In this document: piece after piece, positions 1-64,000 of the stretch
How positions within the stretch are numbered: the first letter of the stretch is position 1
Layout: each line of letters begins with the position of its first letter
From: a virus
Strand: one strand, 5' to 3'
Length of the DNA stretch: 64,000 nucleotides
Virus record (IMG/VR): IMGVR_UViG_3300045988_127881
The notes under the pieces: model-generated
Databases searched by the model: none
What the model saw: only the letters and a program-made list of their open reading frames with translations
What the model was told of the DNA's origin: nothing
Made by a program: the position numbers and the translations under genes

Positions 1-2229
1 CACCTTTGACAGGAAGTTCAGATAGCCATATCGCGAAATTTGGTTCAACAGAATAGTGCTTGAAGTCCCTTCGCCTGTCGACGCGTCCATCATTGTTGGC
101 AACTGCCCGACACTTCTGTTGACGCTTACAGCCTTCTTGTCATCTTGCAATGATATTTCTACCAGGGGTATCAGACTGTCTTCTGACTCTGTTATCTTCA
201 AATTGCTTATAAATATACTCGACGCGATACCTAAATCCGAAGCTTCGTCAATCTCCATTCTGTCGCCCTCTTTTATGTTTGTGTAGATACTTTTCGCGCC
301 TAAACTTACATTCGCATCATGCTGCCTGGCTATCCACAAATTATCTACCACTGGTGTATACGAGAATTTTGTCTTGTCGTTCTCCTTTAGGTAGAGCAAC
401 GCGTATTTGAGCAAGCGTTGCGAAGCTGCCTTATAGTACACGTCGGGCATCTTGATATTCAGTATCACAAACTCGTCGCCACCTGCTATCGGACTTTGAG
501 AGTTCGGATATAGAATATTCAAATCGTTGTCCGATTTCCTTATTATCGTCAGCTTGTACTTGTTGCCATCTCGTATGCAGTTTTTTATGTCAAATGTACG
601 GCCAACACACTTCCCACTTTTCAAATAGATGTTTGGCGTTTCCGAACCCGTGCGGTAGTCCCAAATATTAAAGCCTAAGTCCTTTATCCACACAAAGGTT
701 TCTGAAGCTTGCCCTGTATTATAGTCGCTGTCGCCGTTGTCCTCTATTTTTGACGCGTTGGCAACTTGGTTTAACTTGCCGTTGTCGCCATCGTCCAATA
801 CAGGATATATGCCAGCCTTGTTCAAATCTTCTACCGTCATATCCTCTATTGACGGATAAACGTTGTAGTCGGTCACTTCGTTGTCAGTGCCATCAATGTA
901 CACACTGCCCTCTCTAAGACCAGCTATCTTCTTTTGAGGGCTTTCTATGTACACGTCATTGCTCGTCACTATAAGTTTGTAGCCCTCATAAGCCTTGTCC
1001 ACATAACCGCAGTCTGTCTCTCCAACACCATTCGGAAACCCTGGGAGCATAAGCCTCGTGATTGCCATGTTATTTGGATAATTGGCCGATGTTATTTCGC
1101 CCTTGTGGTTTTTTACTATATAGTTGTAGTTCAAGGTTGAAGTACCTCCGAATGACAAGGTGACTCTCCCTCCCGACTTGTATTTTAGCATGTAGTCATA
1201 GAAACTCTTGTCTCTTACAGCATAACTATAAGTTTTCTTTCCATCGTTCTCTGATGCGAATACGGTGGCATATACCACTTTGTTTCCATCGTAGGTTATC
1301 GAAAGTATAGGGTTCGCATATCTGTCAAACTGCATCATATCCTCATTTCGAGGAGCATGCTTAACATTACAACTATATGACAATCCGTCTTGTGCCCATT
1401 TGTCGTGTAATGTTATCTTTATTACATTATTATACTCAAAAAATAATAGCTCAATATCCGTCGGAACTACATACTCTCGCATTATTTTCATGCACAGGTA
1501 TTTGTAGTAGTTTGTTGGCACATTGGTAGTGTTACCAAAAGCACGCAAACGGGTTATTACTTTCTGATTGGTGTCGGAAGTGCGAGTTATCGACAACAAC
1601 CCACGGCCTATGCCACAACTGAACACATGGTCTATATTATTTGACGTAGTGCCTATCGTGACTGTCCTGCCGCGGATAATGAAATTTGTCTTGAAAGTGG
1701 TGTTTACAAGCAACAGCGCGTCCCAAACGGACTGATTGCTGATACTTATTTGTATGTCCTTGCGAGAATCTTCATAGGTCTTGTCTATCTGGATAGTCCA
1801 CACATTCTCACCATAAACCCTGTCAAGGTTGGCTTGTATTCTCTCTGCAAGGTTCTTTACCCCCTCGCAGTAAAACGAAAAGGTGGGGAGCGCGGTCCAG
1901 TGTATGTTGTTGTCCTTCTTCACCACGTCAAGGAAGTCGCATCTCACAAGCTCGTCTGACACGGACATGAACTGCACGTTTTCATACGCAAAGGCATTCT
2001 TTGAACCGTTCCTCGAGCATTGCTTCTTCGACGATGGCAACACGTTGAGATAAAAACGTTCAAGTCGGTAATCTATATAATCACCGATTTCAAAATTTAT
2101 AGGCGCATGGCTCTCAAACGTGATAGTCAAGGAGCAGCTGCCCATGTATTCGCCGTTGTATTCAACTCTCTTGGTAGTCGCCTTTACCGTCTTGCCGTCA
2201 GAGCTGTATACCTTCCACTCTCTTGTCAT
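1..2229 (-). CDS. Tail-associated / baseplate hub protein (Tal-like), 3' end cut by window edge
   Basis: Own minus-strand translation. ATG at 2229 (ATGA overlap with the stop of 2226..2747) stays open 743 codons to position 1 (MTREWKVYSSDGKTVKATTKRVEYNGEYMG...). Missing from the ORF track because there is no stop in the window. Follows the Dit-like gene. Confidence 0.5.
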   Translation of the reverse strand, partial: MTREWKVYSSDGKTVKATTKRVEYNGEYMGSCSLTITFESHAPINFEIGDYIDYRLERFYLNVLPSSKKQCSRNGSKNAFAYENVQFMSVSDELVRCDFLDVVKKDNNIHWTALPTFSFYCEGVKNLAERIQANLDRVYGENVWTIQIDKTYEDSRKDIQISISNQSVWDALLLVNTTFKTNFIIRGRTVTIGTTSNNIDHVFSCGIGRGLLSITRTSDTNQKVITRLRAFGNTTNVPTNYYKYLCMKIMREYVVPTDIELLFFEYNNVIKITLHDKWAQDGLSYSCNVKHAPRNEDMMQFDRYANPILSITYDGNKVVYATVFASENDGKKTYSYAVRDKSFYDYMLKYKSGGRVTLSFGGTSTLNYNYIVKNHKGEITSANYPNNMAITRLMLPGFPNGVGETDCGYVDKAYEGYKLIVTSNDVYIESPQKKIAGLREGSVYIDGTDNEVTDYNVYPSIEDMTVEDLNKAGIYPVLDDGDNGKLNQVANASKIEDNGDSDYNTGQASETFVWIKDLGFNIWDYRTGSETPNIYLKSGKCVGRTFDIKNCIRDGNKYKLTIIRKSDNDLNILYPNSQSPIAGGDEFVILNIKMPDVYYKAASQRLLKYALLYLKENDKTKFSYTPVVDNLWIARQHDANVSLGAKSIYTNIKEGDRMEIDEASDLGIASSIFISNLKITESEDSLIPLVEISLQDDKKAVSVNRSVGQLPTMMDASTGEGTSSTILLNQISRYGYLNFLSKV

Positions 2230-2747
2230 ATCTTGTCTGTGATTATATTGTTGCCCTTGTCGTCTGTTATCAGATTGCCGTTCTCGTCTACAATATAGGT
2301 GTAGAAGTCCTCGTACATTCTCTCATACTTGGTCAAGTGGAACTTCAACGTGTATTCTACAATATCTCCAGCCACAGGGTCTGAAAACGTGTCTATATCT
2401 GAAATGCCCATGAAATAGCAAGCACCCCAACCTTCTTCCGCATAAGAGCAATAGACTGCAAGAAAGCCGCTGCGCAGATAATTCAAAAGTTGTATCTCCG
2501 TGTTTGTCCATGAGCCTTCCGTGCCTTTGTAGCACAATTTGACCTCAAAATCCGCGCCTCCGAAATGCAAACCGTCGGTGGGTATGTATACGTCCTCTCC
2601 TTCGGTGTCTTTCCACTCGTTTTTAGGCAGCTCTTTCGTCTCCCACGATGGCATAGTCACCTCCAAAACGCCAGAACTGAAGTTCTTGGCGAGGCTCTTC
2701 CGTATTTTCTTGGTGTTTACCACCAACAGGTCGTATTTCGCAGTCAT
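2226..2747 (-). CDS. Distal tail protein (Dit-like), putative
   Basis: ORF track, 173 aa. NEWKDTEGEDVYIPTDG pattern and size are reminiscent of siphovirus Dit. Translationally coupled to the large tail ORF downstream. Confidence 0.4.
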   Translation of the reverse strand: MTAKYDLLVVNTKKIRKSLAKNFSSGVLEVTMPSWETKELPKNEWKDTEGEDVYIPTDGLHFGGADFEVKLCYKGTEGSWTNTEIQLLNYLRSGFLAVYCSYAEEGWGACYFMGISDIDTFSDPVAGDIVEYTLKFHLTKYERMYEDFYTYIVDENGNLITDDKGNNIITDKI

Positions 2748-2823
2748 ATCATTCTCTTTTTACGCAAAATGCCCGATTTGGTGGCACTTCTGTTTCACCA
2801 AAACGGACATCTTAACCACTTTG

Positions 2824-2831
2824 CAAATATA
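2824..2831 (-). promoter_or_regulatory. -7 box TATATTTG upstream of the Dit-like gene
   Basis: Plus strand reads CAAATATA, which is TAnnTTTG on the minus strand, 77 nt upstream of the ATG at 2747. No clean -33 TTTG at the expected spacing. Confidence 0.35.
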
Positions 2832-2867
2832 CAAATTACATTGAATATATGCAATCAGACGGAATAA

Positions 2868-3311
2868 TTATACATTCTCAGAAATCTCCTCGTTGACTTC
2901 TTCTTTCGTCTTTACTTCGTCAATTATTTTCTTGTTCTCTTCGTCAGTGACTTCCTCTGACTCTCTTGTTTTCATGTAGTGGTCCACAATCTTCAAGATG
3001 TCTTCTGTAACGTCTGCATCAACAATGTTTGAAGCACAATAAACCGATGTCACAAAGGCTACTGCGGCATTTAAGTCATCTTCGGTACGTCCCTCACCGA
3101 ACACGCATGAGTACAACAGGGTGTGTCCCATCGTGCCAGGAGCATAGCCTATATACCACTGCTTCGACACGGCATATACGGTGATGACACCCGTCTCTTC
3201 GTCAAGCATGTACAGGAAATTGTCAATCTGCACGTTCTTAACCTCTTTCTTCTCGGCATTTGCTGCCTCATTCTTCTCGGCATTTACTGCCTCGTTCTTT
3301 TCTTCTGTCAT
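2868..3311 (-). CDS. Hypothetical acidic protein (147 aa) with N-terminal EKNEA-NA repeat
   Basis: ORF track. Lies 28 nt downstream of the primase gene on the same strand. Confidence 0.6.
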   Translation of the reverse strand: MTEEKNEAVNAEKNEAANAEKKEVKNVQIDNFLYMLDEETGVITVYAVSKQWYIGYAPGTMGHTLLYSCVFGEGRTEDDLNAAVAFVTSVYCASNIVDADVTEDILKIVDHYMKTRESEEVTDEENKKIIDEVKTKEEVNEEISENV

Positions 3312-3338
3312 TTCTTCTTTATTTTATAGTTAAACAAA

Positions 3339-4820
3339 TCATACACCATCGCCTGCGACATCTTCAAATTCTGCGTCATCTTGCAGCTTCCATGCCTCCA
3401 GTGACAGCTCATTGGCTGTATAGGCTTCCACCTCTTCGCTGAAGCCGTACACCTTGTATTCTATCCCTGTCGCTGACCTCCTTCTGTTCTGGCCGCCAAA
3501 GCCCAGCCTTGTCATGGCCCTGCCAAAGGCAACTTGCGTCACGTCCTCAAAACTATTCTCATTGCAGAATATTTCAAGGCTCTTTCTCATTGCGGCAGAG
3601 GCAACCCATCTCGGACGCTCGCCCTCAGCTCTCGGTGATGATGAAAGATGAAGGTGCATGACCCAGGCCAAAAGTGGGTTGCTCATACCGATGGACATCA
3701 ATTTCTGACGCTCGCCGTTCTCACTCCTCGGGAACTTGTAGCCATGAAGCTTCAAATATCTGCCACCCCTCACTATCCAGTTCAGTATGCCAGGGTATTC
3801 TTCTTTCAGTTCCTCACCAAGGCTCTTGTTCTGCAAATGCTCTGGTATCGTCTCATTGAATATCAAATACAGGAAACGTCTGAAAAAGCCATAGCTCTTG
3901 TCACTCGTCACTGGCAGATTGTTGAAGTTGAATATCTGCCATGGCACATTGGTTATTGTGAACACATTGCCCCTCAAAAATCTCGCGTGCTGCTCCTCGC
4001 CACTAATATAGCTCTTGAAAGCAGCCTCCTTGCCAAACAGTTCCCTCTCACTTACCTCACCACTGTAATTTATATATTTGCCCACAAGCTGGCACCTGGC
4101 ACGCATGCCCTCATCACCATCTTTCAATATCGCACCAATACCCATGGTACTGATATTTTCCGCACCATAAACACCACGCACTACATCGTTTATCACGCTC
4201 TTGCCATTAGAACCATTGCCATACAAGGCCAAACAGTTCTCCACCTTAGCACCCATCTCACGCCTGTTCATGGTCGTCAAGCCCAAAAACATCTGCAACA
4301 ACAACCTGCTGTTCTTCTCTGGCAACACCTGCTTCAAAAAACTCTTCCACAACGGACAATCTGCCTTTGGGTCAAAATCGTAGTCGTGCAAATAAACCAC
4401 GTCCCACTGCTTGCCAAAAGGACGTATGTCACCCGTCGTCATGTCTACAACACCATTGCGGAAAGCACGTATGTTGAACCTCGGGTGCAACTCTCGCTCC
4501 ATCTTTACAGCCAAACGTACCTGCTCACGCAACATGCCCATCTTCGAGCGGACACCTGCATGGACACTCATGCGCTCTGTCAACTTCACCAAACTCCAAT
4601 ACAACAAGTCTGAATCCACTGGCTCGTATATCTTGCCGTTAAAACAATAATAACGACCACCAAACCACGCAAACATACTGTGAGCATACGTCTGGTATAT
4701 CTCAAAACCTAACATGGCAGCACGAGCGGCGTAATTCTCACTCGCAGAACATGCTAACTCCCACCTCGGAGCATCACTGTTCTCTACCAAGTCTATCAAC
4801 AACATTTCTCTATCTATCAT
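3339..4820 (-). CDS. Phage/plasmid primase, P4 family / D5-like NTPase
   Basis: 493 aa. Walker A LYGNGSNGKS. Overall layout matches the P4-primase C-terminal / D5 helicase family. Confidence 0.8.
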   Translation of the reverse strand: MIDREMLLIDLVENSDAPRWELACSASENYAARAAMLGFEIYQTYAHSMFAWFGGRYYCFNGKIYEPVDSDLLYWSLVKLTERMSVHAGVRSKMGMLREQVRLAVKMERELHPRFNIRAFRNGVVDMTTGDIRPFGKQWDVVYLHDYDFDPKADCPLWKSFLKQVLPEKNSRLLLQMFLGLTTMNRREMGAKVENCLALYGNGSNGKSVINDVVRGVYGAENISTMGIGAILKDGDEGMRARCQLVGKYINYSGEVSERELFGKEAAFKSYISGEEQHARFLRGNVFTITNVPWQIFNFNNLPVTSDKSYGFFRRFLYLIFNETIPEHLQNKSLGEELKEEYPGILNWIVRGGRYLKLHGYKFPRSENGERQKLMSIGMSNPLLAWVMHLHLSSSPRAEGERPRWVASAAMRKSLEIFCNENSFEDVTQVAFGRAMTRLGFGGQNRRRSATGIEYKVYGFSEEVEAYTANELSLEAWKLQDDAEFEDVAGDGV

Positions 4821-5087
4821 ACGTTAAATCCTTTAACATATCAACTTTTCTGCCAAAACAGCTGACAAATACCGATTTTTCGAGCTTTTTCTGCCTCCAA
4901 AAAACACCATTTTTCAACCATCTCGCAATTATTCAAAATGGAACACTTCTGCCAACATTGTTCGGAATTTCGGAACACTTTGACACTCAAATTATTCCCA
5001 TTTCCGCACTGAATGTTTAATAGTACCCACCCCGTTAATACCTCGCACTTTCCTTGCAAGCCAAAATATAACTCATGGATAACTATG

Positions 5088-5095
5088 CAAATATA
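5088..5095 (-). promoter_or_regulatory. Candidate -7 box TATATTTG for the primase operon
   Basis: Plus strand reads CAAATATA. About 270 nt upstream of the primase ATG. Confidence 0.3.
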
Positions 5096-5572
5096 CATAT
5101 TTTATTCAAAACGCCCAAATATCAATGATTTAGAGTTTTTGACATATACACTAAAACATACACTAATATGCTCCTCAACTTACATTTCGTTGTTTTTTAC
5201 TATGAGTGTACCTTTTTATAAAATGAACGATTTACCCGAAAATCAAGAAAACACAAAACACAAGAAAAAATAGAAATATATAAGGTACGAAAAATTAAAA
5301 AAAATAGACGGGAGGTGACCATTCTTTCGATATTTCCGCACAAAAGGGGGTTGTACGGGGTATTTTGCTATGTTTTATCCCGTTTTGAATTGTCGTAACA
5401 CCTTGGAAGTCAGATATTTGCTATATTATACGCATAATATAGCGCAAAGCGCACTTTGTCGCTTGTGGAGGGCCGCAAATGTCAGTGACAGACAAACACA
5501 AAGCACACCAACAAACAACACGACACGCCCAAAACACGGCTAAAATACACGTGTCTTTGTGCTTGTGCTTTC

Positions 5573-5630
5573 CTCTCTTTGTCTGTCTGTCTCTTTGTCT
5601 CTTTGTCTCTTTGTCTCTTTGTCTGTCTGT
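5573..5630. repeat. 8-bp tandem repeat GTCT(C/G)T(T/C)T, about 7 units
   Basis: Units are in register from 5581 to 5628: GTCTGTCT, GTCTCTTT x4, GTCTGTCT. Part of an imperfect inverted repeat with 5487..5506. Confidence 0.9.
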
Positions 5631-5740
5631 TTTTCCTTTCGTACCCGTCCCGTTTTGCCTGAATGCACGTGTTAACAACCAGTTAAATTCATACATAGAA
5701 CGTTAAATGCAAGGATGTAGGGAAATTAGTTGCTTGTTTA

Positions 5741-5772
5741 TTTGGTTGTATATTTATTTAGTTGTATCTTTG
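5741..5772 (+). promoter_or_regulatory. Bacteroidota-type promoter for the plus-strand small-gene block
   Basis: -33 TTTG at 5741..5744 and -7 TATCTTTG at 5765..5772, 20 nt apart. Confidence 0.5.
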
Positions 5773-5835
5773 TAATACAAAATAAGGGTTGAGGCGTCAA
5801 CCGCTGCAAAGTATTGCAGTCTTGGGAGTAAAAAA

Positions 5836-5867
5836 GTGCCTTTGGTGGTTGCCGCCACCAAAGGCAC
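5836..5867 (+). other. 13-bp perfect hairpin in the 5' leader
   Basis: GTGCCTTTGGTGG / CCACCAAAGGCAC. Two smaller hairpins lie upstream at 5786..5801 and 5803..5818. No U-tract. Confidence 0.7.
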
Positions 5868-5965
5868 GGAAAACTACCGAATCGGCAGCGTATTAGCATA
5901 CGCGTGCAAAGGTAGTATTTATTTCCGAATCTTTGATATTATTAATAACTAAATACTACAAGATC

Positions 5966-6484
5966 ATGGATAATGTAAAGACTTTAGGCGCTCTCAAGAG
6001 AGGTGCAATAACCGAGTTAAACGAATTTTTTGCAAAACCTACAGAAGTATTTAAGGCGCTCCGAGAGATAGCAAAAGATAAAGAGTCTAATTTGTACGCG
6101 ATTCTTTGCGAGTTAGGCGTAAAACCCTCTAAAATCGGTTTTAATTCGTTTGGTAGGTTTTGCGTCTCATTCGGCGGAAACGCTGAGATAGTTTGCGAAG
6201 CAATAAAACGCACGAATGGTATAACATACAAAAGCTATACTATATGTGACAGACAACCAAAAAAGTATATTGATTTACTCGTGCAATTACTCAAAGAAAA
6301 GAGAAAGCGAGAAAGCTATGCTACAAGGTGGCAAAAACACTTTGAGGCACGCGCCGCAAAGGAAGACAAAGCGAACGAAAAGCGTGTAAAAGCACTTGAA
6401 AAAATGGTGTCTGAACTCGTAAAATGCGGTTTGCCCGCTGAAATTGCAAGGGCGAACGCTGTAAACATTTTGAAAATCGCCTGA
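5966..6484 (+). CDS. Hypothetical protein (172 aa)
   Basis: ORF track 5933..6484 uses a TTG start. First ATG is at 5966 (MDNVKTLGALKRG...). Confidence 0.6.
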   Translation: MDNVKTLGALKRGAITELNEFFAKPTEVFKALREIAKDKESNLYAILCELGVKPSKIGFNSFGRFCVSFGGNAEIVCEAIKRTNGITYKSYTICDRQPKKYIDLLVQLLKEKRKRESYATRWQKHFEARAAKEDKANEKRVKALEKMVSELVKCGLPAEIARANAVNILKIA

Positions 6485-6489
6485 ACTTG

Positions 6490-6521
6490 TAGACCTCCCA
6501 AAAATGGGAGGTCTATTTTTT
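6490..6521 (+). terminator. Intrinsic terminator
   Basis: TAGACCTCCCA-AAAA-TGGGAGGTCTA followed by T6. Confidence 0.75.
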
Positions 6522-6522
6522 G

Positions 6523-7237
6523 CCCTTTATGGTACACGGATTCCGTTCGATTCGGAGTAAGGGCACAACATATTTAAGCACTTACAAAGTGCTTAAAGGC
6601 GTGCAAAATGCACGCTGCACGACTACAAACCGCGATTTGTTGGCAGTTGGCCGCGTTGGCTGATAACTTACAAAGTGCGTGCAAAGTGGGACAAATAGCC
6701 GCGTTGGCTACCTACTTATGCACAACCTTTGGCAAATTGTATGGAGGTTGTACGGCAAATTCGCTCTTTGACTTATTGGACAAAAAAATATTGGTTTGCC
6801 TGTAATGTATACAGGCGTGCACGCACTCGCTTAAATAGTTCGGGGTGCGTGCCGAATCCTCGTAACTATTCGCGTGCTATTTTAGTGCGTTGCCGGCCGT
6901 TTTAAATAGGTTGAATCTAAATACATTAATTACGGACGCATCCGTGATTGATTCGGGTAATTTTGACGGCTTTATACCTTCCTATTTTGTACACAAAATC
7001 CGAAAGGAACAAAAGTGCACGCGCCCAGTTTGGGCCGTATGGTAAAAATAGGGCAAAACTTTTCCCTCGTGTAGGGGTTTTTGGCCGTGCCTTTATGGCA
7101 AGGAACGGACAAACAGCGGAAATACAAAGAGAAACGAGTAATTTTTTTTTGGTGGAATGGTTAACCACCTGACGTAACACGTACGCACGCGAAAATTCGT
7201 GTGTACGTGCAAGTATTAACCAATAAAAAATAAAAAT
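6523..7237. other. 715-bp non-coding, hairpin- and repeat-rich region (ncRNA or iteron/origin candidate)
   Basis: Only implausible ORFs. Duplicated 12-13-mers (6580/6666, 6650/6698), GCGTGCAAA x3, and at least 8 hairpins. Confidence 0.6.
7216..7237 (+). promoter_or_regulatory. Array leader motif, degenerate copy
   Basis: TTAACCAATAAAAAATAAAAAT directly before the ATG at 7238. Confidence 0.6.
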
Positions 7238-7477
7238 ATGTCTTTTTGGTGTTATGACAAAAAAGCAATTTCTTGTATGCGTGAAAACGCAAACAAGATA
7301 GAATTTATTTTGCTGCCTCTTGGCGGCAACTTTGACAGCCATGTTAACAACGTTATTACTAACGTTGAGAATTTTGGCTGCACATACGACAGCACAAACG
7401 AAATTTTAGAGGACTTCGTTTGGGAAGCAAAGAGATACGTTGAGTATGTTATTAAAACGTACTACAAAAACGTATAA
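7238..7477 (+). CDS. Hypothetical small protein (79 aa)
   Basis: ORF track. Leader motif upstream and hairpin downstream. Confidence 0.6.
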   Translation: MSFWCYDKKAISCMRENANKIEFILLPLGGNFDSHVNNVITNVENFGCTYDSTNEILEDFVWEAKRYVEYVIKTYYKNV

Positions 7478-7481
7478 CGAT

Positions 7482-7542
7482 GACGCAAGCAATTTGTTTT
7501 GCTTGCGTCAACTTTATTATCAACCCTATAAAACCAATAAAA
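7482..7542 (+). promoter_or_regulatory. Inter-cassette unit: hairpin plus leader motif
   Basis: Hairpin 7482..7509 (GACGCAAGCAA/TTGCTTGCGTC). Leader 7518..7542 TATCAACCCTATAAAACCAATAAAA. Confidence 0.8.
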
Positions 7543-7812
7543 ATGAAAGCTATTGAACTGTTGAAAAGAGTCACAAAACACGATTCGGAATGTCATGTTT
7601 GCTATATCTATGATATGGCAGATATGGATGTAGTAAGCGGAACTTTTGACAAAAAAGCTGAATATTTACTCACAGAAAAACCATTCCGTGATGCTTTTGG
7701 CATACATGTGACTTCAGATTGCGCCTTATACGGCGCAATTTACAGCGAAACGCTGTGCGCTCCCAAAGAGCCAGAGAATAAACTATGGTTTGCGTACATC
7801 ATTGAGGACTAA
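7543..7812 (+). CDS. Hypothetical small protein (89 aa)
   Basis: Track ORF 7480..7812 runs through the hairpin and leader. ATG at 7543 follows the leader motif (MKAIELLKRV...). Confidence 0.6.
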   Translation: MKAIELLKRVTKHDSECHVCYIYDMADMDVVSGTFDKKAEYLLTEKPFRDAFGIHVTSDCALYGAIYSETLCAPKEPENKLWFAYIIED

Positions 7813-7817
7813 AAGGT

Positions 7818-7868
7818 ATTCGGGTGTTTGACGCGCCCGAATGCTACGAAAACCAAAAAACCAATGAT
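7818..7868 (+). promoter_or_regulatory. Inter-cassette unit: hairpin plus leader motif
   Basis: Hairpin 7818..7842 (ATTCGGG/CCCGAAT). Leader 7848..7868 GAAAACCAAAAAACCAATGAT. Confidence 0.7.
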
Positions 7869-8018
7869 ATGAAAGATTTAGTACTTCTTATTTCTGTAAT
7901 AGCATTTGCAATCAGTTTGTTATGCTGTAATTTCCTCGCCATTGTGGCAAGTTTAATCCCGTTTTTCAGTGCCTTCATACCAGAGTTGTATGATGGCGCA
8001 AAAGAGGAAATGCCGTAA
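7869..8018 (+). CDS. Small membrane protein (49 aa)
   Basis: ATG at 7869 after the leader. MKDLVLLISVIAFAISLLCCNFLAIVASLIPFF is hydrophobic. Confidence 0.5.
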   Translation: MKDLVLLISVIAFAISLLCCNFLAIVASLIPFFSAFIPELYDGAKEEMP

Positions 8019-8020
8019 TT

Positions 8021-8082
8021 CTATCGCCTGCAATTTGGTTTGTAGGCGATAGCTTTTTATCAACCCTATAAAACCAATAAAA
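8021..8082 (+). promoter_or_regulatory. Inter-cassette unit: hairpin plus leader motif
   Basis: Hairpin 8021..8052. Leader 8058..8082 is identical to 7518..7542, and identity continues into the first codons. Confidence 0.8.
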
Positions 8083-8505
8083 ATGAAAGCTACATTAAAA
8101 TTCAGTTTCGGCAATGTTGTAATGTCTTCACGCTTAGTTGATGGCGATTATCAATTTAATGGAGACGACTCCCGATTTAACCATCACTACCGCTTTCAGG
8201 TAAGAATCCAATTTAATGAGAATGTAAGATATTTCTCTTATTGGACCTCATTCGAGGACTGGAGAAACGGGAAAGAACAACTTGACGAGTCCGACTACAT
8301 GAACGCATTAAATTGCGTATTGTCGGACTCATACGCTGCACAGTGTTCATTTAAGGACTTTTGCAGCGAGTTCGGTTATAGTGATGATAGCATCAAAGCC
8401 TTGAAAACATACAAGGAATGTAAGCGAAATGCTGAAAGACTTAATAAACTATTCAGCGGTTTGGATTTATTGTCGGTCCAAAACGAACTCGAAGAAATGA
8501 TGTAA
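8083..8505 (+). CDS. Hypothetical protein (140 aa)
   Basis: ORF track. Leader motif directly upstream. Confidence 0.65.
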   Translation: MKATLKFSFGNVVMSSRLVDGDYQFNGDDSRFNHHYRFQVRIQFNENVRYFSYWTSFEDWRNGKEQLDESDYMNALNCVLSDSYAAQCSFKDFCSEFGYSDDSIKALKTYKECKRNAERLNKLFSGLDLLSVQNELEEMM

Positions 8506-8509
8506 AAAA

Positions 8510-8568
8510 CCGACACACCTCTTGCAAGGTGTGTCGGTACATTGTTTAACCCACTTAAAACCAATAAG
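8510..8568 (+). promoter_or_regulatory. Inter-cassette unit: hairpin plus leader motif
   Basis: Hairpin 8510..8537 (CCGACACACCT/AGGTGTGTCGG). Leader 8545..8568 TTTAACCCACTTAAAACCAATAAG. Confidence 0.8.
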
Positions 8569-8814
8569 ATGAAGATTTTCAGTGAACAAAGTTTGCGCCA
8601 TTTCGATTTTTGGGGTGGTGCTCAGGAAAATGCAAATGAATTGTCATGGGAACAATTCGACAACCTTGAATCAATTCTCGAAGATGCCTATCCCGATGGC
8701 ATTGACGCAACCGACTTGAATGACATGATGTGGTTCGAGTTCGACACCATCAAAGAATGGTTAGGAATCGAGGACGAAGAAGACGAGGACGAAGAAGACG
8801 AAGAAGAAGACTAA
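8569..8814 (+). CDS. Small acidic protein with poly-E/D tail (81 aa)
   Basis: ATG at 8569 after the leader. Ends in GIEDEEDEDEEDEEED. Confidence 0.65.
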   Translation: MKIFSEQSLRHFDFWGGAQENANELSWEQFDNLESILEDAYPDGIDATDLNDMMWFEFDTIKEWLGIEDEEDEDEEDEEED

Positions 8815-8817
8815 AAA

Positions 8818-8879
8818 CAGGGTGCGCATTGTCGAAAGTGCGCACCCTGCAATTTATAAACCAATTAAAACCAAATATT
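8818..8879 (+). promoter_or_regulatory. Inter-cassette unit: hairpin plus leader motif
   Basis: Hairpin 8818..8849 (CAGGGTGCGCA/TGCGCACCCTG, loop contains ATTGTCG). Leader 8855..8879. Confidence 0.8.
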
Positions 8880-9194
8880 ATGACATACGTAGTTAATAAC
8901 AGCGAATGCGGAGACAAGAATTTCAAAGTGTACCTGTGGACAGGCGCAGGCTACAATGTAGCCATGTTTGAAGTCTTCGCATTTAACGAAGGACACGCAT
9001 TGGAGTGCGTATTAGCATATTGCGAGGAAAAAGCCCTTTGTGGGCTGTATACCACAGAAGAACAAATAGACGAAGACCTTACAGACGAAGAACGGGACGA
9101 ACTTTATTACTACATCGACCCCACAATGGAAGATAAAAAGGCATTCTCTGCATACGTCCTTCTTGAAAATCTTATGATTGAAAAGGTTGCGTAA
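8880..9194 (+). CDS. Hypothetical acidic protein (104 aa)
   Basis: Track ORF 8730..9194 starts inside the previous gene. ATG at 8880 follows the leader (MTYVVNNSECGDK...). Confidence 0.6.
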   Translation: MTYVVNNSECGDKNFKVYLWTGAGYNVAMFEVFAFNEGHALECVLAYCEEKALCGLYTTEEQIDEDLTDEERDELYYYIDPTMEDKKAFSAYVLLENLMIEKVA

Positions 9195-9218
9195 TGCAAC
9201 ATGCGTAGTGTTTAGTAG

Positions 9219-9276
9219 GCTGTGCGGCTTTATTGTCGCACAGCTAACTTTTTAACCACTAAAAACAAAACCAATT
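9219..9276 (+). promoter_or_regulatory. Inter-cassette unit: hairpin plus leader motif
   Basis: Hairpin 9219..9244 (GCTGTGCG/CGCACAGC). Leader 9251..9276 TTTAACCACTAAAAACAAAACCAATT. Confidence 0.8.
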
Positions 9277-9765
9277 ATGAAAAATTTATCAGAACTCAGC
9301 ACAAGCGAACTGCTCAACGTAATAGAGGATAACGAAACCCTGTCAAACAGGCTTTACGAACTCATAGAGCAATCCGCTATGGGTTGGGTAGGCGAAAAGT
9401 TAGAAGTAATTAGAAACTCTCTTAAAGATTGGAGCATAGGTTTCTATAATTACAACTTCCTCGATGTCGTTGACTACGAAAAGTTTGTGGACTCACTCGT
9501 AGAGTATAAAGGCATTTTCGGCCTGTCAGACAAGGCTGACAAACTATTGTCGCACTGTCTGAAACTGCGATGGAGCAACCTTTTCGATTACTATGCCGAA
9601 AGGCTAAAGGATTTAATCCTCGATGAGGAATTTAACAGCGAAACGGATATAGACTACAACAATATGGAGTACTACACCGAAATCTACGCTGACCAATTCG
9701 ATGATTACCTAATCAATGACGATGGCGAAATCATACAACAAACCATTGTCGGGCATGTCGCATAA
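9277..9765 (+). CDS. Hypothetical acidic protein (162 aa)
   Basis: ORF track. Leader motif upstream. Confidence 0.65.
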   Translation: MKNLSELSTSELLNVIEDNETLSNRLYELIEQSAMGWVGEKLEVIRNSLKDWSIGFYNYNFLDVVDYEKFVDSLVEYKGIFGLSDKADKLLSHCLKLRWSNLFDYYAERLKDLILDEEFNSETDIDYNNMEYYTEIYADQFDDYLINDDGEIIQQTIVGHVA

Positions 9766-9769
9766 CAAT

Positions 9770-9833
9770 GCTTGGGCGTATTTATACACGCCCAAGCAAC
9801 ACAATTTTTTAACCCACTTAAAACCAATAAATT
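9770..9833 (+). promoter_or_regulatory. Inter-cassette unit: hairpin plus leader motif
   Basis: Hairpin 9770..9797 (GCTTGGGCGT/ACGCCCAAGC). Leader 9808..9833. Confidence 0.8.
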
Positions 9834-10589
9834 ATGAGAATGTACAGCGACGCGAAAGGATTCACAATGATTGACGGAACTCTTACAGAAGTGACATTAA
9901 AAAAATTGATTGTCACCCGTCAAAGTGTCGAAGACGAGGAATACGAAGTAACAACCATTTTCCAAGGTCCTGACGGCAAAGAGCACAGCTCTCAAATCCC
10001 TATACAGATGTATAGTAGTGTCGAGGATTACGAAAAAGGAGAACAGGCGTGCTATGAAGTTTGTAGCTCGCCTTTCTACATCCGTCCCGACGGATTCCGA
10101 GGCATTGACGAAGCATGGATTTTCGTTGACGGAGAACCTGTGACAATAGACATCAGACCTTTGGAAGTAGTTTACGACTACGAACAAAGAACTTGGACTT
10201 GTGAAGGCGTTCCTCAAACGAATATCTTCCGTACTAAAGAAGAATGCCTGTCTTTCAACGAGTATGACGTAAAACATGCCGACGGCAGCGTTACAAAGCG
10301 TGTCGGTATCAACAAACTCGTAATGCTCGACAACGACCAAATGGCGTTATTCGACACGCTGAAACAGACAATTCAGCAACTCAAAGACAACAATGTATTG
10401 TTGATGCCTGACTACGATGGCGACATAAGAGCATTTAACCTCCGTAATGTCAAAGAATGGGACTGCGATTATGACGAACCCGAAGAAGGAGAAGGCTTTG
10501 AAGAAGTGTCACGCGAACACGATTCCTTCCAAGGAATCAGCATTCCAGCATATTCCTTGGATTGCCACCTCTGCATGAAGCGTAAGTAA
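9834..10589 (+). CDS. Hypothetical protein (251 aa), paralog of 12336..13118
   Basis: ORF track. Shares the KEECLS(F/Y)NEY...AFNLRNV / AYNVRDC...(M/I)KRK C-terminal pattern with 12336..13118. Confidence 0.7.
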   Translation: MRMYSDAKGFTMIDGTLTEVTLKKLIVTRQSVEDEEYEVTTIFQGPDGKEHSSQIPIQMYSSVEDYEKGEQACYEVCSSPFYIRPDGFRGIDEAWIFVDGEPVTIDIRPLEVVYDYEQRTWTCEGVPQTNIFRTKEECLSFNEYDVKHADGSVTKRVGINKLVMLDNDQMALFDTLKQTIQQLKDNNVLLMPDYDGDIRAFNLRNVKEWDCDYDEPEEGEGFEEVSREHDSFQGISIPAYSLDCHLCMKRK

Positions 10590-10594
10590 CCACA

Positions 10595-10656
10595 TTCCCC
10601 ACGTCCATTGTCGGGCGTGGGGAAACGTATTATCAACCACTTAAAACCAATTTACA
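10595..10656 (+). promoter_or_regulatory. Inter-cassette unit: hairpin plus leader motif
   Basis: Hairpin 10595..10624 (TTCCCCACG/CGTGGGGAA). Leader 10631..10656. Confidence 0.8.
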
Positions 10657-11016
10657 ATGAAACAGAATAAAAACAAAGTGCCTGTTTATTATGCGTATGT
10701 GGCCTCATCTCCTTTCAATGGCGAAAGATTCGACCTCGAAACGCTGAATTATGACAGCCTTTTGCAACGCATGATTCCTCGTGACAAAGGAAACATTTGC
10801 CTTAATTTCGTTTTCAGCAAGCTGCGCAAATGCGACAAAATAATGTCGGAAAATGAAAGGTACGCTCTCATAATAAACAATGCACCTTTCGGAGTTAGGC
10901 TCGATTTATATCGCAAAATAACGGAAAAGGAAATAAAGGAAACTATTCAGCGAGTGGGTGTCACCCGTTTCGCCATCAAAGAAGTACAAGATATTGCAAA
11001 ATCAATGGGACTTTAA
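10657..11016 (+). CDS. Hypothetical protein (119 aa)
   Basis: ORF track. Leader motif upstream. Confidence 0.65.
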   Translation: MKQNKNKVPVYYAYVASSPFNGERFDLETLNYDSLLQRMIPRDKGNICLNFVFSKLRKCDKIMSENERYALIINNAPFGVRLDLYRKITEKEIKETIQRVGVTRFAIKEVQDIAKSMGL

Positions 11017-11021
11017 GCACA

Positions 11022-11084
11022 TTTGCCGTGTGGTCGTAAAACTACACGGCAAACCATTTTCAACCACCTAAAACCAATCCAAAA
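11022..11084 (+). promoter_or_regulatory. Inter-cassette unit: hairpin plus leader motif
   Basis: Hairpin 11022..11053 (TTTGCCGTGT/ACACGGCAAA). Leader 11057..11084. Confidence 0.8.
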
Positions 11085-11879
11085 ATGAAAAAGTACAAAT
11101 TAACTGACGAAACAACTATTGCCCTTGGTGTTACACTTTATAGAATTGTAGCACTAATTGACTTTGCTGACGTGAAAAAAGGCGACAAAGGAGGATTTGT
11201 AAAATCTGAAGAAAACCTTTCACAAAATGGCGATTGTTGGGTCTATGGAGATGCTAAGGTATTTGACAGAGCCAAAGTCTTTGAAGATGCCAAGGTATAT
11301 AGCAAAGCTGAGGTATATGGCGATGCCGAGGTATATGGCAAAGCTCGAGTCGATAACAAAGCTCGAGTCTTTGGCAATGCTTTTGTCTTTGGCAATGCTT
11401 ATGTCTTTAGCTATGCTGAAGTCTGTGACTATGCTATTGTCTGTGAAGATGCTGCCGTACATGGCTATGCTGCTGTCTTTGGCGAAGCTACAATAGGCGA
11501 CAGCGCTCGTGTATGGGGCAATGCTGAAGTTTATGGCAACTCTGAAATATGTGACAATGCTCATGTAGGTGACAATGCTGAAATCTGTGGCAATACTAAA
11601 GTCTTTGGAGATGCTGGAGTCTTTGGAGATGCTGAAATCTATGGCGATGCTGAAATAAGTGGTCAAAGTGACTACATAGTATTCAAAAATTGGTGGAGCA
11701 GCGGACGTTACTTCACTTGGACACGAAGCAACAACAAATGGAAAGTTGGTGACTTCTATGGAACTGGCGAAGAATTGATAAGGAAAGCCTATGCCGATAG
11801 CAAAATGAGCGGAAAAGAGTACGAACGCATCGTGAAATATGTTGAGAGTATACTCAATGATGATGCTATTTCTATCTGA
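11085..11879 (+). CDS. Beta-helix hexapeptide-repeat protein (264 aa), paralog of 50089..50832
   Basis: About 24 consecutive 6-aa repeats (V[FY]G[DN]A[KE]-like) between conserved N- and C-terminal domains (YIVFKNWWSSGRYFTWTRSNN...). Confidence 0.75.
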   Translation: MKKYKLTDETTIALGVTLYRIVALIDFADVKKGDKGGFVKSEENLSQNGDCWVYGDAKVFDRAKVFEDAKVYSKAEVYGDAEVYGKARVDNKARVFGNAFVFGNAYVFSYAEVCDYAIVCEDAAVHGYAAVFGEATIGDSARVWGNAEVYGNSEICDNAHVGDNAEICGNTKVFGDAGVFGDAEIYGDAEISGQSDYIVFKNWWSSGRYFTWTRSNNKWKVGDFYGTGEELIRKAYADSKMSGKEYERIVKYVESILNDDAISI

Positions 11880-11911
11880 TTTTGCTAATCTTATGAAATG
11901 AAGGAATCTTA

Positions 11912-11979
11912 TTGCGTATCACTTTTGTCGGTGATACGCAAACTTTGTATAACCTATTAAACCAATAAAGCAAAACAAC
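11912..11979 (+). promoter_or_regulatory. Inter-cassette unit: hairpin plus leader motif
   Basis: Hairpin 11912..11941 (TTGCGTATCAC/GTGATACGCAA). Leader 11948..11970 TATAACCTATTAAACCAATAAAG. Confidence 0.75.
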
Positions 11980-12201
11980 ATGAAAGCAAAAGAATTTTTG
12001 AAAGACCTGCTTCGATTGGATTTGGTCACTGGCTCAACCTATATGAAGTCATCATACGAATTGAAGATAATCAGTGGCGAGCTAAAGCCAAGGTCGCTGT
12101 ATTATTTCTCATTCAAAAAAAGTGACTTGAAGGCCGAGCCTGACGTAACGCTTACTTTAGGAGGTGGAGATGTCCAGTACCTCTGGAAAATTGAGTCGTG
12201 A
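11980..12201 (+). CDS. Hypothetical small protein (73 aa)
   Basis: ORF track. Confidence 0.55.
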   Translation: MKAKEFLKDLLRLDLVTGSTYMKSSYELKIISGELKPRSLYYFSFKKSDLKAEPDVTLTLGGGDVQYLWKIES

Positions 12202-12272
12202 AACACGCGGGAACGTTTCTTGCAACGCCTGCCGCATTTGCAAGGAATGTAATTTTTCAACAACTAACCTTA

Positions 12273-12335
12273 TTGTCGTGTGGTCTTAACATCACACGAC
12301 AAACCATTTTATTAACCACTAAAAACAAACCAATT
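12273..12335 (+). promoter_or_regulatory. Inter-cassette unit: hairpin plus leader motif
   Basis: Hairpin 12273..12302 (TTGTCGTGTG/CACACGACAA). Leader 12311..12335. Confidence 0.8.
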
Positions 12336-13118
12336 ATGATGACCTACAACGAAAACTCATGCGAAATTTTCTCTACTAATGAAGCTTTCTTCTTCGACGA
12401 AGAAAAAGCTCAGTTACTACAAGTTCTACTTGTAGAAACTCATTTCATACGCGATAGCAAGTCCCTGGGAACAGTCCATGCACGAACCTACGCAAAAGTC
12501 GTGGACAGCGATAAAATTATCGAAATTGAAGAAACCGAGGTCTATGCGTCAAGGCTCGATTTTGAAAGAGGGAAACGTCTTGCATGCAGCACAAACAACC
12601 CGTTCAAATGTCTTGCTGCCTCGTATGGAAGTGACGTGGTTTGGACATTCCAGCACGGGTGTCCTGTTTCACAAAAAGTGTCGGATATAAAAGTTGTCAA
12701 ATACGACTACGATTATGACCGATTCACAAGTACCGAATTACCCGACAGAGAACACATCTACCCAACAAAAGAAGAATGCCTCTCTTACAACGAATACGAA
12801 ATTGTCGACGAGGAAGGAACTCGCACAATAAAAGGTTGTAATGCACTCATTCAATTAACAAGAGAACAGGAGGAACTTGTAAAGCAGTTCGAGCAACTTT
12901 GCAAAAAAATGCAAGACGAGGGTATTTTGCTCGCAAGTAATTGCTGCGAAGCATTCAGAGCATACAACGTGCGCGATTGTCAAGATTACGAGTTCTACTT
13001 CACAAACGAAGCATCTGAAGATTTTGAGCAATGCGACCGAGATTGCGGACGATACGTAAACGCACAAAACATCTACGAGAGCGGAGACGATTTTGAACTC
13101 TACATCAAACGCAAGTAA
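12336..13118 (+). CDS. Hypothetical protein (260 aa), paralog of 9834..10589
   Basis: Track ORF 12198..13118 reads through the hairpin and leader. ATG at 12336 follows the leader (MMTYNENSCEIF...). Confidence 0.65.
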   Translation: MMTYNENSCEIFSTNEAFFFDEEKAQLLQVLLVETHFIRDSKSLGTVHARTYAKVVDSDKIIEIEETEVYASRLDFERGKRLACSTNNPFKCLAASYGSDVVWTFQHGCPVSQKVSDIKVVKYDYDYDRFTSTELPDREHIYPTKEECLSYNEYEIVDEEGTRTIKGCNALIQLTREQEELVKQFEQLCKKMQDEGILLASNCCEAFRAYNVRDCQDYEFYFTNEASEDFEQCDRDCGRYVNAQNIYESGDDFELYIKRK

Positions 13119-13124
13119 TCCAAT

Positions 13125-13179
13125 CCTGCCAAGTCGCTAAACACTTGGCAGGTACACAAACCAACAAAAACCAATTATT
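13125..13179 (+). promoter_or_regulatory. Inter-cassette unit: hairpin plus leader motif
   Basis: Hairpin 13125..13152 (CCTGCCAAGT/ACTTGGCAGG). Leader 13156..13179. Confidence 0.8.
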
Positions 13180-13479
13180 ATGAAAGAAACTCTGTTAAAG
13201 ACACTCCGTTTGAACAATCGCGACTATCTGAAAATTCTACATAGGACAAAACAGACTATTATTGATTATGTCGCAAGCAAAGGCAATAACTACGAGTTCA
13301 AAAAATACTACGGCCACTTAATGACAAGGCATAGTAAGGAAACTTTCGTAATCCGAAGAATATCCGTAAATAGAGGAATAGCAAACGTATATAGCGACTA
13401 CAATTATTGGTTCTACTTAGATGACTTCGATTTACAAAATCTGAACAAAATAATTGAGGCGCTATCAATAGACGAGTGA
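13180..13479 (+). CDS. Hypothetical small protein (99 aa), first of three tandem paralogs
   Basis: ORF track. C-terminal pattern is shared with 13543..13857 and 13932..14240. Confidence 0.6.
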   Translation: MKETLLKTLRLNNRDYLKILHRTKQTIIDYVASKGNNYEFKKYYGHLMTRHSKETFVIRRISVNRGIANVYSDYNYWFYLDDFDLQNLNKIIEALSIDE

Positions 13480-13484
13480 TTAAA

Positions 13485-13542
13485 ATGCAGCATAATTTTG
13501 TTATGTGCTGCATACCTCACAACCCAACTAAAACCAATTAAC
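13485..13542 (+). promoter_or_regulatory. Inter-cassette unit: hairpin plus leader motif
   Basis: Hairpin 13485..13513 (ATGCAGCA/TGCTGCAT). Leader 13518..13542. Confidence 0.8.
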
Positions 13543-13857
13543 ATGAAAAGTTTATTAGAACTATCCGAAGAACATCGTCAGATGCTTAACGACATCTCCG
13601 ACAAGGACATGTGCGCCATCGAAACGTTCTTGCAACATCGCGAAAGGAACACCTACTATTTCCGTACAGCTGTCAAACTGCACGACATTGTCAACAATCT
13701 CACATTCAAGGCCATCGGGGTAGGTATCACACACAAAGGGACTTTATCCGCTATAATTGACGAATATTATAGCATAGACCTCATGCAATTCGACTACCTG
13801 TCAATTAACCGGGTCTTAATGCAAATCGGCATGGAAACAGACAACAAGGTGAGCTGA
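13543..13857 (+). CDS. Hypothetical small protein (104 aa), tandem paralog
   Basis: ATG at 13543 after the leader (MKSLLELSEEHRQ...). Confidence 0.6.
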   Translation: MKSLLELSEEHRQMLNDISDKDMCAIETFLQHRERNTYYFRTAVKLHDIVNNLTFKAIGVGITHKGTLSAIIDEYYSIDLMQFDYLSINRVLMQIGMETDNKVS

Positions 13858-13895
13858 TACAAGGCAGCGCGAGGGGTTCGACTCTCCTCACACCT
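13847..13895 (+). ncRNA. Mini tRNA-like element (acceptor-like stem plus canonical T arm only)
   Basis: AGGTGAG...CACACCT closing stem (6 of 7 pairs). T arm is AGGGG-TTCGACT-CTCCT. Overlaps the stop codon of the previous ORF and occupies the usual inter-cassette hairpin position. Confidence 0.3.
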
Positions 13896-13897
13896 GC

Positions 13898-13931
13898 AAA
13901 ACCAACAAACCAACTTAAAAAAACCAACGCA
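13898..13931 (+). promoter_or_regulatory. Array leader motif, extended copy
   Basis: AAAACCAACAAACCAACTTAAAAAAACCAACGCA before the ATG at 13932. Confidence 0.7.
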
Positions 13932-14240
13932 ATGGATAAAAATATTGCCAGCAATACACTTACAGACAAGTTAAGGAATGACGCAATCTCATCTATCAAT
14001 GAATATTGCAAAGAACTTGACTTCGACGGAGTTCTCCGCCTCAACAATCCTATACAAGGCTACAACGTCCACACAAATGAGCCTATTACCATTGTGGGTG
14101 TCCGTATCGGCACAGACAACGCTGCATTAAGTGTTGAAGCGAAAGGATATATCATTGATTATGCCTACGAATTACAGGACGCTGACATCAACTCGCTACT
14201 TTCCATTTCAGTAGCTATTATGGACGGACTTACTTATTAA
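13932..14240 (+). CDS. Hypothetical small protein (102 aa), tandem paralog
   Basis: ORF track. Confidence 0.6.
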   Translation: MDKNIASNTLTDKLRNDAISSINEYCKELDFDGVLRLNNPIQGYNVHTNEPITIVGVRIGTDNAALSVEAKGYIIDYAYELQDADINSLLSISVAIMDGLTY

Positions 14241-14353
14241 AATCTCTCCTAATGTGGCATTTGGTTGACACATTGGGGCATCTCAAACCAACTAAAATCA
14301 CGTACAACGCCAAAAATGGCATTGTCGCACACCCTCCGTATTACAAAAACAAC

Positions 14354-14361
14354 TATATTTG
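14354..14361 (+). promoter_or_regulatory. Candidate internal -7 box TATATTTG
   Basis: Matches TAnnTTTG in the 228-nt gap 14241..14468. No clean -33. Confidence 0.35.
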
Positions 14362-14447
14362 CAATTAGTACAGATAAAGAACAACGCTGATAATATTTTT
14401 CATTCTATCATTAGTGGTGCGGATTTACTTCCATGCCACTAACCATG

Positions 14448-14468
14448 TTTAACCAATTAAAACCAATA
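14448..14468 (+). promoter_or_regulatory. Array leader motif copy
   Basis: TTTAACCAATTAAAACCAATA before the ATG at 14469. Confidence 0.8.
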
Positions 14469-15215
14469 ATGAGATATTTTTTTTATTACGCGTCTGTTGC
14501 CTATATACAGGATACCTATAACAAAAGGTTCTTGGATAAATTTAGAAGTGAAGGAGATTATCGTAAGCTACTACTAATAGCTGAGACCTATGACTCATAC
14601 GGTGCCATAGACTTGAAATACACCTATAAAAGTGCTACGCATAACAATGGTGACACTTTGCTGATAGAAGATGAGCATTACGCTTTGACGTATAATTCTT
14701 CAAATGGCGGCACCTATGAGTTGTTTCGCAAGGAGACAGGAATAGGACTCCGTAACTATATTGCTCAAAACGGATTACCTTCTGAGGTATCAAAGGACAT
14801 TGAAGAGTTGGCAAAATCGCACTCAGAACCGACCCCAAAAATTAAGGCAAAGGAAATCGTTAGCGCCATTTTCAAGTACGGGCTGTTAAGCGCATACGAG
14901 GCGTGCGAGCTAAAAGAGGAGTACAAAACCCTATCCGACAAAAAGAAAAAGTATAAAGGCTGGACCACTGAGGAGAAATACCTTAGTGATAACTGCATCA
15001 CGCCCATAGCTTACGGCATGATTGTTTGTGGCGCACTATGCGCCATCTGTTTCCTTGCTTGCATTGGCTCTGTATTTCTCATCTCCGCCTGTGGGTGGGG
15101 TGGTGCAGTAGTCTATGCTGCACTTCTTTTCATCGTCCTTTACATAGCCTCTATTTACTTCTACCAGAGGTTCTATTGGTACGAAATGCCTAAGTATAAC
15201 ATCGAAAACAGATAA
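14469..15215 (+). CDS. Membrane-anchored hypothetical protein (248 aa)
   Basis: ATG at 14469 after the leader. C-terminal hydrophobic segments (IAYGMIVCGALCAICFLACIGSVFLISACGWGGAVVYAALLFIVLYIASIYF). Confidence 0.6.
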   Translation: MRYFFYYASVAYIQDTYNKRFLDKFRSEGDYRKLLLIAETYDSYGAIDLKYTYKSATHNNGDTLLIEDEHYALTYNSSNGGTYELFRKETGIGLRNYIAQNGLPSEVSKDIEELAKSHSEPTPKIKAKEIVSAIFKYGLLSAYEACELKEEYKTLSDKKKKYKGWTTEEKYLSDNCITPIAYGMIVCGALCAICFLACIGSVFLISACGWGGAVVYAALLFIVLYIASIYFYQRFYWYEMPKYNIENR

Positions 15216-15226
15216 CACACACCATC

Positions 15227-15439
15227 ATGACTATAATTGCTATTATTTGCGTCCTTATTATTGCAGCTCTCTTTTTCGGGGGTCTCTGGTATATTGCAGC
15301 ACTCATCATCGGCATTCCGCTCGCCTATGGCTTGCACAAGCTTCTCATGATGTTCTTCGCTGACTATTTCAAGAAGAAACTTCAGAAATACTGCGAAAAG
15401 AAAGGACTGACTTTCGACCTTGACGAACTGCCCGACTAA
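15227..15439 (+). CDS. Small membrane protein (70 aa)
   Basis: ORF track. Two hydrophobic helices. Confidence 0.55.
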   Translation: MTIIAIICVLIIAALFFGGLWYIAALIIGIPLAYGLHKLLMMFFADYFKKKLQKYCEKKGLTFDLDELPD

Positions 15440-15456
15440 ACCTGTGTCGAGAAAAG

Positions 15457-15508
15457 CCATCACTTGTGTTGTTACAAGTGATGGTACTATTACCAATAAA
15501 ACCAATTT
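15457..15508 (+). promoter_or_regulatory. Inter-cassette unit: hairpin plus leader motif
   Basis: Hairpin 15457..15484 (CCATCACTTGT/ACAAGTGATGG). Leader 15488..15508 TATTACCAATAAAACCAATTT. Confidence 0.8.
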
Positions 15509-16354
15509 ATGAAAACAACCCTTTATGAAGCATACAGGAAAAAATACCCTAACTATGCAGATAAAACCAAAGAAAGGTTCGTAACCTCCACAGGGTGCGA
15601 TTTTACTTGGGGTAACATGACCAAGTCTAACCTTTACGACTATGTCAGCTATCTAAAGACGGTCATGGCAAAGTCGTCAGCACGCACAATGTGCGCAATG
15701 CTAAAATCTGTCTTGCGCACCTACGAAGATGAGATTACGCTACCAAAAAATTGGGAAGATTCCATCTACGTCAAAAAGGAGGCTTCTCAGCAAGTATTCC
15801 TCTCCGACGACGAAATCAAAATGGTTTCTAACTACAACCCAACAACCGAAAAAGAGCGCATCGTGAAAACAATGTTTCTCTTGGGTTGCCTTACAGGGGC
15901 AAGACACTCCGACTTCTTGAAGTTCTCTAAAGCAAATATCACGCAGGAGGGCTTTTTAAGATACGTGTCCATCAAGACGCACATCGAGGCTATTGTCCCC
16001 ATAGCACCAATGGTTAACAGGCTGATTGACGACTTGTCTGCCATCAAAGACACTTCTATGGCCGACACCACATTCAACCGAATATTACGGGATATTTGCC
16101 AAAGTGTGGGCATCGACTCCGAATGCACGCTTTACAGGAGGGGCGAATTTTCCACGTCCAACAAATGTTGCTTTGTGTCATCACACGCTGCACGCAGGTC
16201 TTTCGCCACAAATCTCTACCTTAGAGGGGCTGACCTTTACTCCATCTCCAAAATGATGGGACATTCCTCTGTCGACATGACAGCTGGATATATTTGTTGC
16301 GGACTACGAAACCTCTCACCCGAAGTTAAAGATTACTTTGAACAATTTTGTTGA
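15509..16354 (+). CDS. Tyrosine recombinase (281 aa, no arm-binding N-domain); second recombinase in the window
   Basis: Catalytic signature TGARHSD ... SHAARRSF ... GHSSVDMTAGYI (R, H-x-x-R, H, Y). Confidence 0.85.
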   Translation: MKTTLYEAYRKKYPNYADKTKERFVTSTGCDFTWGNMTKSNLYDYVSYLKTVMAKSSARTMCAMLKSVLRTYEDEITLPKNWEDSIYVKKEASQQVFLSDDEIKMVSNYNPTTEKERIVKTMFLLGCLTGARHSDFLKFSKANITQEGFLRYVSIKTHIEAIVPIAPMVNRLIDDLSAIKDTSMADTTFNRILRDICQSVGIDSECTLYRRGEFSTSNKCCFVSSHAARRSFATNLYLRGADLYSISKMMGHSSVDMTAGYICCGLRNLSPEVKDYFEQFC

Positions 16355-16374
16355 ACCATAAACTTATAAACAAT

Positions 16375-16650
16375 ATGTTGACATCAGACCTTAAAGCAAA
16401 AGAGGCTATCTACGAGGTCGTAGAGCCTCGCTATTTTGAGAAAAGTGTTTCGCTCTCCGAGGAGGACGAGCAAGGTTCTATATACGATTTCTTGAAAGGA
16501 ATCGGCACAGAAGAATACACTGAATGGCTCGCCGAGCACGAGAGCGACTACTATTTTCAGGTAGTCCGCGTAGACGGCTCTTTTTACGCTGTCGCCTATG
16601 AAGATTATACAACACCTGCATGGGCAGTCGAAATAGAACCTGTAAAATAG
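16375..16650 (+). CDS. Hypothetical acidic protein (91 aa)
   Basis: First ATG at 16375 within track ORF 16348..16650. Confidence 0.55.
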   Translation: MLTSDLKAKEAIYEVVEPRYFEKSVSLSEEDEQGSIYDFLKGIGTEEYTEWLAEHESDYYFQVVRVDGSFYAVAYEDYTTPAWAVEIEPVK

Positions 16651-16656
16651 TGTAAT

Positions 16657-17037
16657 ATGGACAGACAACTAATGTTTTATTTCGGAACGAACGGGAGCAG
16701 TGATTATGTCCCCATTCCTGTTCGAGAGGGGGACATCTTGCCACTTTACCCTGAACACGATGCATGGGAAAATTTAGAACGCACCTTGTCCAATTTAGCA
16801 ATAAAAAAATATACTTTTTTCCGTGGCTATTTTCTGGGCACAGAGTGGACACTGTATCTCAAACCATGGTCGGTAGATGATGGAAGATGCGGAAGTTTTA
16901 CATCTCTATTCTGGGAGGGGGCGCACACCATTGAAGAAATTGAAGCTTTTATAAAGAAAACTCCATTTTTGCAGCGTCAGTTTAGTAAGCCTATTGATAC
17001 AAATAGATTTTGGACGGTGAACCATGCTGGCACTTAA
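16657..17037 (+). CDS. Hypothetical protein (126 aa)
   Basis: ORF track. Confidence 0.6.
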   Translation: MDRQLMFYFGTNGSSDYVPIPVREGDILPLYPEHDAWENLERTLSNLAIKKYTFFRGYFLGTEWTLYLKPWSVDDGRCGSFTSLFWEGAHTIEEIEAFIKKTPFLQRQFSKPIDTNRFWTVNHAGT

Positions 17038-17039
17038 AA

Positions 17040-17066
17040 AAGCCCCACCGTCACGGGGTGGGGCTT
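17040..17066 (+). terminator. GC-rich hairpin terminator
   Basis: AGCCCCACC / GGTGGGGCT directly after the stop at 17037. Confidence 0.6.
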
Positions 17067-17103
17067 ACCACGAGATTTAACTCTCGACTCTTTATCTACA
17101 ATA

Positions 17104-17183
17104 GTAGAAATTATGCTCATTAGAGCGTTTCAATCCTCAACCCTTGATAGGGTTGACAACGCAAAGGTAAGCATAATTTCTAC
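17104..17183. repeat. Perfect 14-bp inverted repeat enclosing the CRISPR-repeat-like unit
   Basis: GTAGAAATTATGCT (17104..17117) and AGCATAATTTCTAC (17170..17183). Confidence 0.9.
17127..17160 (-). CRISPR. Solitary CRISPR repeat-like unit, type I-C-like architecture (no array, no cas)
   Basis: Minus strand reads GTTGTCAACCCTATCAAGGGTTGAGGATTGAAAC: 8-bp stem, 4-nt loop and a GGATTGAAAC tail, as in I-C repeats recalled from memory. Confidence 0.5.
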
Positions 17184-17230
17184 AAGTTGTATCAATCAAA
17201 TCAATTTTATCACTAAAAAAATCAGAAATT

Positions 17231-17812
17231 ATGACGACCAATTTATCTTTATCAAAGGTCTTTGACACACTCGTAAAACGCGAAGATGGCATATTGCTTT
17301 GCAAACACAGCGAAATCTATTGTGGTGCATTCGGCTCTCAACTCTGCGATTGGGATATTCTTATCAAAGATGACTACGGCCAGCTTTGTCACCCCAACGA
17401 ACAACTCAACTATTCTGATGCCTGGTTAGAGGACATGTACGAAAAAGTCGAGCCAGGCGACGAGGACGACGATACGCTCTATATGAACACCGATTTTGGC
17501 GAAGATAAAATACCCGTTCGCAAACTTCACGAAATCCCATCAGACATATTGCAGACTTTCGTCGATGTCGAACATGGCATCAATCGTGACGAAATCTGCA
17601 TTACAGACGATGAGGTTTTGCATGGCAAGGTATACCAAGCACCATGCTGCATACAGCAGTCGTACCCAAATCGTCCATACGAAGATGCCTTCCTTTTCGT
17701 AGGTGAGGACGGAGAAGAAATCTACATCAATCGCACATGCCCATTCTTTGAAGATGAAAGCAGAGATGTGTTTGAAGAAATAACAAAAGAGGAATTTGAA
17801 ACATTCTGCTAA
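17231..17812 (+). CDS. Hypothetical acidic protein (193 aa)
   Basis: ORF track. Confidence 0.65.
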   Translation: MTTNLSLSKVFDTLVKREDGILLCKHSEIYCGAFGSQLCDWDILIKDDYGQLCHPNEQLNYSDAWLEDMYEKVEPGDEDDDTLYMNTDFGEDKIPVRKLHEIPSDILQTFVDVEHGINRDEICITDDEVLHGKVYQAPCCIQQSYPNRPYEDAFLFVGEDGEEIYINRTCPFFEDESRDVFEEITKEEFETFC

Positions 17813-17829
17813 TATTAAAACCGGCAAAC

Positions 17830-18114
17830 ATGAACGATAATATTATCACCCAGTTAGGGTACAAAATTGAAATGAGCATTAGCGGTTATTACCGCCTAAT
17901 GAAAAACAATGAGGTCATCTATGACGACTCTGCCTGTGACGACCTGAACGAAGATTATGACACCGCATCATCTTTCTTTGAAAGCTACCTTAATGAGTAT
18001 GCAAAAGTATACGAATATAAAGGGCACAATGTCGTGGAAGATGAGAAATTCTACCACATCGGAAAAGAGAGCTTCAACAAGTCAGAGTGGACTCTTGACG
18101 AAGCAATAGATTAA
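17830..18114 (+). CDS. Hypothetical acidic protein (94 aa)
   Basis: ORF track. Confidence 0.6.
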   Translation: MNDNIITQLGYKIEMSISGYYRLMKNNEVIYDDSACDDLNEDYDTASSFFESYLNEYAKVYEYKGHNVVEDEKFYHIGKESFNKSEWTLDEAID

Positions 18115-18153
18115 GTAACAAACGCTGCGCTATCGGCATGACGGGCAACTATT

Positions 18154-18660
18154 ATGGCATACTTAAATAAGGCACAGTACGATTACAGGAGAGAGTCGGC
18201 AGCAGCACGCAATATCAGTAACGAAGAAATTGCAGTGCAGAATGGCATGACAGAGAAACAGGCCGAACTTATCAGCGAACTTGCAGCACAACGCCACGAG
18301 ATGCACTGCAACATAGATAGACTCGTGTGCGACGGCTCTTATGACAAGATAGGCGAAACACTCGCGTTAACAAACGAAGAGATAAAGATGTCGGGGCTGC
18401 CACCCGTATGCGGATTGGACGATTTGTCTCACTGTCTATCAGAGACAATGGCTTACATCGATATAGACGACCTTGATTTGCTGTTCGAGACTGTACAGTT
18501 CCCCGATGATGATGACGAGAGAGAGCAAAAAATCGCGGAAGAATCCGAGAGAATATATGACGAGTGGGAAAACCTGAATGGCAATATAGAGAAATATCTC
18601 GCCATGATTGATAAAAAGTACGGCACTTCTTGGTGTCCTACTGGTGCTTTGAGGGTCTAA
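18154..18660 (+). CDS. Hypothetical acidic protein (168 aa)
   Basis: ORF track. Confidence 0.65.
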   Translation: MAYLNKAQYDYRRESAAARNISNEEIAVQNGMTEKQAELISELAAQRHEMHCNIDRLVCDGSYDKIGETLALTNEEIKMSGLPPVCGLDDLSHCLSETMAYIDIDDLDLLFETVQFPDDDDEREQKIAEESERIYDEWENLNGNIEKYLAMIDKKYGTSWCPTGALRV

Positions 18661-18675
18661 ATCATCAAAATAAGT

Positions 18676-18702
18676 AACTCGGTGGCCTGCTACCACCGAG
18701 TT
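18676..18702. terminator. Hairpin between convergent genes
   Basis: AACTCGGTGG / CCACCGAGTT between 18660(+) and 18710(-). Confidence 0.6.
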
Positions 18703-18709
18703 CCACACT

Positions 18710-19228
18710 TCAACCATTCTGCCTGCGCTTGTGCTTTACGTAAAGTGGGCAGTCCTTACACGTCAACGGCAAGTAGGTGTGCACAGTCTTTTCCTCCTTG
18801 TCCACCTCGTCTTTTTTCATCTGAGTAAGGTCGGCATATTTCATCAATATGTCTGCACGCTTCGGGTCATTCGCTGGCATCTTGAAAGCTATACGCACAA
18901 GTTCGCTCATCACATCTTCCTTGCTCATCTGTCTGGCGGCATCTATGCTGTCAAATTCTTCCTGTATGGCATTATCCACAGCCTTGCTCGCCTCCTTGTC
19001 CGCTTTCTTCTTTGCCTTCATTATGTAGTTGGCAAAAACCTCCCTGTCTACTATTTCTTTCATTTTTTGCTTGTGCCATTCGTCACTATATGCAGCACCA
19101 GGGCCGTATATCAGCACATAGGCATCTTGCTCTTTCCAGCCCATCAAAGTCAAGTCGGCCATAGCCCTCTCGCGCGCGTCAAGCCCTATTTTGCCGTTTG
19201 CGGTCTTAAATCCTTTCGTATAATCCAT
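18710..19228 (-). CDS. Possible small terminase subunit-like protein (172 aa)
   Basis: Pattern ...YSDEWHKQKMKEIVDREVFANYI ... SKEDVMSELVRIAF...KRADILMKYADL resembles Terminase_2-type TerS by eye. No TerS lies next to terL. Confidence 0.35.
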   Translation of the reverse strand: MDYTKGFKTANGKIGLDARERAMADLTLMGWKEQDAYVLIYGPGAAYSDEWHKQKMKEIVDREVFANYIMKAKKKADKEASKAVDNAIQEEFDSIDAARQMSKEDVMSELVRIAFKMPANDPKRADILMKYADLTQMKKDEVDKEEKTVHTYLPLTCKDCPLYVKHKRRQNG

Positions 19229-19281
19229 ATTTCAAAAAATAAAGTAGTACTTTTGTAGCGTCAATCTTCATTGACACCAAA

Positions 19282-19303
19282 ATTTATTGGTTTTTTTTGT
19301 TAA
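19282..19303 (-). promoter_or_regulatory. Leader-motif-like copy on the minus strand
   Basis: Minus strand reads TTAACAAAAAAAACCAATAAAT, 54 nt upstream of the ATG at 19228. Confidence 0.5.
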
Positions 19304-19307
19304 TAGT

Positions 19308-19336
19308 AGCCCAGGCTAAAAGCCTGGGCTTTTTTT
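19308..19336. terminator. Hairpin terminator at the end of the tape measure gene
   Basis: AGCCCAGGC / GCCTGGGCT. The T-run lies on the plus strand and the A-run on the minus strand. Confidence 0.6.
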
Positions 19337-22300
19337 ATGTCTTAATGCGAACAGCCTTTCCACCATTACCCAATGTCAGCACACTGTTCAAGGCCGATTG
19401 TATGTTCTTTGCAGCCTCAGCGTTCGAGCGTGTATTAGCTTCTATCAGCTTCGCTTGTTGCACAATGGCATTAAGCTGCTTCAGCTGCTGCTCTGCAAGC
19501 ACATTCATCTGCGGAAAGGCTACCTCTACCACCTGTTTAAGCATGTCTCTGCTCATGCTCACATCTGCACGAATGGCGTTGATGTACGACGCAAGCAGCG
19601 AACCCGTCTCTTCTGTTAAACCTTTGATTGACGACGACATTGACGAAGAACTGCCAGAACTTGACAGCGCACCATCGGTACGTTCATTCACACCATCGCG
19701 CACCTTTTTTGAGTCTTCCACAAGCCTTGGCCCTACGTTGTCTCGGAAATCCACAATAAGGTCTATCACTTTATTTATAGAGTCGGGGTCATTCAAGTCG
19801 TAAGCCGCCTCTACCGCCTTCGACAACTTCTCCAGTTCTGGCATAATAATAGCTTGCGCAATTACATTCTTCGTTATGGTGTCAAGCAAATCGTTCACGC
19901 TGTTCGCAAACACCTCTGCCGCGTCTTGTCCATTCTTGAAGGCATCAACCAAGGCAGAAGACAAACTATTGGCAAAACTCGTAAAATCAATGCCGTATAT
20001 TTCTTTAAGCACATTCGATTTGAACTCGTTAATCTGTTCTGTTATTTCTTCAGCTTGCTTTTGGTAATCATCTGCTTTTGCTTTATCACCACTCTTGCCG
20101 TTCCTTTCTGTGTCGGCAGCGTCCAGAAGCTTATTCCTTTGCTGAACCAGTAGAGCATATTGAGCACCCAAGGCAGTTATATTCTTTGCCTTGTCATATC
20201 CCTCTTTCTTTAGTTCTTCACCATCATCTTTGTATTTTTTCTCCATGTGCGGTACGCCGTTTCCACCAAACGTAAATACCATATCATACCTTCTACTTGC
20301 CTCTACCATCTGCTTCCCGTCATTTTCACTTATGCCTTTTAGCATTTCGCTTACATCATTATAACGACCAACGTGGCTCTTTTCGTAATTTGCGGCAAGT
20401 TCCTGTGGACTTGTATAAATACCATACTTATTTACAATCTTGCCAAAATTTTCGGCTGCACTCCCTGATGTTTCAGATTCATAGGCATACCTTTCAGCCC
20501 TTTCGTGGGTTATTGCCCCAAACAAGTTAAAAAATGCAGATGCTGCACTTGTGAGAGAAGCAGCACCACCCAAAAAGTCACCACTCAAAAAGCTACCTGC
20601 TGCATCAGTTAAGTTTCCACCAACAGCACTTACAGTTTGGAGACCTTTTGCAAATTTATAAAAAGTAGAAGACTCACCTTTATACACACCTCCAGACATC
20701 TCCATAAGATTGTCTGCAATGCTACCTAATTTAGAAAATTCTTCCGCCACTTTTGAAAATGTATCAGAAGTATCATTTATAAGCTTCAAAAACCTCATGG
20801 CGGCGGCCAGGTGTTTCTCGGCGGCCTTCTTCTCTTTCTTCTTAGTGTCCTCGTCGTCTTTTAATTTTTTATGTTGTTCACTAAGAGAACTATCATTCCC
20901 AATCTGTTCGCCATATCTGAACTCAAAATCCTTCCTTTTCTCTGATGAATTAGCATAATCCACATTAGCTTTCTCGTACTTGGCCTTGTAGTGGTCCACA
21001 GACCATTGCGCTGCACCCTTTCTGCCTTCAAGGAAAAACTTACGGCTCTTAGTCGTATCGTTCTCCTTCTTTTCCTTCTGCTCGTCAAGCTTCTGCAAGT
21101 TGTCGTAATAGTCCTTTGCCGACATCTTGCCATCTTGAAACGCCTTGTCCAAATAGCCCCTTATCGTACTGTACACCGATTGCATGGTCTGTTCCGACAT
21201 CGACAGCACAGCCTGGAAGAACGTCATGTAGTCGCTGCCCTTCTGAAATTCCTCCCATTCCAATTTGCCAAGCTCTTCAAGGGCCTGCTTGTTACGCTCG
21301 CCAACAAGACGCGCTACCACGTCGGGCGGAAGCTTCTCGCCCATTTTCTCATTTAGCTTCGCAAATCTGGTTTCAAGTTTTTTTATAAGCTTTTCCTGCG
21401 TCTTGTATTCTTTTGTCTCTGGCTTCAAAAAATCAAGCCGTTCTTTTGCATAATCAAGACTTGTCTTTGTCTCGTCATATTGCGCTTTTAATTCATTATA
21501 CCCTCGTCCTTGCTCACGAATAGTTGCAACATCTTTCTGTTTCTTTTTCTCTACCGCATTTACCTTTTCGGCATAGTCTCGCGAACTCTTATACAAATCC
21601 GTAAACAGCTTGTCATTCTCACTCTTTATTTCCTTGTTGGCCTTCTGATAAGCCTCCACCAATTTCAGCACAGGACTGTATGCCTCGGCATTGTACCCAT
21701 ACGCTTTCTTTATCTCTTCCGTGTTCATTCTTAACACATCGTCCCATGCTTCCACACCCGAAGGCGTATTGTGAGACATGACAAACCCCAATCTCTCATA
21801 CATATCGTCCGCCATGTTCGTATGGTCATAATGGCCGTAGTCTTGACCGAACGCAAACCTTCCAGCGAGTTCTTTCGTAAACCCACCTTCTTGCAGCGTC
21901 TTGAATCTCGACCAAGCATCGCCAGCCCTGTCCAAGGCAGCCTCCAAGGTCTTCACTTGCTCGTCAAGCTTGTCCTTGTCCACTTGGAACGATATGTCAA
22001 ATTTTTCTCGCTCTATTTCGTCTATCAGCTTTTTCAGTGCGTCGCTTTTAGGCTTTATGCTGCCCTTCAACTTCACAAGCATCTTCTTATAGGCTGCCAC
22101 AAATTCCTCTCGGGTCTTTGCGGCATCGGGTATGAAATCTTTCTTGAACAGACCGCTATCCTTGATTTTATTCAAAGCACCCACGTCGCCATACAAGTCA
22201 CGAAGCTTCTCAAACACGTCTTTCACACGCTTCAGCTGGTTGTATTCTTCTTGCTTCTTTTTCTCATATTCTCTTAGCTGCTTCTCTTCTTCTCTTTGTC

Positions 22301-25300
22301 GCTTTTCCCTGGCTCTTCGCGCTTTTTCCGCAGCCTGGTTGTCTTTCTTGTTTAATTTTGCTTCTGTCTCCGACAATGCCCAAGGATTTACTCTTCTGAG
22401 TGCTTCCTTGTTCATCTCAATGTTATTCTCTATATTCTTTATTAGCTGGTCATTCCTTTTATTCTTCGCTGTTACAGTTTTCAGATACCGCAATCTTTCC
22501 GTGTCACGCTCTATGTTCGCCTGCCAGCCTTTTATCATTTCGTCTGTGCTCATGGCAGGGTCTGTCGGGCGTAGTAAAAAGTATTTCGCAGAGTCACCTT
22601 TTCCAGAAGGAAAGGCCGTGTCAAAAGTCTCTTGTGCATTACTTTTTACTGCTGTCTGTGGCGTGTTCAGCATATTGAACTGTATACCAATCCTAATCAT
22701 CAACTCGCTCGATGCAGCATTACACATCTGTCGCAGCTTAGCCTTGTAACCGTCAAACTGTTGCGGCAACTCGTCTATCATTCTGTTTATGGCTTCCTTT
22801 TGCGACTGACTGAAACCCTTCGACAGGTCTTTCCCCTCAAAGAGCTTCTTCGTCTTTTCTTGCATCAAGTCCATCAGTGCGTCCATCGCTGTGCTTTGCT
22901 GCTGCCATGTCGCATCACTCGAGGCCCTATACCTGCTTTCCATTTCAGCTATCATGGCCTGTGTTTCCTCCGCACCAAGCTTATGAAGGTTCGCATAATC
23001 CTGTATGTACGACACCATCTGCATGTGTCCAGCGTCAGTCAATGCGGTTATTTTCTGACCGTTATTCAATGTTTCGGTCACAACAGCACTCGAGTCGGAG
23101 TTTAACTGCGCCATTATGACAGCTGATGCCGAGGCCATGTCTGCGGCGAACACATCGTATGCTTGCTTGCTATCATGAATAGCATCTGACAGGTCTTCCA
23201 TAGAACCACCTAATTCAAACTCCCTGGTAGGATGATGAGTGGTGTTTGGATATTTCTGATTGAAATCATATATTGACTGCACAAACCCCTTTGAGTCACC
23301 AATACCTTTATAATATTCAAGTTCGCGCCTCAATTCCGCCAAGTCTTTCTTATATTGACTCGGCCCGTTTTTCTGTTTTAATTTTGCCCAATATGAATCT
23401 TGTTCGTTAAACCATTTGTCCATGTCGTCTTGCGACACCTTTGCCGACTCTTTCTCCACATCTCGCAGAGATTTAACGTATTCCTTAACGTTCTGATGCA
23501 ACTGGTCATCTGGTCCCCAGTCGTCTGTCTCGTCGTCTATCGCGTCCGACACCGATGCGGCATTATACTTTACCTTGTTCGCAGCTTCGGCAGCTTCTTC
23601 TGCTATTTTCTTCAGATATTTCAACCTTTTCGCCATGTCTGTTATAGAGTCCGCATGGTTCAAGGCAAAATCCACATTTATTGGCGAGTTGCGCAACTGC
23701 TCGGTATAGGCGTTCACAAGGTCTGCTATTTGCGTTTCATTCTTTGAACTTATCGCTATTTCAATCGGGTTCGCGTCAACAAAGTCTTTCAGTTCCTTGT
23801 AAGCTTGCTTGAAGCCCTCCATGCTGTCTTTCGCATGGTCTTCACGCATGTTCTCGTCTTCCTTGTAGTTCGACCACAAACTAAATGCTGCTGTCAAGGC
23901 AAGCATCGGCCACATCGAAACAAGCATCGCTTTGATGGCAGAGCCTGCCATAAGGGCAGTATTCCAAATGCCTGTAAGAGCCATTTTTGACTTTGTCCAA
24001 AGCATCTTCATTCCAACACCACACTTGGCAAGGCTAAACGACATCTGATTAAATTCCTTGTTCAGAGCAATCATCTTGGTTCTCCACTGCTCAGCATGAG
24101 TTATATACGTCTTTATCCAATCCTTGTCTTTGGCACTTATTATCCGCTCACCTGTCTTGGGGTCATATTGCGGTGCGCCCATATATAACGGGGTAAGGCT
24201 GGCGGCACTCTGACCCTTCAGTATCAGTCTGCGAGCCTCTCGGCCAGCCGCTCTCCGCTCTCTGTGCGTCATGCCACTGTACCACGAGCCATCTGCTCTG
24301 TAAAAGCCCTGACTGACATTCTTCTTGTTCATCGCAACAACAAGCTCGTTATACGCCTCAGTCTGTGCTCTAACAGCCATGGTCTGCTGGTTTATCATGG
24401 CCGAAGTCGAAGCCGCACGCTGGCTCATAAATGCAGCCACACGCCCCTTGGCCGCGAGCAAACCGTATGCTGCGACCGCACCAATTATCACGTTTCCGTA
24501 CAATTTCCAGTTTAATATCGCTTTCGTCAGCAAGGAAATTGCACCTTTCAACACACCCTTGTTCGATGTCTCTAATTCCGAGTAGGCTATCTCTATACTA
24601 TCTTTCAGGTTCGACCACTTGCCAGCTACGCTGTCGCTAAGCTTCTCCTGCATCTTATAAAACTTGCCGCCCTCGCTCGTGTACTTGTCTATTATCTCCT
24701 TTACATCTTCAAAGCGCACTTGCTTTTCCGACACCATGTTATACACATCGCCTGCCGATATTTGCTGGCCTCTCTCCTTGGTGTATTTGTTGGCCAATTC
24801 TTGCACAAGGGGTATACCTGCCTCCGTAAATTGGCGCAACTCAGGGCCTTTCAAGAACTTTGCAGTAAACACCTGGCCGTAGGCAAGGATTACACGGCCC
24901 ATGTCCACACCGATACCTGCCGACAAGTCTGCCAGCCGCTTTGTCGTGTCGTATATGTCTTTATATTCAAATCCGAATGATGCAAGTTGCTTCGTGAAAT
25001 TCGTCAGTTCACCAAAGGTAAAGGGCGATTGCACTGCAAGGTTCTGTATCTTTGAATACATCGTATCGGCCTTCAATTTGCTGCCGAACAAAGCTCCGAG
25101 CGCAATCTTCTGCTTTTCAAACTCGCCACCTATCTGTATCAGATTGTCCAAAAACTGCTTTGCGCCATATATTGAGAATATGTTCTGCAACTGGTCACGG
25201 AGCCAGCCGCCTCTGCTGCCAACATTCTGCATCTCGCTTACAATGTTGCGCAGGTCTCTCGCATATCCGCCAGCATTCAGCTTGCTCAATTTTATGTTCG

Positions 25301-26771
25301 ATGCCACCTTGTCTATCTGACGCATCTTGGCATTCAGCGCATCTACCGCACTGTTCAACTTGCTGAGTGTCGCAGGGTCGGCCTTTGTGCCATTTATCGA
25401 GTTCTGTCTTATCTCGGATTTGTACCGTCGCACTTCTGCTATCAGAGGCGTAAGCTCTTTGTAAGTAGTGCGTCTTGCCGCACTACCAATCGGGAAACTG
25501 CTGTTGACCTTGTGTCTGTAGCCAAAAGCCCTCGACAATAGCTCAGAACTATTTTGCAATGGCATACGCAACGCAGCTCTGTTTGCTTCCATACGCGCAG
25601 CCACACGCGCCTGCTTCGCGCTTTCCGCATTCAGAGCCTTTATCTGCGTAGTGGCCGACGAAGCTGCCTTGTTTATCTGATTATAAAGCAAAGGCGCACG
25701 CGTCCCCTTGTTCTCAACCATTTTGGCATTTTCAAGGGTATGAACGTAACGGCTGAGTGCCGACTGCGCGTTCTTCAACTCTGGCGTCAACTGGCCGCCC
25801 TTTGAGGTGTACGCACTTATCTTGGCCAAAGTTTCTTTTGCCTTGGCCAGTGCGTCTGCATTCTTAAAGGCATTCTTTATGTCAGCTTCTCTGTTCGAAT
25901 GTTGTATGGCTCTCTCTTTTTCCCATGCCTTATAGCGCAATGAACCTTTCTCTGGCAAATTCCTTACCGTCATCACACGGTAGGGGTTCATCAGCATTTG
26001 TCTAATGCCATCTATATATCTTTGCTGCCCGCTCATGCTGTTTAATGCAGCCACACGTTTGTCAAGCATTGCCTGCATATTGGCACGCTTGCGTCCCTTC
26101 ACGCTATTTACATAGCGTTGCATCTCCGCTATTTCTTTAGCCTCTTTGTTAAATGCAGCAAGATTTCGCCCCTTTTGCGGAGACAAAAGAATTTCTCTAT
26201 TGAGATTTTTATAGCTCGACGACCACCCGCTCCTTGTCACCACCTTTTCTTTCCAGCTTCCAGAAAGATAAGTTGAACTTGCACTGCTTTTCGCACTCGG
26301 TCTTGCGGCTTGTCTTGCAGGCTGCGCAGCTGGCTCGCTGCGCTGGCTTTTCTTGCCCGTGTCTTGCGTTGTCTTAACCTTGATGGTTTCTCCTACTGCC
26401 GACTGTACAGCCTTCTTGATGCCCGACGTGTCTACGGCCACCTTTGCCACATACGACCCCTTGTTTATGGCTGATTGTATGTCAGCGGCCAATGACGAAG
26501 CGTTGGCCTTTACTGCTGCGGTAAATTTACCCTTGCTAATAGCACTGTTTATATCGGCAACAATAGCTTTCGTGTCGGCCTTCACTGTCAACTTTAGCTC
26601 CGTTCCTTTCTTCGACGAAACAGCACTTAGTGCAGAGTTCAAGCCATTAACATCTATCTTGGGTGATATGGCTACATTCAGCTTCCGTATCTTGTCCTCA
26701 ATAGATTTTATTCCTGCTGAAGTGCTATCCTTTATCTGTACTTCATAAAAAAGATTTCCGAGATTTGCCAT
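19335..26771 (-). CDS. Tail tape measure protein (2478 aa)
   Basis: Uninterrupted giant ORF, helix- and coiled-coil-rich with central hydrophobic segments. Lies downstream of the chaperone pair. Confidence 0.9.
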   Translation of the reverse strand: MANLGNLFYEVQIKDSTSAGIKSIEDKIRKLNVAISPKIDVNGLNSALSAVSSKKGTELKLTVKADTKAIVADINSAISKGKFTAAVKANASSLAADIQSAINKGSYVAKVAVDTSGIKKAVQSAVGETIKVKTTQDTGKKSQRSEPAAQPARQAARPSAKSSASSTYLSGSWKEKVVTRSGWSSSYKNLNREILLSPQKGRNLAAFNKEAKEIAEMQRYVNSVKGRKRANMQAMLDKRVAALNSMSGQQRYIDGIRQMLMNPYRVMTVRNLPEKGSLRYKAWEKERAIQHSNREADIKNAFKNADALAKAKETLAKISAYTSKGGQLTPELKNAQSALSRYVHTLENAKMVENKGTRAPLLYNQINKAASSATTQIKALNAESAKQARVAARMEANRAALRMPLQNSSELLSRAFGYRHKVNSSFPIGSAARRTTYKELTPLIAEVRRYKSEIRQNSINGTKADPATLSKLNSAVDALNAKMRQIDKVASNIKLSKLNAGGYARDLRNIVSEMQNVGSRGGWLRDQLQNIFSIYGAKQFLDNLIQIGGEFEKQKIALGALFGSKLKADTMYSKIQNLAVQSPFTFGELTNFTKQLASFGFEYKDIYDTTKRLADLSAGIGVDMGRVILAYGQVFTAKFLKGPELRQFTEAGIPLVQELANKYTKERGQQISAGDVYNMVSEKQVRFEDVKEIIDKYTSEGGKFYKMQEKLSDSVAGKWSNLKDSIEIAYSELETSNKGVLKGAISLLTKAILNWKLYGNVIIGAVAAYGLLAAKGRVAAFMSQRAASTSAMINQQTMAVRAQTEAYNELVVAMNKKNVSQGFYRADGSWYSGMTHRERRAAGREARRLILKGQSAASLTPLYMGAPQYDPKTGERIISAKDKDWIKTYITHAEQWRTKMIALNKEFNQMSFSLAKCGVGMKMLWTKSKMALTGIWNTALMAGSAIKAMLVSMWPMLALTAAFSLWSNYKEDENMREDHAKDSMEGFKQAYKELKDFVDANPIEIAISSKNETQIADLVNAYTEQLRNSPINVDFALNHADSITDMAKRLKYLKKIAEEAAEAANKVKYNAASVSDAIDDETDDWGPDDQLHQNVKEYVKSLRDVEKESAKVSQDDMDKWFNEQDSYWAKLKQKNGPSQYKKDLAELRRELEYYKGIGDSKGFVQSIYDFNQKYPNTTHHPTREFELGGSMEDLSDAIHDSKQAYDVFAADMASASAVIMAQLNSDSSAVVTETLNNGQKITALTDAGHMQMVSYIQDYANLHKLGAEETQAMIAEMESRYRASSDATWQQQSTAMDALMDLMQEKTKKLFEGKDLSKGFSQSQKEAINRMIDELPQQFDGYKAKLRQMCNAASSELMIRIGIQFNMLNTPQTAVKSNAQETFDTAFPSGKGDSAKYFLLRPTDPAMSTDEMIKGWQANIERDTERLRYLKTVTAKNKRNDQLIKNIENNIEMNKEALRRVNPWALSETEAKLNKKDNQAAEKARRAREKRQREEEKQLREYEKKKQEEYNQLKRVKDVFEKLRDLYGDVGALNKIKDSGLFKKDFIPDAAKTREEFVAAYKKMLVKLKGSIKPKSDALKKLIDEIEREKFDISFQVDKDKLDEQVKTLEAALDRAGDAWSRFKTLQEGGFTKELAGRFAFGQDYGHYDHTNMADDMYERLGFVMSHNTPSGVEAWDDVLRMNTEEIKKAYGYNAEAYSPVLKLVEAYQKANKEIKSENDKLFTDLYKSSRDYAEKVNAVEKKKQKDVATIREQGRGYNELKAQYDETKTSLDYAKERLDFLKPETKEYKTQEKLIKKLETRFAKLNEKMGEKLPPDVVARLVGERNKQALEELGKLEWEEFQKGSDYMTFFQAVLSMSEQTMQSVYSTIRGYLDKAFQDGKMSAKDYYDNLQKLDEQKEKKENDTTKSRKFFLEGRKGAAQWSVDHYKAKYEKANVDYANSSEKRKDFEFRYGEQIGNDSSLSEQHKKLKDDEDTKKKEKKAAEKHLAAAMRFLKLINDTSDTFSKVAEEFSKLGSIADNLMEMSGGVYKGESSTFYKFAKGLQTVSAVGGNLTDAAGSFLSGDFLGGAASLTSAASAFFNLFGAITHERAERYAYESETSGSAAENFGKIVNKYGIYTSPQELAANYEKSHVGRYNDVSEMLKGISENDGKQMVEASRRYDMVFTFGGNGVPHMEKKYKDDGEELKKEGYDKAKNITALGAQYALLVQQRNKLLDAADTERNGKSGDKAKADDYQKQAEEITEQINEFKSNVLKEIYGIDFTSFANSLSSALVDAFKNGQDAAEVFANSVNDLLDTITKNVIAQAIIMPELEKLSKAVEAAYDLNDPDSINKVIDLIVDFRDNVGPRLVEDSKKVRDGVNERTDGALSSSGSSSSMSSSIKGLTEETGSLLASYINAIRADVSMSRDMLKQVVEVAFPQMNVLAEQQLKQLNAIVQQAKLIEANTRSNAEAAKNIQSALNSVLTLGNGGKAVRIKT

Positions 26772-27178
26772 TATTTATATTCGTTTAAGTCTAAATTTAC
26801 CTTGTTGCCTTTCTTTCCATACTTGTTCTTCCAACGCCTCATGGCATCGTTTACTTCGCCAGCTCGAGGCTTCTTCGCACCATCTTTCTTGTCTTTCTTG
26901 GTGTTGTATATTATTATCGGGCAGTCCGAAGTGAGCAATTCTATCTGAGCGAGTGTCATGCCATAGTAGTAGTTCCACATCGGCACGTTTATAAGCCCCC
27001 AAAAGAAACTCTTGCTCGCCACCAAGTCTGGGTGCTTCTCGCCTAAAGACCACGCTGCACCTGGTTCTGTTCGCGAAGGATACGTTCGGTCTCCTTCCTC
27101 GTCATCGCCATCATCGTGTCCTTTATCCCTATCATCAATGTGGTAAGCAGAAAGTAATTCTCTGCACCCAGTTTTTTT
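26771..27178 (-). CDS. Tail assembly chaperone -1 frameshift extension (GT-like) or independent 84-aa ORF
   Basis: The -1 frame is open from 27178 to the stop at 26771 (own translation). ATGA-type overlap with the TMP start. Confidence 0.45.
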   Translation of the reverse strand, partial: KKTGCRELLSAYHIDDRDKGHDDGDDEEGDRTYPSRTEPGAAWSLGEKHPDLVASKSFFWGLINVPMWNYYYGMTLAQIELLTSDCPIIIYNTKKDKKDGAKKPRAGEVNDAMRRWKNKYGKKGNKVNLDLNEYK

Positions 27179-27501
27179 TTACACATCATCATCAAGGGCG
27201 AATACTCTTCTTCTGTGTACTGCTTCACATAGTAGAACCATCGCCACACAAGCCAATACCACAACTTGATTGACCAATAACCGTTGAGCACTATTATCGC
27301 TGCGCACTTGGCACTCACCTTCGACTCACTACTCTCGTTCAGTAGTATGTCTGTCATGATGTCTCTCACGCACCCTCTTATCCAGCGCAACTTTATTTTC
27401 TTCTTTCTTAAATACACCACATCGGCCTTGTCGTGCATCACCGCTTTTTGCAGTGACTGCATCTCTTCGTCGGGCTGCTCTAATATCTTTTTCTTAGCCA
27501 T
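27043..27501 (-). CDS. Tail assembly chaperone (G-like), putative
   Basis: 152 aa. Position between the major tail gene and TMP. Contains the A9 slippery tract. Confidence 0.45.
   Translation of the reverse strand: MAKKKILEQPDEEMQSLQKAVMHDKADVVYLRKKKIKLRWIRGCVRDIMTDILLNESSESKVSAKCAAIIVLNGYWSIKLWYWLVWRWFYYVKQYTEEEYSPLMMMCKKKLGAENYFLLTTLMIGIKDTMMAMTRKETERILREQNQVQRGL
27172..27180 (-). promoter_or_regulatory. Slippery A9 tract (candidate -1 programmed frameshift site)
   Basis: Minus strand reads TGT AAA AAA AAA CTG. The -1 frame opens immediately after a TAA at 27181..27179. Confidence 0.5.
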
Positions 27502-27627
27502 ATCGTCAAATAAAAAATTAGCCCAAACAGGGAGACTTGCGCCGCCCCATTCGGGCTAAGATTTACAACTTAGTTTGTCGCGTTTTAGTGCCTTCCGTTT
27601 CTTTCTTTTCGTCAGACGTTCCTTCAA

Positions 27628-28212
27628 CTACTTTTTTTTTAACAACAGAATTTCGTAACCCTCCGAACTTGGACGAGGTGTCACAACCACCTTGAAGTAA
27701 GCAGGGTTGTCACCATCTGAAGCGTTAAAACTTGACACAATGTGAGCATAGGGCAACACAATGATAGTCGACTTGTCCTCTGACTTGAATATGAGAGAAC
27801 CAAGCACAACTTTCGGGTCGAGGTCGTATGCGTCACCCTCATAAACAACCGTTGCATCTTCGGTCTTTTCGGAGAGTACACCTTCTCCAGATGTTATTGC
27901 ATCTGAGTTTTGCTTGTTCAGAAGCAGGTCGTTAACTGCGCCGTCAATACTTGCCACATTAAACGAAATGTCTGAGTCACCTCTCTTTGTCTTCTGCGAC
28001 CAAATCTTACCGTTAATGAGCTTGATTTGGGTCACGTCAGGTTCGCCAGTGTTGAATCCTACGCTATTCTCAATAATTGGCAACTCAAGGTCTACCGTAA
28101 GCGCGGTTTTTAGGTCTGCTGCTTTCAACTCGCCAGCCTTGAAGAAAACTTGATTTACGCTCGAGAATATCGTACCAAGATTGTCAATATTCTTTGTTAC
28201 TGTTAAAGCCAT
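27628..28212 (-). CDS. Major tail protein, putative (194 aa)
   Basis: ATG at 28212 (MALTVTKNIDNLGTIF...) within track ORF 27628..28293. Assigned by position. Confidence 0.5.
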   Translation of the reverse strand: MALTVTKNIDNLGTIFSSVNQVFFKAGELKAADLKTALTVDLELPIIENSVGFNTGEPDVTQIKLINGKIWSQKTKRGDSDISFNVASIDGAVNDLLLNKQNSDAITSGEGVLSEKTEDATVVYEGDAYDLDPKVVLGSLIFKSEDKSTIIVLPYAHIVSSFNASDGDNPAYFKVVVTPRPSSEGYEILLLKKK

Positions 28213-28231
28213 AATATTTATTATTAAAAGT

Positions 28232-28768
28232 TTATACTCTGATTCTTTTCCAAACAATCTTGTTAAGCATCGAGGGGGTCTTGTTGTACGCATTGGTTAA
28301 CACGCTCGCATCACCACCTTCCAAAAACATGTAATACTCCACACCAATAGTCATTACCATCGACAAGCCTTTGCTGATGGCCTTGAACGACTTCAAAAAG
28401 GTCAGGGCTGTCTTGGTCGCATATTCATTTGTCGCGTCCACCTTGCCTTTCACCGCACGCGGACGGCCCTCAAAAGGACGCTTCAAATATACACGCTTGC
28501 CTAAACGTATCTTCTTGCCTAAAGCCTTGCGACCTGCCACCATCTCGCCATTGGCATACTCTTGCAGCACACCATTGTTGTAAATGCCTATCGTAAACGA
28601 GGTTTGAGCATTACCTGTGAAACCTGTCCATTCCTTCCGCTCAATAGCATACGAAATCAATAATATGCCGCAATTATAAAGGCATCTTATCATCGACTGA
28701 AAGAGCTTGTCATGCGCACGCTTCATTCCGTCTCTGAACACTGACAGATTATCTGATTGGCAACTCAT
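28232..28768 (-). CDS. Tail completion / head-tail joining protein, putative
   Basis: ORF track, 178 aa. Assigned by synteny. Confidence 0.35.
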   Translation of the reverse strand: MSCQSDNLSVFRDGMKRAHDKLFQSMIRCLYNCGILLISYAIERKEWTGFTGNAQTSFTIGIYNNGVLQEYANGEMVAGRKALGKKIRLGKRVYLKRPFEGRPRAVKGKVDATNEYATKTALTFLKSFKAISKGLSMVMTIGVEYYMFLEGGDASVLTNAYNKTPSMLNKIVWKRIRV

Positions 28769-28775
28769 GCTTCTT

Positions 28776-29102
28776 CTAATTCTTCGGAAGACAGAAGTAT
28801 ACAGTAGTACCCAAGTTCGTAGGGTATGAGTCCGTGGCTATCGCACCGCTAATAGTGCCGACAAGGTCTTCCACGTCTATCAATACACCTGTCGATATGC
28901 CTCTTATCTGCCCTGGTATCGAAAGCGCATAGTCTGCACGCTGCACACCATCGTTCCCTGTAAAGGTTCTGATTGATGTGTTGCCGTATTTCCTGCAAGG
29001 GCCTTCGTAGATTATCTCTTGCTCGCCCTTGCTGAAATTCGACACGCCACGCATTCTGTACACCTTGCAGGTGTGAGGCCACCTCGGATTTTCTACTGCC
29101 AT
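28776..29102 (-). CDS. Head-tail joining (head closure) protein, putative
   Basis: ATG at 29102 (MAVENPRWPHTCKVYRM...). Assigned by synteny. Confidence 0.35.
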   Translation of the reverse strand: MAVENPRWPHTCKVYRMRGVSNFSKGEQEIIYEGPCRKYGNTSIRTFTGNDGVQRADYALSIPGQIRGISTGVLIDVEDLVGTISGAIATDSYPTNLGTTVYFCLPKN

Positions 29103-29506
29103 AATCTGTCTGTTGTGTTTATCACCATGTGAGCTTGTACTACCCACACCGTAAAGCCGTTTCCATCATCTCCCTTAAACAAAAGCCTCGGACTCGTTAT
29201 CGAATATCTTTCTTCTACTATCGGGAATAGGCCCAAAAGGTTGTCCAGCATCTCTTGCAACTCGTCGGTCGCCGATATGCCGCCCTCTCTGTTCCTTACA
29301 ATCAGGTCAAACCTTACTTCTGTGTTCTGATAAGCCCCCTGGTTCTGTATTTCCGCAGGAAGGCTTACTACTGATATACTGTCTTTCTGCTCGCCTATAC
29401 CGATAGGGCGATGCTCTGCGTAGGTGCAAGCTCCAACTTTCGCTTCGCTCAATTTTACGCACAACATCTCTAATATATCCTTTATGTAATACCTTACCTG
29501 CTTCAT
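29093..29506 (-). CDS. Head-tail adaptor, putative
   Basis: ATG at 29506 (MKQVRYYIKDILE...). Assigned by synteny. Confidence 0.35.
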   Translation of the reverse strand: MKQVRYYIKDILEMLCVKLSEAKVGACTYAEHRPIGIGEQKDSISVVSLPAEIQNQGAYQNTEVRFDLIVRNREGGISATDELQEMLDNLLGLFPIVEERYSITSPRLLFKGDDGNGFTVWVVQAHMVINTTDRLWQ

Positions 29507-29520
29507 ACATTTCTTATTCT

Positions 29521-29880
29521 CTATCTGCGTGCAATGCCCCAACTCTTGACCACCACCTTGCTTGATGTCGTGTTCTCGCCATACAACTTGTATATGTCAT
29601 TGGCCATCTGGCGGAGATTACGCTTGTCAAAAGCCGAACTCTGAGTGCCGCCTTCCTTGTGCTTCCACACACCGTCTGCGTCCTCAACTGAACCTTGCAC
29701 ACTCGGAGTCGAAGCACACCACATGTACAGGTCTGCCCTACACAAATCCTTTGTGCGCTTGTCAAGCGTCGAAACATCTGTTTCGGGTGCTACTTCGCGG
29801 TCTATCAATATGCTCGTTATGGCATTATCCTTAACCTCAAAGCCTACCACGCCATGTAAGTATTCTTCTATCGTCGTCAT
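29521..29880 (-). CDS. Head-tail connector (gp6-like), putative
   Basis: ORF track, 119 aa, directly after the capsid gene. Confidence 0.4.
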   Translation of the reverse strand: MTTIEEYLHGVVGFEVKDNAITSILIDREVAPETDVSTLDKRTKDLCRADLYMWCASTPSVQGSVEDADGVWKHKEGGTQSSAFDKRNLRQMANDIYKLYGENTTSSKVVVKSWGIARR

Positions 29881-29882
29881 AA

Positions 29883-31058
29883 CTATGCTGTCACTGTGTA
29901 AATTTGCATATAGCGCGGCATCTGTGGCACAAGCAAAATAGATGTTTCGCTCTGCACGTACATTGTCTTGGTCGCAGAGTTGTATCTTTGGGTGAGCAAT
30001 GTGCGGTTGCCGTCAAACCATGCCACGCGCTCGGCAGGGTCGTCCATTGTCAACTGCTGTACCGACTTGATTGTACCAATCTGTCCGTCGGGAACGAACG
30101 ACACATTGCAGGGGGCAAAGTTCTCAATCGACACGGGCTTCAACGACTTGCTGTCTGCGTCATACTTGTCAACGGCAGCCACACTGTCACGGGTCACAAT
30201 CTTGCAGCCAATGATGCGCTCAATCTGCGACTTCAGCACGTCATCTGTCAGGTTCTTTGCAGCTACAATGGCACTCTCGTCTGTCACCATGGGGTTCAAG
30301 GCCAAACCAATGCGCTTCAAAACCTTTGAGTGTGTCAGCAAGTCGTCGAACAAGTCTTGCGACATCTCAAAGTGACCTGCTGGATAACCATTCTTGCGCA
30401 TCATCTTGACCTTGTTCTTCAAATACTGCAATGGGTCTGACGCAGCACCCTCATTTGCCTGCACATGCTCGCTCTTTGTCCACCAACGCTCGGTGGTCTT
30501 CAGCTCGTCCATGTTCTCGGCTGGAATGCCAAAGTCAAAGGTCAAACCTGTCAAACCTTGGGGGTTGTTCTCTGCGTCAATGGTGAACTTGCCAGTCGAG
30601 CAAATGCGCATACGCTGGTGGGTGCGCGCATTCACATTGGCTTGGAGCAACTGGTCTGTACTCTCAAACATCAAGTTCAGAATGGCGTCGCGCGACTCGC
30701 CTGTCAAAGCGGCTTGGCCAAATTTCTTCACAGCAAGCATGCGCTCACGCAATATCTTGCGGTTCATCGCATAACGCGCTTTCTGAGTCGGAATTTTATT
30801 TGACCCAATAACGAAACCGCCAAGACTGCGGTCATAAGCATCACTCTCCGAGTCTACATAGGTAGGCAGCGTGGTAATGCCCAAATTAACTTCAAGCTGC
30901 TCGTAGGTGTAGTCCAACTGCACCTCGGGGTCCCATGCAAAGCCGTCGGTCTGCTCCTTGTTGTACTTGGTCTTGAACTTGTCAACAAACTGCTGAAAAG
31001 TCACGTCGCCAAGGCCAAAGGCAAGCAACTCGTAATAATTACCTGGTCTTGTATTCAT
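29883..31058 (-). CDS. Major capsid protein (lambda gpE-like by order and size)
   Basis: 391 aa. Gene order is scaffold, decoration, capsid. Confidence 0.7.
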   Translation of the reverse strand: MNTRPGNYYELLAFGLGDVTFQQFVDKFKTKYNKEQTDGFAWDPEVQLDYTYEQLEVNLGITTLPTYVDSESDAYDRSLGGFVIGSNKIPTQKARYAMNRKILRERMLAVKKFGQAALTGESRDAILNLMFESTDQLLQANVNARTHQRMRICSTGKFTIDAENNPQGLTGLTFDFGIPAENMDELKTTERWWTKSEHVQANEGAASDPLQYLKNKVKMMRKNGYPAGHFEMSQDLFDDLLTHSKVLKRIGLALNPMVTDESAIVAAKNLTDDVLKSQIERIIGCKIVTRDSVAAVDKYDADSKSLKPVSIENFAPCNVSFVPDGQIGTIKSVQQLTMDDPAERVAWFDGNRTLLTQRYNSATKTMYVQSETSILLVPQMPRYMQIYTVTA

Positions 31059-31076
31059 AAGATTATCCTGTTTTTG

Positions 31077-31490
31077 TTATTTTTCTTTGATAGCATGTAT
31101 CTCGGAAAGTACGGCCCACACCTCCGAAGGAACTTCTTCGGCAAGGCGGTCTGCATAAATCTTGCCACCATATACAACGGTGGCAGTTGCATAGGTCGTA
31201 CCCTTTTCTACCCAAATGTCGTTTTCAAGCAAACCATTGATGGTCTTTGGCTCTACCGTGCCACCTGTGTTTGTGGCAGTCTTTACATCTGTCGCCTTTA
31301 CAATCTTTGCCTGATGCTTCGCATGGTCAAACACAACCATCGAACCTGCTGGAATAACGTCATTCTCATCAAAATCCGACAGGTTGGTCACGCTACCACC
31401 ACCAGGCCATTTGCCTGTCACTTCGTACCATACATTCTTGCCGCTACCAAACTCTTTCTTGGACGAGCCGAAAGTATTAAAGCTACTCAT
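31077..31490 (-). CDS. Head decoration protein (gpD-like), putative
   Basis: ATG at 31490 (MSSFNTFGSSKKEF...), 137 aa, between the scaffold and capsid genes. Confidence 0.45.
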   Translation of the reverse strand: MSSFNTFGSSKKEFGSGKNVWYEVTGKWPGGGSVTNLSDFDENDVIPAGSMVVFDHAKHQAKIVKATDVKTATNTGGTVEPKTINGLLENDIWVEKGTTYATATVVYGGKIYADRLAEEVPSEVWAVLSEIHAIKEK

Positions 31491-31512
31491 AGTGTTAAAT
31501 AATATTAAGTTA

Positions 31513-32175
31513 CTACTCTGCTTTCGGGAATTTTCCCTCTGCTGCTTTTCTGTCAAAGAATGCGTCAAGGGCCTTGCTGCCAGTGTCGTTGCCATCAGTG
31601 CCATTGCCTGAATTGCCGCGCGGCGTAGCTCCGTCACCAAAGCATGACTTGTAATTCGCATCATAAGCCTTTAGGCTTTCTTCAACAGCATCTTCTACGG
31701 ACTTCGCTGTGTCAAATTCTTTCTGACCAAGGGTCTGTTTCAAGATGTATTCGTTCTCTGCACCTTTTGAACGCATCTCGGACATAAGCCTTGCCTTGTA
31801 ATCTTTCTGGCCTTGCTTCTTGTCTGCCTCGTCAAGCCTTGCTTTCAACGCAGCATTGTCTTCGCGGATTTGCTTCATAAGCTCCAATATTTCATTGGTG
31901 TCACCTTCACCGCCATCTTTCTTTAGCTTATTAACAACTTTCTTCAGGTTATTACCCTCTTTCCATTTCTCAATGCCGCTTGATATTTCATGGCTTAACT
32001 GCCCCTCCATCGTTTTCAATATCGAGGCATGGGCTTCCAAAAACGCGTCATCTACTTGTGAGTCGTCACCCACTAATTTCAACGTGTTCTCTGCATAAGC
32101 ACTTAGCGTTCGCTCACTAAGGCTGGTTTTTCCAACTTTAGCAATTAGCTTTTCCAAAAGTTCTTCTTTTGTCAT
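31513..32175 (-). CDS. Scaffolding protein, putative
   Basis: 220 aa, charged and helical, first gene of the head operon. Confidence 0.5.
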   Translation of the reverse strand: MTKEELLEKLIAKVGKTSLSERTLSAYAENTLKLVGDDSQVDDAFLEAHASILKTMEGQLSHEISSGIEKWKEGNNLKKVVNKLKKDGGEGDTNEILELMKQIREDNAALKARLDEADKKQGQKDYKARLMSEMRSKGAENEYILKQTLGQKEFDTAKSVEDAVEESLKAYDANYKSCFGDGATPRGNSGNGTDGNDTGSKALDAFFDRKAAEGKFPKAE

Positions 32176-32209
32176 ATCGGTCTATTTAGAACGTGTATTT
32201 TGTCTTTTG

Positions 32210-32217
32210 CAAATGTA
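32210..32217 (-). promoter_or_regulatory. -7 box TACATTTG for the head/tail operon
   Basis: Plus strand reads CAAATGTA, 35 nt upstream of the ATG at 32175. Confidence 0.45.
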
Positions 32218-32255
32218 TAAATATCCATCGATATGCGCAATAATTTGCATAAATA

Positions 32256-32287
32256 TTTGATACAACGTTTGATTTTGGCTATTTTTG
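32256..32287 (+). promoter_or_regulatory. Bacteroidota-type promoter for the terL operon
   Basis: -33 TTTG at 32256..32259 and -7 TATTTTTG at 32280..32287, 20 nt apart. Confidence 0.55.
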
Positions 32288-32304
32288 CGCATATATTTAT
32301 ATAT

Positions 32305-33933
32305 ATGCAAGAGTTAGAAGATTTCAAAACTGTACAAGGCAACAATATTTACTCTTATGAGTTTATTCAACAAATGAGAGCAAAGGAGGCTGACAGCACT
32401 TCAAGCAAAAACGTATTTGCACAAGCTGGCTGCCAAGAAAAATTCCTCGCAACTCACGCCGATTTAACCATTTTTGGCGGTTCTCGCGGCGGTGGAAAAA
32501 GCTTCGCCTTGTTGATTGAAACACTGAAAGATGTCTACAACCCTTACTTTAATGCGGTTATTCTGCGTGAGGAGAAGCCCGATTTGGAAAACCTTATTGA
32601 CGAGTCTAACAAGATTTTCGAGCAATATGGTAAATACAACCGCTCTAAAGATGATATGACGTGGAATTTCCATGCTGGCGGCAAACTGCACTTTGGCATC
32701 TACTCACAGGCTTTCTCCGACTTCCAGAAAAAATACCAAGGCAAGCAGTACGCATACATTGGGATTGACGAGATTACGCACATGCCGTACAAAAAGTTCA
32801 AATATCTCATGACGGACAACCGAAACGCACACGGCATAAGGAACAGGGTATATGGCACGTGTAACCCCGACCCCGACTCTTGGGTGAGAAAATTCATCGA
32901 TTGGTGGATTGGCGACGACGGTTTCCCAATTCCCGAACGCGACGGGGTTATCAGATATTGCTTCATGGAGGGGAACACGCCTAACTCTATTATATGGGGC
33001 GACACACCCGACGAGGTCTATCTGCAATGTAAAAGGACCATTGACGGACTATGGAAACCTGCATACGCAAAATTGGGGTTTGACAAACTGACCATGTTCA
33101 TCAAGTCGGTCTGCTTCATCTATGGCAAACTCGAAGAGAACATCAAATTGCTGTCGTCTGACCCTAACTATATCGCAAACCTTGCACAACAGGACGAGGA
33201 ACAGCGTGGGCGTGACCTGAGTGGCAACTGGGACATTCGTGCTGGTGGCGATGACATCATCTCACGCACTTGCATGGAAAGGTTTTACAGCCTGCCACAA
33301 AACATCGAGGACCAGGGGCGCAAAAGGGTGTCATGCGACGTGGCTTTTACAGGTGGCGACTCGCTCGTCATGTGGCTTTGGAACGGTTGGCATATTGAAG
33401 ATGTCTTCGTGTGCAGAAACGATGCCAAAATGGCGGTGGACCTCGTCAAGGCTAAACTGAAGGAATGGGGCGTAATGGAGGAGAACATGACGTATGACTT
33501 GAACGGACTCGGGCAGGTGTTCAAGGGCTTCTTCCCGAGCGCAGTGCCTTTCAACAACATGGCCGCACCACTTCCGAGATGTAGCGAAGAGAGGACTGTG
33601 ATAAAGTCGCTCTTCGGTAATCTTAAATCGGAGTGCGCATATATGTTTGCGGCAAAACTGAAAGCGGACGAACTCTCTATCAACCCCAACTTGCTTGACA
33701 GAAAATATAATGGCGACGGATTTGAGAAAATGCCACTGAAACAAATCTTGTTGAGGGAAAGAAAGGCCATCAGACAAGATGCCGACTCTTCTGACAGAAG
33801 CTTCACACTGATAAATAAAAAGCGAATGAAAACGTATGTGGGACATTCTCCCGACTACATTGAAGCTATGTTTATGGTAATGATATTCGAACTCGTTAAA
33901 CGTAAAATACGCAAAAACCTATGGATTCTATAA
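32305..33933 (+). CDS. terL: Terminase large subunit
   Basis: Walker A GGSRGGGKS. The ATG at 32305 lies downstream of the promoter, whereas the track start 32233 lies upstream of it. Confidence 0.85.
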   Translation: MQELEDFKTVQGNNIYSYEFIQQMRAKEADSTSSKNVFAQAGCQEKFLATHADLTIFGGSRGGGKSFALLIETLKDVYNPYFNAVILREEKPDLENLIDESNKIFEQYGKYNRSKDDMTWNFHAGGKLHFGIYSQAFSDFQKKYQGKQYAYIGIDEITHMPYKKFKYLMTDNRNAHGIRNRVYGTCNPDPDSWVRKFIDWWIGDDGFPIPERDGVIRYCFMEGNTPNSIIWGDTPDEVYLQCKRTIDGLWKPAYAKLGFDKLTMFIKSVCFIYGKLEENIKLLSSDPNYIANLAQQDEEQRGRDLSGNWDIRAGGDDIISRTCMERFYSLPQNIEDQGRKRVSCDVAFTGGDSLVMWLWNGWHIEDVFVCRNDAKMAVDLVKAKLKEWGVMEENMTYDLNGLGQVFKGFFPSAVPFNNMAAPLPRCSEERTVIKSLFGNLKSECAYMFAAKLKADELSINPNLLDRKYNGDGFEKMPLKQILLRERKAIRQDADSSDRSFTLINKKRMKTYVGHSPDYIEAMFMVMIFELVKRKIRKNLWIL

Positions 33934-35414
33934 AGCAACTACTCGTAAAGAAGCCTTTTGTCAGAATTAAGGCAGAGTCGCCAACACAATCAGTATTGTC
34001 AGCTCCAAGCACCGACCTCTCGCCAAGGGCGGTCAATGACGGACGGAACTTGTTTGACATCTACACACAAGACGACTTCCTGCGCGAATACTACCCAACA
34101 GGACATAAAATATACGATAGGCATTATTACCCCGACAGAGTAAGGAAAGACCCCGAAACGGGGAAGGTCTATATCGAGTATGTCATCAGATGCGCTTTCT
34201 CTTTCCAGCAAGTCATTGCTCTTAAACACACCATTACGCTTTGTGGCAATGACATTCAGTTCTCGCTCTCAACAGACAATCCGTCCGAAACAGACAATGC
34301 CAACTTCTACGAATTTCAACGAGGGTGGGAAACGCACGACATGGAAATCGCATGGTATGAGGCTGCACGCTCTGCAAAAATCACGGGTGACGCCGCTTTT
34401 GTGGGCTACATGCACAAAGGAGCTTTCCGCTGGAAGGTTCTCTCTTATCTTAATGGCGACACACTTTTCCCTCACTACGACAACGTCACTGGAGAACTGG
34501 ACTTGTTCGTGCGCAGATACAATGACGAGGACGAGGAGGGAAATGTCATGGTGCATTGGGCCGAAGTTTGGGACGATACTTATATTTACAGATTCAAGGA
34601 AAACTGTTCTGGCGTAGCTGGCACAATCAACAAAATCAAGAATAAATTCGGACTTGACGGATATTCGCTTGTGTCTAAAGAGCCGCACAACTTCCCATTC
34701 ATTCCTGTGTCTTATATCAGAACAAGTGGCCCTTGCTGGCAATTCTCACAGGACACCATCGACCAGTACGAACTCTCGTTCTCTTATATGTCGCAGAACA
34801 ACCTCGCTTTCGCATTCCCTATCATGTACATGAAGGGTGATGAAATTGAAATTAGCGGCGAGCCTATGACCGATTCTGTCAAAGTCATCACAATGGACGC
34901 CAACTCTGAGGCTGGCTTCCTAAATCCGCCCGATGGTTCAGAGTTCTTCAAAATGCAACTTACCAAGTTGTACGACTTGATTCTGGAACAAAGCTCTATA
35001 CCAAAAATTCCAGAGCCTAAATCGGGTGACTTGCCAGGAGTTGCTGTAAAGTTACTTTTCTCGCAGTCTATCGAACGCGCAATGGAGGACGCACAACTTT
35101 ACAAACCTTTCTTGAATGGCATCGTAAAAATCTTCAAGCATGGTTATGGAGTGGAATGTGAGAGAATTTCCGCTTTCACCAAAATGAATGTGTCGTTTTA
35201 CATCGAGCCTTACGTACACATGAACAACTCCGAACTTGTCAACAATCTCGCAACTGCCGTACAAAACGGGTTCTTGTCAAAGGAGACCGCCTCCGAAAAG
35301 ATACGAATGTATTCTACTGCACAAGAATACGACAGAATTATCAGAGAGTTCAAGCAAGAGCAGCAACAGGACATCTTGGCCAATATGCAACAACCCATAA
35401 AAGAAACCGCATAG
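33921..35414 (+). CDS. Portal protein
   Basis: 497 aa. Overlaps the terL stop. Followed by a Mu F / gp7-like gene. Confidence 0.75.
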   Translation: MDSIKQLLVKKPFVRIKAESPTQSVLSAPSTDLSPRAVNDGRNLFDIYTQDDFLREYYPTGHKIYDRHYYPDRVRKDPETGKVYIEYVIRCAFSFQQVIALKHTITLCGNDIQFSLSTDNPSETDNANFYEFQRGWETHDMEIAWYEAARSAKITGDAAFVGYMHKGAFRWKVLSYLNGDTLFPHYDNVTGELDLFVRRYNDEDEEGNVMVHWAEVWDDTYIYRFKENCSGVAGTINKIKNKFGLDGYSLVSKEPHNFPFIPVSYIRTSGPCWQFSQDTIDQYELSFSYMSQNNLAFAFPIMYMKGDEIEISGEPMTDSVKVITMDANSEAGFLNPPDGSEFFKMQLTKLYDLILEQSSIPKIPEPKSGDLPGVAVKLLFSQSIERAMEDAQLYKPFLNGIVKIFKHGYGVECERISAFTKMNVSFYIEPYVHMNNSELVNNLATAVQNGFLSKETASEKIRMYSTAQEYDRIIREFKQEQQQDILANMQQPIKETA

Positions 35415-35418
35415 CGCA

Positions 35419-36204
35419 ATGCAAGAACCGTACACCAAAGAGGAACTGAAACGCGCATACGACTTCATCGAAGAACGTCTGATGCTCCAACGTGGCATTT
35501 CCTCTAAAGTCAAGGAACTAATGTACTTGGCCGCACTCTCAATAGCGAAAATTGCGGCCAAGTACAACATAAGCCCACAATCTTTCAAGTTCGCCCTCAA
35601 TAGCACACTAAACAAAGAGGTTGACAATGTCATTTCCCAATTAGTGGAAAAGATTGTTGGTGCCACATGCACAATAGCAACTTATGGCACAAACGAAAAA
35701 GAGAGAAATAGAACACTTCTATATGTAAAACAGAACACTTATGGAAGCAACATAGAACAGAGGGTGCGAGCATACGCAAAACAATACAAAACTGAGATTG
35801 AAATATCCTTGGCAGCGTCACTGTTCTTGGGCAAGAAACCACAAGAAACCGCAAACATCATAAAGTCCAACATAACCGCATTGCAAGGTTCTATACTCTT
35901 TGAAACGGCGCGTAAGGAAAAATTCAGAGCTTTAAGCGATTACGACAAACCAACCAAGACAGGCTTTTACAAATCATCATATAGCAACATAGACAGAGCG
36001 GTTACAGACATTGTAGCCCGAAGCAGACAACAGTTATTCTACGAAAGGGAGAAAGCAGCCATGTGGTATGTAATGCGAGGCAGTTCATATCCATGCGACC
36101 TGTGCGACAGCCAAGTCGGGTTACACAGTTCAGCATCAGACCTACCCCCATACCACCCCCATTGCGTTTGCATGGCAATCCCGATAAAAACCAAAACGAT
36201 ATGA
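35419..36204 (+). CDS. Head morphogenesis protein (SPP1 gp7 / Mu F-like)
   Basis: C-terminal PPYHPHCVCMAIP motif. Lies after the portal gene. Confidence 0.7.
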   Translation: MQEPYTKEELKRAYDFIEERLMLQRGISSKVKELMYLAALSIAKIAAKYNISPQSFKFALNSTLNKEVDNVISQLVEKIVGATCTIATYGTNEKERNRTLLYVKQNTYGSNIEQRVRAYAKQYKTEIEISLAASLFLGKKPQETANIIKSNITALQGSILFETARKEKFRALSDYDKPTKTGFYKSSYSNIDRAVTDIVARSRQQLFYEREKAAMWYVMRGSSYPCDLCDSQVGLHSSASDLPPYHPHCVCMAIPIKTKTI

Positions 36205-36704
36205 ACAAATCAGAAATTTTCAGAAATCTTGCACGCAGTCAAGGATTGTGTGACCAGTGGTATTCAGAGTGGGGCAGAAACCTCACAGACGAAGAACTTA
36301 TAGAAAAGGCATTAGCAGGAATGCACTTCTTGTACCACCACAACTATCCCGATGCCGACATGATTAGGGGTTTGTTTGACAGAGATTTTCTCAACGAGCA
36401 CAACTTCTACATCGACCAGGAAGTACATCTCCTAAATCCCGCATTTGGTCGCAAGACCATGCGTATGTTATTAGCAGGCAGTTGCACGGGAGAAATCATC
36501 TTCACCGACTACGGTATTGGTGATGTATTCTTATTGCACGACAGTAACGTAACCATTGTATGCCAGGGTCACAGCAGAGTATTCGTCAACCTCTGTGGCA
36601 ATGCCCATGCCAAGATAATTCAAGAGGACGCGTCAACGGTCTACGTTTATCACAAGGACAACGCCACCTTCGACCACACGGGAGAAGTCAAGATACGCGA
36701 ATAG
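36201..36704 (+). CDS. Hypothetical protein (167 aa)
   Basis: ATGA overlap start at 36201 (MNKSEIFRNLARSQG...). Confidence 0.6.
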   Translation: MNKSEIFRNLARSQGLCDQWYSEWGRNLTDEELIEKALAGMHFLYHHNYPDADMIRGLFDRDFLNEHNFYIDQEVHLLNPAFGRKTMRMLLAGSCTGEIIFTDYGIGDVFLLHDSNVTIVCQGHSRVFVNLCGNAHAKIIQEDASTVYVYHKDNATFDHTGEVKIRE

Positions 36705-36957
36705 CGGTTCATTCCGTGTATCTAAAAATCGCACGCATTTTTGAAAATGCGTGCGATTTTGCGTGCTATTTGTTGTGTTTTCTTGTGATATATTTCACAA
36801 TCAAAAATCATAAACGCTTGATAATCAGCACTCTATTGTGTTATATCTACACAACTAAAAACATACATCGAGTCCTATCAGGCGCACAAACAGTGCTGAT
36901 TATCAGTAAGTTACGACTTATGCGTGCGAAAATGCGTGCGATTTTAACGGGTATGGG
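36705..36957. other. attP candidate region next to the integrase gene
   Basis: AAAATGCGTGCGATTTT occurs at 36744..36760 and 36929..36945, plus an inverted copy at 36725..36741. A 14-bp inverted repeat TGATAATCAGCACT sits at 36819..36832 and 36892..36905. Confidence 0.5.
36725..36760. repeat. 17-bp-arm perfect palindrome (terminator and/or integrase arm sites)
   Basis: AAAATCGCACGCATTTT-TG-AAAATGCGTGCGATTTT. Confidence 0.9.
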
Positions 36958-38172
36958 CTACTTGTTAAACAAGGCCATAGCTGTTTTTTTTGCTTCGTCC
37001 GCTATGTCTATATAAGGCTGCATACTCTTATAATCGGAGTGTCCAGTCCACTTCATCACAACGTTTGGGGCAATTCCAAGCATCAGCGCATTACAGATAA
37101 ATGTACGCCTTCCGCTGTGCGTGCCAATCATCTCCCACTTTTCTTTCGTCTCTACATATTTCTTCCCTCCTATATAATATATATCCGTCAATTTTTCGTT
37201 TATGCCGCATTGACGGCAAACCTCCTTGACATATACGTTCATTTTTTGGTTGGAGATAACGGGTAGGGCCTTCTCTGTATCGTTGTCCGCATAACGCTGT
37301 AAGATTGTGCGAGAGTAGTTGTTCAGCTCTATTGTTATCTTATCATTTGTTTTCTGTGTTGTTATGTGTATTGCGTCATCGTATATATCTGTTTTTCTTA
37401 GTGCTGCGGCATCGGAATAGCGCAATGAAGTGAAGCAGCAGAAGCAAAAAACATCGCGTGTGCGTGACAGGTAAGGCTGCTCAAACGTATGATTATATAC
37501 TTTCATTAACTCCTCCCACGTTAAGAACACCACATTTCGGTTAGAACGTTTGAGGTGCGTCTTGTGGGCCGTAAAGGAAATGTCTGTTAATAGGCCCTTT
37601 GCAACAAGCCAACGAAAGAACCACTTCGACATTGAGATTTTCTTTTTTGTCGTTTCGTTTTGGTGCCCGAGGTCCGATTGGAATACCGCAAACTTGTCAA
37701 GCGTATCAGAATTTATTTTGTCAATACTCATCTCGGCATCGAACATCTTCCATTCTTGCAATATCCGTTGATGCTTCCGATATACGCTGCCGCTCCAGTT
37801 ACAGATGCTTTTCTGTTCACGTATATACCTCTCGTACAATTCAAAGAAACCCTCCTTTTGTGCAGTTCCCTTCTCTCGCTTGAACTCCTTGTCAAGCGCA
37901 GCCTTGAAGTCCTCTATTGAAGGCGTTTCCTTGAATAAGCTGGAAATTGATTGAATTGTCTCCTCATACCTCTGTATCTCTGCATTTATCTTAATTGCAG
38001 GTGTAAATTTCTTCCCGTGCGTTGTGTTTCGTTTGCACCGCTGCATAGTCATGTCCCATTTGCTCTTGTCAACACTAAACCCGAGAGAATAAGAGAACTT
38101 ACGCTTATTATATGTAATGAACACGCGGAGAGAGCCGCGCGCATCAACTGCAAATGTGTATACGTATTTCAT
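36958..38172 (-). CDS. int: Phage integrase (tyrosine recombinase with N-terminal arm-type domain)
   Basis: 404 aa. SLRYSD ... GTHSGRRTF ... GHSDYKSMQPYIDI catalytic signature. Confidence 0.9.
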   Translation of the reverse strand: MKYVYTFAVDARGSLRVFITYNKRKFSYSLGFSVDKSKWDMTMQRCKRNTTHGKKFTPAIKINAEIQRYEETIQSISSLFKETPSIEDFKAALDKEFKREKGTAQKEGFFELYERYIREQKSICNWSGSVYRKHQRILQEWKMFDAEMSIDKINSDTLDKFAVFQSDLGHQNETTKKKISMSKWFFRWLVAKGLLTDISFTAHKTHLKRSNRNVVFLTWEELMKVYNHTFEQPYLSRTRDVFCFCCFTSLRYSDAAALRKTDIYDDAIHITTQKTNDKITIELNNYSRTILQRYADNDTEKALPVISNQKMNVYVKEVCRQCGINEKLTDIYYIGGKKYVETKEKWEMIGTHSGRRTFICNALMLGIAPNVVMKWTGHSDYKSMQPYIDIADEAKKTAMALFNK

Positions 38173-38225
38173 AGCTTTTTTAATTATGGCGAAATCGCCA
38201 ATTATAGACTTTAACTTCCTTATTC

Positions 38226-38954
38226 TTAATCTCCCAGCCTTATAGAGTAAACTATCCTATACAAGCGGATAACCTTTGTCTTGGCTATTTTCTGCGTCTC
38301 AAAGGAGCTATTTTCATTGATTATTCTGCATTCGTAGTAATCTCCCCTATCATATATTCTTCGCAGAAGAAAGCCAAAATCGTTGGTGTCTATTATCATG
38401 GAAGCACCTTGTATGATGTCAGAGCCGCGCTCCGTATGGGCAAGTGCGAGTACGTCGCCCTCCTTATATAGCGGCTTCATTGCGTCTTGCCTTACCATAT
38501 AATAGAAATCAAAATTATTATAAGGAGGAATGGCGGTCATGCTGTCAAGCTGCATTGTATGGCCGTCAGTATTTAGAATCTTGTATACGTCAGTGTTAGG
38601 CTGCGAGGTCAGGTATTTAGGAACTATTGGTTTAGAGTGACTGTCTGTGCTTTTTTGCGCTTGTGCGTTCGCTATAATTGTATTATTTCCTGTGTTGCTG
38701 TTGCCTACAATATTGTTGTTGCCAGTGATATTCTGTGATGGCGCATGGCGAAGCATCTCGCCCTCGCCTGTCAGAACCCATGACATATTTAGGTCGGGAA
38801 AGGCGGATTGAATTTGCAACTGGCGAGCCTTAGTTATAGATAACGATTTACCAACAAACCCATTAGGGAGGTCTGCTTCTATCTCAAACTGTCTTATAGA
38901 CTTAAATCCTTTCTTTTTAGCAAATAGCGAAAGTCTTTCACCTATTGGTTTCAT
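38226..38954 (-). CDS. CI-type repressor: N-terminal HTH plus S24 (LexA-like) domain with substituted catalytic dyad
   Basis: WVLTGEGEM after the HTH. C-terminus aligns by eye to LexA: QDAMKP vs G(D/M)SMxx, GDVLALAH vs GDLLAVH, LLRRIY vs VKRLKK, INENSSF vs LPENSEF. Confidence 0.75.
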   Translation of the reverse strand: MKPIGERLSLFAKKKGFKSIRQFEIEADLPNGFVGKSLSITKARQLQIQSAFPDLNMSWVLTGEGEMLRHAPSQNITGNNNIVGNSNTGNNTIIANAQAQKSTDSHSKPIVPKYLTSQPNTDVYKILNTDGHTMQLDSMTAIPPYNNFDFYYMVRQDAMKPLYKEGDVLALAHTERGSDIIQGASMIIDTNDFGFLLRRIYDRGDYYECRIINENSSFETQKIAKTKVIRLYRIVYSIRLGD

Positions 38955-39037
38955 AGTTGTATGCTATATTTATGTAATGCGTTGTTTACAAATACGTACA
39001 TTACAGGTTAATAAATATTATTTTAGCGCATTTCTTT

Positions 39038-39078
39038 AGCATATAGCTTTGTTTGTGTAGCTATATGCTATATCTTTG
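39038..39078 (+). promoter_or_regulatory. Early promoter with overlapping inverted-repeat operator
   Basis: -33 TTTG at 39048..39051 and -7 TATCTTTG at 39071..39078. Inverted repeat AGCATATAGCT (39038..39048) / AGCTATATGCT (39059..39069). Confidence 0.55.
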
Positions 39079-39197
39079 CACTCGTAACGAAACAAGTAAC
39101 GACAAATGTTTGCCACAAAGATACGAACAAACTTGTTATGTTGCAAGTGGTATTTGACTTATTGGACAAGAAAAGAGAAGAGAACTCTATAAAACGA

Positions 39198-39267
39198 TGG
39201 CACATTAGGTAATGGCCGCAAGGTCAGGGCTTTGCAATAGTGCTGGGGTTCGATGCCCCGTGTGCCA
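39198..39267 (+). ncRNA. tRNA-like element 1 (70 nt), non-canonical body
   Basis: Perfect 7-bp acceptor stem TGGCACA/TGTGCCA. T arm TGGGG-TTCGATG-CCCCG. Only a weak anticodon-like arm (loop TTGCAAT, GCA). No normal D arm; GGCC-GCAA-GGTC hairpin instead. Confidence 0.45.
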
Positions 39268-39294
39268 CTAATATTAACTAAAACCTCTAAGAAC

Positions 39295-39582
39295 ATGACA
39301 GATTTAGAGAAATATATCACCGAGTGTATTGAAAGAAATGAAGATTACCAAGCCGATTATAGCGGCTGTGTCGAAGCTGAATACGGCAACATTTATATAA
39401 GTTGTCACTTCAGTATTCAGAGCGAAGGCTACTACGAAGATGACTACTTCAACGGAACTGGTGCTTTCGTGGAGACGTATTACTACTTTTGTATCGATGA
39501 TATAACCGCCTACGACGAAAACGATAACGAAGTAAGCGTGGACATAGAAGCTATTGAGGACTATATCAATAAAGAACACTGA
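39295..39582 (+). CDS. Hypothetical acidic protein (95 aa)
   Basis: ATG at 39295. The track start 39253 overlaps the tRNA-like element. Confidence 0.6.
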   Translation: MTDLEKYITECIERNEDYQADYSGCVEAEYGNIYISCHFSIQSEGYYEDDYFNGTGAFVETYYYFCIDDITAYDENDNEVSVDIEAIEDYINKEH

Positions 39583-39610
39583 CTTTATAAATCACACTAA
39601 AACAGCGATT

Positions 39611-40060
39611 ATGACAAAAGAACAAACCGAACAGATTAAAGAACTCGAGCTACGAGTGCTCGAGGATTACAAAGAAATGGAAGGCTTCTTTGCCGACGTG
39701 AACAGACTCACGATTGACGGCAAGCCTACACAAGAGTCTGAATTAGCAAAAGACGCATTGGACAAATTGGAAGATGCCTATATTGCTATTCAGAAACTCA
39801 GAAGCACATTCGGTGACAACTACTACTTGAACCTGTCTGCCGAAGAAAAAAAACAGATTAGGAAGAACAAGGCAAAAATGAAAGTTAAGGTGGCTCGTGG
39901 AGTTGCCAGCAAAATTGCAAATCAGTTTGGCTGCTCTAACTCAAAGGTTTTTGGGGCACTGCACTTCCAAAGTAACAGCGCAATCTCCAAAGCAATTAGG
40001 GAAGCAGCATTGAAATACTACAACGGAAGAATAATAAGGGCTGAAAGCTTTTTGAAATAA
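39611..40060 (+). CDS. Hypothetical protein (149 aa), possible C-terminal HTH
   Basis: ATG at 39611 (MTKEQTEQIKELE...). Confidence 0.6.
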   Translation: MTKEQTEQIKELELRVLEDYKEMEGFFADVNRLTIDGKPTQESELAKDALDKLEDAYIAIQKLRSTFGDNYYLNLSAEEKKQIRKNKAKMKVKVARGVASKIANQFGCSNSKVFGALHFQSNSAISKAIREAALKYYNGRIIRAESFLK

Positions 40061-40148
40061 TCATAAGAGGGGCGTCATCGTGCAAAGCGTTGCATGAGAA
40101 ATAAAGCTGCAATCTGTACACTATTTGTTTTCCATACGCCCCTCTCAT

Positions 40149-40223
40149 TCTGGTGATAGCAGGTTAAATGGATAGGCCGAATATCCTTGTCGGGCATTAG
40201 CGAGTTCGATTCTCGCCACCAGA
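40149..40223 (+). ncRNA. tRNA-like element 2 (75 nt), non-canonical body
   Basis: Perfect acceptor stem TCTGGTG/CACCAGA. T arm GCGAG-TTCGATT-CTCGC. Internal 5-bp/7-nt hairpin GGATA-GGCCGAA-TATCC is displaced from the anticodon-arm position. No D stem. Confidence 0.45.
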
Positions 40224-40242
40224 ACAATAAAAAATAAATATT

Positions 40243-40467
40243 ATGAAATGGTTATGCTTTTCGCTCATAGTAGTGCTTGACTTCATAGCCTGCACAATGA
40301 TGAGCGTGTCCGCAGGACACAGTAGTTTTACAATTTACGACCTTATACCTTTTTGTGGTATTTCGCTCTTTTTAGCCACCGCTGTTATGGCGGTGTGCTT
40401 ATATCAAACTGGAATGCTACCGAATACTATACAAAAACTAATAAAGAAATCTCTTGAAGATTGCTGA
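40243..40467 (+). CDS. Small membrane protein (74 aa)
   Basis: ORF track. Two hydrophobic helices. Confidence 0.6.
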   Translation: MKWLCFSLIVVLDFIACTMMSVSAGHSSFTIYDLIPFCGISLFLATAVMAVCLYQTGMLPNTIQKLIKKSLEDC

Positions 40468-40468
40468 C

Positions 40469-40681
40469 ATGATGGACAAAAAACAAACAGACAAAGTAAA
40501 AACAATAATGCGGAAAGCTTACGAAGTCTACAATGAGATAGACGCATTGATAGACGCGATTAAGGGCTATTCTGACTATGAGGAAGTTGAAGAACTGAAA
40601 TCTGCACGCGACACAGCTTGCGATGTTGTAGACGCTCTCCAATACATACAAGAGAACTATGGCGAAAACGATTATAGGTAA
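40469..40681 (+). CDS. Hypothetical small protein (70 aa)
   Basis: ATG at 40469. The track start 40454 is a TTG. Confidence 0.55.
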   Translation: MMDKKQTDKVKTIMRKAYEVYNEIDALIDAIKGYSDYEEVEELKSARDTACDVVDALQYIQENYGENDYR

Positions 40682-40781
40682 CATATACTGAGTTCTTTAA
40701 GGTTATGGGCAATTAACCCAGTCGCGAGATTGCACGCCCTTTGTTTTTAGTGTGACAGGCCGCTACTATGCGGCCTCACAA

Positions 40782-40929
40782 GCAGGTGATAGGCCGTTAA
40801 TCGGATAGACGGCAGAAGATAGTACATTGAACTCGCTACCATTATGATGCTGGATAGCCCTTGGTAGCGCGTTCTTTTTTTTGCGAAACGTTAGGACATT
40901 AGCTGGTTCGACTCCAGCCACCTGCGCCA
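40782..40929 (+). ncRNA. tRNA-like element 3 (148 nt) with encoded CCA and a roughly 90-nt insertion in place of the anticodon domain
   Basis: Acceptor stem GCAGGTG/CACCTGC, then G, then CCA. D-like arm GCCG-13 nt-CGGC. T arm GCTGG-TTCGACT-CCAGC. Inner 8-bp hairpin CGCTACCA/TGGTAGCG. Shares GTGATAG, GGATAG and CATTAGC blocks with element 2. Confidence 0.45.
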
Positions 40930-40965
40930 AATAAAAGAAAGAGAAACAAAATAGAAAAATAAATC

Positions 40966-41556
40966 ATGGAAAAGAAAGAGGCAAAACCAATGACCTTTAT
41001 TGAAAAGGTCGTATCTGTGCAACGAGATTTGAAAGCCCCCAAGGGACAATATAACAAGTTCGGCAAATACCGATACCGTTCGGCCGAGGATATTCTGAAT
41101 TCGGTAAAACCTCTCCTTGCGAGTGTGGGCCTTGTGCTGACGCTCGAAGATGAAGTCTGCCTGATTGGCGCAAGATATTACATAAAGGCAACCGCAGTGC
41201 TGACAGACGGCACACATAACCTGGTAAAGAGTGCCTATGCGCGCGAGGACGAAGTTCACAAGGGCAGCGATGGCGCGCAAATCACAGGCGCGGCAAGCTC
41301 ATACGCACGAAAGTACGCCCTAAACGGGCTGTTCTGCATAGACGACGCAAAGGACGCAGACGCAACAAATGACGGCACCGCACAAGCCAACAACAACCAA
41401 CATGAGGAGCGCGTGCAGCTGGCAATACAAGAGGTTGACAATGCAAAGAGTAGAAAGTCACTCACGGACATTTGGAACAATTATTCTGACTTGCAGTCTG
41501 ACGCACGCTTCTCACAAGCAGTTGCAAATGCAAGCAAAAACTACCCCAAGCCATGA
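40966..41556 (+). CDS. erf: ERF-family single-strand annealing protein
   Basis: 196 aa. ...YRYRSAEDILNSVKPLLASVGL ... GAASSYARKYALNGLFCIDDAKDAD pattern. Confidence 0.6.
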   Translation: MEKKEAKPMTFIEKVVSVQRDLKAPKGQYNKFGKYRYRSAEDILNSVKPLLASVGLVLTLEDEVCLIGARYYIKATAVLTDGTHNLVKSAYAREDEVHKGSDGAQITGAASSYARKYALNGLFCIDDAKDADATNDGTAQANNNQHEERVQLAIQEVDNAKSRKSLTDIWNNYSDLQSDARFSQAVANASKNYPKP

Positions 41557-42431
41557 TACTAAAATATTCAAGAGTTGATTACGACCCCGTTAGCCACACC
41601 TACACACTGGACGGGAAACAATTAAGCGGCATTACTGGCGTAATCAAGGACAAGTTGTTCCCGTCCTATTACAAGGACGTTCCAGAGGACGTGTTGAACA
41701 AAGCCGCAGAACGCGGCCACCGCATACACACTGCAATAGAGCTATTTGACACGTGCGACATTCCAACCGAAGATTGCGATGAACTAAAAGGCTACATTGA
41801 AGAAATCTTCTCACACGACTTTATTGGCCGACACATGGCAAGCGAATATGTGGTGAGCGACAATGAAAAGTATGCCAGTGCCATTGACAAGGTTTATGCC
41901 GACGGCATGGGCGGCGTGATATTGGCAGACATCAAGACAACTTACAAACTTGACACGGATTATGTGTCGTGGCAGCTGTCTGTGTATGCCTATTTCTTCA
42001 GTATGCTCAACCCTGGCATTCCTGTAAGCGGTGCTTATGCCATCTGGCTAAGACGTGACAAACATAAGGTCGTGGAAGTTCCGCTGCGCCCTGTGGAAGA
42101 TGTGCTCAAATTGTTATATGGCGACGAAGCACCAAAAAATGATTGTGGCTTCGGTGAGCTGTCTTTTACAGAGGATTACTTGCTTCAGTTAAAGAACGAA
42201 GCAGAAGAAGCCACAGCAAAGTACGAGCAAGCAAAGCAAGAGGCTCTTGCACTGCTCACGAAGAAAGGAATGAAGAATATACGCGGCTCGCACCTGATAA
42301 TAACACGAAGGGCTGACAGCGAGCGCAAAACATTCGACACCAAGAAGTTTAATACCGACCACCCAGAGCTATATGCGGAATATCTTAAAACCGCCATAAC
42401 AAAAGGTGGCATAACAGTCAAGGCTATATGA
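41553..42431 (+). CDS. PD-(D/E)XK-type exonuclease, putative
   Basis: 292 aa. ...ASAIDKVY...VILADIKT... motif. Paired with the SSAP gene. Confidence 0.5.
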   Translation: MILKYSRVDYDPVSHTYTLDGKQLSGITGVIKDKLFPSYYKDVPEDVLNKAAERGHRIHTAIELFDTCDIPTEDCDELKGYIEEIFSHDFIGRHMASEYVVSDNEKYASAIDKVYADGMGGVILADIKTTYKLDTDYVSWQLSVYAYFFSMLNPGIPVSGAYAIWLRRDKHKVVEVPLRPVEDVLKLLYGDEAPKNDCGFGELSFTEDYLLQLKNEAEEATAKYEQAKQEALALLTKKGMKNIRGSHLIITRRADSERKTFDTKKFNTDHPELYAEYLKTAITKGGITVKAI

Positions 42432-42682
42432 CACAGACATTTGTAAGCATTCCGCTGGAGGATTGGCAACGCATGGTGTCAATTCTTGAAAGAGTGGAAG
42501 AACGCTTGAAGCCAGAAGATAAGTGGATAGGCACGAAAGAGGCTTGTGATATGCTTGGCATCACACCAAACACATGGATAAACTACCGAAAGAAATTCAA
42601 AGTGAAGTGTTCGCAGGTAGGACGAAATGTGTTGGTGTTGAAGTCTGACGTTGAGCGACTGCTAAGAAAGCGAGAGCTATGA
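42428..42682 (+). CDS. Small HTH DNA-binding protein (excisionase/MerR-like)
   Basis: 84 aa. WIGTKEACDMLGITPNTWINYRKK. Confidence 0.55.
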   Translation: MTQTFVSIPLEDWQRMVSILERVEERLKPEDKWIGTKEACDMLGITPNTWINYRKKFKVKCSQVGRNVLVLKSDVERLLRKREL

Positions 42683-42708
42683 ACGAACGCGTGGAGTATG
42701 TTGTTAGG

Positions 42709-43176
42709 CTATTCTTCCTTGGGGTATTCGGAATTTTCCTCATAGTCTATTTTCTTTTTACGTTCAAGGGGACTTCGATGCCTCCGAAATGCAAAGACAA
42801 CCTCATTGATAAACCTCGGGATAGCGAAAAGGAAAGGCCCGCAGAGAAAAGCCACAAAGACACTATTTATATCATTGTGGTGAGTGAATACGCACAGAAA
42901 AGACACGTAAACAACTGAATACATCTCGTATGATTTGGCAGAAAAAACCTTGTTGCACATAAAATAGTCTGTAACAAACACCATCACAAGGTATGCTATC
43001 ACAATAGATGATGACAGCATCAACGACAGCATGATTTGCGTTGGGAATATGTACGAAGCAAATTTTTCAAAAGTGAAAAATAACGCGGTGTATGCTGGTA
43101 TAACACCTATGGCAAATGCAAACAAAATCTTTTTCTGCATTCTCGTAGCTGAGTTTAATAACGTATTGAAATCCAT
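42709..43176 (-). CDS. Multi-pass membrane protein on the opposite strand within the early operon (moron; superinfection-exclusion candidate)
   Basis: ATG at 43176 (MDFNTLLNSATRMQKKILF...). About 4 hydrophobic helices. Own TATATTTG box. Confidence 0.55.
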   Translation of the reverse strand: MDFNTLLNSATRMQKKILFAFAIGVIPAYTALFFTFEKFASYIFPTQIMLSLMLSSSIVIAYLVMVFVTDYFMCNKVFSAKSYEMYSVVYVSFLCVFTHHNDINSVFVAFLCGPFLFAIPRFINEVVFAFRRHRSPLERKKKIDYEENSEYPKEE

Positions 43177-43197
43177 TTGAATTTTAGTTTGGCACTG

Positions 43198-43205
43198 CAA
43201 ATATA
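43198..43205 (-). promoter_or_regulatory. -7 box TATATTTG for the membrane moron, flanked by 13-bp direct repeats
   Basis: Plus strand reads CAAATATA. ATTTTAGTTTGGC occurs at 43181..43193 and 43241..43253. Confidence 0.45.
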
Positions 43206-43298
43206 AAAACAAATAACAGCACCTCGCCCATTCCCATAAGATTTTAGTTTGGCGACAATTTCTTTCGGGTGGGGTGCTTTCTTAATAAACCTACAATT

Positions 43299-43694
43299 AT
43301 GAACCAATGCTTTTTTATCGGCAACCTCGTTGCCAACGCCGCGCAGAAGAATGCTAACGGCAACAACTTTATCACTTTCACCATTGCAGTGAACAGAAAG
43401 TACAAGGACAAGGAAACCGTACTGTTCGTGGAGTGCATTAAAAATGGTGATAATGCAAATCTCCTCCCATACTTGCAGAAGGGCAAAAAGGTGGCCGTCT
43501 GCGGCCGCGTGTCGTGCCATGCCTACACCGACAACCAGGGCCAGTCGCGCGCATCTCTTGATTTGTCTGTTTTCGAGCTTGAACTTGTAAGCAGTTCAAA
43601 CACAACGCAATCACCGCAGCAAACGGCAGTCCATGCACAAACGCCAAGCAATCCGTTCCCTACGAGCCAGCAAAGTGACGGACTCCCATTCTGA
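43299..43694 (+). CDS. ssb: Single-stranded DNA-binding protein
   Basis: OB-fold-like N-terminus (FFIGNLVANA...). C-terminal tail ends in DGLPF. Confidence 0.85.
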   Translation: MNQCFFIGNLVANAAQKNANGNNFITFTIAVNRKYKDKETVLFVECIKNGDNANLLPYLQKGKKVAVCGRVSCHAYTDNQGQSRASLDLSVFELELVSSSNTTQSPQQTAVHAQTPSNPFPTSQQSDGLPF

Positions 43695-44134
43695 TGAAGT
43701 ACGATGTAAGCAACCCATTGCATAGGGAACAGGCGAGGGAGCGACTTGAAGCATTGCTCGGCAAGGAGCATGGCATCATAGAATTGTCGGAGGTCAAACC
43801 GCAGCGCAGCATCAAGCAAAACAAGTACCTGCACTTGCTGTTGGGATTTTTCGCTTCCGAATATGGTGAAACAATAGACTACGTAAAAGAGCAATACTTC
43901 AAGCTCGCTGCCAACCGTTCAATATTCGTGAGAGAACGAGATGACAAGTTGGCTGGCCGTGTTTCCTACCTGCGCTCCACACGCGACCTTGACAAGGGGG
44001 AAATGCAGATAGCAATAGAACGTTTCCGTAATTGGTCAAGCATTAACGCAGGCATTTACCTCCCATCGGCAGACGAGCACCGACTGCTTGAACTTGCAGA
44101 AATAGAAATAAGCAGAAACAAGAATTTCCTATGA
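43694..44134 (+). CDS. NinB-like recombination protein, putative
   Basis: RSIKQNKYLHLLLG resembles the lambda NinB RSLDQNRKLWACLG. Confidence 0.45.
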   Translation: MKYDVSNPLHREQARERLEALLGKEHGIIELSEVKPQRSIKQNKYLHLLLGFFASEYGETIDYVKEQYFKLAANRSIFVRERDDKLAGRVSYLRSTRDLDKGEMQIAIERFRNWSSINAGIYLPSADEHRLLELAEIEISRNKNFL

Positions 44135-44961
44135 ACGAGATACAAATTTTCAACAGCCCACAATTTGGCGAGATACGCACCGCAACTGACGACAACAACG
44201 AGCCTTTATTCTGTGCAGCTGATGTGTGCAAGGCTCTCGGATATGCTAATCCACGGAAAGCGATAGCAGACCATTCAGAACAAGAGGACGTAACGAAACG
44301 TGACACCCCTACACAAGGCGGCATTCAGATGATGACTTTCGTCAACGAGAGCGGACTTTATTCCCTCATCTTCGGCAGTAAGTTGGAGAGCGCAAAACAG
44401 TTCAAACGCTGGGTTACAAGCGAAGTCCTTCCCGAAATCCGCAAAAACGGAGGATATATCAGAGGTAATGTGGACGAGACACCAGAAGAACTTATGGCAC
44501 GAGCCTTGGCTGTTGCGAAGCAAACACTTGAAAGAGTGGAGCGCGAACGTCAACAACTCGCCAACACCAACGAAACCCAACGCATACAATTAGGCATTCA
44601 GGACGCAGAGATTAGAAAAGCTGCTCCAAAGGTGGAGTATTACGACAAGGTGATGCAGTCCAACTGCACCATGACAACCACTCAAATTGCTAACGGACTC
44701 GGAATGCCATGCCACAGACTGAACAAGCTGCTGCGAGATGCTGGCATTCAGTACAAGCAAAGCGGACAATGGTTGTTGCGCTCGCCATACACCGACTTCG
44801 GACTGCACGCAGTACGCACACAAACGTACACCCATGCAGACGGCTCAATAGGCACAAGCCAGTACACCGTATGGAACGAACGAGGCAAACGCTTCATTTC
44901 GGCACTTGTTGACAACAACTGGAACGTAAAACAAGCAATCAAAGTATTAAGCGATTTTTAG
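44131..44961 (+). CDS. Antirepressor (Bro-N plus KilA-C domains)
   Basis: FGEIRT...EPLFCAADVCKALGY ... GLYSLIFGSKLESAKQFKRWVTSEVLPEIRKNG. Confidence 0.8.
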   Translation: MNEIQIFNSPQFGEIRTATDDNNEPLFCAADVCKALGYANPRKAIADHSEQEDVTKRDTPTQGGIQMMTFVNESGLYSLIFGSKLESAKQFKRWVTSEVLPEIRKNGGYIRGNVDETPEELMARALAVAKQTLERVERERQQLANTNETQRIQLGIQDAEIRKAAPKVEYYDKVMQSNCTMTTTQIANGLGMPCHRLNKLLRDAGIQYKQSGQWLLRSPYTDFGLHAVRTQTYTHADGSIGTSQYTVWNERGKRFISALVDNNWNVKQAIKVLSDF

Positions 44962-44962
44962 T

Positions 44963-45202
44963 ATGAATTTTATTGACAAAATATTTATTCTGTTCCGAGA
45001 GCGGAGAGCGCAAAGCAAGGCCAAGCAGTCCGAAATGCTGTGCGGCCAACTGTCAGAGCGCATTCAGGTAAAGGAGTTCCAAGGCCGTATGTACATAGCG
45101 GTCGATGGAGTGCCAATGATAGACACGGAGGACCTGCGGACTGGAGTTGTAGACGAACTTTCCGAAATACGCAACACCATCATAAAATACAAAATGCGTT
45201 GA
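44963..45202 (+). CDS. Hypothetical small protein (79 aa)
   Basis: ORF track. Confidence 0.55.
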   Translation: MNFIDKIFILFRERRAQSKAKQSEMLCGQLSERIQVKEFQGRMYIAVDGVPMIDTEDLRTGVVDELSEIRNTIIKYKMR

Positions 45203-45203
45203 T

Positions 45204-45650
45204 ATGCCATACTACATCAAGAAAGAAAGTGCGAAAAAGAAACCACGCAAGAGCGGAACACGCACACTCATCAACAAACTTGACAAGATTTTCAGCCTCT
45301 ACATAAGGTTGAGGGATAGCAAGCCATTTGGCTACAAGGCTTTCAAGTGCATATCATGCGGACAGATAAAGCCTTTCGCCAAGGCAGACTGCGGACACTA
45401 CTACTCACGCTCCAAAATGTCCACGAGGTACGACGAGGATAATTGTAATAGCGAATGCAATTTTTGCAACAGATTCAAATCAGACCATCTGGACGGTTAC
45501 AGAGAGAACTTGATACGCAAGATAGGCCAAAGCAGATTCGACTTGTTGCGGTCACACTCCAACCAAGTTAAGAAGTGGTCAGAGTTCGAGTTGCAGCAAC
45601 TAATCAAGTACTACTCGGCACTTGTTGACAAAATGTTAGAAGAAAAATGA
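45204..45650 (+). CDS. ninG: NinG-family recombination protein
   Basis: LDKIFSLYIRLRD...CISCG...CGHYYSR...CNSECNFCN pattern. Confidence 0.8.
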   Translation: MPYYIKKESAKKKPRKSGTRTLINKLDKIFSLYIRLRDSKPFGYKAFKCISCGQIKPFAKADCGHYYSRSKMSTRYDEDNCNSECNFCNRFKSDHLDGYRENLIRKIGQSRFDLLRSHSNQVKKWSEFELQQLIKYYSALVDKMLEEK

Positions 45651-45856
45651 AACTATACCAGACACCGACAGAAAAGAAACGACAAAGGGAACATTCCAAA
45701 ATATTCAGATTGTACTGCAAGCTGCAAGACAGCACAGATTTGTCGAACAATCAGATATACAGCCACATTGCGTTTAAGCTTGGCTATTCGGTCAGCGGTG
45801 TGCGCAAAGTGGTCACACGCATCAAAACCGAAAGACAATGTGCAATGGATGGATAA
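45647..45856 (+). CDS. Hypothetical small protein (69 aa)
   Basis: ORF track. ATGA overlap with ninG. Confidence 0.5.
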   Translation: MKLYQTPTEKKRQREHSKIFRLYCKLQDSTDLSNNQIYSHIAFKLGYSVSGVRKVVTRIKTERQCAMDG

Positions 45857-46680
45857 AGCTACACCGCAAAATTCTTGATTGGGAATGGTTCACTTCACCA
45901 AGCACCCTGCAACTGTTCATTTACTTGTTGTTAAGGGCAAACAAGGAGGATAAAAAATGGCGAGGCATACTAATAAAAAGGGGGCAGCTCGTCACCTCGG
46001 TAGCCACCATTAGCGAAGAAACCAAATTAAGCACGCAACAAGTGCGCACTTCGCTCAATCGCCTAAAATCAACAAACGAAATAACAAGCAAAACAACAAA
46101 CAGATTTACGCTCGTAACTGTCTGTAAATACGAGAGTTACCAACTTTACGAGGAGGTAGAGCAACAAACAAAACAACAAGCACTTCAACAAACAAATAAC
46201 AAACAGATAACAAACAAACAACAACAACTAAAGAATAATAAGAATATAAGAAATAATAAGAAAGAATCTATACTCACTAACGTTCGTATAGATGAGAAAG
46301 CTACGGACGCTCCTGTCGTCGCTACAACCACAACAGACGATATGGAACTTCGGAAAGAAAAATTTTATCAGTCTTTAGTGCCTTACGTCGCAAAGTATGG
46401 CAAGGACATGGTTCGGGCTTTCTACGACTATTGGACGGAAAAAACGTATGGAGGACGAAAAATGCGGTTCGAGAAGCAACAAGCATTTGAAATCTCAAAA
46501 CGTCTTGCCACATGGCAGAAACATGATTTAAGCTATGCAAACAGAGATAACACAAGAATTGGTCAGTCGGGCAGCACTCGCGCAGAGCGAGATGCAGAGT
46601 TCCTTGCCCATGTCAGAGAAAAAATGTCGCGCACTGACGAAGACGCAAGCGACATACCTTTTGCGCTACGCGACTGCTGA
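45838..46680 (+). CDS. Replication initiator / replisome organiser (winged-helix N-domain)
   Basis: WIKLHRKILDWEWF...LLLRAN...RGQLVTS...LSTQQVRTSLNRLK. Internal Q/N/K low-complexity tract. Confidence 0.65.
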   Translation: MCNGWIKLHRKILDWEWFTSPSTLQLFIYLLLRANKEDKKWRGILIKRGQLVTSVATISEETKLSTQQVRTSLNRLKSTNEITSKTTNRFTLVTVCKYESYQLYEEVEQQTKQQALQQTNNKQITNKQQQLKNNKNIRNNKKESILTNVRIDEKATDAPVVATTTTDDMELRKEKFYQSLVPYVAKYGKDMVRAFYDYWTEKTYGGRKMRFEKQQAFEISKRLATWQKHDLSYANRDNTRIGQSGSTRAERDAEFLAHVREKMSRTDEDASDIPFALRDC

Positions 46681-47203
46681 AAACGTGATAGCATCATTTT
46701 CGCCAGACAAGCAAGTGAATTTTGCACGCTATCCGCAGAAATGCCTCGTCGGGAACTGCCCCACACTGGTTGATGTCCGCTGCATCTGGGGTGGACGGTT
46801 CGCAGAGTTGTGGCTGGAGTGCCAGCTGAAAGACCTCTCAGAGTATGCAGGGGCAAAAGAGAAACCCGACACGCTGCAAATCGAGGAAACCGCAAGGGTC
46901 ATAGCAGGCGAGTTCTACTACCTCAAACTTTCAGAGTTCATGTTGTTCTTCGCCCACTTCAAGGCTGGGCGGTATGGCAAGTTCTACGGCAGCGTCGACC
47001 CCCTCGTGATAACAGAAGCCTTGCAAAAGTTCAAACTATGGCGGTTCGATGCCCTGAACAGAGTGCATGAGGCGGCAGAACGGGAAAAGCGGAACGCGAA
47101 ACCAGCAAACGACCCAGATTGCTGCACATGGGCAGAATGGCAAGAACTGCGGTGGTTGTTCAACATGGGCTACGAACGCGGAAAGGACGGGAAAATAAAA
47201 TGA
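46610..47203 (+). CDS. Replication-associated hypothetical protein
   Basis: Track ORF 46535..47203. Start is uncertain (ATG at 46535, 46592 or 46610). Overlaps the initiator 3' end. Confidence 0.5.
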   Translation: MSEKKCRALTKTQATYLLRYATAENVIASFSPDKQVNFARYPQKCLVGNCPTLVDVRCIWGGRFAELWLECQLKDLSEYAGAKEKPDTLQIEETARVIAGEFYYLKLSEFMLFFAHFKAGRYGKFYGSVDPLVITEALQKFKLWRFDALNRVHEAAEREKRNAKPANDPDCCTWAEWQELRWLFNMGYERGKDGKIK

Positions 47204-47385
47204 GGAAAGTCTTGGTCTATTGGACTTGCAACCGCATTGCAAAACGCAAAATCCAAAAACGTTTCAATCTCATTGAGCACACTTCTGTCAACGGAGAAAC
47301 AGAATGCACGGTGCATGACGCAGATTGGGAGCTATTCAAGGAGACATCAAAACGCGGATTTTTCAAAATTCGACACAAAACATAG
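47200..47385 (+). CDS. Hypothetical small protein (61 aa)
   Basis: ATGA overlap start at 47200 (MRKVLVYWTCNRIAKRK...). Confidence 0.5.
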   Translation: MRKVLVYWTCNRIAKRKIQKRFNLIEHTSVNGETECTVHDADWELFKETSKRGFFKIRHKT

Positions 47386-47518
47386 AAGATGACATCGTTT
47401 CGTACGTCAAAACAACCTTGGAATGGTTATTTATCTTCGTTCTGACGGCATTTCATACGTAAATCGTATAAGTTATCACACAAAGACAAAATAAAGCATT
47501 AAACGCAAAATTTAGAAG

Positions 47519-48322
47519 ATGACAAAACAACCGATAAACCCCATCACATCACAATTCTCTAATCCCTTTTTCGGCAAAAGTCTGAAAAGACGCATTGGCT
47601 CGCCTCTCTACACAACCTACAAGAATGGCATTAACGAGCTGGAGGAGCGCGACAGGCGATGCAGAGAAGAACCGACAAGCAAGGAGAGCCGCATATTTGG
47701 CGATGTGTTCTACTTGAACATGATGCGCAAAGAACTTGCTAACGAGAAGCTGCGCAGTGCGCTGTGTACTATCAGCCAGAGCAAGTACTACCGACACGAC
47801 ATTAAGAAGGGCGTGAAAGAACTTCAGATTAAGATAGCAAGGTGGGACAGTGATATAGCTCGCTGCATAGCTACCGACAGCTTGATTGACATGTATGACG
47901 GTCTCGCAGAATGGACGAGCGAACACTTTGAACATCTGTGGCAACCGTTTTACTACTCGGTGATGCAGGTGCTTACACGGAATGGCGTTAAGGACGCTCC
48001 CGTGATGGCGGCTCTTGAATGTGCGCTGCCGCTGTATGAGTATGCCAACGGCCGCTTGCTGATGGACATTGCACAGACAGCAATGGACTGCCCTGCCACA
48101 AAGCTGCTTGGCGTGATGGTGGAGGAGGATATTTACCGCATGGCCGACAGACTACGCACAAGACTGGCTGGCATTGTGACTGGCAAGGACGAGGAGATTG
48201 ACCTTAATGCCGACACAAACGTCAACACAGCTGGCGTCAATCTGCTTAACGCATTGAGCAACACGGAGCAGATGAAGGGCTGGCTACAAGATTATTTTGA
48301 ATATCGCGATAGTGCGAAATAA
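47519..48322 (+). CDS. Hypothetical protein (267 aa)
   Basis: ORF track. Confidence 0.7.
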   Translation: MTKQPINPITSQFSNPFFGKSLKRRIGSPLYTTYKNGINELEERDRRCREEPTSKESRIFGDVFYLNMMRKELANEKLRSALCTISQSKYYRHDIKKGVKELQIKIARWDSDIARCIATDSLIDMYDGLAEWTSEHFEHLWQPFYYSVMQVLTRNGVKDAPVMAALECALPLYEYANGRLLMDIAQTAMDCPATKLLGVMVEEDIYRMADRLRTRLAGIVTGKDEEIDLNADTNVNTAGVNLLNALSNTEQMKGWLQDYFEYRDSAK

Positions 48323-48334
48323 ATTGACAAACAA

Positions 48335-48499
48335 ATGACGATAGAAGAAAGAGTACTGCACTACACAAGACGTAATTCCTACGGGAGATTGATATTCCCT
48401 CATTGCGTGAGAGCGCACATTGACGAGATAATGCTTTATGCGCCTTGGGCGTTGAGTGCAACAGAATTGAATAACATTAAGAGAGGTATTATGCGATGA
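48335..48499 (+). CDS. Hypothetical small protein (54 aa)
   Basis: Own translation (MTIEERVLHYTRRNSYG...). Below the track cutoff. The track's minus-strand ORFs here look spurious. Confidence 0.4.
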   Translation: MTIEERVLHYTRRNSYGRLIFPHCVRAHIDEIMLYAPWALSATELNNIKRGIMR

Positions 48500-48672
48500 A
48501 TGAGCCAGTGTGTAAAAACTGCAAGTACTATGTGGGGAAGACGAACTATCTTCCAGACGGATATTATTGCAAGTATGCCTTCAAACCTTATGCTAACAAG
48601 TGGTGCAACTGCATTGATGATTGCGAATACAACGACAGGGTAGCACGTGAATGCAATAGCACAAATACCTGA
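48496..48672 (+). CDS. Cys-rich small protein (58 aa)
   Basis: Own translation (MNEPVCKNCKYYVGK...CNCIDDCEY...). ATGA overlap with the previous ORF. Confidence 0.4.
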   Translation: MNEPVCKNCKYYVGKTNYLPDGYYCKYAFKPYANKWCNCIDDCEYNDRVARECNSTNT

Positions 48673-48837
48673 CCGTTGCAAAAAATGCAATAGTCGAGGT
48701 CATAACACAATGTACGAAGCAAGAAGTATGCATTAGTTGCAATGCAACACACTGATGCACTTTTCTGAGAATTGATAAACAAACAACAATCACAGTTGCC
48801 AGAAAAAGTGGTAACAACAAAAAAAACAAATAAAGAA

Positions 48838-49134
48838 ATGGAAACAAACATTGGAAAGAAAGTCATTATCCGCGGCGACCGCAGCGGAGTAGAGTTTGGA
48901 ACATTGATAGCGCAAAACGGTCAAGAGGTTACGCTTCACAACGCTCGTAGAATATGGTACTGGGACGGAGCAGCATCTATTTCACAGCTCGCCGTAGATG
49001 GCACGTCTAACCCAAGAGAATGCAAGTTTACTGTCGCGGTAGAGAGTATTACCATTCTTGACGCAATAGAGATAATTTCTTGCACTGACAAAGCGATAAA
49101 ACCAATAGAAGGTGTACCAACATGGAAACGTTAG
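48838..49134 (+). CDS. Hypothetical protein (98 aa)
   Basis: ATG at 48838 (METNIGKKVIIRGDRSGVEFG...). Confidence 0.6.
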   Translation: METNIGKKVIIRGDRSGVEFGTLIAQNGQEVTLHNARRIWYWDGAASISQLAVDGTSNPRECKFTVAVESITILDAIEIISCTDKAIKPIEGVPTWKR

Positions 49135-49886
49135 AAACGCGCATAAAAGAATTTTTGAGCACAACCTGTGGCGATGGTTCTGGCCTTGGCTCTGGCTGTG
49201 GCTTTTTCGATAGCAGTGGCTGTGGTTATGGCGATGGCTCTGGTTATGGCTCTGGTTAGGGCTATGGCTCTGGCCGTGGCTTTGGCGATGGCTCTGGCTA
49301 TATCTGTGGCGATGGCGATGGCTCTGGCAACGGCAAGGGCTTTGGTTCTGATGATGGCTGTGGCTATGGCTCTGGCAATGGCTTTGAGTCTCGCAGAGGC
49401 GTAAAGGAACTGAATGGAGAAAATGTCCATCTCGTAGATGGTATTCAAGCCATTATAAAATCAGTTCACGGCAACATTGCACAAGTTTTTATCCTAAACA
49501 GCGACCTTACTTTGCATCCTTGCTACATTGTCAAAGAACAAAATAAATTCGCTCATGGCGACACCTTGCACGATGCTTTCACATCTCTGCAAGAGAAACT
49601 CGAGAGAATCTATGACGAGAGCACCGAAGAGGAGCGAATAGAGGCGTTTGTTAAAAAATTTCCAAACTACGACACGCCTTATTCCAACCGCGACCTTTTC
49701 GATTATCACCACGTCCTCACTGGCTCATGTCGCATGGGTAGAGAGAGCTTTTGCAAGGATAAGGGCATAAACCTTGATGACAGCACCACAGTCCGCGAGT
49801 TCGTATCTCTGACAAAGGATAGCTATGGCTCAGGAACTATTCGTAGGCTACCGCAGGCTTATGGAGTAAACTGGCAAAAAGAATGA
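49122..49886 (+). pseudogene. Gly-rich-repeat protein gene with one in-frame TAG (49257..49259): pseudogene or read-through
   Basis: Own translation from the ATG at 49122: METLETRIKEFLSTTCGDGSGLGSGCGFFDSSGCGYGDGSGYGSG-TAG-GYGSGRGFGDGSGY... It continues in the same frame into track ORF 49512..49886. No ATG or GTG start lies between the TAG and 49512. Confidence 0.6.
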
Positions 49887-49892
49887 CAGAAT

Positions 49893-50084
49893 ATGACGGA
49901 AAAAGAAAAGATTAAAATGCTGCTTAAGATGCGCAACAAGATTGCGAGCCTTGGCATGGACTACAAGTGCAGCTGCACGTTCGTTGAGAACAGACTGACA
50001 GACCCGAATGTCGCAAAGACGTTTGATGCGCTGAGAGAGGCACTGGAGAACCAGTTACGTAAACAATTCAAATTTAATATATAG
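49893..50084 (+). CDS. Hypothetical small protein (63 aa)
   Basis: ORF track. Confidence 0.55.
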   Translation: MTEKEKIKMLLKMRNKIASLGMDYKCSCTFVENRLTDPNVAKTFDALREALENQLRKQFKFNI

Positions 50085-50088
50085 CTAT

Positions 50089-50832
50089 ATGGAGAAATAC
50101 AGATTAACTGATGAGACCATAGACTTTTGCGATGCAACGTTATATAGAATCGAAGCTCTTAGGAACTTTGGTTCAATAAAAGCTGGTGACAAAGGTGGAT
50201 TTGTGCAATCATATCATAATCTATCACAAGAAGGAGATTGCTGGATCCATGGCGAAGCTAAGGTCTTTGGTAACGCTAAAGTCTATGAGAATGCACAAGT
50301 ATTTGGCAGAGCAGAAGTCTGTGGCTACGCTTCTGTCAAAGGCGACGCTTTTGTCTTTGGCATAGCAAAAGTTTATGGTAGCGCTTTTGTCAAAGGCAAC
50401 GCTTTTGTCTTTGGCAGAGTAGAAGTTTATGACTGGGCTAAAGTCTATGGGAAAGCACAAGTATTTGGCGATGCTAAAGTCTATGGGAAAGCACAAGTAT
50501 TTGGCGATGCTAAAGTCTATGGTAACGCTTTTGTACATGGTGACGCAGAAGTCTATGATAAAGCAGAAGTCTTTGGCGTGGCATCAGTCTATGGTAACGC
50601 TTTTGTTAAAGGCGACGCTATAATTAAAACAGGCCGAGATTATATAGTTTTCAAAAATTGGTGGAGCAGTGACCGCTATTTTACATGGACACGAAGCAAC
50701 AATATGTGGAACGTTGGTTGTTTCTATGGCACTGGTAAAGAACTCATCAAGAAAGCCTATGCGGATAGTGAAGATAGCGGAAAAGAATATGAACGAGTAG
50801 TGAGATATGTGGAGAGCATTCTTGCAGACTAA
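50089..50832 (+). CDS. Beta-helix hexapeptide-repeat protein (247 aa), paralog of 11085..11879
   Basis: Same N- and C-terminal domains (YIVFKNWWSSDRYFTWTRSNN...EYERVVRYVESIL) and 6-aa repeats. Confidence 0.75.
   Translation: MEKYRLTDETIDFCDATLYRIEALRNFGSIKAGDKGGFVQSYHNLSQEGDCWIHGEAKVFGNAKVYENAQVFGRAEVCGYASVKGDAFVFGIAKVYGSAFVKGNAFVFGRVEVYDWAKVYGKAQVFGDAKVYGKAQVFGDAKVYGNAFVHGDAEVYDKAEVFGVASVYGNAFVKGDAIIKTGRDYIVFKNWWSSDRYFTWTRSNNMWNVGCFYGTGKELIKKAYADSEDSGKEYERVVRYVESILAD
50437..50522 (+). repeat. Perfect 36-bp tandem duplication (2.4 copies) inside the repeat protein gene
   Basis: GCTAAAGTCTATGGGAAAGCACAAGTATTTGGCGAT at 50437..50472 and 50473..50508, then a partial copy. Confidence 0.9.
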
Positions 50833-50851
50833 CGAAAATTTATAAAAAACT

Positions 50852-51166
50852 ATGACTACAACATTCTACAATTACACACCCCACTCGATAACGCTTAACA
50901 GCGGAGAGAAGTATGACAGTGTCGGAGTGGCACGAGTTCAGAACACTTTCAGCGAGGTTGATGATAACGGCATTTGCTCGGTAAGCTATGGCGACATAAC
51001 TGGGCTTCCAGAGCCTAAAGACGGCTGCATATACATCGTGAGTGCTTTGGTGCTTGCGGCAGCTAAAGCGGCTGGTCGAACGGATTGTGTTGCGCCTGCA
51101 ACGGGCCACCCTGATTGTCTGCGCAAGGACGGGTTTATAGTTTCTGTCCCGTGTTTTATCAGATAA
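50852..51166 (+). CDS. Hypothetical protein (104 aa)
   Basis: ORF track. Confidence 0.6.
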   Translation: MTTTFYNYTPHSITLNSGEKYDSVGVARVQNTFSEVDDNGICSVSYGDITGLPEPKDGCIYIVSALVLAAAKAAGRTDCVAPATGHPDCLRKDGFIVSVPCFIR

Positions 51167-51193
51167 CATTATTAACACCAAAAACCAAACAAT

Positions 51194-51394
51194 ATGCAGG
51201 TAGAAATAAGCGCAATGATTGAGGATTACGATATTCTCGCTTACGTATCAGAGAAAAAACAGGCTAAAGTAATTGACAACATCTTCTGTGAGTGTTCCGA
51301 AGAGAGTAGAATAGAATTTCTTCACGGTCTTGAAGATTATTATTTTGTCGATGAACTGGAAGCACGTGGATATACGATAACTAAAAACGAATAA
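51194..51394 (+). CDS. Hypothetical small acidic protein (66 aa)
   Basis: ORF track. Confidence 0.55.
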   Translation: MQVEISAMIEDYDILAYVSEKKQAKVIDNIFCECSEESRIEFLHGLEDYYFVDELEARGYTITKNE

Positions 51395-51398
51395 AACA

Positions 51399-51842
51399 AT
51401 GAACATAGCAGAAATATTAAAAGATTGCCCAAGTGGTACAAGGCTTTACAGTCCAATATATGGTGAATTAAGTTTAGTAAATGCTGTGCCTGGTCACATT
51501 TATCCTATATGTTGCCGTACAAGGAGAGGAAACGCAGTTGATTTTACAGAAGATGGTCTGTTGAACACAACAGACGCAGAACCTACGCTTTTCCCATCAA
51601 AAGACCAACGTGATTGGAGCAAGTTTGTAGTGATTGAACAAGATACTAATACCCGACCTAAACCTCAGTTTAAGCCTTTTGAAAAAGTGCTTGTCCGTGA
51701 TGGTGACCAATATGAATGGCAATGCAATTTTTTCAGTGGTATGGACAAAGAAAACTTTTATTTGTGTGTTAGTGCACGTTGGGAGCAGTGCATTCCCTAC
51801 GAAGGCAACGAACATCTTTTAGGAACTACAAATAAACCCTAA
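51399..51842 (+). CDS. Hypothetical protein (147 aa)
   Basis: ORF track. Confidence 0.6.
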   Translation: MNIAEILKDCPSGTRLYSPIYGELSLVNAVPGHIYPICCRTRRGNAVDFTEDGLLNTTDAEPTLFPSKDQRDWSKFVVIEQDTNTRPKPQFKPFEKVLVRDGDQYEWQCNFFSGMDKENFYLCVSARWEQCIPYEGNEHLLGTTNKP

Positions 51843-51872
51843 TTAAACAATGAAACTAATTGACGAAGAACG

Positions 51873-52094
51873 ATGGAATCATATCAAATGAAAATCAAAC
51901 TACGGTCAAGTAGGTTATGGTCTGGAATGGATAAATTGCCAGAACTTGACGGCGCAATCCTCGCAGTGAGCGATGACGATAGATATAGGTGTTATGAAAA
52001 AGTGGAAGCACGTGACTTTGAAGAGCTAATTAACGAAGGCTATATTATGTGGTGCTATGTGTATGACTTGGTGCAGGCCGCTTATGATATGTAG
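51873..52094 (+). CDS. Hypothetical small protein (73 aa)
   Basis: ORF track. Confidence 0.5.
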   Translation: MESYQMKIKLRSSRLWSGMDKLPELDGAILAVSDDDRYRCYEKVEARDFEELINEGYIMWCYVYDLVQAAYDM

Positions 52095-52132
52095 CTATTA
52101 GACACTATAACAACTTAAGAATAAGAAATAAC

Positions 52133-52687
52133 ATGACACGAACAACATTCAAGAAAATTCCGTTTGACCTTGAGTTGGCGAAGAAGATTAGCAACAAGGA
52201 AGTTAAAGGAAGGATAGTGACAGAGGACAATCTTACTGCAAGGATAGTTTGCTTTGATATGAAGTTTGGAGTAGATAAAATTCTCGCAGTCCTTGTTGAT
52301 TGTGGTGGCAATTATGAAATATGGGTAAGGTGTAACTTAGATGGTACTTGCCGTGATGACAGAAAAGAAGATAAATTCAATCTCCACATCGAAGTCCCAA
52401 CCTACTACCGCGACTACTCCAACTTTGTTCCTCAAAGATGGCAGACTTGTTTGGTGAGAGATTATTCTTTAGATATATGGAGAGTAGCAGTATGTAGCGG
52501 AAAAGATGCTTATGGTAGACCACTCTTTTACTCGGAAAGAAATACTGATGGCTGTTGCGGTTGGTATCATTATCTCCCACTTTCTAAGGTAACCGAGCGT
52601 CTGATTGGTATAAGCAAGAGCTACGAAGAACTGATAAAAGAACTTGATGCAGAATCAACTGCAACAACTAAAAACGAGCAACAATGA
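52133..52687 (+). CDS. Hypothetical protein (184 aa), tandem paralog A
   Basis: MTRTTFKKIPFDLELAKKISNKEVKGRIVTEDNLTARIVCFD is shared with the next ORF. Confidence 0.7.
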   Translation: MTRTTFKKIPFDLELAKKISNKEVKGRIVTEDNLTARIVCFDMKFGVDKILAVLVDCGGNYEIWVRCNLDGTCRDDRKEDKFNLHIEVPTYYRDYSNFVPQRWQTCLVRDYSLDIWRVAVCSGKDAYGRPLFYSERNTDGCCGWYHYLPLSKVTERLIGISKSYEELIKELDAESTATTKNEQQ

Positions 52688-53211
52688 CACGAACAACATT
52701 TAAGAAAGTTCCATTCGACATCGAATTGGCGAAGAAGATTACCAACAAGGAAGTTAAAGGAAGGATAGTGACAGAGGACAATCTTACTGCAAGGATAGTT
52801 TGCTTTGATTATAACTTTGGTGGGAAAAAAGACAACATTGTAGCTATTATTGAGCATACAGGATATGAAGGCGTCTTAACGTGTTTCGCTGATGGTTTAT
52901 ATCATTATGATTTTTTTAATAAAAAATACGCCCTACACATCGAAGTCCCCACCTTCTACCGCGACTACTCAAACTTTGTGCCGTGCAAGTGGCAGCCATG
53001 TCTTGTAAGAGATGTTGATGATGACCCTTGGAATGTTATGGTCTGTGTTGGAGAGAAAACTGATGGTGATGCGCTATTTTACGGTCCAGGACGCCAAAAA
53101 TACACTTGGGGAGAAGTCCTCCCCCTATCCAAAATTACCGAACGCTTGGTGGGCACAAGAAAGAGCTACGAGCAGTTGATTAAAGAGCTTGACGGAAATG
53201 GGCAAGATTAA
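52684..53211 (+). CDS. Hypothetical protein (175 aa), tandem paralog B
   Basis: Near-identical first roughly 40 aa to 52133..52687. ATGA overlap. Confidence 0.7.
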   Translation: MTRTTFKKVPFDIELAKKITNKEVKGRIVTEDNLTARIVCFDYNFGGKKDNIVAIIEHTGYEGVLTCFADGLYHYDFFNKKYALHIEVPTFYRDYSNFVPCKWQPCLVRDVDDDPWNVMVCVGEKTDGDALFYGPGRQKYTWGEVLPLSKITERLVGTRKSYEQLIKELDGNGQD

Positions 53212-53368
53212 AGCATGTGACGGGCAAGGCTGCAAGGAGCGCAAGGCTTGCCTGCGATTTGCTCTGTCGCATACAGAGAGTGACAGACACAACATTCACA
53301 AGGCTTGCTATTTCGCAAGTCCGAACGGGCGAGACTGCCCGATAATGATTAAACAAAGAACAATATGA
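53198..53368 (+). CDS. Cys-rich small protein (56 aa)
   Basis: Own translation (MGKIKACDGQGCKERKACLRF...). Overlaps both neighbours by a few nt. Confidence 0.35.
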   Translation: MGKIKACDGQGCKERKACLRFALSHTESDRHNIHKACYFASPNGRDCPIMIKQRTI

Positions 53369-53673
53369 AAGAGGACATGACTGCACTTGTGCTAAGACAC
53401 ATACCAGAACGTGTTCCGCGCACCAAAGCGGAGCTTGCCGACATCTATCTGACCGAGTCGAATAAAATTGAAACAGACCGCATGAAGTCGCGTGAGAGAA
53501 AACGTGACGATGACGAGGTGGTCAAGAGCCGCTACGACTCGGTGATTGCCGACAAGGAGGCACTACTCACCGAACTGCAAAACGAGATAGAGAAACTTAG
53601 ACATGAGATGTCTGGGAAACTCTTATATGCCAGTTTGGAAGAGGAGCTCAGGAACCTGGAACTTGCCGACTGA
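53365..53673 (+). CDS. Hypothetical coiled-coil protein (102 aa)
   Basis: ORF track. Confidence 0.6.
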   Translation: MKEDMTALVLRHIPERVPRTKAELADIYLTESNKIETDRMKSRERKRDDDEVVKSRYDSVIADKEALLTELQNEIEKLRHEMSGKLLYASLEEELRNLELAD

Positions 53674-53764
53674 CGGAAGGTGCTTGATATGTGGTTTGAG
53701 ACAATGCGAAACAGAATAGAAAAAGAACAAGGAAACAGCAAATAACAAAAAAAACGAATAAATT

Positions 53765-54076
53765 ATGACGAAACTTTTTGTAGAAGAATTGAAGGATATG
53801 TATGCAGTGTTAGACAATGCCATACAAAACTCTGACCATACGGATTTTGAGCAGTGCTATTCGGCACTTGCTGAATTGTGCGAGCGCGCTCTGTGCGGCT
53901 TATATAAATACAAGGGAGTGGCCTCTGTGCATGACCTAATAGAGATGTTCAAAAGAGACATGAAATATGTGCAGGGACTCATGAGCAAGGAGGAGGAGAA
54001 AGCTTACCTTGAAGATGAGGCAAAGCGAGCATACAAGCTTTTGGATAAGGACAAAGAAGAGGAGGGTAAGGAATGA
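53765..54076 (+). CDS. Hypothetical protein (103 aa)
   Basis: ORF track. Confidence 0.6.
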   Translation: MTKLFVEELKDMYAVLDNAIQNSDHTDFEQCYSALAELCERALCGLYKYKGVASVHDLIEMFKRDMKYVQGLMSKEEEKAYLEDEAKRAYKLLDKDKEEEGKE

Positions 54077-54276
54077 TAGCGATGATTTTTGCCGCTGTGG
54101 CGTTTATCTGTGGTATGTTCGTTGCTTACCTTGCTGGCAAGTATATTGGCAGAGAGAACGGATATTACGAGGGCCACAGCGAGGCTTACAGAGAACTTGA
54201 ACACATAATTGACAATTACATTGAAAATCTAAACAAGGAATTTGATGCAAAGAACACTTCAACAAAGGGCGCGTGA
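54073..54276 (+). CDS. Small membrane-anchored protein (67 aa)
   Basis: ORF track. N-terminal TM segment MIAMIFAAVAFICGMFVAYLAG. Confidence 0.55.
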   Translation: MIAMIFAAVAFICGMFVAYLAGKYIGRENGYYEGHSEAYRELEHIIDNYIENLNKEFDAKNTSTKGA

Positions 54277-54397
54277 GGCTGCCGACCGCATTCGCTGTGA
54301 CGAGTGTGGCGAGCAAAGCACTTGCACGCCACTGATGGCAAAGGCTTGCCTTAAAGGTTTTATTCGCGGTTATGTTGCCGCAAACACAAAAAAGTAA
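54245..54397 (+). CDS. Cys-rich small protein (50 aa)
   Basis: Own translation (MQRTLQQRAREAADRIRCDECGEQSTC...). Confidence 0.3.
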   Translation: MQRTLQQRAREAADRIRCDECGEQSTCTPLMAKACLKGFIRGYVAANTKK

Positions 54398-54402
54398 AAG
54401 AC

Positions 54403-54510
54403 ATGATAAAGCCTGAGATGATATTAGATTACGGCATGAGTATTGCGCTTGTAATAGCCTTTATCTACATGACCTATCGCGTGATTAAAAAAATATTCGA
54501 TGAAGAATGA
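54403..54510 (+). CDS. Mini membrane peptide (35 aa)
   Basis: Own translation (MIKPEMILDYGMSIALVIAFIYMTYRVIKKIFDEE). Confidence 0.3.
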   Translation: MIKPEMILDYGMSIALVIAFIYMTYRVIKKIFDEE

Positions 54511-54602
54511 AACTACTGATAGTAATAGCACTAATGTTGTTCGTGTATTGGCTGTGGAAGGACATCAACCGTCATGACGGGCCACCGATTGCGAGCAGCT
54601 AA
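54507..54602 (+). CDS. Mini membrane peptide (31 aa)
   Basis: Own translation (MKLLIVIALMLFVYWLWKDINRHDGPPIASS). ATGA overlap. Confidence 0.3.
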   Translation: MKLLIVIALMLFVYWLWKDINRHDGPPIASS

Positions 54603-54846
54603 TCAACGACATACCCCACTTACCAACCTCATATTTTTTCACTTCATAAATATAAATGGTTTTGTTTAGTTGGATTTGTTTTTAATTGCCCGAGGTCGGG
54701 TAACACTCGGTCCGTGTCCGAGGTGGGGTACTTATAAGCCCTCTCTGCAACGCCACAATTTAATAACTTAAACTTAACGGATTTACTTTTAATGGTGCAG
54801 TGGTGTCGGCAGCGCGTGGTTCGTGGCCACGGAGGGCGCAATTTTA

Positions 54847-55023
54847 ATGAGAAATAATATGACTACAAAACAAGTTATTCACGCCCTGCATCTGCACCAG
54901 AAATGGCGCAGAGGGGCAATAAGCGAGATGCCATTAACGGCAAAGGAATATGGACAAGCCTTGGACGAGGCAATAAGACTGCTTAGACAATATGACAAAC
55001 AGCAAGACGGGGCAGTGCGGTGA
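54847..55023 (+). CDS. Hypothetical small protein (58 aa)
   Basis: ATG at 54847. The track start 54823 is non-ATG and overlaps a structured region. Confidence 0.5.
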   Translation: MRNNMTTKQVIHALHLHQKWRRGAISEMPLTAKEYGQALDEAIRLLRQYDKQQDGAVR

Positions 55024-55149
55024 GTGCCTGAGGTTCGCCAAGGGCAGATGCCCGAAATTCTTTTCCAACTCTGTGCGGACAGCGTGTAATGGCTTCACAC
55101 AGAGCAAATCAGTAACTAAAAATACACACTTCGATAAAGTATAAACATT

Positions 55150-55509
55150 ATGACATTCGACGAATACCAAGAACTTGCAATGACTTTCTGCACAAAGGAG
55201 AGTAACAATTTACCATACATGATACTCGGCCTTAACGAGGAAGTAGGAGAACTGACAGGAAAGCTTGCAAAAGCAGTGCGCAAGGGACTGCTAAAGCCTG
55301 ACCTTACCTTTGACGAGGACAACGTGAGTGAAGAACTTTTTGAGCTAATGGACAACCTTACGAAGGAAAGTGGCGATGTGCTATGGATGCTCGCTGGGTT
55401 ACACTCCGTTCTTAACAAACGACTCGAAACTACTGCGCATCTGAATATCCACAAACTTACAAGCCGCAAAAACAGAGGTGTCATCGTCGGGGAGGGCGAT
55501 AACAGATGA
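55150..55509 (+). CDS. mazG: MazG-like nucleotide pyrophosphohydrolase
   Basis: 119 aa. LGLNEEVGELTGKLAK ... ESGDVLWMLAGL motifs. Confidence 0.75.
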   Translation: MTFDEYQELAMTFCTKESNNLPYMILGLNEEVGELTGKLAKAVRKGLLKPDLTFDEDNVSEELFELMDNLTKESGDVLWMLAGLHSVLNKRLETTAHLNIHKLTSRKNRGVIVGEGDNR

Positions 55510-55521
55510 GCAAAGATTGGA

Positions 55522-56124
55522 ATGGAGGATTTAATTCCATTTTTCAAATGTCTCGGCGCAAGCTCGCACACTGAAAAGGAACGCGAGCCTAACGACTACT
55601 ATGCCACAAGCCCTGAAGCAATAGACCTGCTGTTTGATAGCAACAATTTCGTTAGGCCAAGATTTGTTTGGGAGTGCGCATGCGGTGAGGGACATCTTGC
55701 AAAACGACTTGCCGATTTTGGCTGCAACGTCTATTCGTCAGACCTCGTTGATAGGGGATTCGGCACAGGTGGCGTTGACTTCCTTAAACAGGTTGAAATG
55801 CCATTCCGTAACGTTGGAAGATGTATTATCACTAATCCGCCGTACAAATACGCTATGGAGTTTGTGCTTCATGCGCTTGACTTGCTTAAAGACGGGGAAC
55901 GAGCTGTGTTCTTCCTAAAGACAAGTGCGCTTGAAGGTAAGAAAAGATACGAAAGATTATTCAAGCCATTTCCTCCTAAAATGATTTACCAATTCAAAGG
56001 GAGAGTCATCTGCGCAAAAAATGGCGATTTTGAAAGCATGAAGAAGGTCGGCAGTGCGGTTAGCTATGCCTGGTTTGAATGGGTCAAAGGTTATAATGGT
56101 GTCACTAATATATGCTGGATATAA
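55522..56124 (+). CDS. DNA N6-adenine methyltransferase (orphan)
   Basis: SAM-binding motif ECACGEGH and catalytic motif ITNPPY. Confidence 0.8.
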   Translation: MEDLIPFFKCLGASSHTEKEREPNDYYATSPEAIDLLFDSNNFVRPRFVWECACGEGHLAKRLADFGCNVYSSDLVDRGFGTGGVDFLKQVEMPFRNVGRCIITNPPYKYAMEFVLHALDLLKDGERAVFFLKTSALEGKKRYERLFKPFPPKMIYQFKGRVICAKNGDFESMKKVGSAVSYAWFEWVKGYNGVTNICWI

Positions 56125-56141
56125 TAAAAAACATAGTTCAA

Positions 56142-56387
56142 ATGAAAAAGGAAAAACACGAAATTAGCAACAATGAGCTTTTACACAAATGTGTAGACAA
56201 CTTCGATGCGGAACACGTCAACTTCATCTTGGAAGCAGCACTGTTAAACGTATCAAGCTTGAAACAAGGAATGGACGACAGCCAACTCCTCATTGTCGTA
56301 AATTCTGTATCAGAATTGGCAATAGAACTTGCAAATGCAGAAAACAGAATTACGACTATAAAAAGATTGCTTAATTCAACGAAGTAA
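56142..56387 (+). CDS. Hypothetical small protein (81 aa)
   Basis: ATG at 56142. An alternative ATG at 56112 lies inside the methyltransferase 3' end. Confidence 0.5.
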   Translation: MKKEKHEISNNELLHKCVDNFDAEHVNFILEAALLNVSSLKQGMDDSQLLIVVNSVSELAIELANAENRITTIKRLLNSTK

Positions 56388-56396
56388 TAATTGCGT

Positions 56397-57386
56397 ATGA
56401 AAAATTCCGAATTAGAATTTAAGCTAAAGGAAGTTCTACCTAAATTCAGTGCGCAATTCCAACAAAAAATGCTGCACAGCATCGAATTGCTACGTAAGGC
56501 TGAACGGCTTGCCAAGTCCTATGACAAAGAAAATGGATACTTCCTCGCTTTTAGCGGAGGAAAGGACAGCCAATGTCTTTACCACATTGCGAAGTTGGCT
56601 GGCGTGCAATTTCAAGCGCACATGAACCTTACAAGCGTCGACCCTCCCGAAGTAATCCGTTTTGTTCGGGAACAATACCCTGACGTGGAACTTGCCAAAC
56701 CACACGACAGTATTTTTAATGTGGCTATAAGGCGTAAAATCTTGCCTACCATGCGTGTGAGGTGGTGCTGCGAGGAATACAAGGAAATGGCTGGGGCTGG
56801 AAAGGTTACACTTATCGGCATAAGAAAAGCTGAGTCGGTACGAAGAGCTAAACGCAATGAAGTCGAAATCAACAACCACTCTTTTAGTGGCACACTTGAC
56901 GAACTTGAAGATTACCGAAAACAAAAAACCGCGAAGGCCAAGCAACGAAAAGCACAAAAGAATGGCGGGGGCGTGACCATAGTCAATGCCGACGGCGAGC
57001 GTGTCCTTGGTTGTATCAGAGGCAAGGAGTCGCTGCTTATTTCGCCTATCATTGAATGGACTGACAAGGAGGTTTGGCTATTCCTTAACACGCTCGGCAT
57101 AGCCCATTGCGAACTTTACGACCAAGGCTTTAACCGTATAGGCTGCATTATCTGCCCTATGAGTTCTCCAAAGCAACGAGCAAAAGAAATGATGCGTTGG
57201 CCTCATGTAAAGCGCAACTGGATTAAAGCCATCAAAGCTATCCGTGCTGGGGGGGGGTATTTCAAAAAGAATATATCTGGTGGAACATCAAACGCGACCT
57301 CATTCCGTGCGACAATCGCAGAGGATTGCTCAGGAAACAAACCGCACAAGAAATCAACCCAAAGAAGCCACACATGGGTTTTCTGA
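56397..57386 (+). CDS. PAPS reductase-like PP-loop protein
   Basis: PP-loop FSGGKDS and Cys cluster IGCIICP. ATG at 56397. A G9 tract near the 3' end may alter the C-terminus. Confidence 0.75.
   Translation: MKNSELEFKLKEVLPKFSAQFQQKMLHSIELLRKAERLAKSYDKENGYFLAFSGGKDSQCLYHIAKLAGVQFQAHMNLTSVDPPEVIRFVREQYPDVELAKPHDSIFNVAIRRKILPTMRVRWCCEEYKEMAGAGKVTLIGIRKAESVRRAKRNEVEINNHSFSGTLDELEDYRKQKTAKAKQRKAQKNGGGVTIVNADGERVLGCIRGKESLLISPIIEWTDKEVWLFLNTLGIAHCELYDQGFNRIGCIICPMSSPKQRAKEMMRWPHVKRNWIKAIKAIRAGGGYFKKNISGGTSNATSFRATIAEDCSGNKPHKKSTQRSHTWVF
57249..57257 (+). repeat. G9 homopolymer inside the PAPS-reductase-like gene
   Basis: GCTGGGGGGGGGTAT. An alternative frame downstream stays open to 57528. Confidence 0.9.
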
Positions 57387-57544
57387 TAGCTCCTCGCCTG
57401 ACAGCTTGACAGAGGAGCAACAAAACGAAATAGCTGAAAACATCTTTGATTGGTGGGTCTCTGGCAAATCATACAAACAATGGTATGCAGATAAATTTAT
57501 ACACCTCCATATAAATTTTAATGACTGAATACACACATTATAGC

Positions 57545-57575
57545 AAAAAGCGTGACAGAACGTCACGCTTTTTTT
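57545..57575. terminator. Bidirectional intrinsic terminator between the early (+) and late (-) blocks
   Basis: A5-GCGTGAC-AGAAC-GTCACGC-T7. Confidence 0.75.
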
Positions 57576-57577
57576 GT

Positions 57578-57934
57578 TTATTCAAAACTCTCCATATACC
57601 GCCATATCTTGTTGCAGGGCGCATCTTCGTCCTCGAAGAAAAACGCATGACCCGTCTCTATAATCAAGTCTGGCGTCAACGTCTTGCACAAGTCGGCATA
57701 AGCAGCGTTAAACGCTACATACTTGTCGTAATCCGTCACACAAGGCTTAAACTGCAACCCTTTCGTGGCTTCAAGCACCTGCTCCAGGCTCCAGTGCGGC
57801 CCATGATGCTCCGCGCCGTCTTTAGTAGTGTAGTATATGCGGCTGACAGCCTTCTCTGCACTTTCCTTATCGAAGTGCTTGCACTTGCCACCACCCTTGC
57901 AAAATACCATATATAATCTTCCCATAATCATCAT
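57578..57934 (-). CDS. Hypothetical protein (118 aa)
   Basis: ORF track. Confidence 0.6.
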   Translation of the reverse strand: MMIMGRLYMVFCKGGGKCKHFDKESAEKAVSRIYYTTKDGAEHHGPHWSLEQVLEATKGLQFKPCVTDYDKYVAFNAAYADLCKTLTPDLIIETGHAFFFEDEDAPCNKIWRYMESFE

Positions 57935-58413
57935 TTCTTAAATTCGTTGATAAAATCACGAAGTACAGCACCAAGACTCTTCACCTCGTTTTCTATCCCC
58001 TCAATCCGCTTGTCTTGCGCCCGTTTCTCGGCAAAGGCTGGATTAAGTTCCTCCAACAACTGGTTACAATTTGTAACCGTTTGCTTGTGACGCTCAACCT
58101 GTGACAAAGCGTCCTCGCTTGCAGCCTTTAGTGCTTCCACCTCTCTTAGTATTCCTTCCTTGTCGGTTGACAGCACAAGATGCCCTGCATACGTTATTGT
58201 TGCAGTTTCGGGGATTGTGTAGGTCTTGGTCGCACCATCTGCCTCAATGGTTATGTCTACCACAAGGCCCGTAGGCTGCGCGCCGAAAGCCTTGGCTTGG
58301 TTATTGTCGTAGCGCGGAACTGCAACACTCACGGCCTTGCCTTGATAATATCTTGCGCCCTCCTTGTCAAGAAAGTAAATCGGGTAGCCTATTTTTACGT
58401 CTTTGAATAGCAT
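57931..58413 (-). CDS. Hypothetical protein with C-terminal coiled coil (160 aa)
   Basis: ATG at 58413 (MLFKDVKIGYPIYF...). The track start lies in hairpin 58428..58460. Confidence 0.6.
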   Translation of the reverse strand: MLFKDVKIGYPIYFLDKEGARYYQGKAVSVAVPRYDNNQAKAFGAQPTGLVVDITIEADGATKTYTIPETATITYAGHLVLSTDKEGILREVEALKAASEDALSQVERHKQTVTNCNQLLEELNPAFAEKRAQDKRIEGIENEVKSLGAVLRDFINEFKK

Positions 58414-58576
58414 GATTTCAATCGTTAGTAGCACGTGGGGCAATTACTTCCCCACGTGCTTGTTATTACTTCTCTTTCGACCTCTTCCGCGACCTCACGA
58501 AAAAGCTATTGTCCACCTTTTCGTTGGCGTCAGCAATATGGTCATCAGTGGCTATTTCCGTTTTGGAAACACCTCC

Positions 58577-59413
58577 TCATGTCGTTGCAGTTGTAGTCTT
58601 GCTAAGGGCTGCAATCAGTGCGGCAGTCTGGTTCTGCTGCGACAGCTCCAATCTCGCGTCTTGATACTTGCGGTCTATGTCGGCATACCAATGGTTGTTC
58701 AAGGCATCAATTATGCGCTGCGTGTTGTCCTGTCCTGCACGAATAACATCGCACTTGTCTTGTGACATCTGATAGCCAACAGAGCTAAATCCGCGCTCCA
58801 CAGACGAGTTCACAAAATTGAGGCTCTGCTGCAAGGAATTGGTCTGTCCTTGTATTGCGAGCTGGCTCTCGTAGCCCATCTTTGTGATGCTATTCTGCGT
58901 GTTGCAGCAACAATTCTGAATTGCCTGAATAACTGCCGCATCACCTCTTTCCGCTGCGTTGATTACGCGCTCGGCCGAGAAACCAACCTTGCCACCAACT
59001 TGGTCAATAGCGGAACGAACAGCGCACACGCCTTGCTGCAACTGGTTGAAGTCGCAATTAAGGTTCGCGCCCAGTGTGGTCAAGGCATCGTTATTGCCCT
59101 TGATTGCCTGCATCAGCAGGTCGGAGTTGTGGTTGTCAGCCATCTGCGAGCGCAGCGACTGAATTTGGCCCTGTATCTCGGCATCTTGCAGACCATTGCG
59201 GTTGTTGCCAAACCCGAAGCCATTGCCACCGAACATGGCAAGGAAAATAAGATACAAGAACGGATTGTTAAGCCACTGGTTTGCACCTCCAAGGCCACCA
59301 TTCATCATGGCTGCCAAGGCCATAGGGTCATTGCCCTTGTTGTTCGCCATTGCCGCATAAGCAAGCGCATCATTACCTCTGTCGCAACAGATTACTTTCT
59401 CTACATTGTCCAT
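58577..59413 (-). CDS. Hypothetical N/Q/G-rich protein with one hydrophobic segment (278 aa)
   Basis: ATG at 59413 (MDNVEKVICCDRGND...). NNPFLYLIFLAMFGGNGFGFG segment. Confidence 0.6.
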   Translation of the reverse strand: MDNVEKVICCDRGNDALAYAAMANNKGNDPMALAAMMNGGLGGANQWLNNPFLYLIFLAMFGGNGFGFGNNRNGLQDAEIQGQIQSLRSQMADNHNSDLLMQAIKGNNDALTTLGANLNCDFNQLQQGVCAVRSAIDQVGGKVGFSAERVINAAERGDAAVIQAIQNCCCNTQNSITKMGYESQLAIQGQTNSLQQSLNFVNSSVERGFSSVGYQMSQDKCDVIRAGQDNTQRIIDALNNHWYADIDRKYQDARLELSQQNQTAALIAALSKTTTATT

Positions 59414-59473
59414 AATTATGAATGTATTAAGTCGGTCGGGGAATATCCCCCGATACCGCAAAGATGGTGACAA

Positions 59474-59537
59474 GTTGCTTGTGAGTTGCTTGTGAGTTTT
59501 GTTAGTTGTTTGTGAGTTGCTTGTGAATTGTTTGTCC
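59474..59537. repeat. 11-bp tandem repeat GTTGCTTGTGA, about 6 units
   Basis: Units at 59474, 59485, 59496 (9 nt), 59505, 59516 and 59527, upstream of the gene starting at 59413. Confidence 0.9.
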
Positions 59538-59554
59538 TATCCACCAATAAAGCA

Positions 59555-59581
59555 AAAGGCCACCCCATTCGGGTGGCCTTT
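59555..59581. terminator. Hairpin terminator after the HTH-ImmA gene pair
   Basis: AAAGGCCACCC-CATTC-GGGTGGCCTTT. Confidence 0.7.
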
Positions 59582-59593
59582 GTTCATTCATAA

Positions 59594-60079
59594 TCATTTT
59601 ACATCTTCTGGTCCTTTATATCCTCTCTTGATATTCTCTTCGAGTAATGTTTGGTAAAGGTCAAACGTACTACCATCGCGTTTAAGCCAATCATGCAAAA
59701 TTTGGATAAATTCCTGCATTGCAGGTAAAAATGCTTGCCTACTGTCAGCACCACGTATGCCGTCACGCCCTTTCCTGTGTCCTGTAAGAAATGTATTTTT
59801 CTCTTCGCGTAACATAGCATTTCCTTCCTTGTATTCATCACCTTTTGGCAACTTCTCGCGGAGTGTTTTCTCTATGACTTTATAATATAATTCATATTTC
59901 TCATCTGGATTGTCAGTCGGCAACTCAATCAGTTTCTGTAATTCATCTTTAAGGACAACATTATCGTTATCCTTATCAATGAACAAACCGTCAGTCTTTG
60001 CCTTGTCGGCATTAAACAACAGCTCCTCAACTTCTCTTGATTTTTTTTCTTCTGATAGAACTTTGGTCTTATTTGTCAT
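59594..60079 (-). CDS. Hypothetical protein (161 aa), partner of the HTH-ImmA protein (toxin/effector candidate)
   Basis: ORF track. ATGA overlap with the upstream gene. Confidence 0.6.
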   Translation of the reverse strand: MTNKTKVLSEEKKSREVEELLFNADKAKTDGLFIDKDNDNVVLKDELQKLIELPTDNPDEKYELYYKVIEKTLREKLPKGDEYKEGNAMLREEKNTFLTGHRKGRDGIRGADSRQAFLPAMQEFIQILHDWLKRDGSTFDLYQTLLEENIKRGYKGPEDVK

Positions 60080-61266
60080 ATATTCAATTTTTGTTTATAC
60101 GTTTCAGCCACTTCTCTTATCGTTTCAACCTCGAACGGATTTGTATTTACTCTTTCCGTAGCTTTTTCCGACCTCGGTATTAGAGCACTGTATTCTGCCC
60201 AGTTGTTTGTATCATAAGCAATAAGCGCATAAATTAGCGAGGAATGAACGCCCCATTTCTGAGCATACTTTTTTATCATCAGAGGTGCGTGAACATAAGG
60301 CTTTATAAATTGCAATTTTGTTGGCGACAGAATAAAGTCGCGAGCAAATTTATCTGCCGCATTTTCATCTGTCAGAAATAAATCACCTTCGTCAGAACTC
60401 AAATGCACTTTGTTGAGCACAATGTCATCAAAATCAAACAAAACATGGTATAGCTCATGGAATAGAGAAAACCATAAGGTCGGATAGCGTTTGTTCAAGT
60501 CTGATATAACAATACATGGCTTTCCATTATACTCCATTGTTGCGCCACGTACTTGCATTTTGGGTAATGATGGTTGGTAAATCATCGTCACACCAACAGA
60601 ATAAAGGGCACGAGCCACGTGATACAGCCCTGTTTCTACGTCTTGCGAACAAGGACGAATCTTCGGCATTATATCCATAAGCCTATCCCTGTCGTACATA
60701 TTAGGGTTGTCAATATTCTTAAATTGAGCGTAAGCAGAAATCGTCCAGAAGTCACGCATCTTTTGGTCGTAACTCCTTCTTGTCATACTGTATGCTTTCG
60801 TCAGTTCTGAAACGATATCTGCATATTCCTTGATTTGCTTGAAGCCAAAGAAATCGTTTATCCTTTGCACATAATTATTATCAGTAAAGAACCCTATCTT
60901 ATTAAGTGTGTCTATGCTGAAATATTCGCAAAGGACTGCCGTATCACGTACATGGCAAATTTCACTAACATCTTTTGACTGAAGCGTATCAGCATTTGCG
61001 TTAAGGAAATCGTTCATCGAAACGCCGATAAATATAGCAACCTTCAATGTATTCAGAACGCTTGCACCAGTATAATTGCCCTTTATTATTTTATCAAGGG
61101 TCGCAACGTCCATGTCAAGCATCTTCGCTATTTTGGTTTTGCTTAGCCCAACCCTTTCTTGCTTACGAAGGAACAACTCCTCTATTGACAGGCAGGATAT
61201 GTCATCTGTTGCTTCAACAGGTGGCACAAACACCCCCTTCATATACTCTTTGTATAAATCGCTCAT
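60076..61266 (-). CDS. XRE-type HTH fused to an ImmA/IrrE (M78) zinc metallopeptidase
   Basis: HTH LSKTKIAKMLDMDVATLDKIIKG. HExxH motif in WFSLFHELYHVLFD. Confidence 0.8.
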   Translation of the reverse strand: MSDLYKEYMKGVFVPPVEATDDISCLSIEELFLRKQERVGLSKTKIAKMLDMDVATLDKIIKGNYTGASVLNTLKVAIFIGVSMNDFLNANADTLQSKDVSEICHVRDTAVLCEYFSIDTLNKIGFFTDNNYVQRINDFFGFKQIKEYADIVSELTKAYSMTRRSYDQKMRDFWTISAYAQFKNIDNPNMYDRDRLMDIMPKIRPCSQDVETGLYHVARALYSVGVTMIYQPSLPKMQVRGATMEYNGKPCIVISDLNKRYPTLWFSLFHELYHVLFDFDDIVLNKVHLSSDEGDLFLTDENAADKFARDFILSPTKLQFIKPYVHAPLMIKKYAQKWGVHSSLIYALIAYDTNNWAEYSALIPRSEKATERVNTNPFEVETIREVAETYKQKLNI

Positions 61267-61282
61267 AGCCTATTATTTTCTG

Positions 61283-61290
61283 CAAAAATA
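61283..61290 (-). promoter_or_regulatory. -7 box TATTTTTG for the HTH-ImmA pair
   Basis: Plus strand reads CAAAAATA, 17 nt upstream of the ATG at 61266. Confidence 0.4.
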
Positions 61291-61318
61291 CAAATATCCA
61301 TGCGATATAGCAATATTT

Positions 61319-61627
61319 TCACCGATTATTTTCCGCTATTGGCAAGGAAACGGATTTCCTCACCTCCTCCCTCATCACCCGTGCAGCCAGCCCCTTTAGC
61401 CTGTACCTCGCACTATTCTTAAGCGAATTAACCCTCTGCTGACTCATGCCGCTAAGGAATGCAATATCACCCTCGCTCATACCAAGTTCCATCAGCACGT
61501 CAACAAGCACCACGCGCGCAACCACACATCGCTCCGAGCGACAGTTGGCAAGCGCATCAAAGTCAAGGCCGCTGGCTTGCATCACGGCTTCAACTGCACA
61601 ATCAAAAATCTGTTGTAATTGTTCCAT
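61319..61627 (-). CDS. Small HTH protein resembling the DnaA C-terminal domain
   Basis: 102 aa. RSERCVVARVVLVDVLMELGMSEGDIAFLSGMSQQRVNS. Confidence 0.5.
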   Translation of the reverse strand: MEQLQQIFDCAVEAVMQASGLDFDALANCRSERCVVARVVLVDVLMELGMSEGDIAFLSGMSQQRVNSLKNSARYRLKGLAARVMREEVRKSVSLPIAENNR

Positions 61628-61725
61628 TGTTCATAAGTAATTTCGTTGTAAATAAATAAGCACAAAGGCAAGCACGGAACACATCACCATGCGCCCATGC
61701 TTGCCAAACAAACAACCCAACAAAA

Positions 61726-62202
61726 TCACTTATACTTACTATATATGTTGTAATATAACAACACGCATATTACTAAGATAAACAGACCGCCAACGGCCCG
61801 AAGCTTCCATCTTGCAGGAGGCTTCTCAACCTTTGTCACCGCATCACGCACCATAGCCTTGTGGCTTGTGCTGTTCGTGCGGTGTGTGCGGCATGACACA
61901 TGACTGCTCGCACTAAGAGCGTCCTTGTTGTGATACACGCTTCTGTCGCGATACACATACTTAGTCAGCACCTTGCCAGCTGTGTCCACCACAACATAGG
62001 TGGTCATGCGCTCCGCTACACTGTCCACACTTTCCAATTTGGAAACTGTCACAATCGTATCGCGCACCATCACGCTGTCGGTCTTATACACTATCAGCGT
62101 GTCGTGAGTGCGCTCAATGCTCTGCGCAACCTTGCGAGCGCAACTGCTGTGCAAGACAACTGCACAGATAATCACGATTAAAAAACCACTAACTCTACGC
62201 AT
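61726..62202 (-). CDS. Unimolecular spanin candidate (lipoprotein signal plus C-terminal TM)
   Basis: ATG at 62202. MRRVSGFLIVIICAVVLHSSC lipobox-like. C-terminal LRAVGGLFILVICVLLYYNIY. Directly downstream of the endolysin. Confidence 0.45.
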   Translation of the reverse strand: MRRVSGFLIVIICAVVLHSSCARKVAQSIERTHDTLIVYKTDSVMVRDTIVTVSKLESVDSVAERMTTYVVVDTAGKVLTKYVYRDRSVYHNKDALSASSHVSCRTHRTNSTSHKAMVRDAVTKVEKPPARWKLRAVGGLFILVICVLLYYNIYSKYK

Positions 62203-62310
62203 ATTTTTGGTTATATTTGTTACCTTTGCAGTGTTTAATTCCCATATAAAAGAGGCACATCCTAAAGTTGCTCTAAACTGCCGCACGAGTTTTTCCGTGT
62301 GGCAGTTTTT

Positions 62311-62826
62311 TCACACGAACTTGCCATAGGCAAAGTGGTTCACCCGATTTAGCCAGCCATTCAAATTCACCTTTTGGCTCGGATTCTTGGCAACAATAGC
62401 CTTGTAAAAAGCTATCCTGTCCTGCTTCAACGCGCCAAACAACGGCAGCGGACTACGCGTATTTACCGCCTGCAAGGTCTGCTTGCCCATGATGCCGTCG
62501 GCAGTAGTCTTAACTATCCGCTGCAAGTGCGTTACGGCCGTCTTGACTCCGCTGTTATAGGCCCAGTCCACAAGAATAAAGGCCACACTCTTGTCCTGTA
62601 TGTAGTCAGCCTTGCACTTGTCCCAGTAGAATTTCTTAAAAATGTACTCCCACTCCGCATCAGTAATGCGTTTCAAGTCCTCAACCGTCTTGTGCTGTCC
62701 ATACACACTTCGGTAGGTCGCTAATGTCACGCCCTTGTTCGTAGGTCCTCCCTTGTCGGCCTTATTATTAACATAGCCGCCCTCGCGCTCCAGCACAAAT
62801 GCCGCTAATTCTTTCCAACTTTCCAT
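62311..62826 (-). CDS. Endolysin, GH108 lysozyme-like with peptidoglycan-binding domain
   Basis: EREGGYVNNKADKGGPTNKGVT motif typical of GH108. Confidence 0.8.
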   Translation of the reverse strand: MESWKELAAFVLEREGGYVNNKADKGGPTNKGVTLATYRSVYGQHKTVEDLKRITDAEWEYIFKKFYWDKCKADYIQDKSVAFILVDWAYNSGVKTAVTHLQRIVKTTADGIMGKQTLQAVNTRSPLPLFGALKQDRIAFYKAIVAKNPSQKVNLNGWLNRVNHFAYGKFV

Positions 62827-62923
62827 ACGTCTAAACTTATTTTTCTTACCTTTGTAGGTGTTAATATTTTTGTTTTGACATGGTTATGTTGAGGGGTTGG
62901 CGCGTTGTGAAACGCGCCAATTT

Positions 62924-63418
62924 TTATTTCAATTCTTGTTCAATCACATCTCCTATGTCAGCATCTTTCTTCTTGATGTAAGCCACGAACAACCGCTTAA
63001 TAGAGAAACGCTTCTTGATGCCGTGAATGTCGCACACATGACCATAAATGCTGTCGAACTCTATCAGCAATGCTACCGCACCGCCTATTGCTCCGCCTAT
63101 CACGCTGTTGCCTATGCCGAATGGCTCTAAAATGCCTTTAGATAGTAGTAGCCCGAAGATGATAAAGTTGATGTATTCAAGGAACTTCACAATCGTTCTG
63201 CGCAATGCGCGCGAGAGCCTGAAATCTTCCTTACGCACCTTTACACTCGCTGTAAGGCCGCTCCAAAAGTCGGTAAAGACAAGTACGATAATAAAAAGCA
63301 CGAGCCACCGCAGGTCGAACAACACTTGCAGCAATTCTTCGTAAAAAGTGCCAGCAAGCATCGCTCCGCTTGTCACCAGCACAGGACTTCCTCCGCTTGT
63401 GCTTACTGTTCTCAGCAT
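62924..63418 (-). CDS. Holin, putative
   Basis: 164 aa with about 3 TM helices, immediately upstream of the endolysin. Confidence 0.55.
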   Translation of the reverse strand: MLRTVSTSGGSPVLVTSGAMLAGTFYEELLQVLFDLRWLVLFIIVLVFTDFWSGLTASVKVRKEDFRLSRALRRTIVKFLEYINFIIFGLLLSKGILEPFGIGNSVIGGAIGGAVALLIEFDSIYGHVCDIHGIKKRFSIKRLFVAYIKKKDADIGDVIEQELK

Positions 63419-63546
63419 TCACCCTCCTTTCTCCTTATATAGGCTTCTATCTCTCTCGCAACTTCAACTATCTCATCTGGCTTTATGTCGCCGCGAGATG
63501 CTGCTATCTTTACGCACTCAATCCTAATTTCTTGTAGTCTGTTCAT
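63412..63546 (-). CDS. Hypothetical small protein (44 aa)
   Basis: Own translation (MNRLQEIRIECVKIAASRGD...). Overlaps neighbouring stop and start codons. Confidence 0.35.
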   Translation of the reverse strand: MNRLQEIRIECVKIAASRGDIKPDEIVEVAREIEAYIRRKEGEC

Positions 63547-63998
63547 TATAATCCGAGTTTTGCTTTTATCTTGTTCAATAGTTCTTTGTCCGCTGCCGTC
63601 ATCACACCAGCCTTTGCAGTTGTCGCAGCCGAAATGCTTAATGTGCGCGTGCCGCCCGTGGTAAAGATGGGTGTCACCACCTTTACCTCGGTCGCGGTAG
63701 AGTTCTGCTCGCGCAGTTCAAAAGCGTCAAGGCGTGCATATATGTCGCGACGCATTAGGCCATTACTTCCCGTCCAGGCGTTTGGCAGCTGCACCTGGCT
63801 GTAATTCTCCTGTGCCTCGTCATTGTTCGCGCCCCAATGCTTGAAGCGCAGAAACAGGTTGAAGTCGTTGTGCTTGTATATCCAAAACTTTGATGTGATA
63901 ATAGTCTTAGCATCTTGGTCCTTACCTTGCGAGTATACGTAATTGGCCTTTGTTCCAGATGTGCTGCTCTGCACTGTCGGGGGCTTGATTTGCGCCAT
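63546..63998 (-). CDS. Tail fibre-associated protein, putative
   Basis: 150 aa. C-terminal ATTAKAGVMTAADKELLNKI resembles a motif common in phage fibre proteins. Confidence 0.4.
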   Translation of the reverse strand: MAQIKPPTVQSSTSGTKANYVYSQGKDQDAKTIITSKFWIYKHNDFNLFLRFKHWGANNDEAQENYSQVQLPNAWTGSNGLMRRDIYARLDAFELREQNSTATEVKVVTPIFTTGGTRTLSISAATTAKAGVMTAADKELLNKIKAKLGL

Positions 63999-64000
63999 AG

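Follow-up and report, generated by a model that had tools for sequence, protein, structure and literature searches.

The 148-nt element at positions 40782-40929 of the window (the whole 64,000-nt stretch of viral DNA analyzed here, IMG/VR record IMGVR_UViG_3300045988_127881) is a member of an uncatalogued, abundant family of RNAs in temperate gut phages, for which we propose the name AUAG-type TLEs, anticodon-less tRNA-like RNAs. Pattern scans and a covariance model (R1), applied to viral and gut-metagenome contigs, recovered 57 distinct elements, which measure 79-159 nt. The family is abundant in human-gut temperate phages, a few pattern scans having given about 100 loci. A variable arm replaces the anticodon arm in these RNAs, which are therefore unable to decode. 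We assign a probability of about 0.55 to the whole explanation that the element is a discrete RNA gene whose product would be processed into a non-decoding tRNA mimic binding a tRNA-recognizing protein.

Architecture of the 148-nt element

The first-pass annotation had proposed a 148-nt tRNA-like element, and every feature described there was reconfirmed at its coordinates. The parts of the element, together with the hairpin upstream of it and two further tRNA-like elements in the window (TLE1 and TLE2), are as follows.

39198-39271, plus strand: TLE1, the third tRNA-like element, which heads the early operon and whose 'anticodon' loop has 8 nt
40149-40227, plus strand: TLE2, a 79-nt short-arm member of the AUAG-type family (R1 43.9 bits, E = 1.6e-8)
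40751-40780, plus strand: upstream hairpin UGUGA-CA-GGCCGC / loop UACUAU / GCGGCC-UCACA, ending 1 nt before the element
40782-40929, plus strand: predicted anticodon-less tRNA-like RNA gene of 148 nt, a long-arm family member
40782-40788, plus strand: acceptor 5' strand GCAGGUG, pairing perfectly with 40919-40925
40789-40792, plus strand: AUAG linker, 4 nt as against 2 in tRNA, the family signature
40793-40813, plus strand: D arm, a 6-bp stem (GCCGUU/GACGGC) with a 9-nt loop (AAUCGGAUA) holding the G18 and G19 equivalents
40814-40819, plus strand: P2 5' strand AGAAGA, the foot of the long arm, partnered by the U tract in the MFE fold
40820-40828, plus strand: UAGUACAUU, a conserved 5' bulge that belongs to GAUAGUAC and hardly varies within the A/B group
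40829-40841, plus strand: 5' strands of P3 (GAAC) and P4 (CGCUACCA), separated by a U opposite C40870
40842-40861, plus strand: apical loop UUAUGAUGCUGGAUAGCCCU, containing the mini-hairpin GCU-GGAU-AGC and resembling a tRNA D loop
40862-40874, plus strand: 3' strands of P4 and P3 (UGGUAGCG-C-GUUC), on the same evidence as their 5' strands
40875-40882, plus strand: T8 tract, the P2 3' strand, terminator-like with P3/P4 in this sublineage only
40883-40901, plus strand: conserved junction GCGAAACGUUAGGACAUUA, of which the final 5-9 nt (..GGACAUUA) form the variable-loop signature common to the whole family
40902-40918, plus strand: T arm GCUGG-UUCGACU-CCAGC with a canonical T loop, as read from the sequence
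40919-40929, plus strand: acceptor 3' strand CACCUGC, discriminator G (G40926) and CCA (40927-40929)

The acceptor pairing (GCAGGTG with CACCTGC), the G and CCA that follow it and the T arm (GCTGG-TTCGACT-CCAGC) lie as first described, and the D-like arm, originally read as GCCG...CGGC, extends to 6 bp (GCCGTT, 40793-40798; GACGGC, 40808-40813), closing a canonical-looking 9-nt loop (AATCGGATA). The body is that of a tRNA, with a 7-bp acceptor, a 5-bp T stem, a T loop of the form UUCRANY, and G18 and G19; a 5-bp anticodon stem with a 7-nt loop (U33, purine 37) is absent. Position 3:70 is A:U, so that the reported lack of a G3:U70 pair holds. The long arm, an irregular helix of roughly 88 nt that runs through P2, P3 and P4 to a D-loop-like tip (GAUGCUGGAUAGCC), contains the previously noted 8-bp hairpin (CGCTACCA/TGGTAGCG; 40834-40841 and 40862-40869) and T8 tract, and the element as a whole folds with a z-score of -2.7.

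A minihelix scan for a canonical T loop on a 5-bp T stem, combined with a 7-bp acceptor, matched the window four times, whereas 40 dinucleotide shuffles averaged 0.5 matches. Of the four window matches, three lie on one strand within 1.7 kb. The pentamer GAUAG occurs four times in the 148-nt element, a count reached by that 5-mer in none of 20,000 shuffles and by any complex 5-mer in 0.7% of them; long arms carry on average ~1.5 copies, against 0.09 expected.

TLE2, laid out as UCUGGUG-AUAG-...AAAUGGAUA...GGGCAUUA-GCGAG-UUCGAUU-CUCGC-CACCAGA-ACAA, was recovered again by the minihelix scan and sits in a gap between independently called genes. TLE1, which is without the AUAG-type core, is also a minihelix-scan match, is called 'tRNA-??? 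(cagg)' by ARAGORN, folds with z = -2.4 and is conserved in relatives L001 and L002.

The hairpin first placed at 40757-40776 (AGGCCGC/GCGGCCT) is present and extends to 40751-40780, with a folding z-score of -4.4. It is kept in all group A contexts, and 20 of 51 distinct family contexts hold a different, covarying hairpin in the same slot, its inner stem capped by a GNRA loop. Most family elements are preceded by a stable hairpin ending 1-6 nt upstream.

Absence from catalogues

ARAGORN in default tRNA mode made no call at the 148-nt element. The Rfam search suggested by the first-pass annotation returned no match at gathering thresholds, the best being tRNA-Sec (18.5 bits, E = 0.41; cut-off 47), which supports the reading as an uncatalogued RNA. 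The family as a whole is absent from Rfam, ARAGORN calls, GenBank phages and plasmids: 50,697 GenBank phage records yielded nothing beyond a 47-nt tRNA-like stretch, PLSDB plasmids gave no match, and no description was found in the literature. The suggestion of a new class of phage tRNA-like noncoding RNA is thus borne out by a family that neither Rfam nor ARAGORN recognizes.

The exact 3' half of the element occurs in only 5 of 185,579 species genomes, none of the matches being a Bacteroidota tRNA, and a parent host tRNA or att site was rejected on this ground. The GCAGGTG acceptor also occurs in ordinary phage tRNAs of various identities, Gly, Leu and Ile among them, and therefore gives no tRNA type; an insert-free tRNA with the same acceptor was accordingly discarded as a guide to the source type. 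As an antisense sRNA the element was likewise rejected, its longest ungapped duplex with window transcripts being 17, compared with 15-20 for shuffled elements.

A covarying tRNA-like core

In the shared core, a 7-bp acceptor is followed by the AUAG linker and by a 6-bp D stem whose loop reads AAnnGGAUA; on the 3' side, CAUUA precedes the T stem, which closes a UUCGAYU loop. All are present in the 148-nt element, with AUAG at 40789-40792, the D stem at 40793-40813 closing an AAnnGGAUA loop, CAUUA and the T stem with its UUCGAYU loop at 40897-40918, and C74 at C40927. Alignment of 21 core sequences revealed changes on both sides in 14 of 18 pairs, with 94.4% of cells paired versus 62% in shuffled alignments and 34-50% with slid partners, and a covariation score of 0.84 versus 0.20. 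The D stem, unused in sequence selection except for the fixed G15 and T17, changed on both sides at three of its six pairs with 93% of cells paired. All seven acceptor pairs changed on both sides across the family, in sequences that had been selected for at least 6 of 7 pairs, and four of five T-stem pairs did so, the acceptor and T stems having been partly selected for pairing during family extraction. The fold of the element is backed by covariation, and the family exists.

AUAG is found in 57/57 members, a count to be read with its use in the search pattern that collected them; it is also found in the covariance-model hits L003, L004 and window 40149, all obtained before the pattern was designed. 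CAUU is invariant in the 21-sequence alignment and the next A nearly so.

The termini are more variable. Position 73 is A in 41 members, G in 12 and U in 4, C74 is invariant (57/57), position 75 may be any base and A76 occurs in 45/57. The encoded CCA noted at first is present in the element, but it belongs to a sublineage and is not a conserved feature, the full triplet being encoded in only 16/57 members. An intact acceptor and discriminator region, with its invariant C74, frequent A76 and predominant A73, could serve a non-ribosomal aminoacyl carrier, charged by a synthetase blind to the anticodon (LeuRS-, SerRS- or AlaRS-type) and donating to a transferase or reporting amino-acid supply to the lysis-lysogeny circuit; some synthetases need no anticodon. 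However, acceptor sequences vary freely and contain no conserved identity pair (3:70 is G:U in only 1 of the 21 aligned sequences), the discriminator varies among A, G and U even between near-identical copies, and no recurrent aminoacyl-transferase gene lies nearby, making such a carrier improbable.

A hypervariable arm at the anticodon-arm position

The replacement of the anticodon arm ranges from a tetraloop-capped hairpin up to about 100 nt. In short members its place is taken by a 5-bp hairpin capped by a tetraloop, or by other loops that are not anticodon loops, and the 7-nt anticodon loop is absent from every family member, short or long. The insert in the window copy is an expansion of this hypervariable arm and not an interruption of a normal tRNA. 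The 'insert' of the first-pass annotation thus survives as a tRNA-derived scaffold carrying a functional insert, the element being one of 57 covarying members, and falls as an insertion into a normal tRNA, a hypervariable arm having grown instead.

In the long-arm alignment, which was guided by and fitted to the model, diverged long forms show two-sided changes at 6 of 12 P3/P4 pairs, with 94-96% of cells paired. P2 is the weakest helix, paired in 68-78% of cells in relatives, where its 3' partner differs (GGUAUUC, GGUCUU) and pairing is partly kept. The GAUAGUAC bulge and the tip GAYGCUGGAUAGCC stay constant while the stems covary: GAUAG(U/C)AC of the bulge is kept in diverged long forms despite differing stems, and the tip is common to A/B, L253 and the L237/L247/L248/L251/L261 lineage, among which the stems beneath it differ entirely. 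Within A/B, GAAACGUUAGGACAUU of the junction is almost invariant, and diversity is shallow, with only one pair changed on both sides. The first-pass annotation had called for a comparative search for covariation in the insert and took an unconserved insert structure as grounds for abandoning its reading; the long-arm stems covary and the loop motifs are conserved.

The T8 tract, reported correctly for this element, is likewise a sublineage trait, T7 or T8 being found in group A and GGTATTC or GGTCTT in groups B, L114, L171 and the diverged long forms. A 12-bp hairpin directly 5' of U8 in the window copy, the site just downstream of the immunity region and the GNRA-capped hairpin before many relatives would all suit a transcription-control element, in which hairpin and U tract act as an intrinsic terminator or attenuator, the upstream hairpin as a nut/boxB-like or put-like antitermination site, and the tRNA likeness is secondary. 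Lambda nutR/tR1 also lies just downstream of the immunity region. This arrangement is decidedly improbable: the hairpin and U tract of an intrinsic terminator are not conserved together, the tract being replaced by GGUAUUC or GGUCUU in groups B, L114, L171 and all diverged long forms, short members are without such a hairpin, a terminator scan made no call at hairpin plus T8, and the covarying acceptor, D and T stems are left unexplained. In the window copy, the hairpin and T8 could stop transcription inside the element, which counts against the main explanation, as does the poor support for P2.

An intron-containing or disrupted tRNA was also considered at the outset. In such a gene, an insert of 70-90 nt would be removed by splicing, like the Lak 'enigmatic introns', or would have killed the gene. 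Phage tRNA introns are reported in Prevotella megaphages (PMC6784885), the relative in L084 is located in a tRNA array, and ARAGORN, with introns allowed and a threshold of 80%, calls tRNA-Arg(GCG) with a 68-nt intron. Yet removal of every internal 30-109-nt segment from five variants, followed by renewed ARAGORN runs, produced only weak and inconsistent calls, eight of them for the window copy and not one for group B, and the models had mismatched stems, so that no deletion gives a convincing cloverleaf. The GCG triplet, which lies in the junction, varies among near-identical copies (GCU, GUG, GCA, -CG), arguing against an anticodon, and the insert-free relatives at L003 2893-2971 and window 40149-40227 still have no anticodon loop. 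No Rfam intron or ribozyme matched at E <= 10 (hammerhead, twister, pistol, hatchet and HDV-like ribozymes being sought in the insert), about 88 nt is too small for a group I intron, these being well above that length, and neither a group I core nor a bulge-helix-bulge motif is recognizable. A dead gene is further contradicted by an element more conserved than its neighbors. We regard an intron-containing or disrupted tRNA as very improbable. A target-site duplication, given by the repeat UAGUACAUU / UAGGACAUU around a 72-nt segment, was rejected on inspection, the remaining 76 nt having no anticodon arm.

With a tRNA-like domain whose anticodon arm gives way to a long helix, the element recalls a miniature tmRNA-like rescue RNA with a short tag frame in the insert, and a GCU/GCA codon after GAACUC does open the frames ATIMMLDSPW*, AIR* and AIPSC*. 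The 'tag', however, varies in length and sequence, with a 1-nt insertion shifting the frame in L111; G3:U70 and pseudoknots are absent, ARAGORN tmRNA mode and the Rfam tmRNA models came up empty, and short members are too small for a frame. This possibility is effectively refuted already.

Early-operon context and conservation

All three elements lie within the early operon, between repressor and recombination genes, interspersed on the coding strand: TLE1 precedes ORF 39253, TLE2 lies between ORFs 39554-40060 and 40243-40467, and the 148-nt element between ORF 40454-40681 and ERF, which starts at 40966 and is followed by a PD-(D/E)XK nuclease. The context is repeated in 88 loci; 44 of these have a repressor upstream, encoded on the other strand, and one of two alternative recombination modules lies downstream. 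The position immediately upstream of the ERF and nuclease genes, pointed out in the first-pass annotation, is therefore true of the window but incidental, ERF adjacency not being conserved; only the early-operon position upstream of a recombination module is. Clustering of 783 neighboring ORFs from the 88 loci gave no partner protein accompanying every element, an observation that counts against the main explanation. The host is suggested only by the integrase arm domain, which is of Bacteroidota type, and this too counts against the main explanation.

Between phages the element forms an island of 87-93% identity, compared with 79-84% for integrases and 67-75% for other shared genes; its identity above that of neighboring genes points to selection on the RNA. 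Flanks are unalignable between relatives, and homology runs from G1 to nt 73-76. Flanking modules that differ exactly at the element ends, and the frequent targeting of tRNA genes by integrases, could indicate a DNA-level element, either a conserved linker that promotes recombination between modules or an att-like piece of a tRNA used in integration. Compensatory changes in four helices signify selection on RNA pairing instead, and the integrase is separated from the element by 2.6 kb that contain the repressor and four ORFs, while both halves of the tRNA-like fold are present; a role in DNA alone is hardly credible.

AUAG-type TLEs lie in the rightward early operon, flanked by the repressor/integrase module on one side and the recombination genes on the other. 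They occur as single copies or as small head-to-tail clusters, which in some cases also include genuine tRNAs. Some loci hold two or three elements head-to-tail with 7-nt spacers and no intervening ORF, tandem copies of this kind being present in L243 and L245, and genuine tRNAs fill the same genomic slot in relatives L003 and L004.

This layout bears on cis punctuation, in which the elements would be RNase P / RNase Z cleavage signals cutting the polycistronic early transcript into mRNAs that are stable or translatable separately, the excised RNA would be a by-product, and the upstream hairpin would shield the 3' end newly formed on the fragment before it. The interspersion of three elements among early coding-strand ORFs, the stable hairpin 1-6 nt before most elements, and the presence of acceptor, T arm and elbow, the parts that RNase P requires, are all in its favor. 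A minihelix and elbow would nevertheless suffice for such a signal, leaving the invariant AUAG, the 6-bp D stem, CAUUA and the long arm's conserved bulge and tip unexplained, and head-to-tail elements have no ORF between them to separate. Punctuation is compatible with the main explanation and does not exclude it; as the sole function we hold it unlikely, and if the elements were only processing signals, they would constitute a bacterial-virus case of tRNA punctuation of mRNAs.

A proposed non-decoding tRNA mimic

Under the favored explanation, in which the family RNAs probably act as tRNA mimics, the element would be co-transcribed with early genes, cut by RNase P at G40782 and processed in the manner of tRNA 3' ends near 40926, with CCA added or repaired. 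A tRNA-like biogenesis is suggested by the 7-nt tandem spacing, the genuine tRNAs in the same slot and the invariant C74. The RNA retains all the parts by which the processing machinery recognizes a tRNA, namely the 7-bp acceptor stem, the T arm and the D loop with its G18 and G19 equivalents, and hence presumably the elbow, and a stable non-decoding RNA may then accumulate that mimics tRNA. Its conserved core, with the repeated GAUAG motifs in long forms, could provide a platform titrating or recruiting a tRNA-recognizing protein, the most attractive candidate partners being a tRNA-targeting defense nuclease or toxin, or a host tRNA-handling enzyme.

More speculatively, arrays of non-decoding mimics may trap or disarm tRNA-recognizing immune nucleases and toxins, or hijack a host tRNA-handling enzyme, as the early recombination genes switch on; candidate targets would include OLD/PARIS-type Toprim nucleases, anticodon nucleases and tRNA-modifying toxins. 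This extension is tentative. Good documentation exists both for nucleases that target tRNA and for tRNA-based counter-measures of phages, which favors a mimic; the documented phage answers are functional replacement tRNAs and not decoys, which counts against one (PMC12445682, PMC10264068).

Phage tRNA genes are now being reinterpreted as weapons against tRNA-cleaving defense, and the family indicates that phages also keep non-decoding tRNA-shaped RNAs, under clear selection for RNA structure, that standard tRNA and Rfam annotation overlooks. Its modular design, a constant core with an exchangeable arm, is open to experiment. If the mimic or decoy reading is true, the family would represent a new RNA class in phage counter-defense and a handle on the stable RNAs of classical phage tRNA clusters; mimic arrays would in turn define an RNA-based anti-defense or host-takeover class and supply a functional precedent for the 50-year-old T4 RNAC/RNAD puzzle.

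Comparison with known tRNA-like RNAs

The closest analogue of the AUAG-type family is RNAC of phage T4, which with RNAD (species 1 and 2) belongs to the small stable RNAs of a phage tRNA cluster whose roles are unknown (PMC3014915, PMC9697503). Like the element, RNAC (139 nt) combines a canonical T arm (CCGGG-UUCGAAU-CCCGG) and a terminal stem with long internal hairpins at the anticodon-arm position. The likeness is architectural only: rnaC shows no sequence homology (R1 12.2 bits), its terminal stem is imperfect, and AUAG linker, 6-bp D stem and CAUUA core are all missing from it. In T4, a virulent coliphage, these RNAs are expressed late, whereas the AUAG-type family occupies the early operon of temperate gut phages.

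Canonical phage tRNAs, including anti-defense replacements, share with the family the acceptor, T arm, D loop, clustering and genomic slot, and tRNA-targeting defenses are a plausible selective setting (PMC12445682, PMC10264068). The family differs from them in having no 7-nt anticodon loop, which precludes decoding or replacement, a linker of 4 nt in place of 2, and a D stem of 6 bp in place of 3-4 bp, and in falling below threshold in Rfam and ARAGORN. The tRNAs with 'enigmatic introns' of Lak megaphages (Prevotella) are also over-long and missed by standard bacterial tRNA finders (PMC6784885). Removal of their insert leaves a tRNA with an anticodon, and insert-free alleles exist, whereas no deletion turns the 148-nt element into a tRNA, and its insert-free relatives still have no anticodon loop.

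The tRNA-like domain of tmRNA, as in the element, joins acceptor and T arm to a long helix at the anticodon-arm position. Unlike tmRNA, the element has a real D stem, no G3:U70, no conserved tag frame, no pseudoknots and no model match, and is less than half as long. YrlA Y-RNA-like RNAs, gammaherpesvirus vtRNAs, mascRNA and engineered scaffolds use a tRNA-like elbow for processing, stability or protein recruitment without decoding, and engineered tRNA scaffolds carry cargo in place of the anticodon arm. The termini of YrlA form a Ro-binding stem, as opposed to the acceptor stem of the element, and Rfam YrlA (RF02553) has no match in the window; vtRNAs and mascRNA are eukaryotic or viral-eukaryotic and depend on Pol III and RNase Z.

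Myxococcota tRNA arrays contain insert-bearing tRNAs of 124-145 nt with an identical GCAGGUG acceptor and T arm, carrying, as in the element, a structured insert (64-79 nt) at the anticodon-loop position. Unlike the AUAG-type family, they possess a canonical 2-nt linker and 4-bp D arm and score 41-49 bits against the Rfam tRNA model. Their insert motifs (CCGUCYYUCAC, GAUGGUUAUC) are distinct from those of the family, and the established likeness is that of the tRNA body.

Architecture of TLE3

The tRNA-like outline proposed for TLE3 (window 40782-40929, +) in the first-pass annotation is borne out by the sequence. Perfect pairing joins the acceptor strands GCAGGTG (40782-40788) and CACCTGC (40919-40925), with G and CCA after the latter, and GCTGG-TTCGACT-CCAGC at 40902-40918 forms the T arm. 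The D-like arm is longer than first described, comprising a 6-bp stem (GCCGTT/GACGGC) and a 9-nt loop, AATCGGATA, with equivalents of A14, G18 G19, and A21 all present. Both the 8-bp inner hairpin and the T8 tract were found, the upstream hairpin extends to 40751-40780 (folding z-score -4.4), and ERF and PD-(D/E)XK nuclease genes lie directly downstream, as reported. Scanning for a T stem, canonical T loop, and 7-bp acceptor yielded four matches in the window against a mean of 0.5 in 40 dinucleotide shuffles, three of them on the same strand within 1.7 kb. Element positions 40-47 and 112-119 form an internal direct repeat (UAGUACAUU/UAGGACAUU), one copy preceding the long-arm hairpin and the other the T arm; deleting the segment between them leaves exactly 76 nt, without an anticodon arm.

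TLE3 and known RNA classes

ARAGORN with default settings reported nothing at TLE3, nor did Rfam 15 at gathering thresholds, the search proposed at first pass; the best permissive Rfam match was tRNA-Sec (18.5 bits, E = 0.41). The rival reading as an intron-bearing tRNA comes from ARAGORN with introns allowed and a score threshold of 80%, which calls tRNA-Arg(GCG) with a 68-nt intron. When every internal segment was deleted in turn and ARAGORN rerun, the window copy yielded just eight weak calls, their stems mismatched, and the variant from group B, a close relative without the T tract, yielded none; near-identical copies read GCU, GUG, GCA, or -CG at the supposed anticodon. As for a tmRNA, TLE3 lacks G3:U70 and matches no tmRNA model, and the short frames after GAACUC are not conserved. 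A search for antisense targets within the phage found none above chance. We place at roughly 0.9 the probability that TLE3 is a member of the AUAG-type family of tRNA-like elements and not a tRNA, an intron, or a tmRNA.

The AUAG-type family

A search with R1, a covariance model built from the close relatives of TLE3 (groups A and B), revealed shorter, clearly related elements in other ERF-linked phages and a second copy in the window.

AUAG-type elements related to TLE3
L003 2893-2971: short-arm member, 79 nt; AUAG linker, D arm as in TLE3, CAUUA before the T stem
L003 2720-2825 and L004 1612-1726: family members; D, T, and acceptor stems compensated
Window 40149-40227, +: TLE2, 79 nt; R1 43.9 bits, E = 1.6e-8; ~550 nt upstream of TLE3

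The short-arm member carries a 5-bp hairpin with a tetraloop at the anticodon-arm position. TLE2 was missed by both ARAGORN and Rfam, and Rfam contains neither AUAG-type elements nor the GNRA-capped hairpin that precedes many of them. Three more scans, keyed to the noncanonical 5' signature, brought the family to 57 distinct elements of 79-159 nt.

In the core alignment (21 sequences), both sides changed in 14 of 18 pairs; 94.4% of cells are paired, versus 62% after shuffling and 34-50% with slid partners, and the covariation score is 0.84 versus 0.20, with pairing of the acceptor and T stems having been partly a selection criterion at extraction. The D stem, not selected for pairing, changed on both sides in three of its six pairs. 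Invariant features comprise the AUAG linker, G15-C29, U17.G27, and the AA..GGAUA loop in the 5' part, and CAUU (the next A nearly so), the G-C pair closing the T loop, and the T loop UUCGA.U in the 3' part. C74 is present in 57/57 members and A76 in 45/57; position 75 accepts any base, so the full CCA is encoded in only 16/57. AUAG-type elements form a structured, selected, non-decoding tRNA-like RNA family in which the noncanonical core is constant and the arm exchangeable. Viral tRNA-like small RNAs are known as a general kind; this family within it is new, and the TLE3 finding is real and non-trivial, TLE3 being a long-arm variant of the family.

The arm replacing the anticodon arm

Across the family, about 14 to about 100 nt separate the D arm from CAUUA, and a 7-nt anticodon loop occurs in none of the 57 elements; the ~88-nt arm of TLE3 is therefore an expanded hypervariable arm. 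Of the insert first envisaged in a tRNA-like scaffold, the long structured segment stands, whereas interruption of a normal tRNA does not, since short members also lack an anticodon loop.

In diverged long forms (L253 and the L237/L247/L248/L251/L261 lineage) the stems differ considerably, with GAAC...GUUC, for example, replaced by GCCGGGGG...CCCCCGGU. These forms retain the 8-bp apical stem, compensated at three positions, the 5' bulge GAUAG(U/C)AC, and the tip GAYGCUGGAUAGCC. Covariation within the insert, suggested earlier as a check, was found in a model-guided alignment: in the middle and apical helices (P3/P4), both sides changed in 6 of 12 pairs with 94-96% of cells paired, and the basal helix P2, whose 3' strand is the T8 tract, is weak (68%). 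GAUAG occurs four times in TLE3 (linker, D loop, bulge, and tip), a count that this specific 5-mer never reached in 20,000 shuffles, with four copies of any complex 5-mer arising in 0.7%; long arms average about 1.5 copies versus 0.09 expected. The arm tip, GCUGGAUAG, resembles a tRNA D loop.

Near relatives and selection

Scanning IMG/VR and metagenomes by pattern recovered about 25 near relatives of TLE3, almost all from human-gut samples and in at least three flanking contexts, with homology beginning exactly at G1 and stopping at nt 73-76. Comparing the window phage with two related phages gives 87-93% identity for TLE3, 79-84% for integrase genes, and 67-75% for other shared genes; the directly flanking DNA does not align. 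The A/B group is shallow: its 5' 47 nt and 3' ~45 nt hardly vary, the inner hairpin changes in sequence but stays paired, and variation is greatest in the T tract (T7/T8, GGTATTC, or GGTCTT).

Genomic context

The window is entirely phage, encoding primase, major head protein, terminase, portal, integrase, and an unusually long tape-measure protein (2478 aa; 19335-26771, -); this phage is known from metagenome assemblies only. A phosphoadenosine-phosphosulfate-reductase-like gene lies at 56391-57386 (+; PHROG 424, E = 1e-36). TLE2, TLE3, and a third tRNA-like element, TLE1, occupy gaps that separate independently called genes in the early operon, all three on its coding strand.

Window 39198-39271, +: TLE1; ARAGORN 'tRNA-???' with 4-base anticodon cagg and 8-nt 'anticodon' loop

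The acceptor of TLE1 is 7 bp, its T-arm loop reads UUCGAUG, and its D arm is reduced; the AUAG-type core is absent. Flanked by the CI-like repressor and the first early ORF, TLE1 is conserved in L001 and L002. Neighbourhoods are consistent across 88 loci: upstream on the other strand are an integrase and a CI-like repressor (the repressor in 44 loci), and downstream is either of two recombination modules, together with an HTH gene and SSB; none of the protein families occurs with every element. Groups of two or three elements are frequent, with spacings down to 7 nt, and genuine tRNAs occupy the same slot in relatives. AUAG-type elements sit within the early operon and share the organisation of tRNA genes. 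In one related phage, a 95-nt tRNA with an amber-suppressor-like CUA anticodon (L003 2390-2484; ARAGORN 'tRNA-Pyl') lies directly upstream of two family members and ERF.

A conserved, defined hairpin ends about 5 nt before the element in 20 of 51 distinct upstream contexts (L003 2861-2888, L187, L247, and others). This GNRA-capped hairpin consists of an outer stem of 7-8 bp that covaries, a purine.A mismatch, and an inner stem (G.U/U-A/N-N/C-G) with a GUGA or GCGA cap, and carries AUAG on the 3' side; the equivalent slot of TLE3 (40751-40780) holds a different, stable hairpin. The GNRA-capped hairpin could be a protein-binding, boxB-like or 3'-end-protecting element.

Proposed function

tRNA-like excision of AUAG-type elements is probable: they would be co-transcribed with early genes, released by RNase P and tRNA 3'-end enzymes, and given or repaired a CCA where none is encoded. 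The products might then accumulate as stable tRNA mimics. A core conserved beyond RNase P needs, together with the GAUAG-bearing bulge and tip of long forms, would point to a specific tRNA-binding partner, and we advance such a mimic-binding function only tentatively. In view of what is now known of defence nucleases that target tRNAs and of phage tRNA counter-measures, the latter documented so far as functional replacement tRNAs (PMC12445682, PMC10264068), a putative role as decoy or inhibitor of such defence is attractive. The main rival, cis punctuation of early mRNA in which the upstream hairpin would shield the newly made 3' end, is consistent with the interspersed layout but leaves unexplained the conserved core and arm motifs and the tandem copies without an intervening ORF; it may well coexist with mimicry. 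Further rivals, besides the intron-bearing tRNA and the tmRNA, are an aminoacyl carrier, a terminator/antiterminator, and a DNA-level role.

Comparison with other RNAs

The nearest analogue is T4 RNAC/RNAD, stable RNAs of the T4 tRNA cluster whose role is unknown (PMC3014915, PMC9697503). RNAC likewise combines a canonical T arm and a terminal stem with long internal hairpins, but shows no homology to the family. In T4 rnaC (L264 1409-1547, -), the T arm by the 3' end, two long internal hairpins, and a fold z of -4.6 support a probable tRNA-derived, non-decoding RNA comparable to AUAG-type elements. Lak megaphage tRNA 'introns' differ in that their removal restores a tRNA (PMC6784885). The tmRNA tRNA-like domain, YrlA, herpesvirus vtRNAs, and engineered tRNA scaffolds share a non-decoding tRNA body with the family but not its defining features.

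Other elements of 124-145 nt, in dense tRNA arrays of Myxococcota MAGs and metagenome contigs, have acceptor GCAGGUG and T arm identical to TLE3 but a canonical D arm and other insert motifs, shared among themselves (CCGTCYYTCAC, CTCGCCCG..CGGGC, and GATGGTTATC). A 64-79-nt structured insert replaces their anticodon loop, and they score 41-49 bits as Rfam tRNA.

Myxococcota-type and L084 elements
L090 5320-5447, 5537-5681, and 5878-6018: Myxococcota-type
L091 6475-6605, -: Myxococcota-type
L093 5190-5316: Myxococcota-type
L167 2942-3069, -: Myxococcota-type
L084 4288-4440 and 5600-5748: in a phage tRNA array

Further long forms occur in other phages (L084, L100/L112, L166, and L182). With the Myxococcota elements, they suggest that anticodon-arm replacement in tRNA-type genes is commoner than current annotation implies. 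The 153-nt L084 element has a canonical D arm and a hairpin base, GAACUCGCAA...UUGCGUUUC, common to group B; 1.2 kb downstream in the same array lies a RAGATH-36 RNA match (70.6 bits; gathering score 70). In the tRNA-like elements L100 6979-7110 and L112 1088-1218 (-), which are 131-132 nt long, a 57-nt insert follows the D arm and precedes a 5-bp/7-nt hairpin (loop CAKCGCA); the hairpin inside the insert covaries (GACAG/CUGUC vs GUGGC/GCCGC) and encloses a conserved 20-nt loop, CGAAUACUCGCGAUAAGUA.

L025 2025-2098 (same position in about 15 ERF-linked loci) and L018 1596-1667 are near-perfect tRNAs with a tetraloop for the anticodon loop (CAUGU-UUCU-ACAUG), a canonical D arm, an AGGUC variable loop, and a T arm, which ARAGORN reports as 'tRNA-???', giving them anticodons of two bases. 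In related temperate phages, they appear to be a second type of tRNA mimic that lacks an anticodon.
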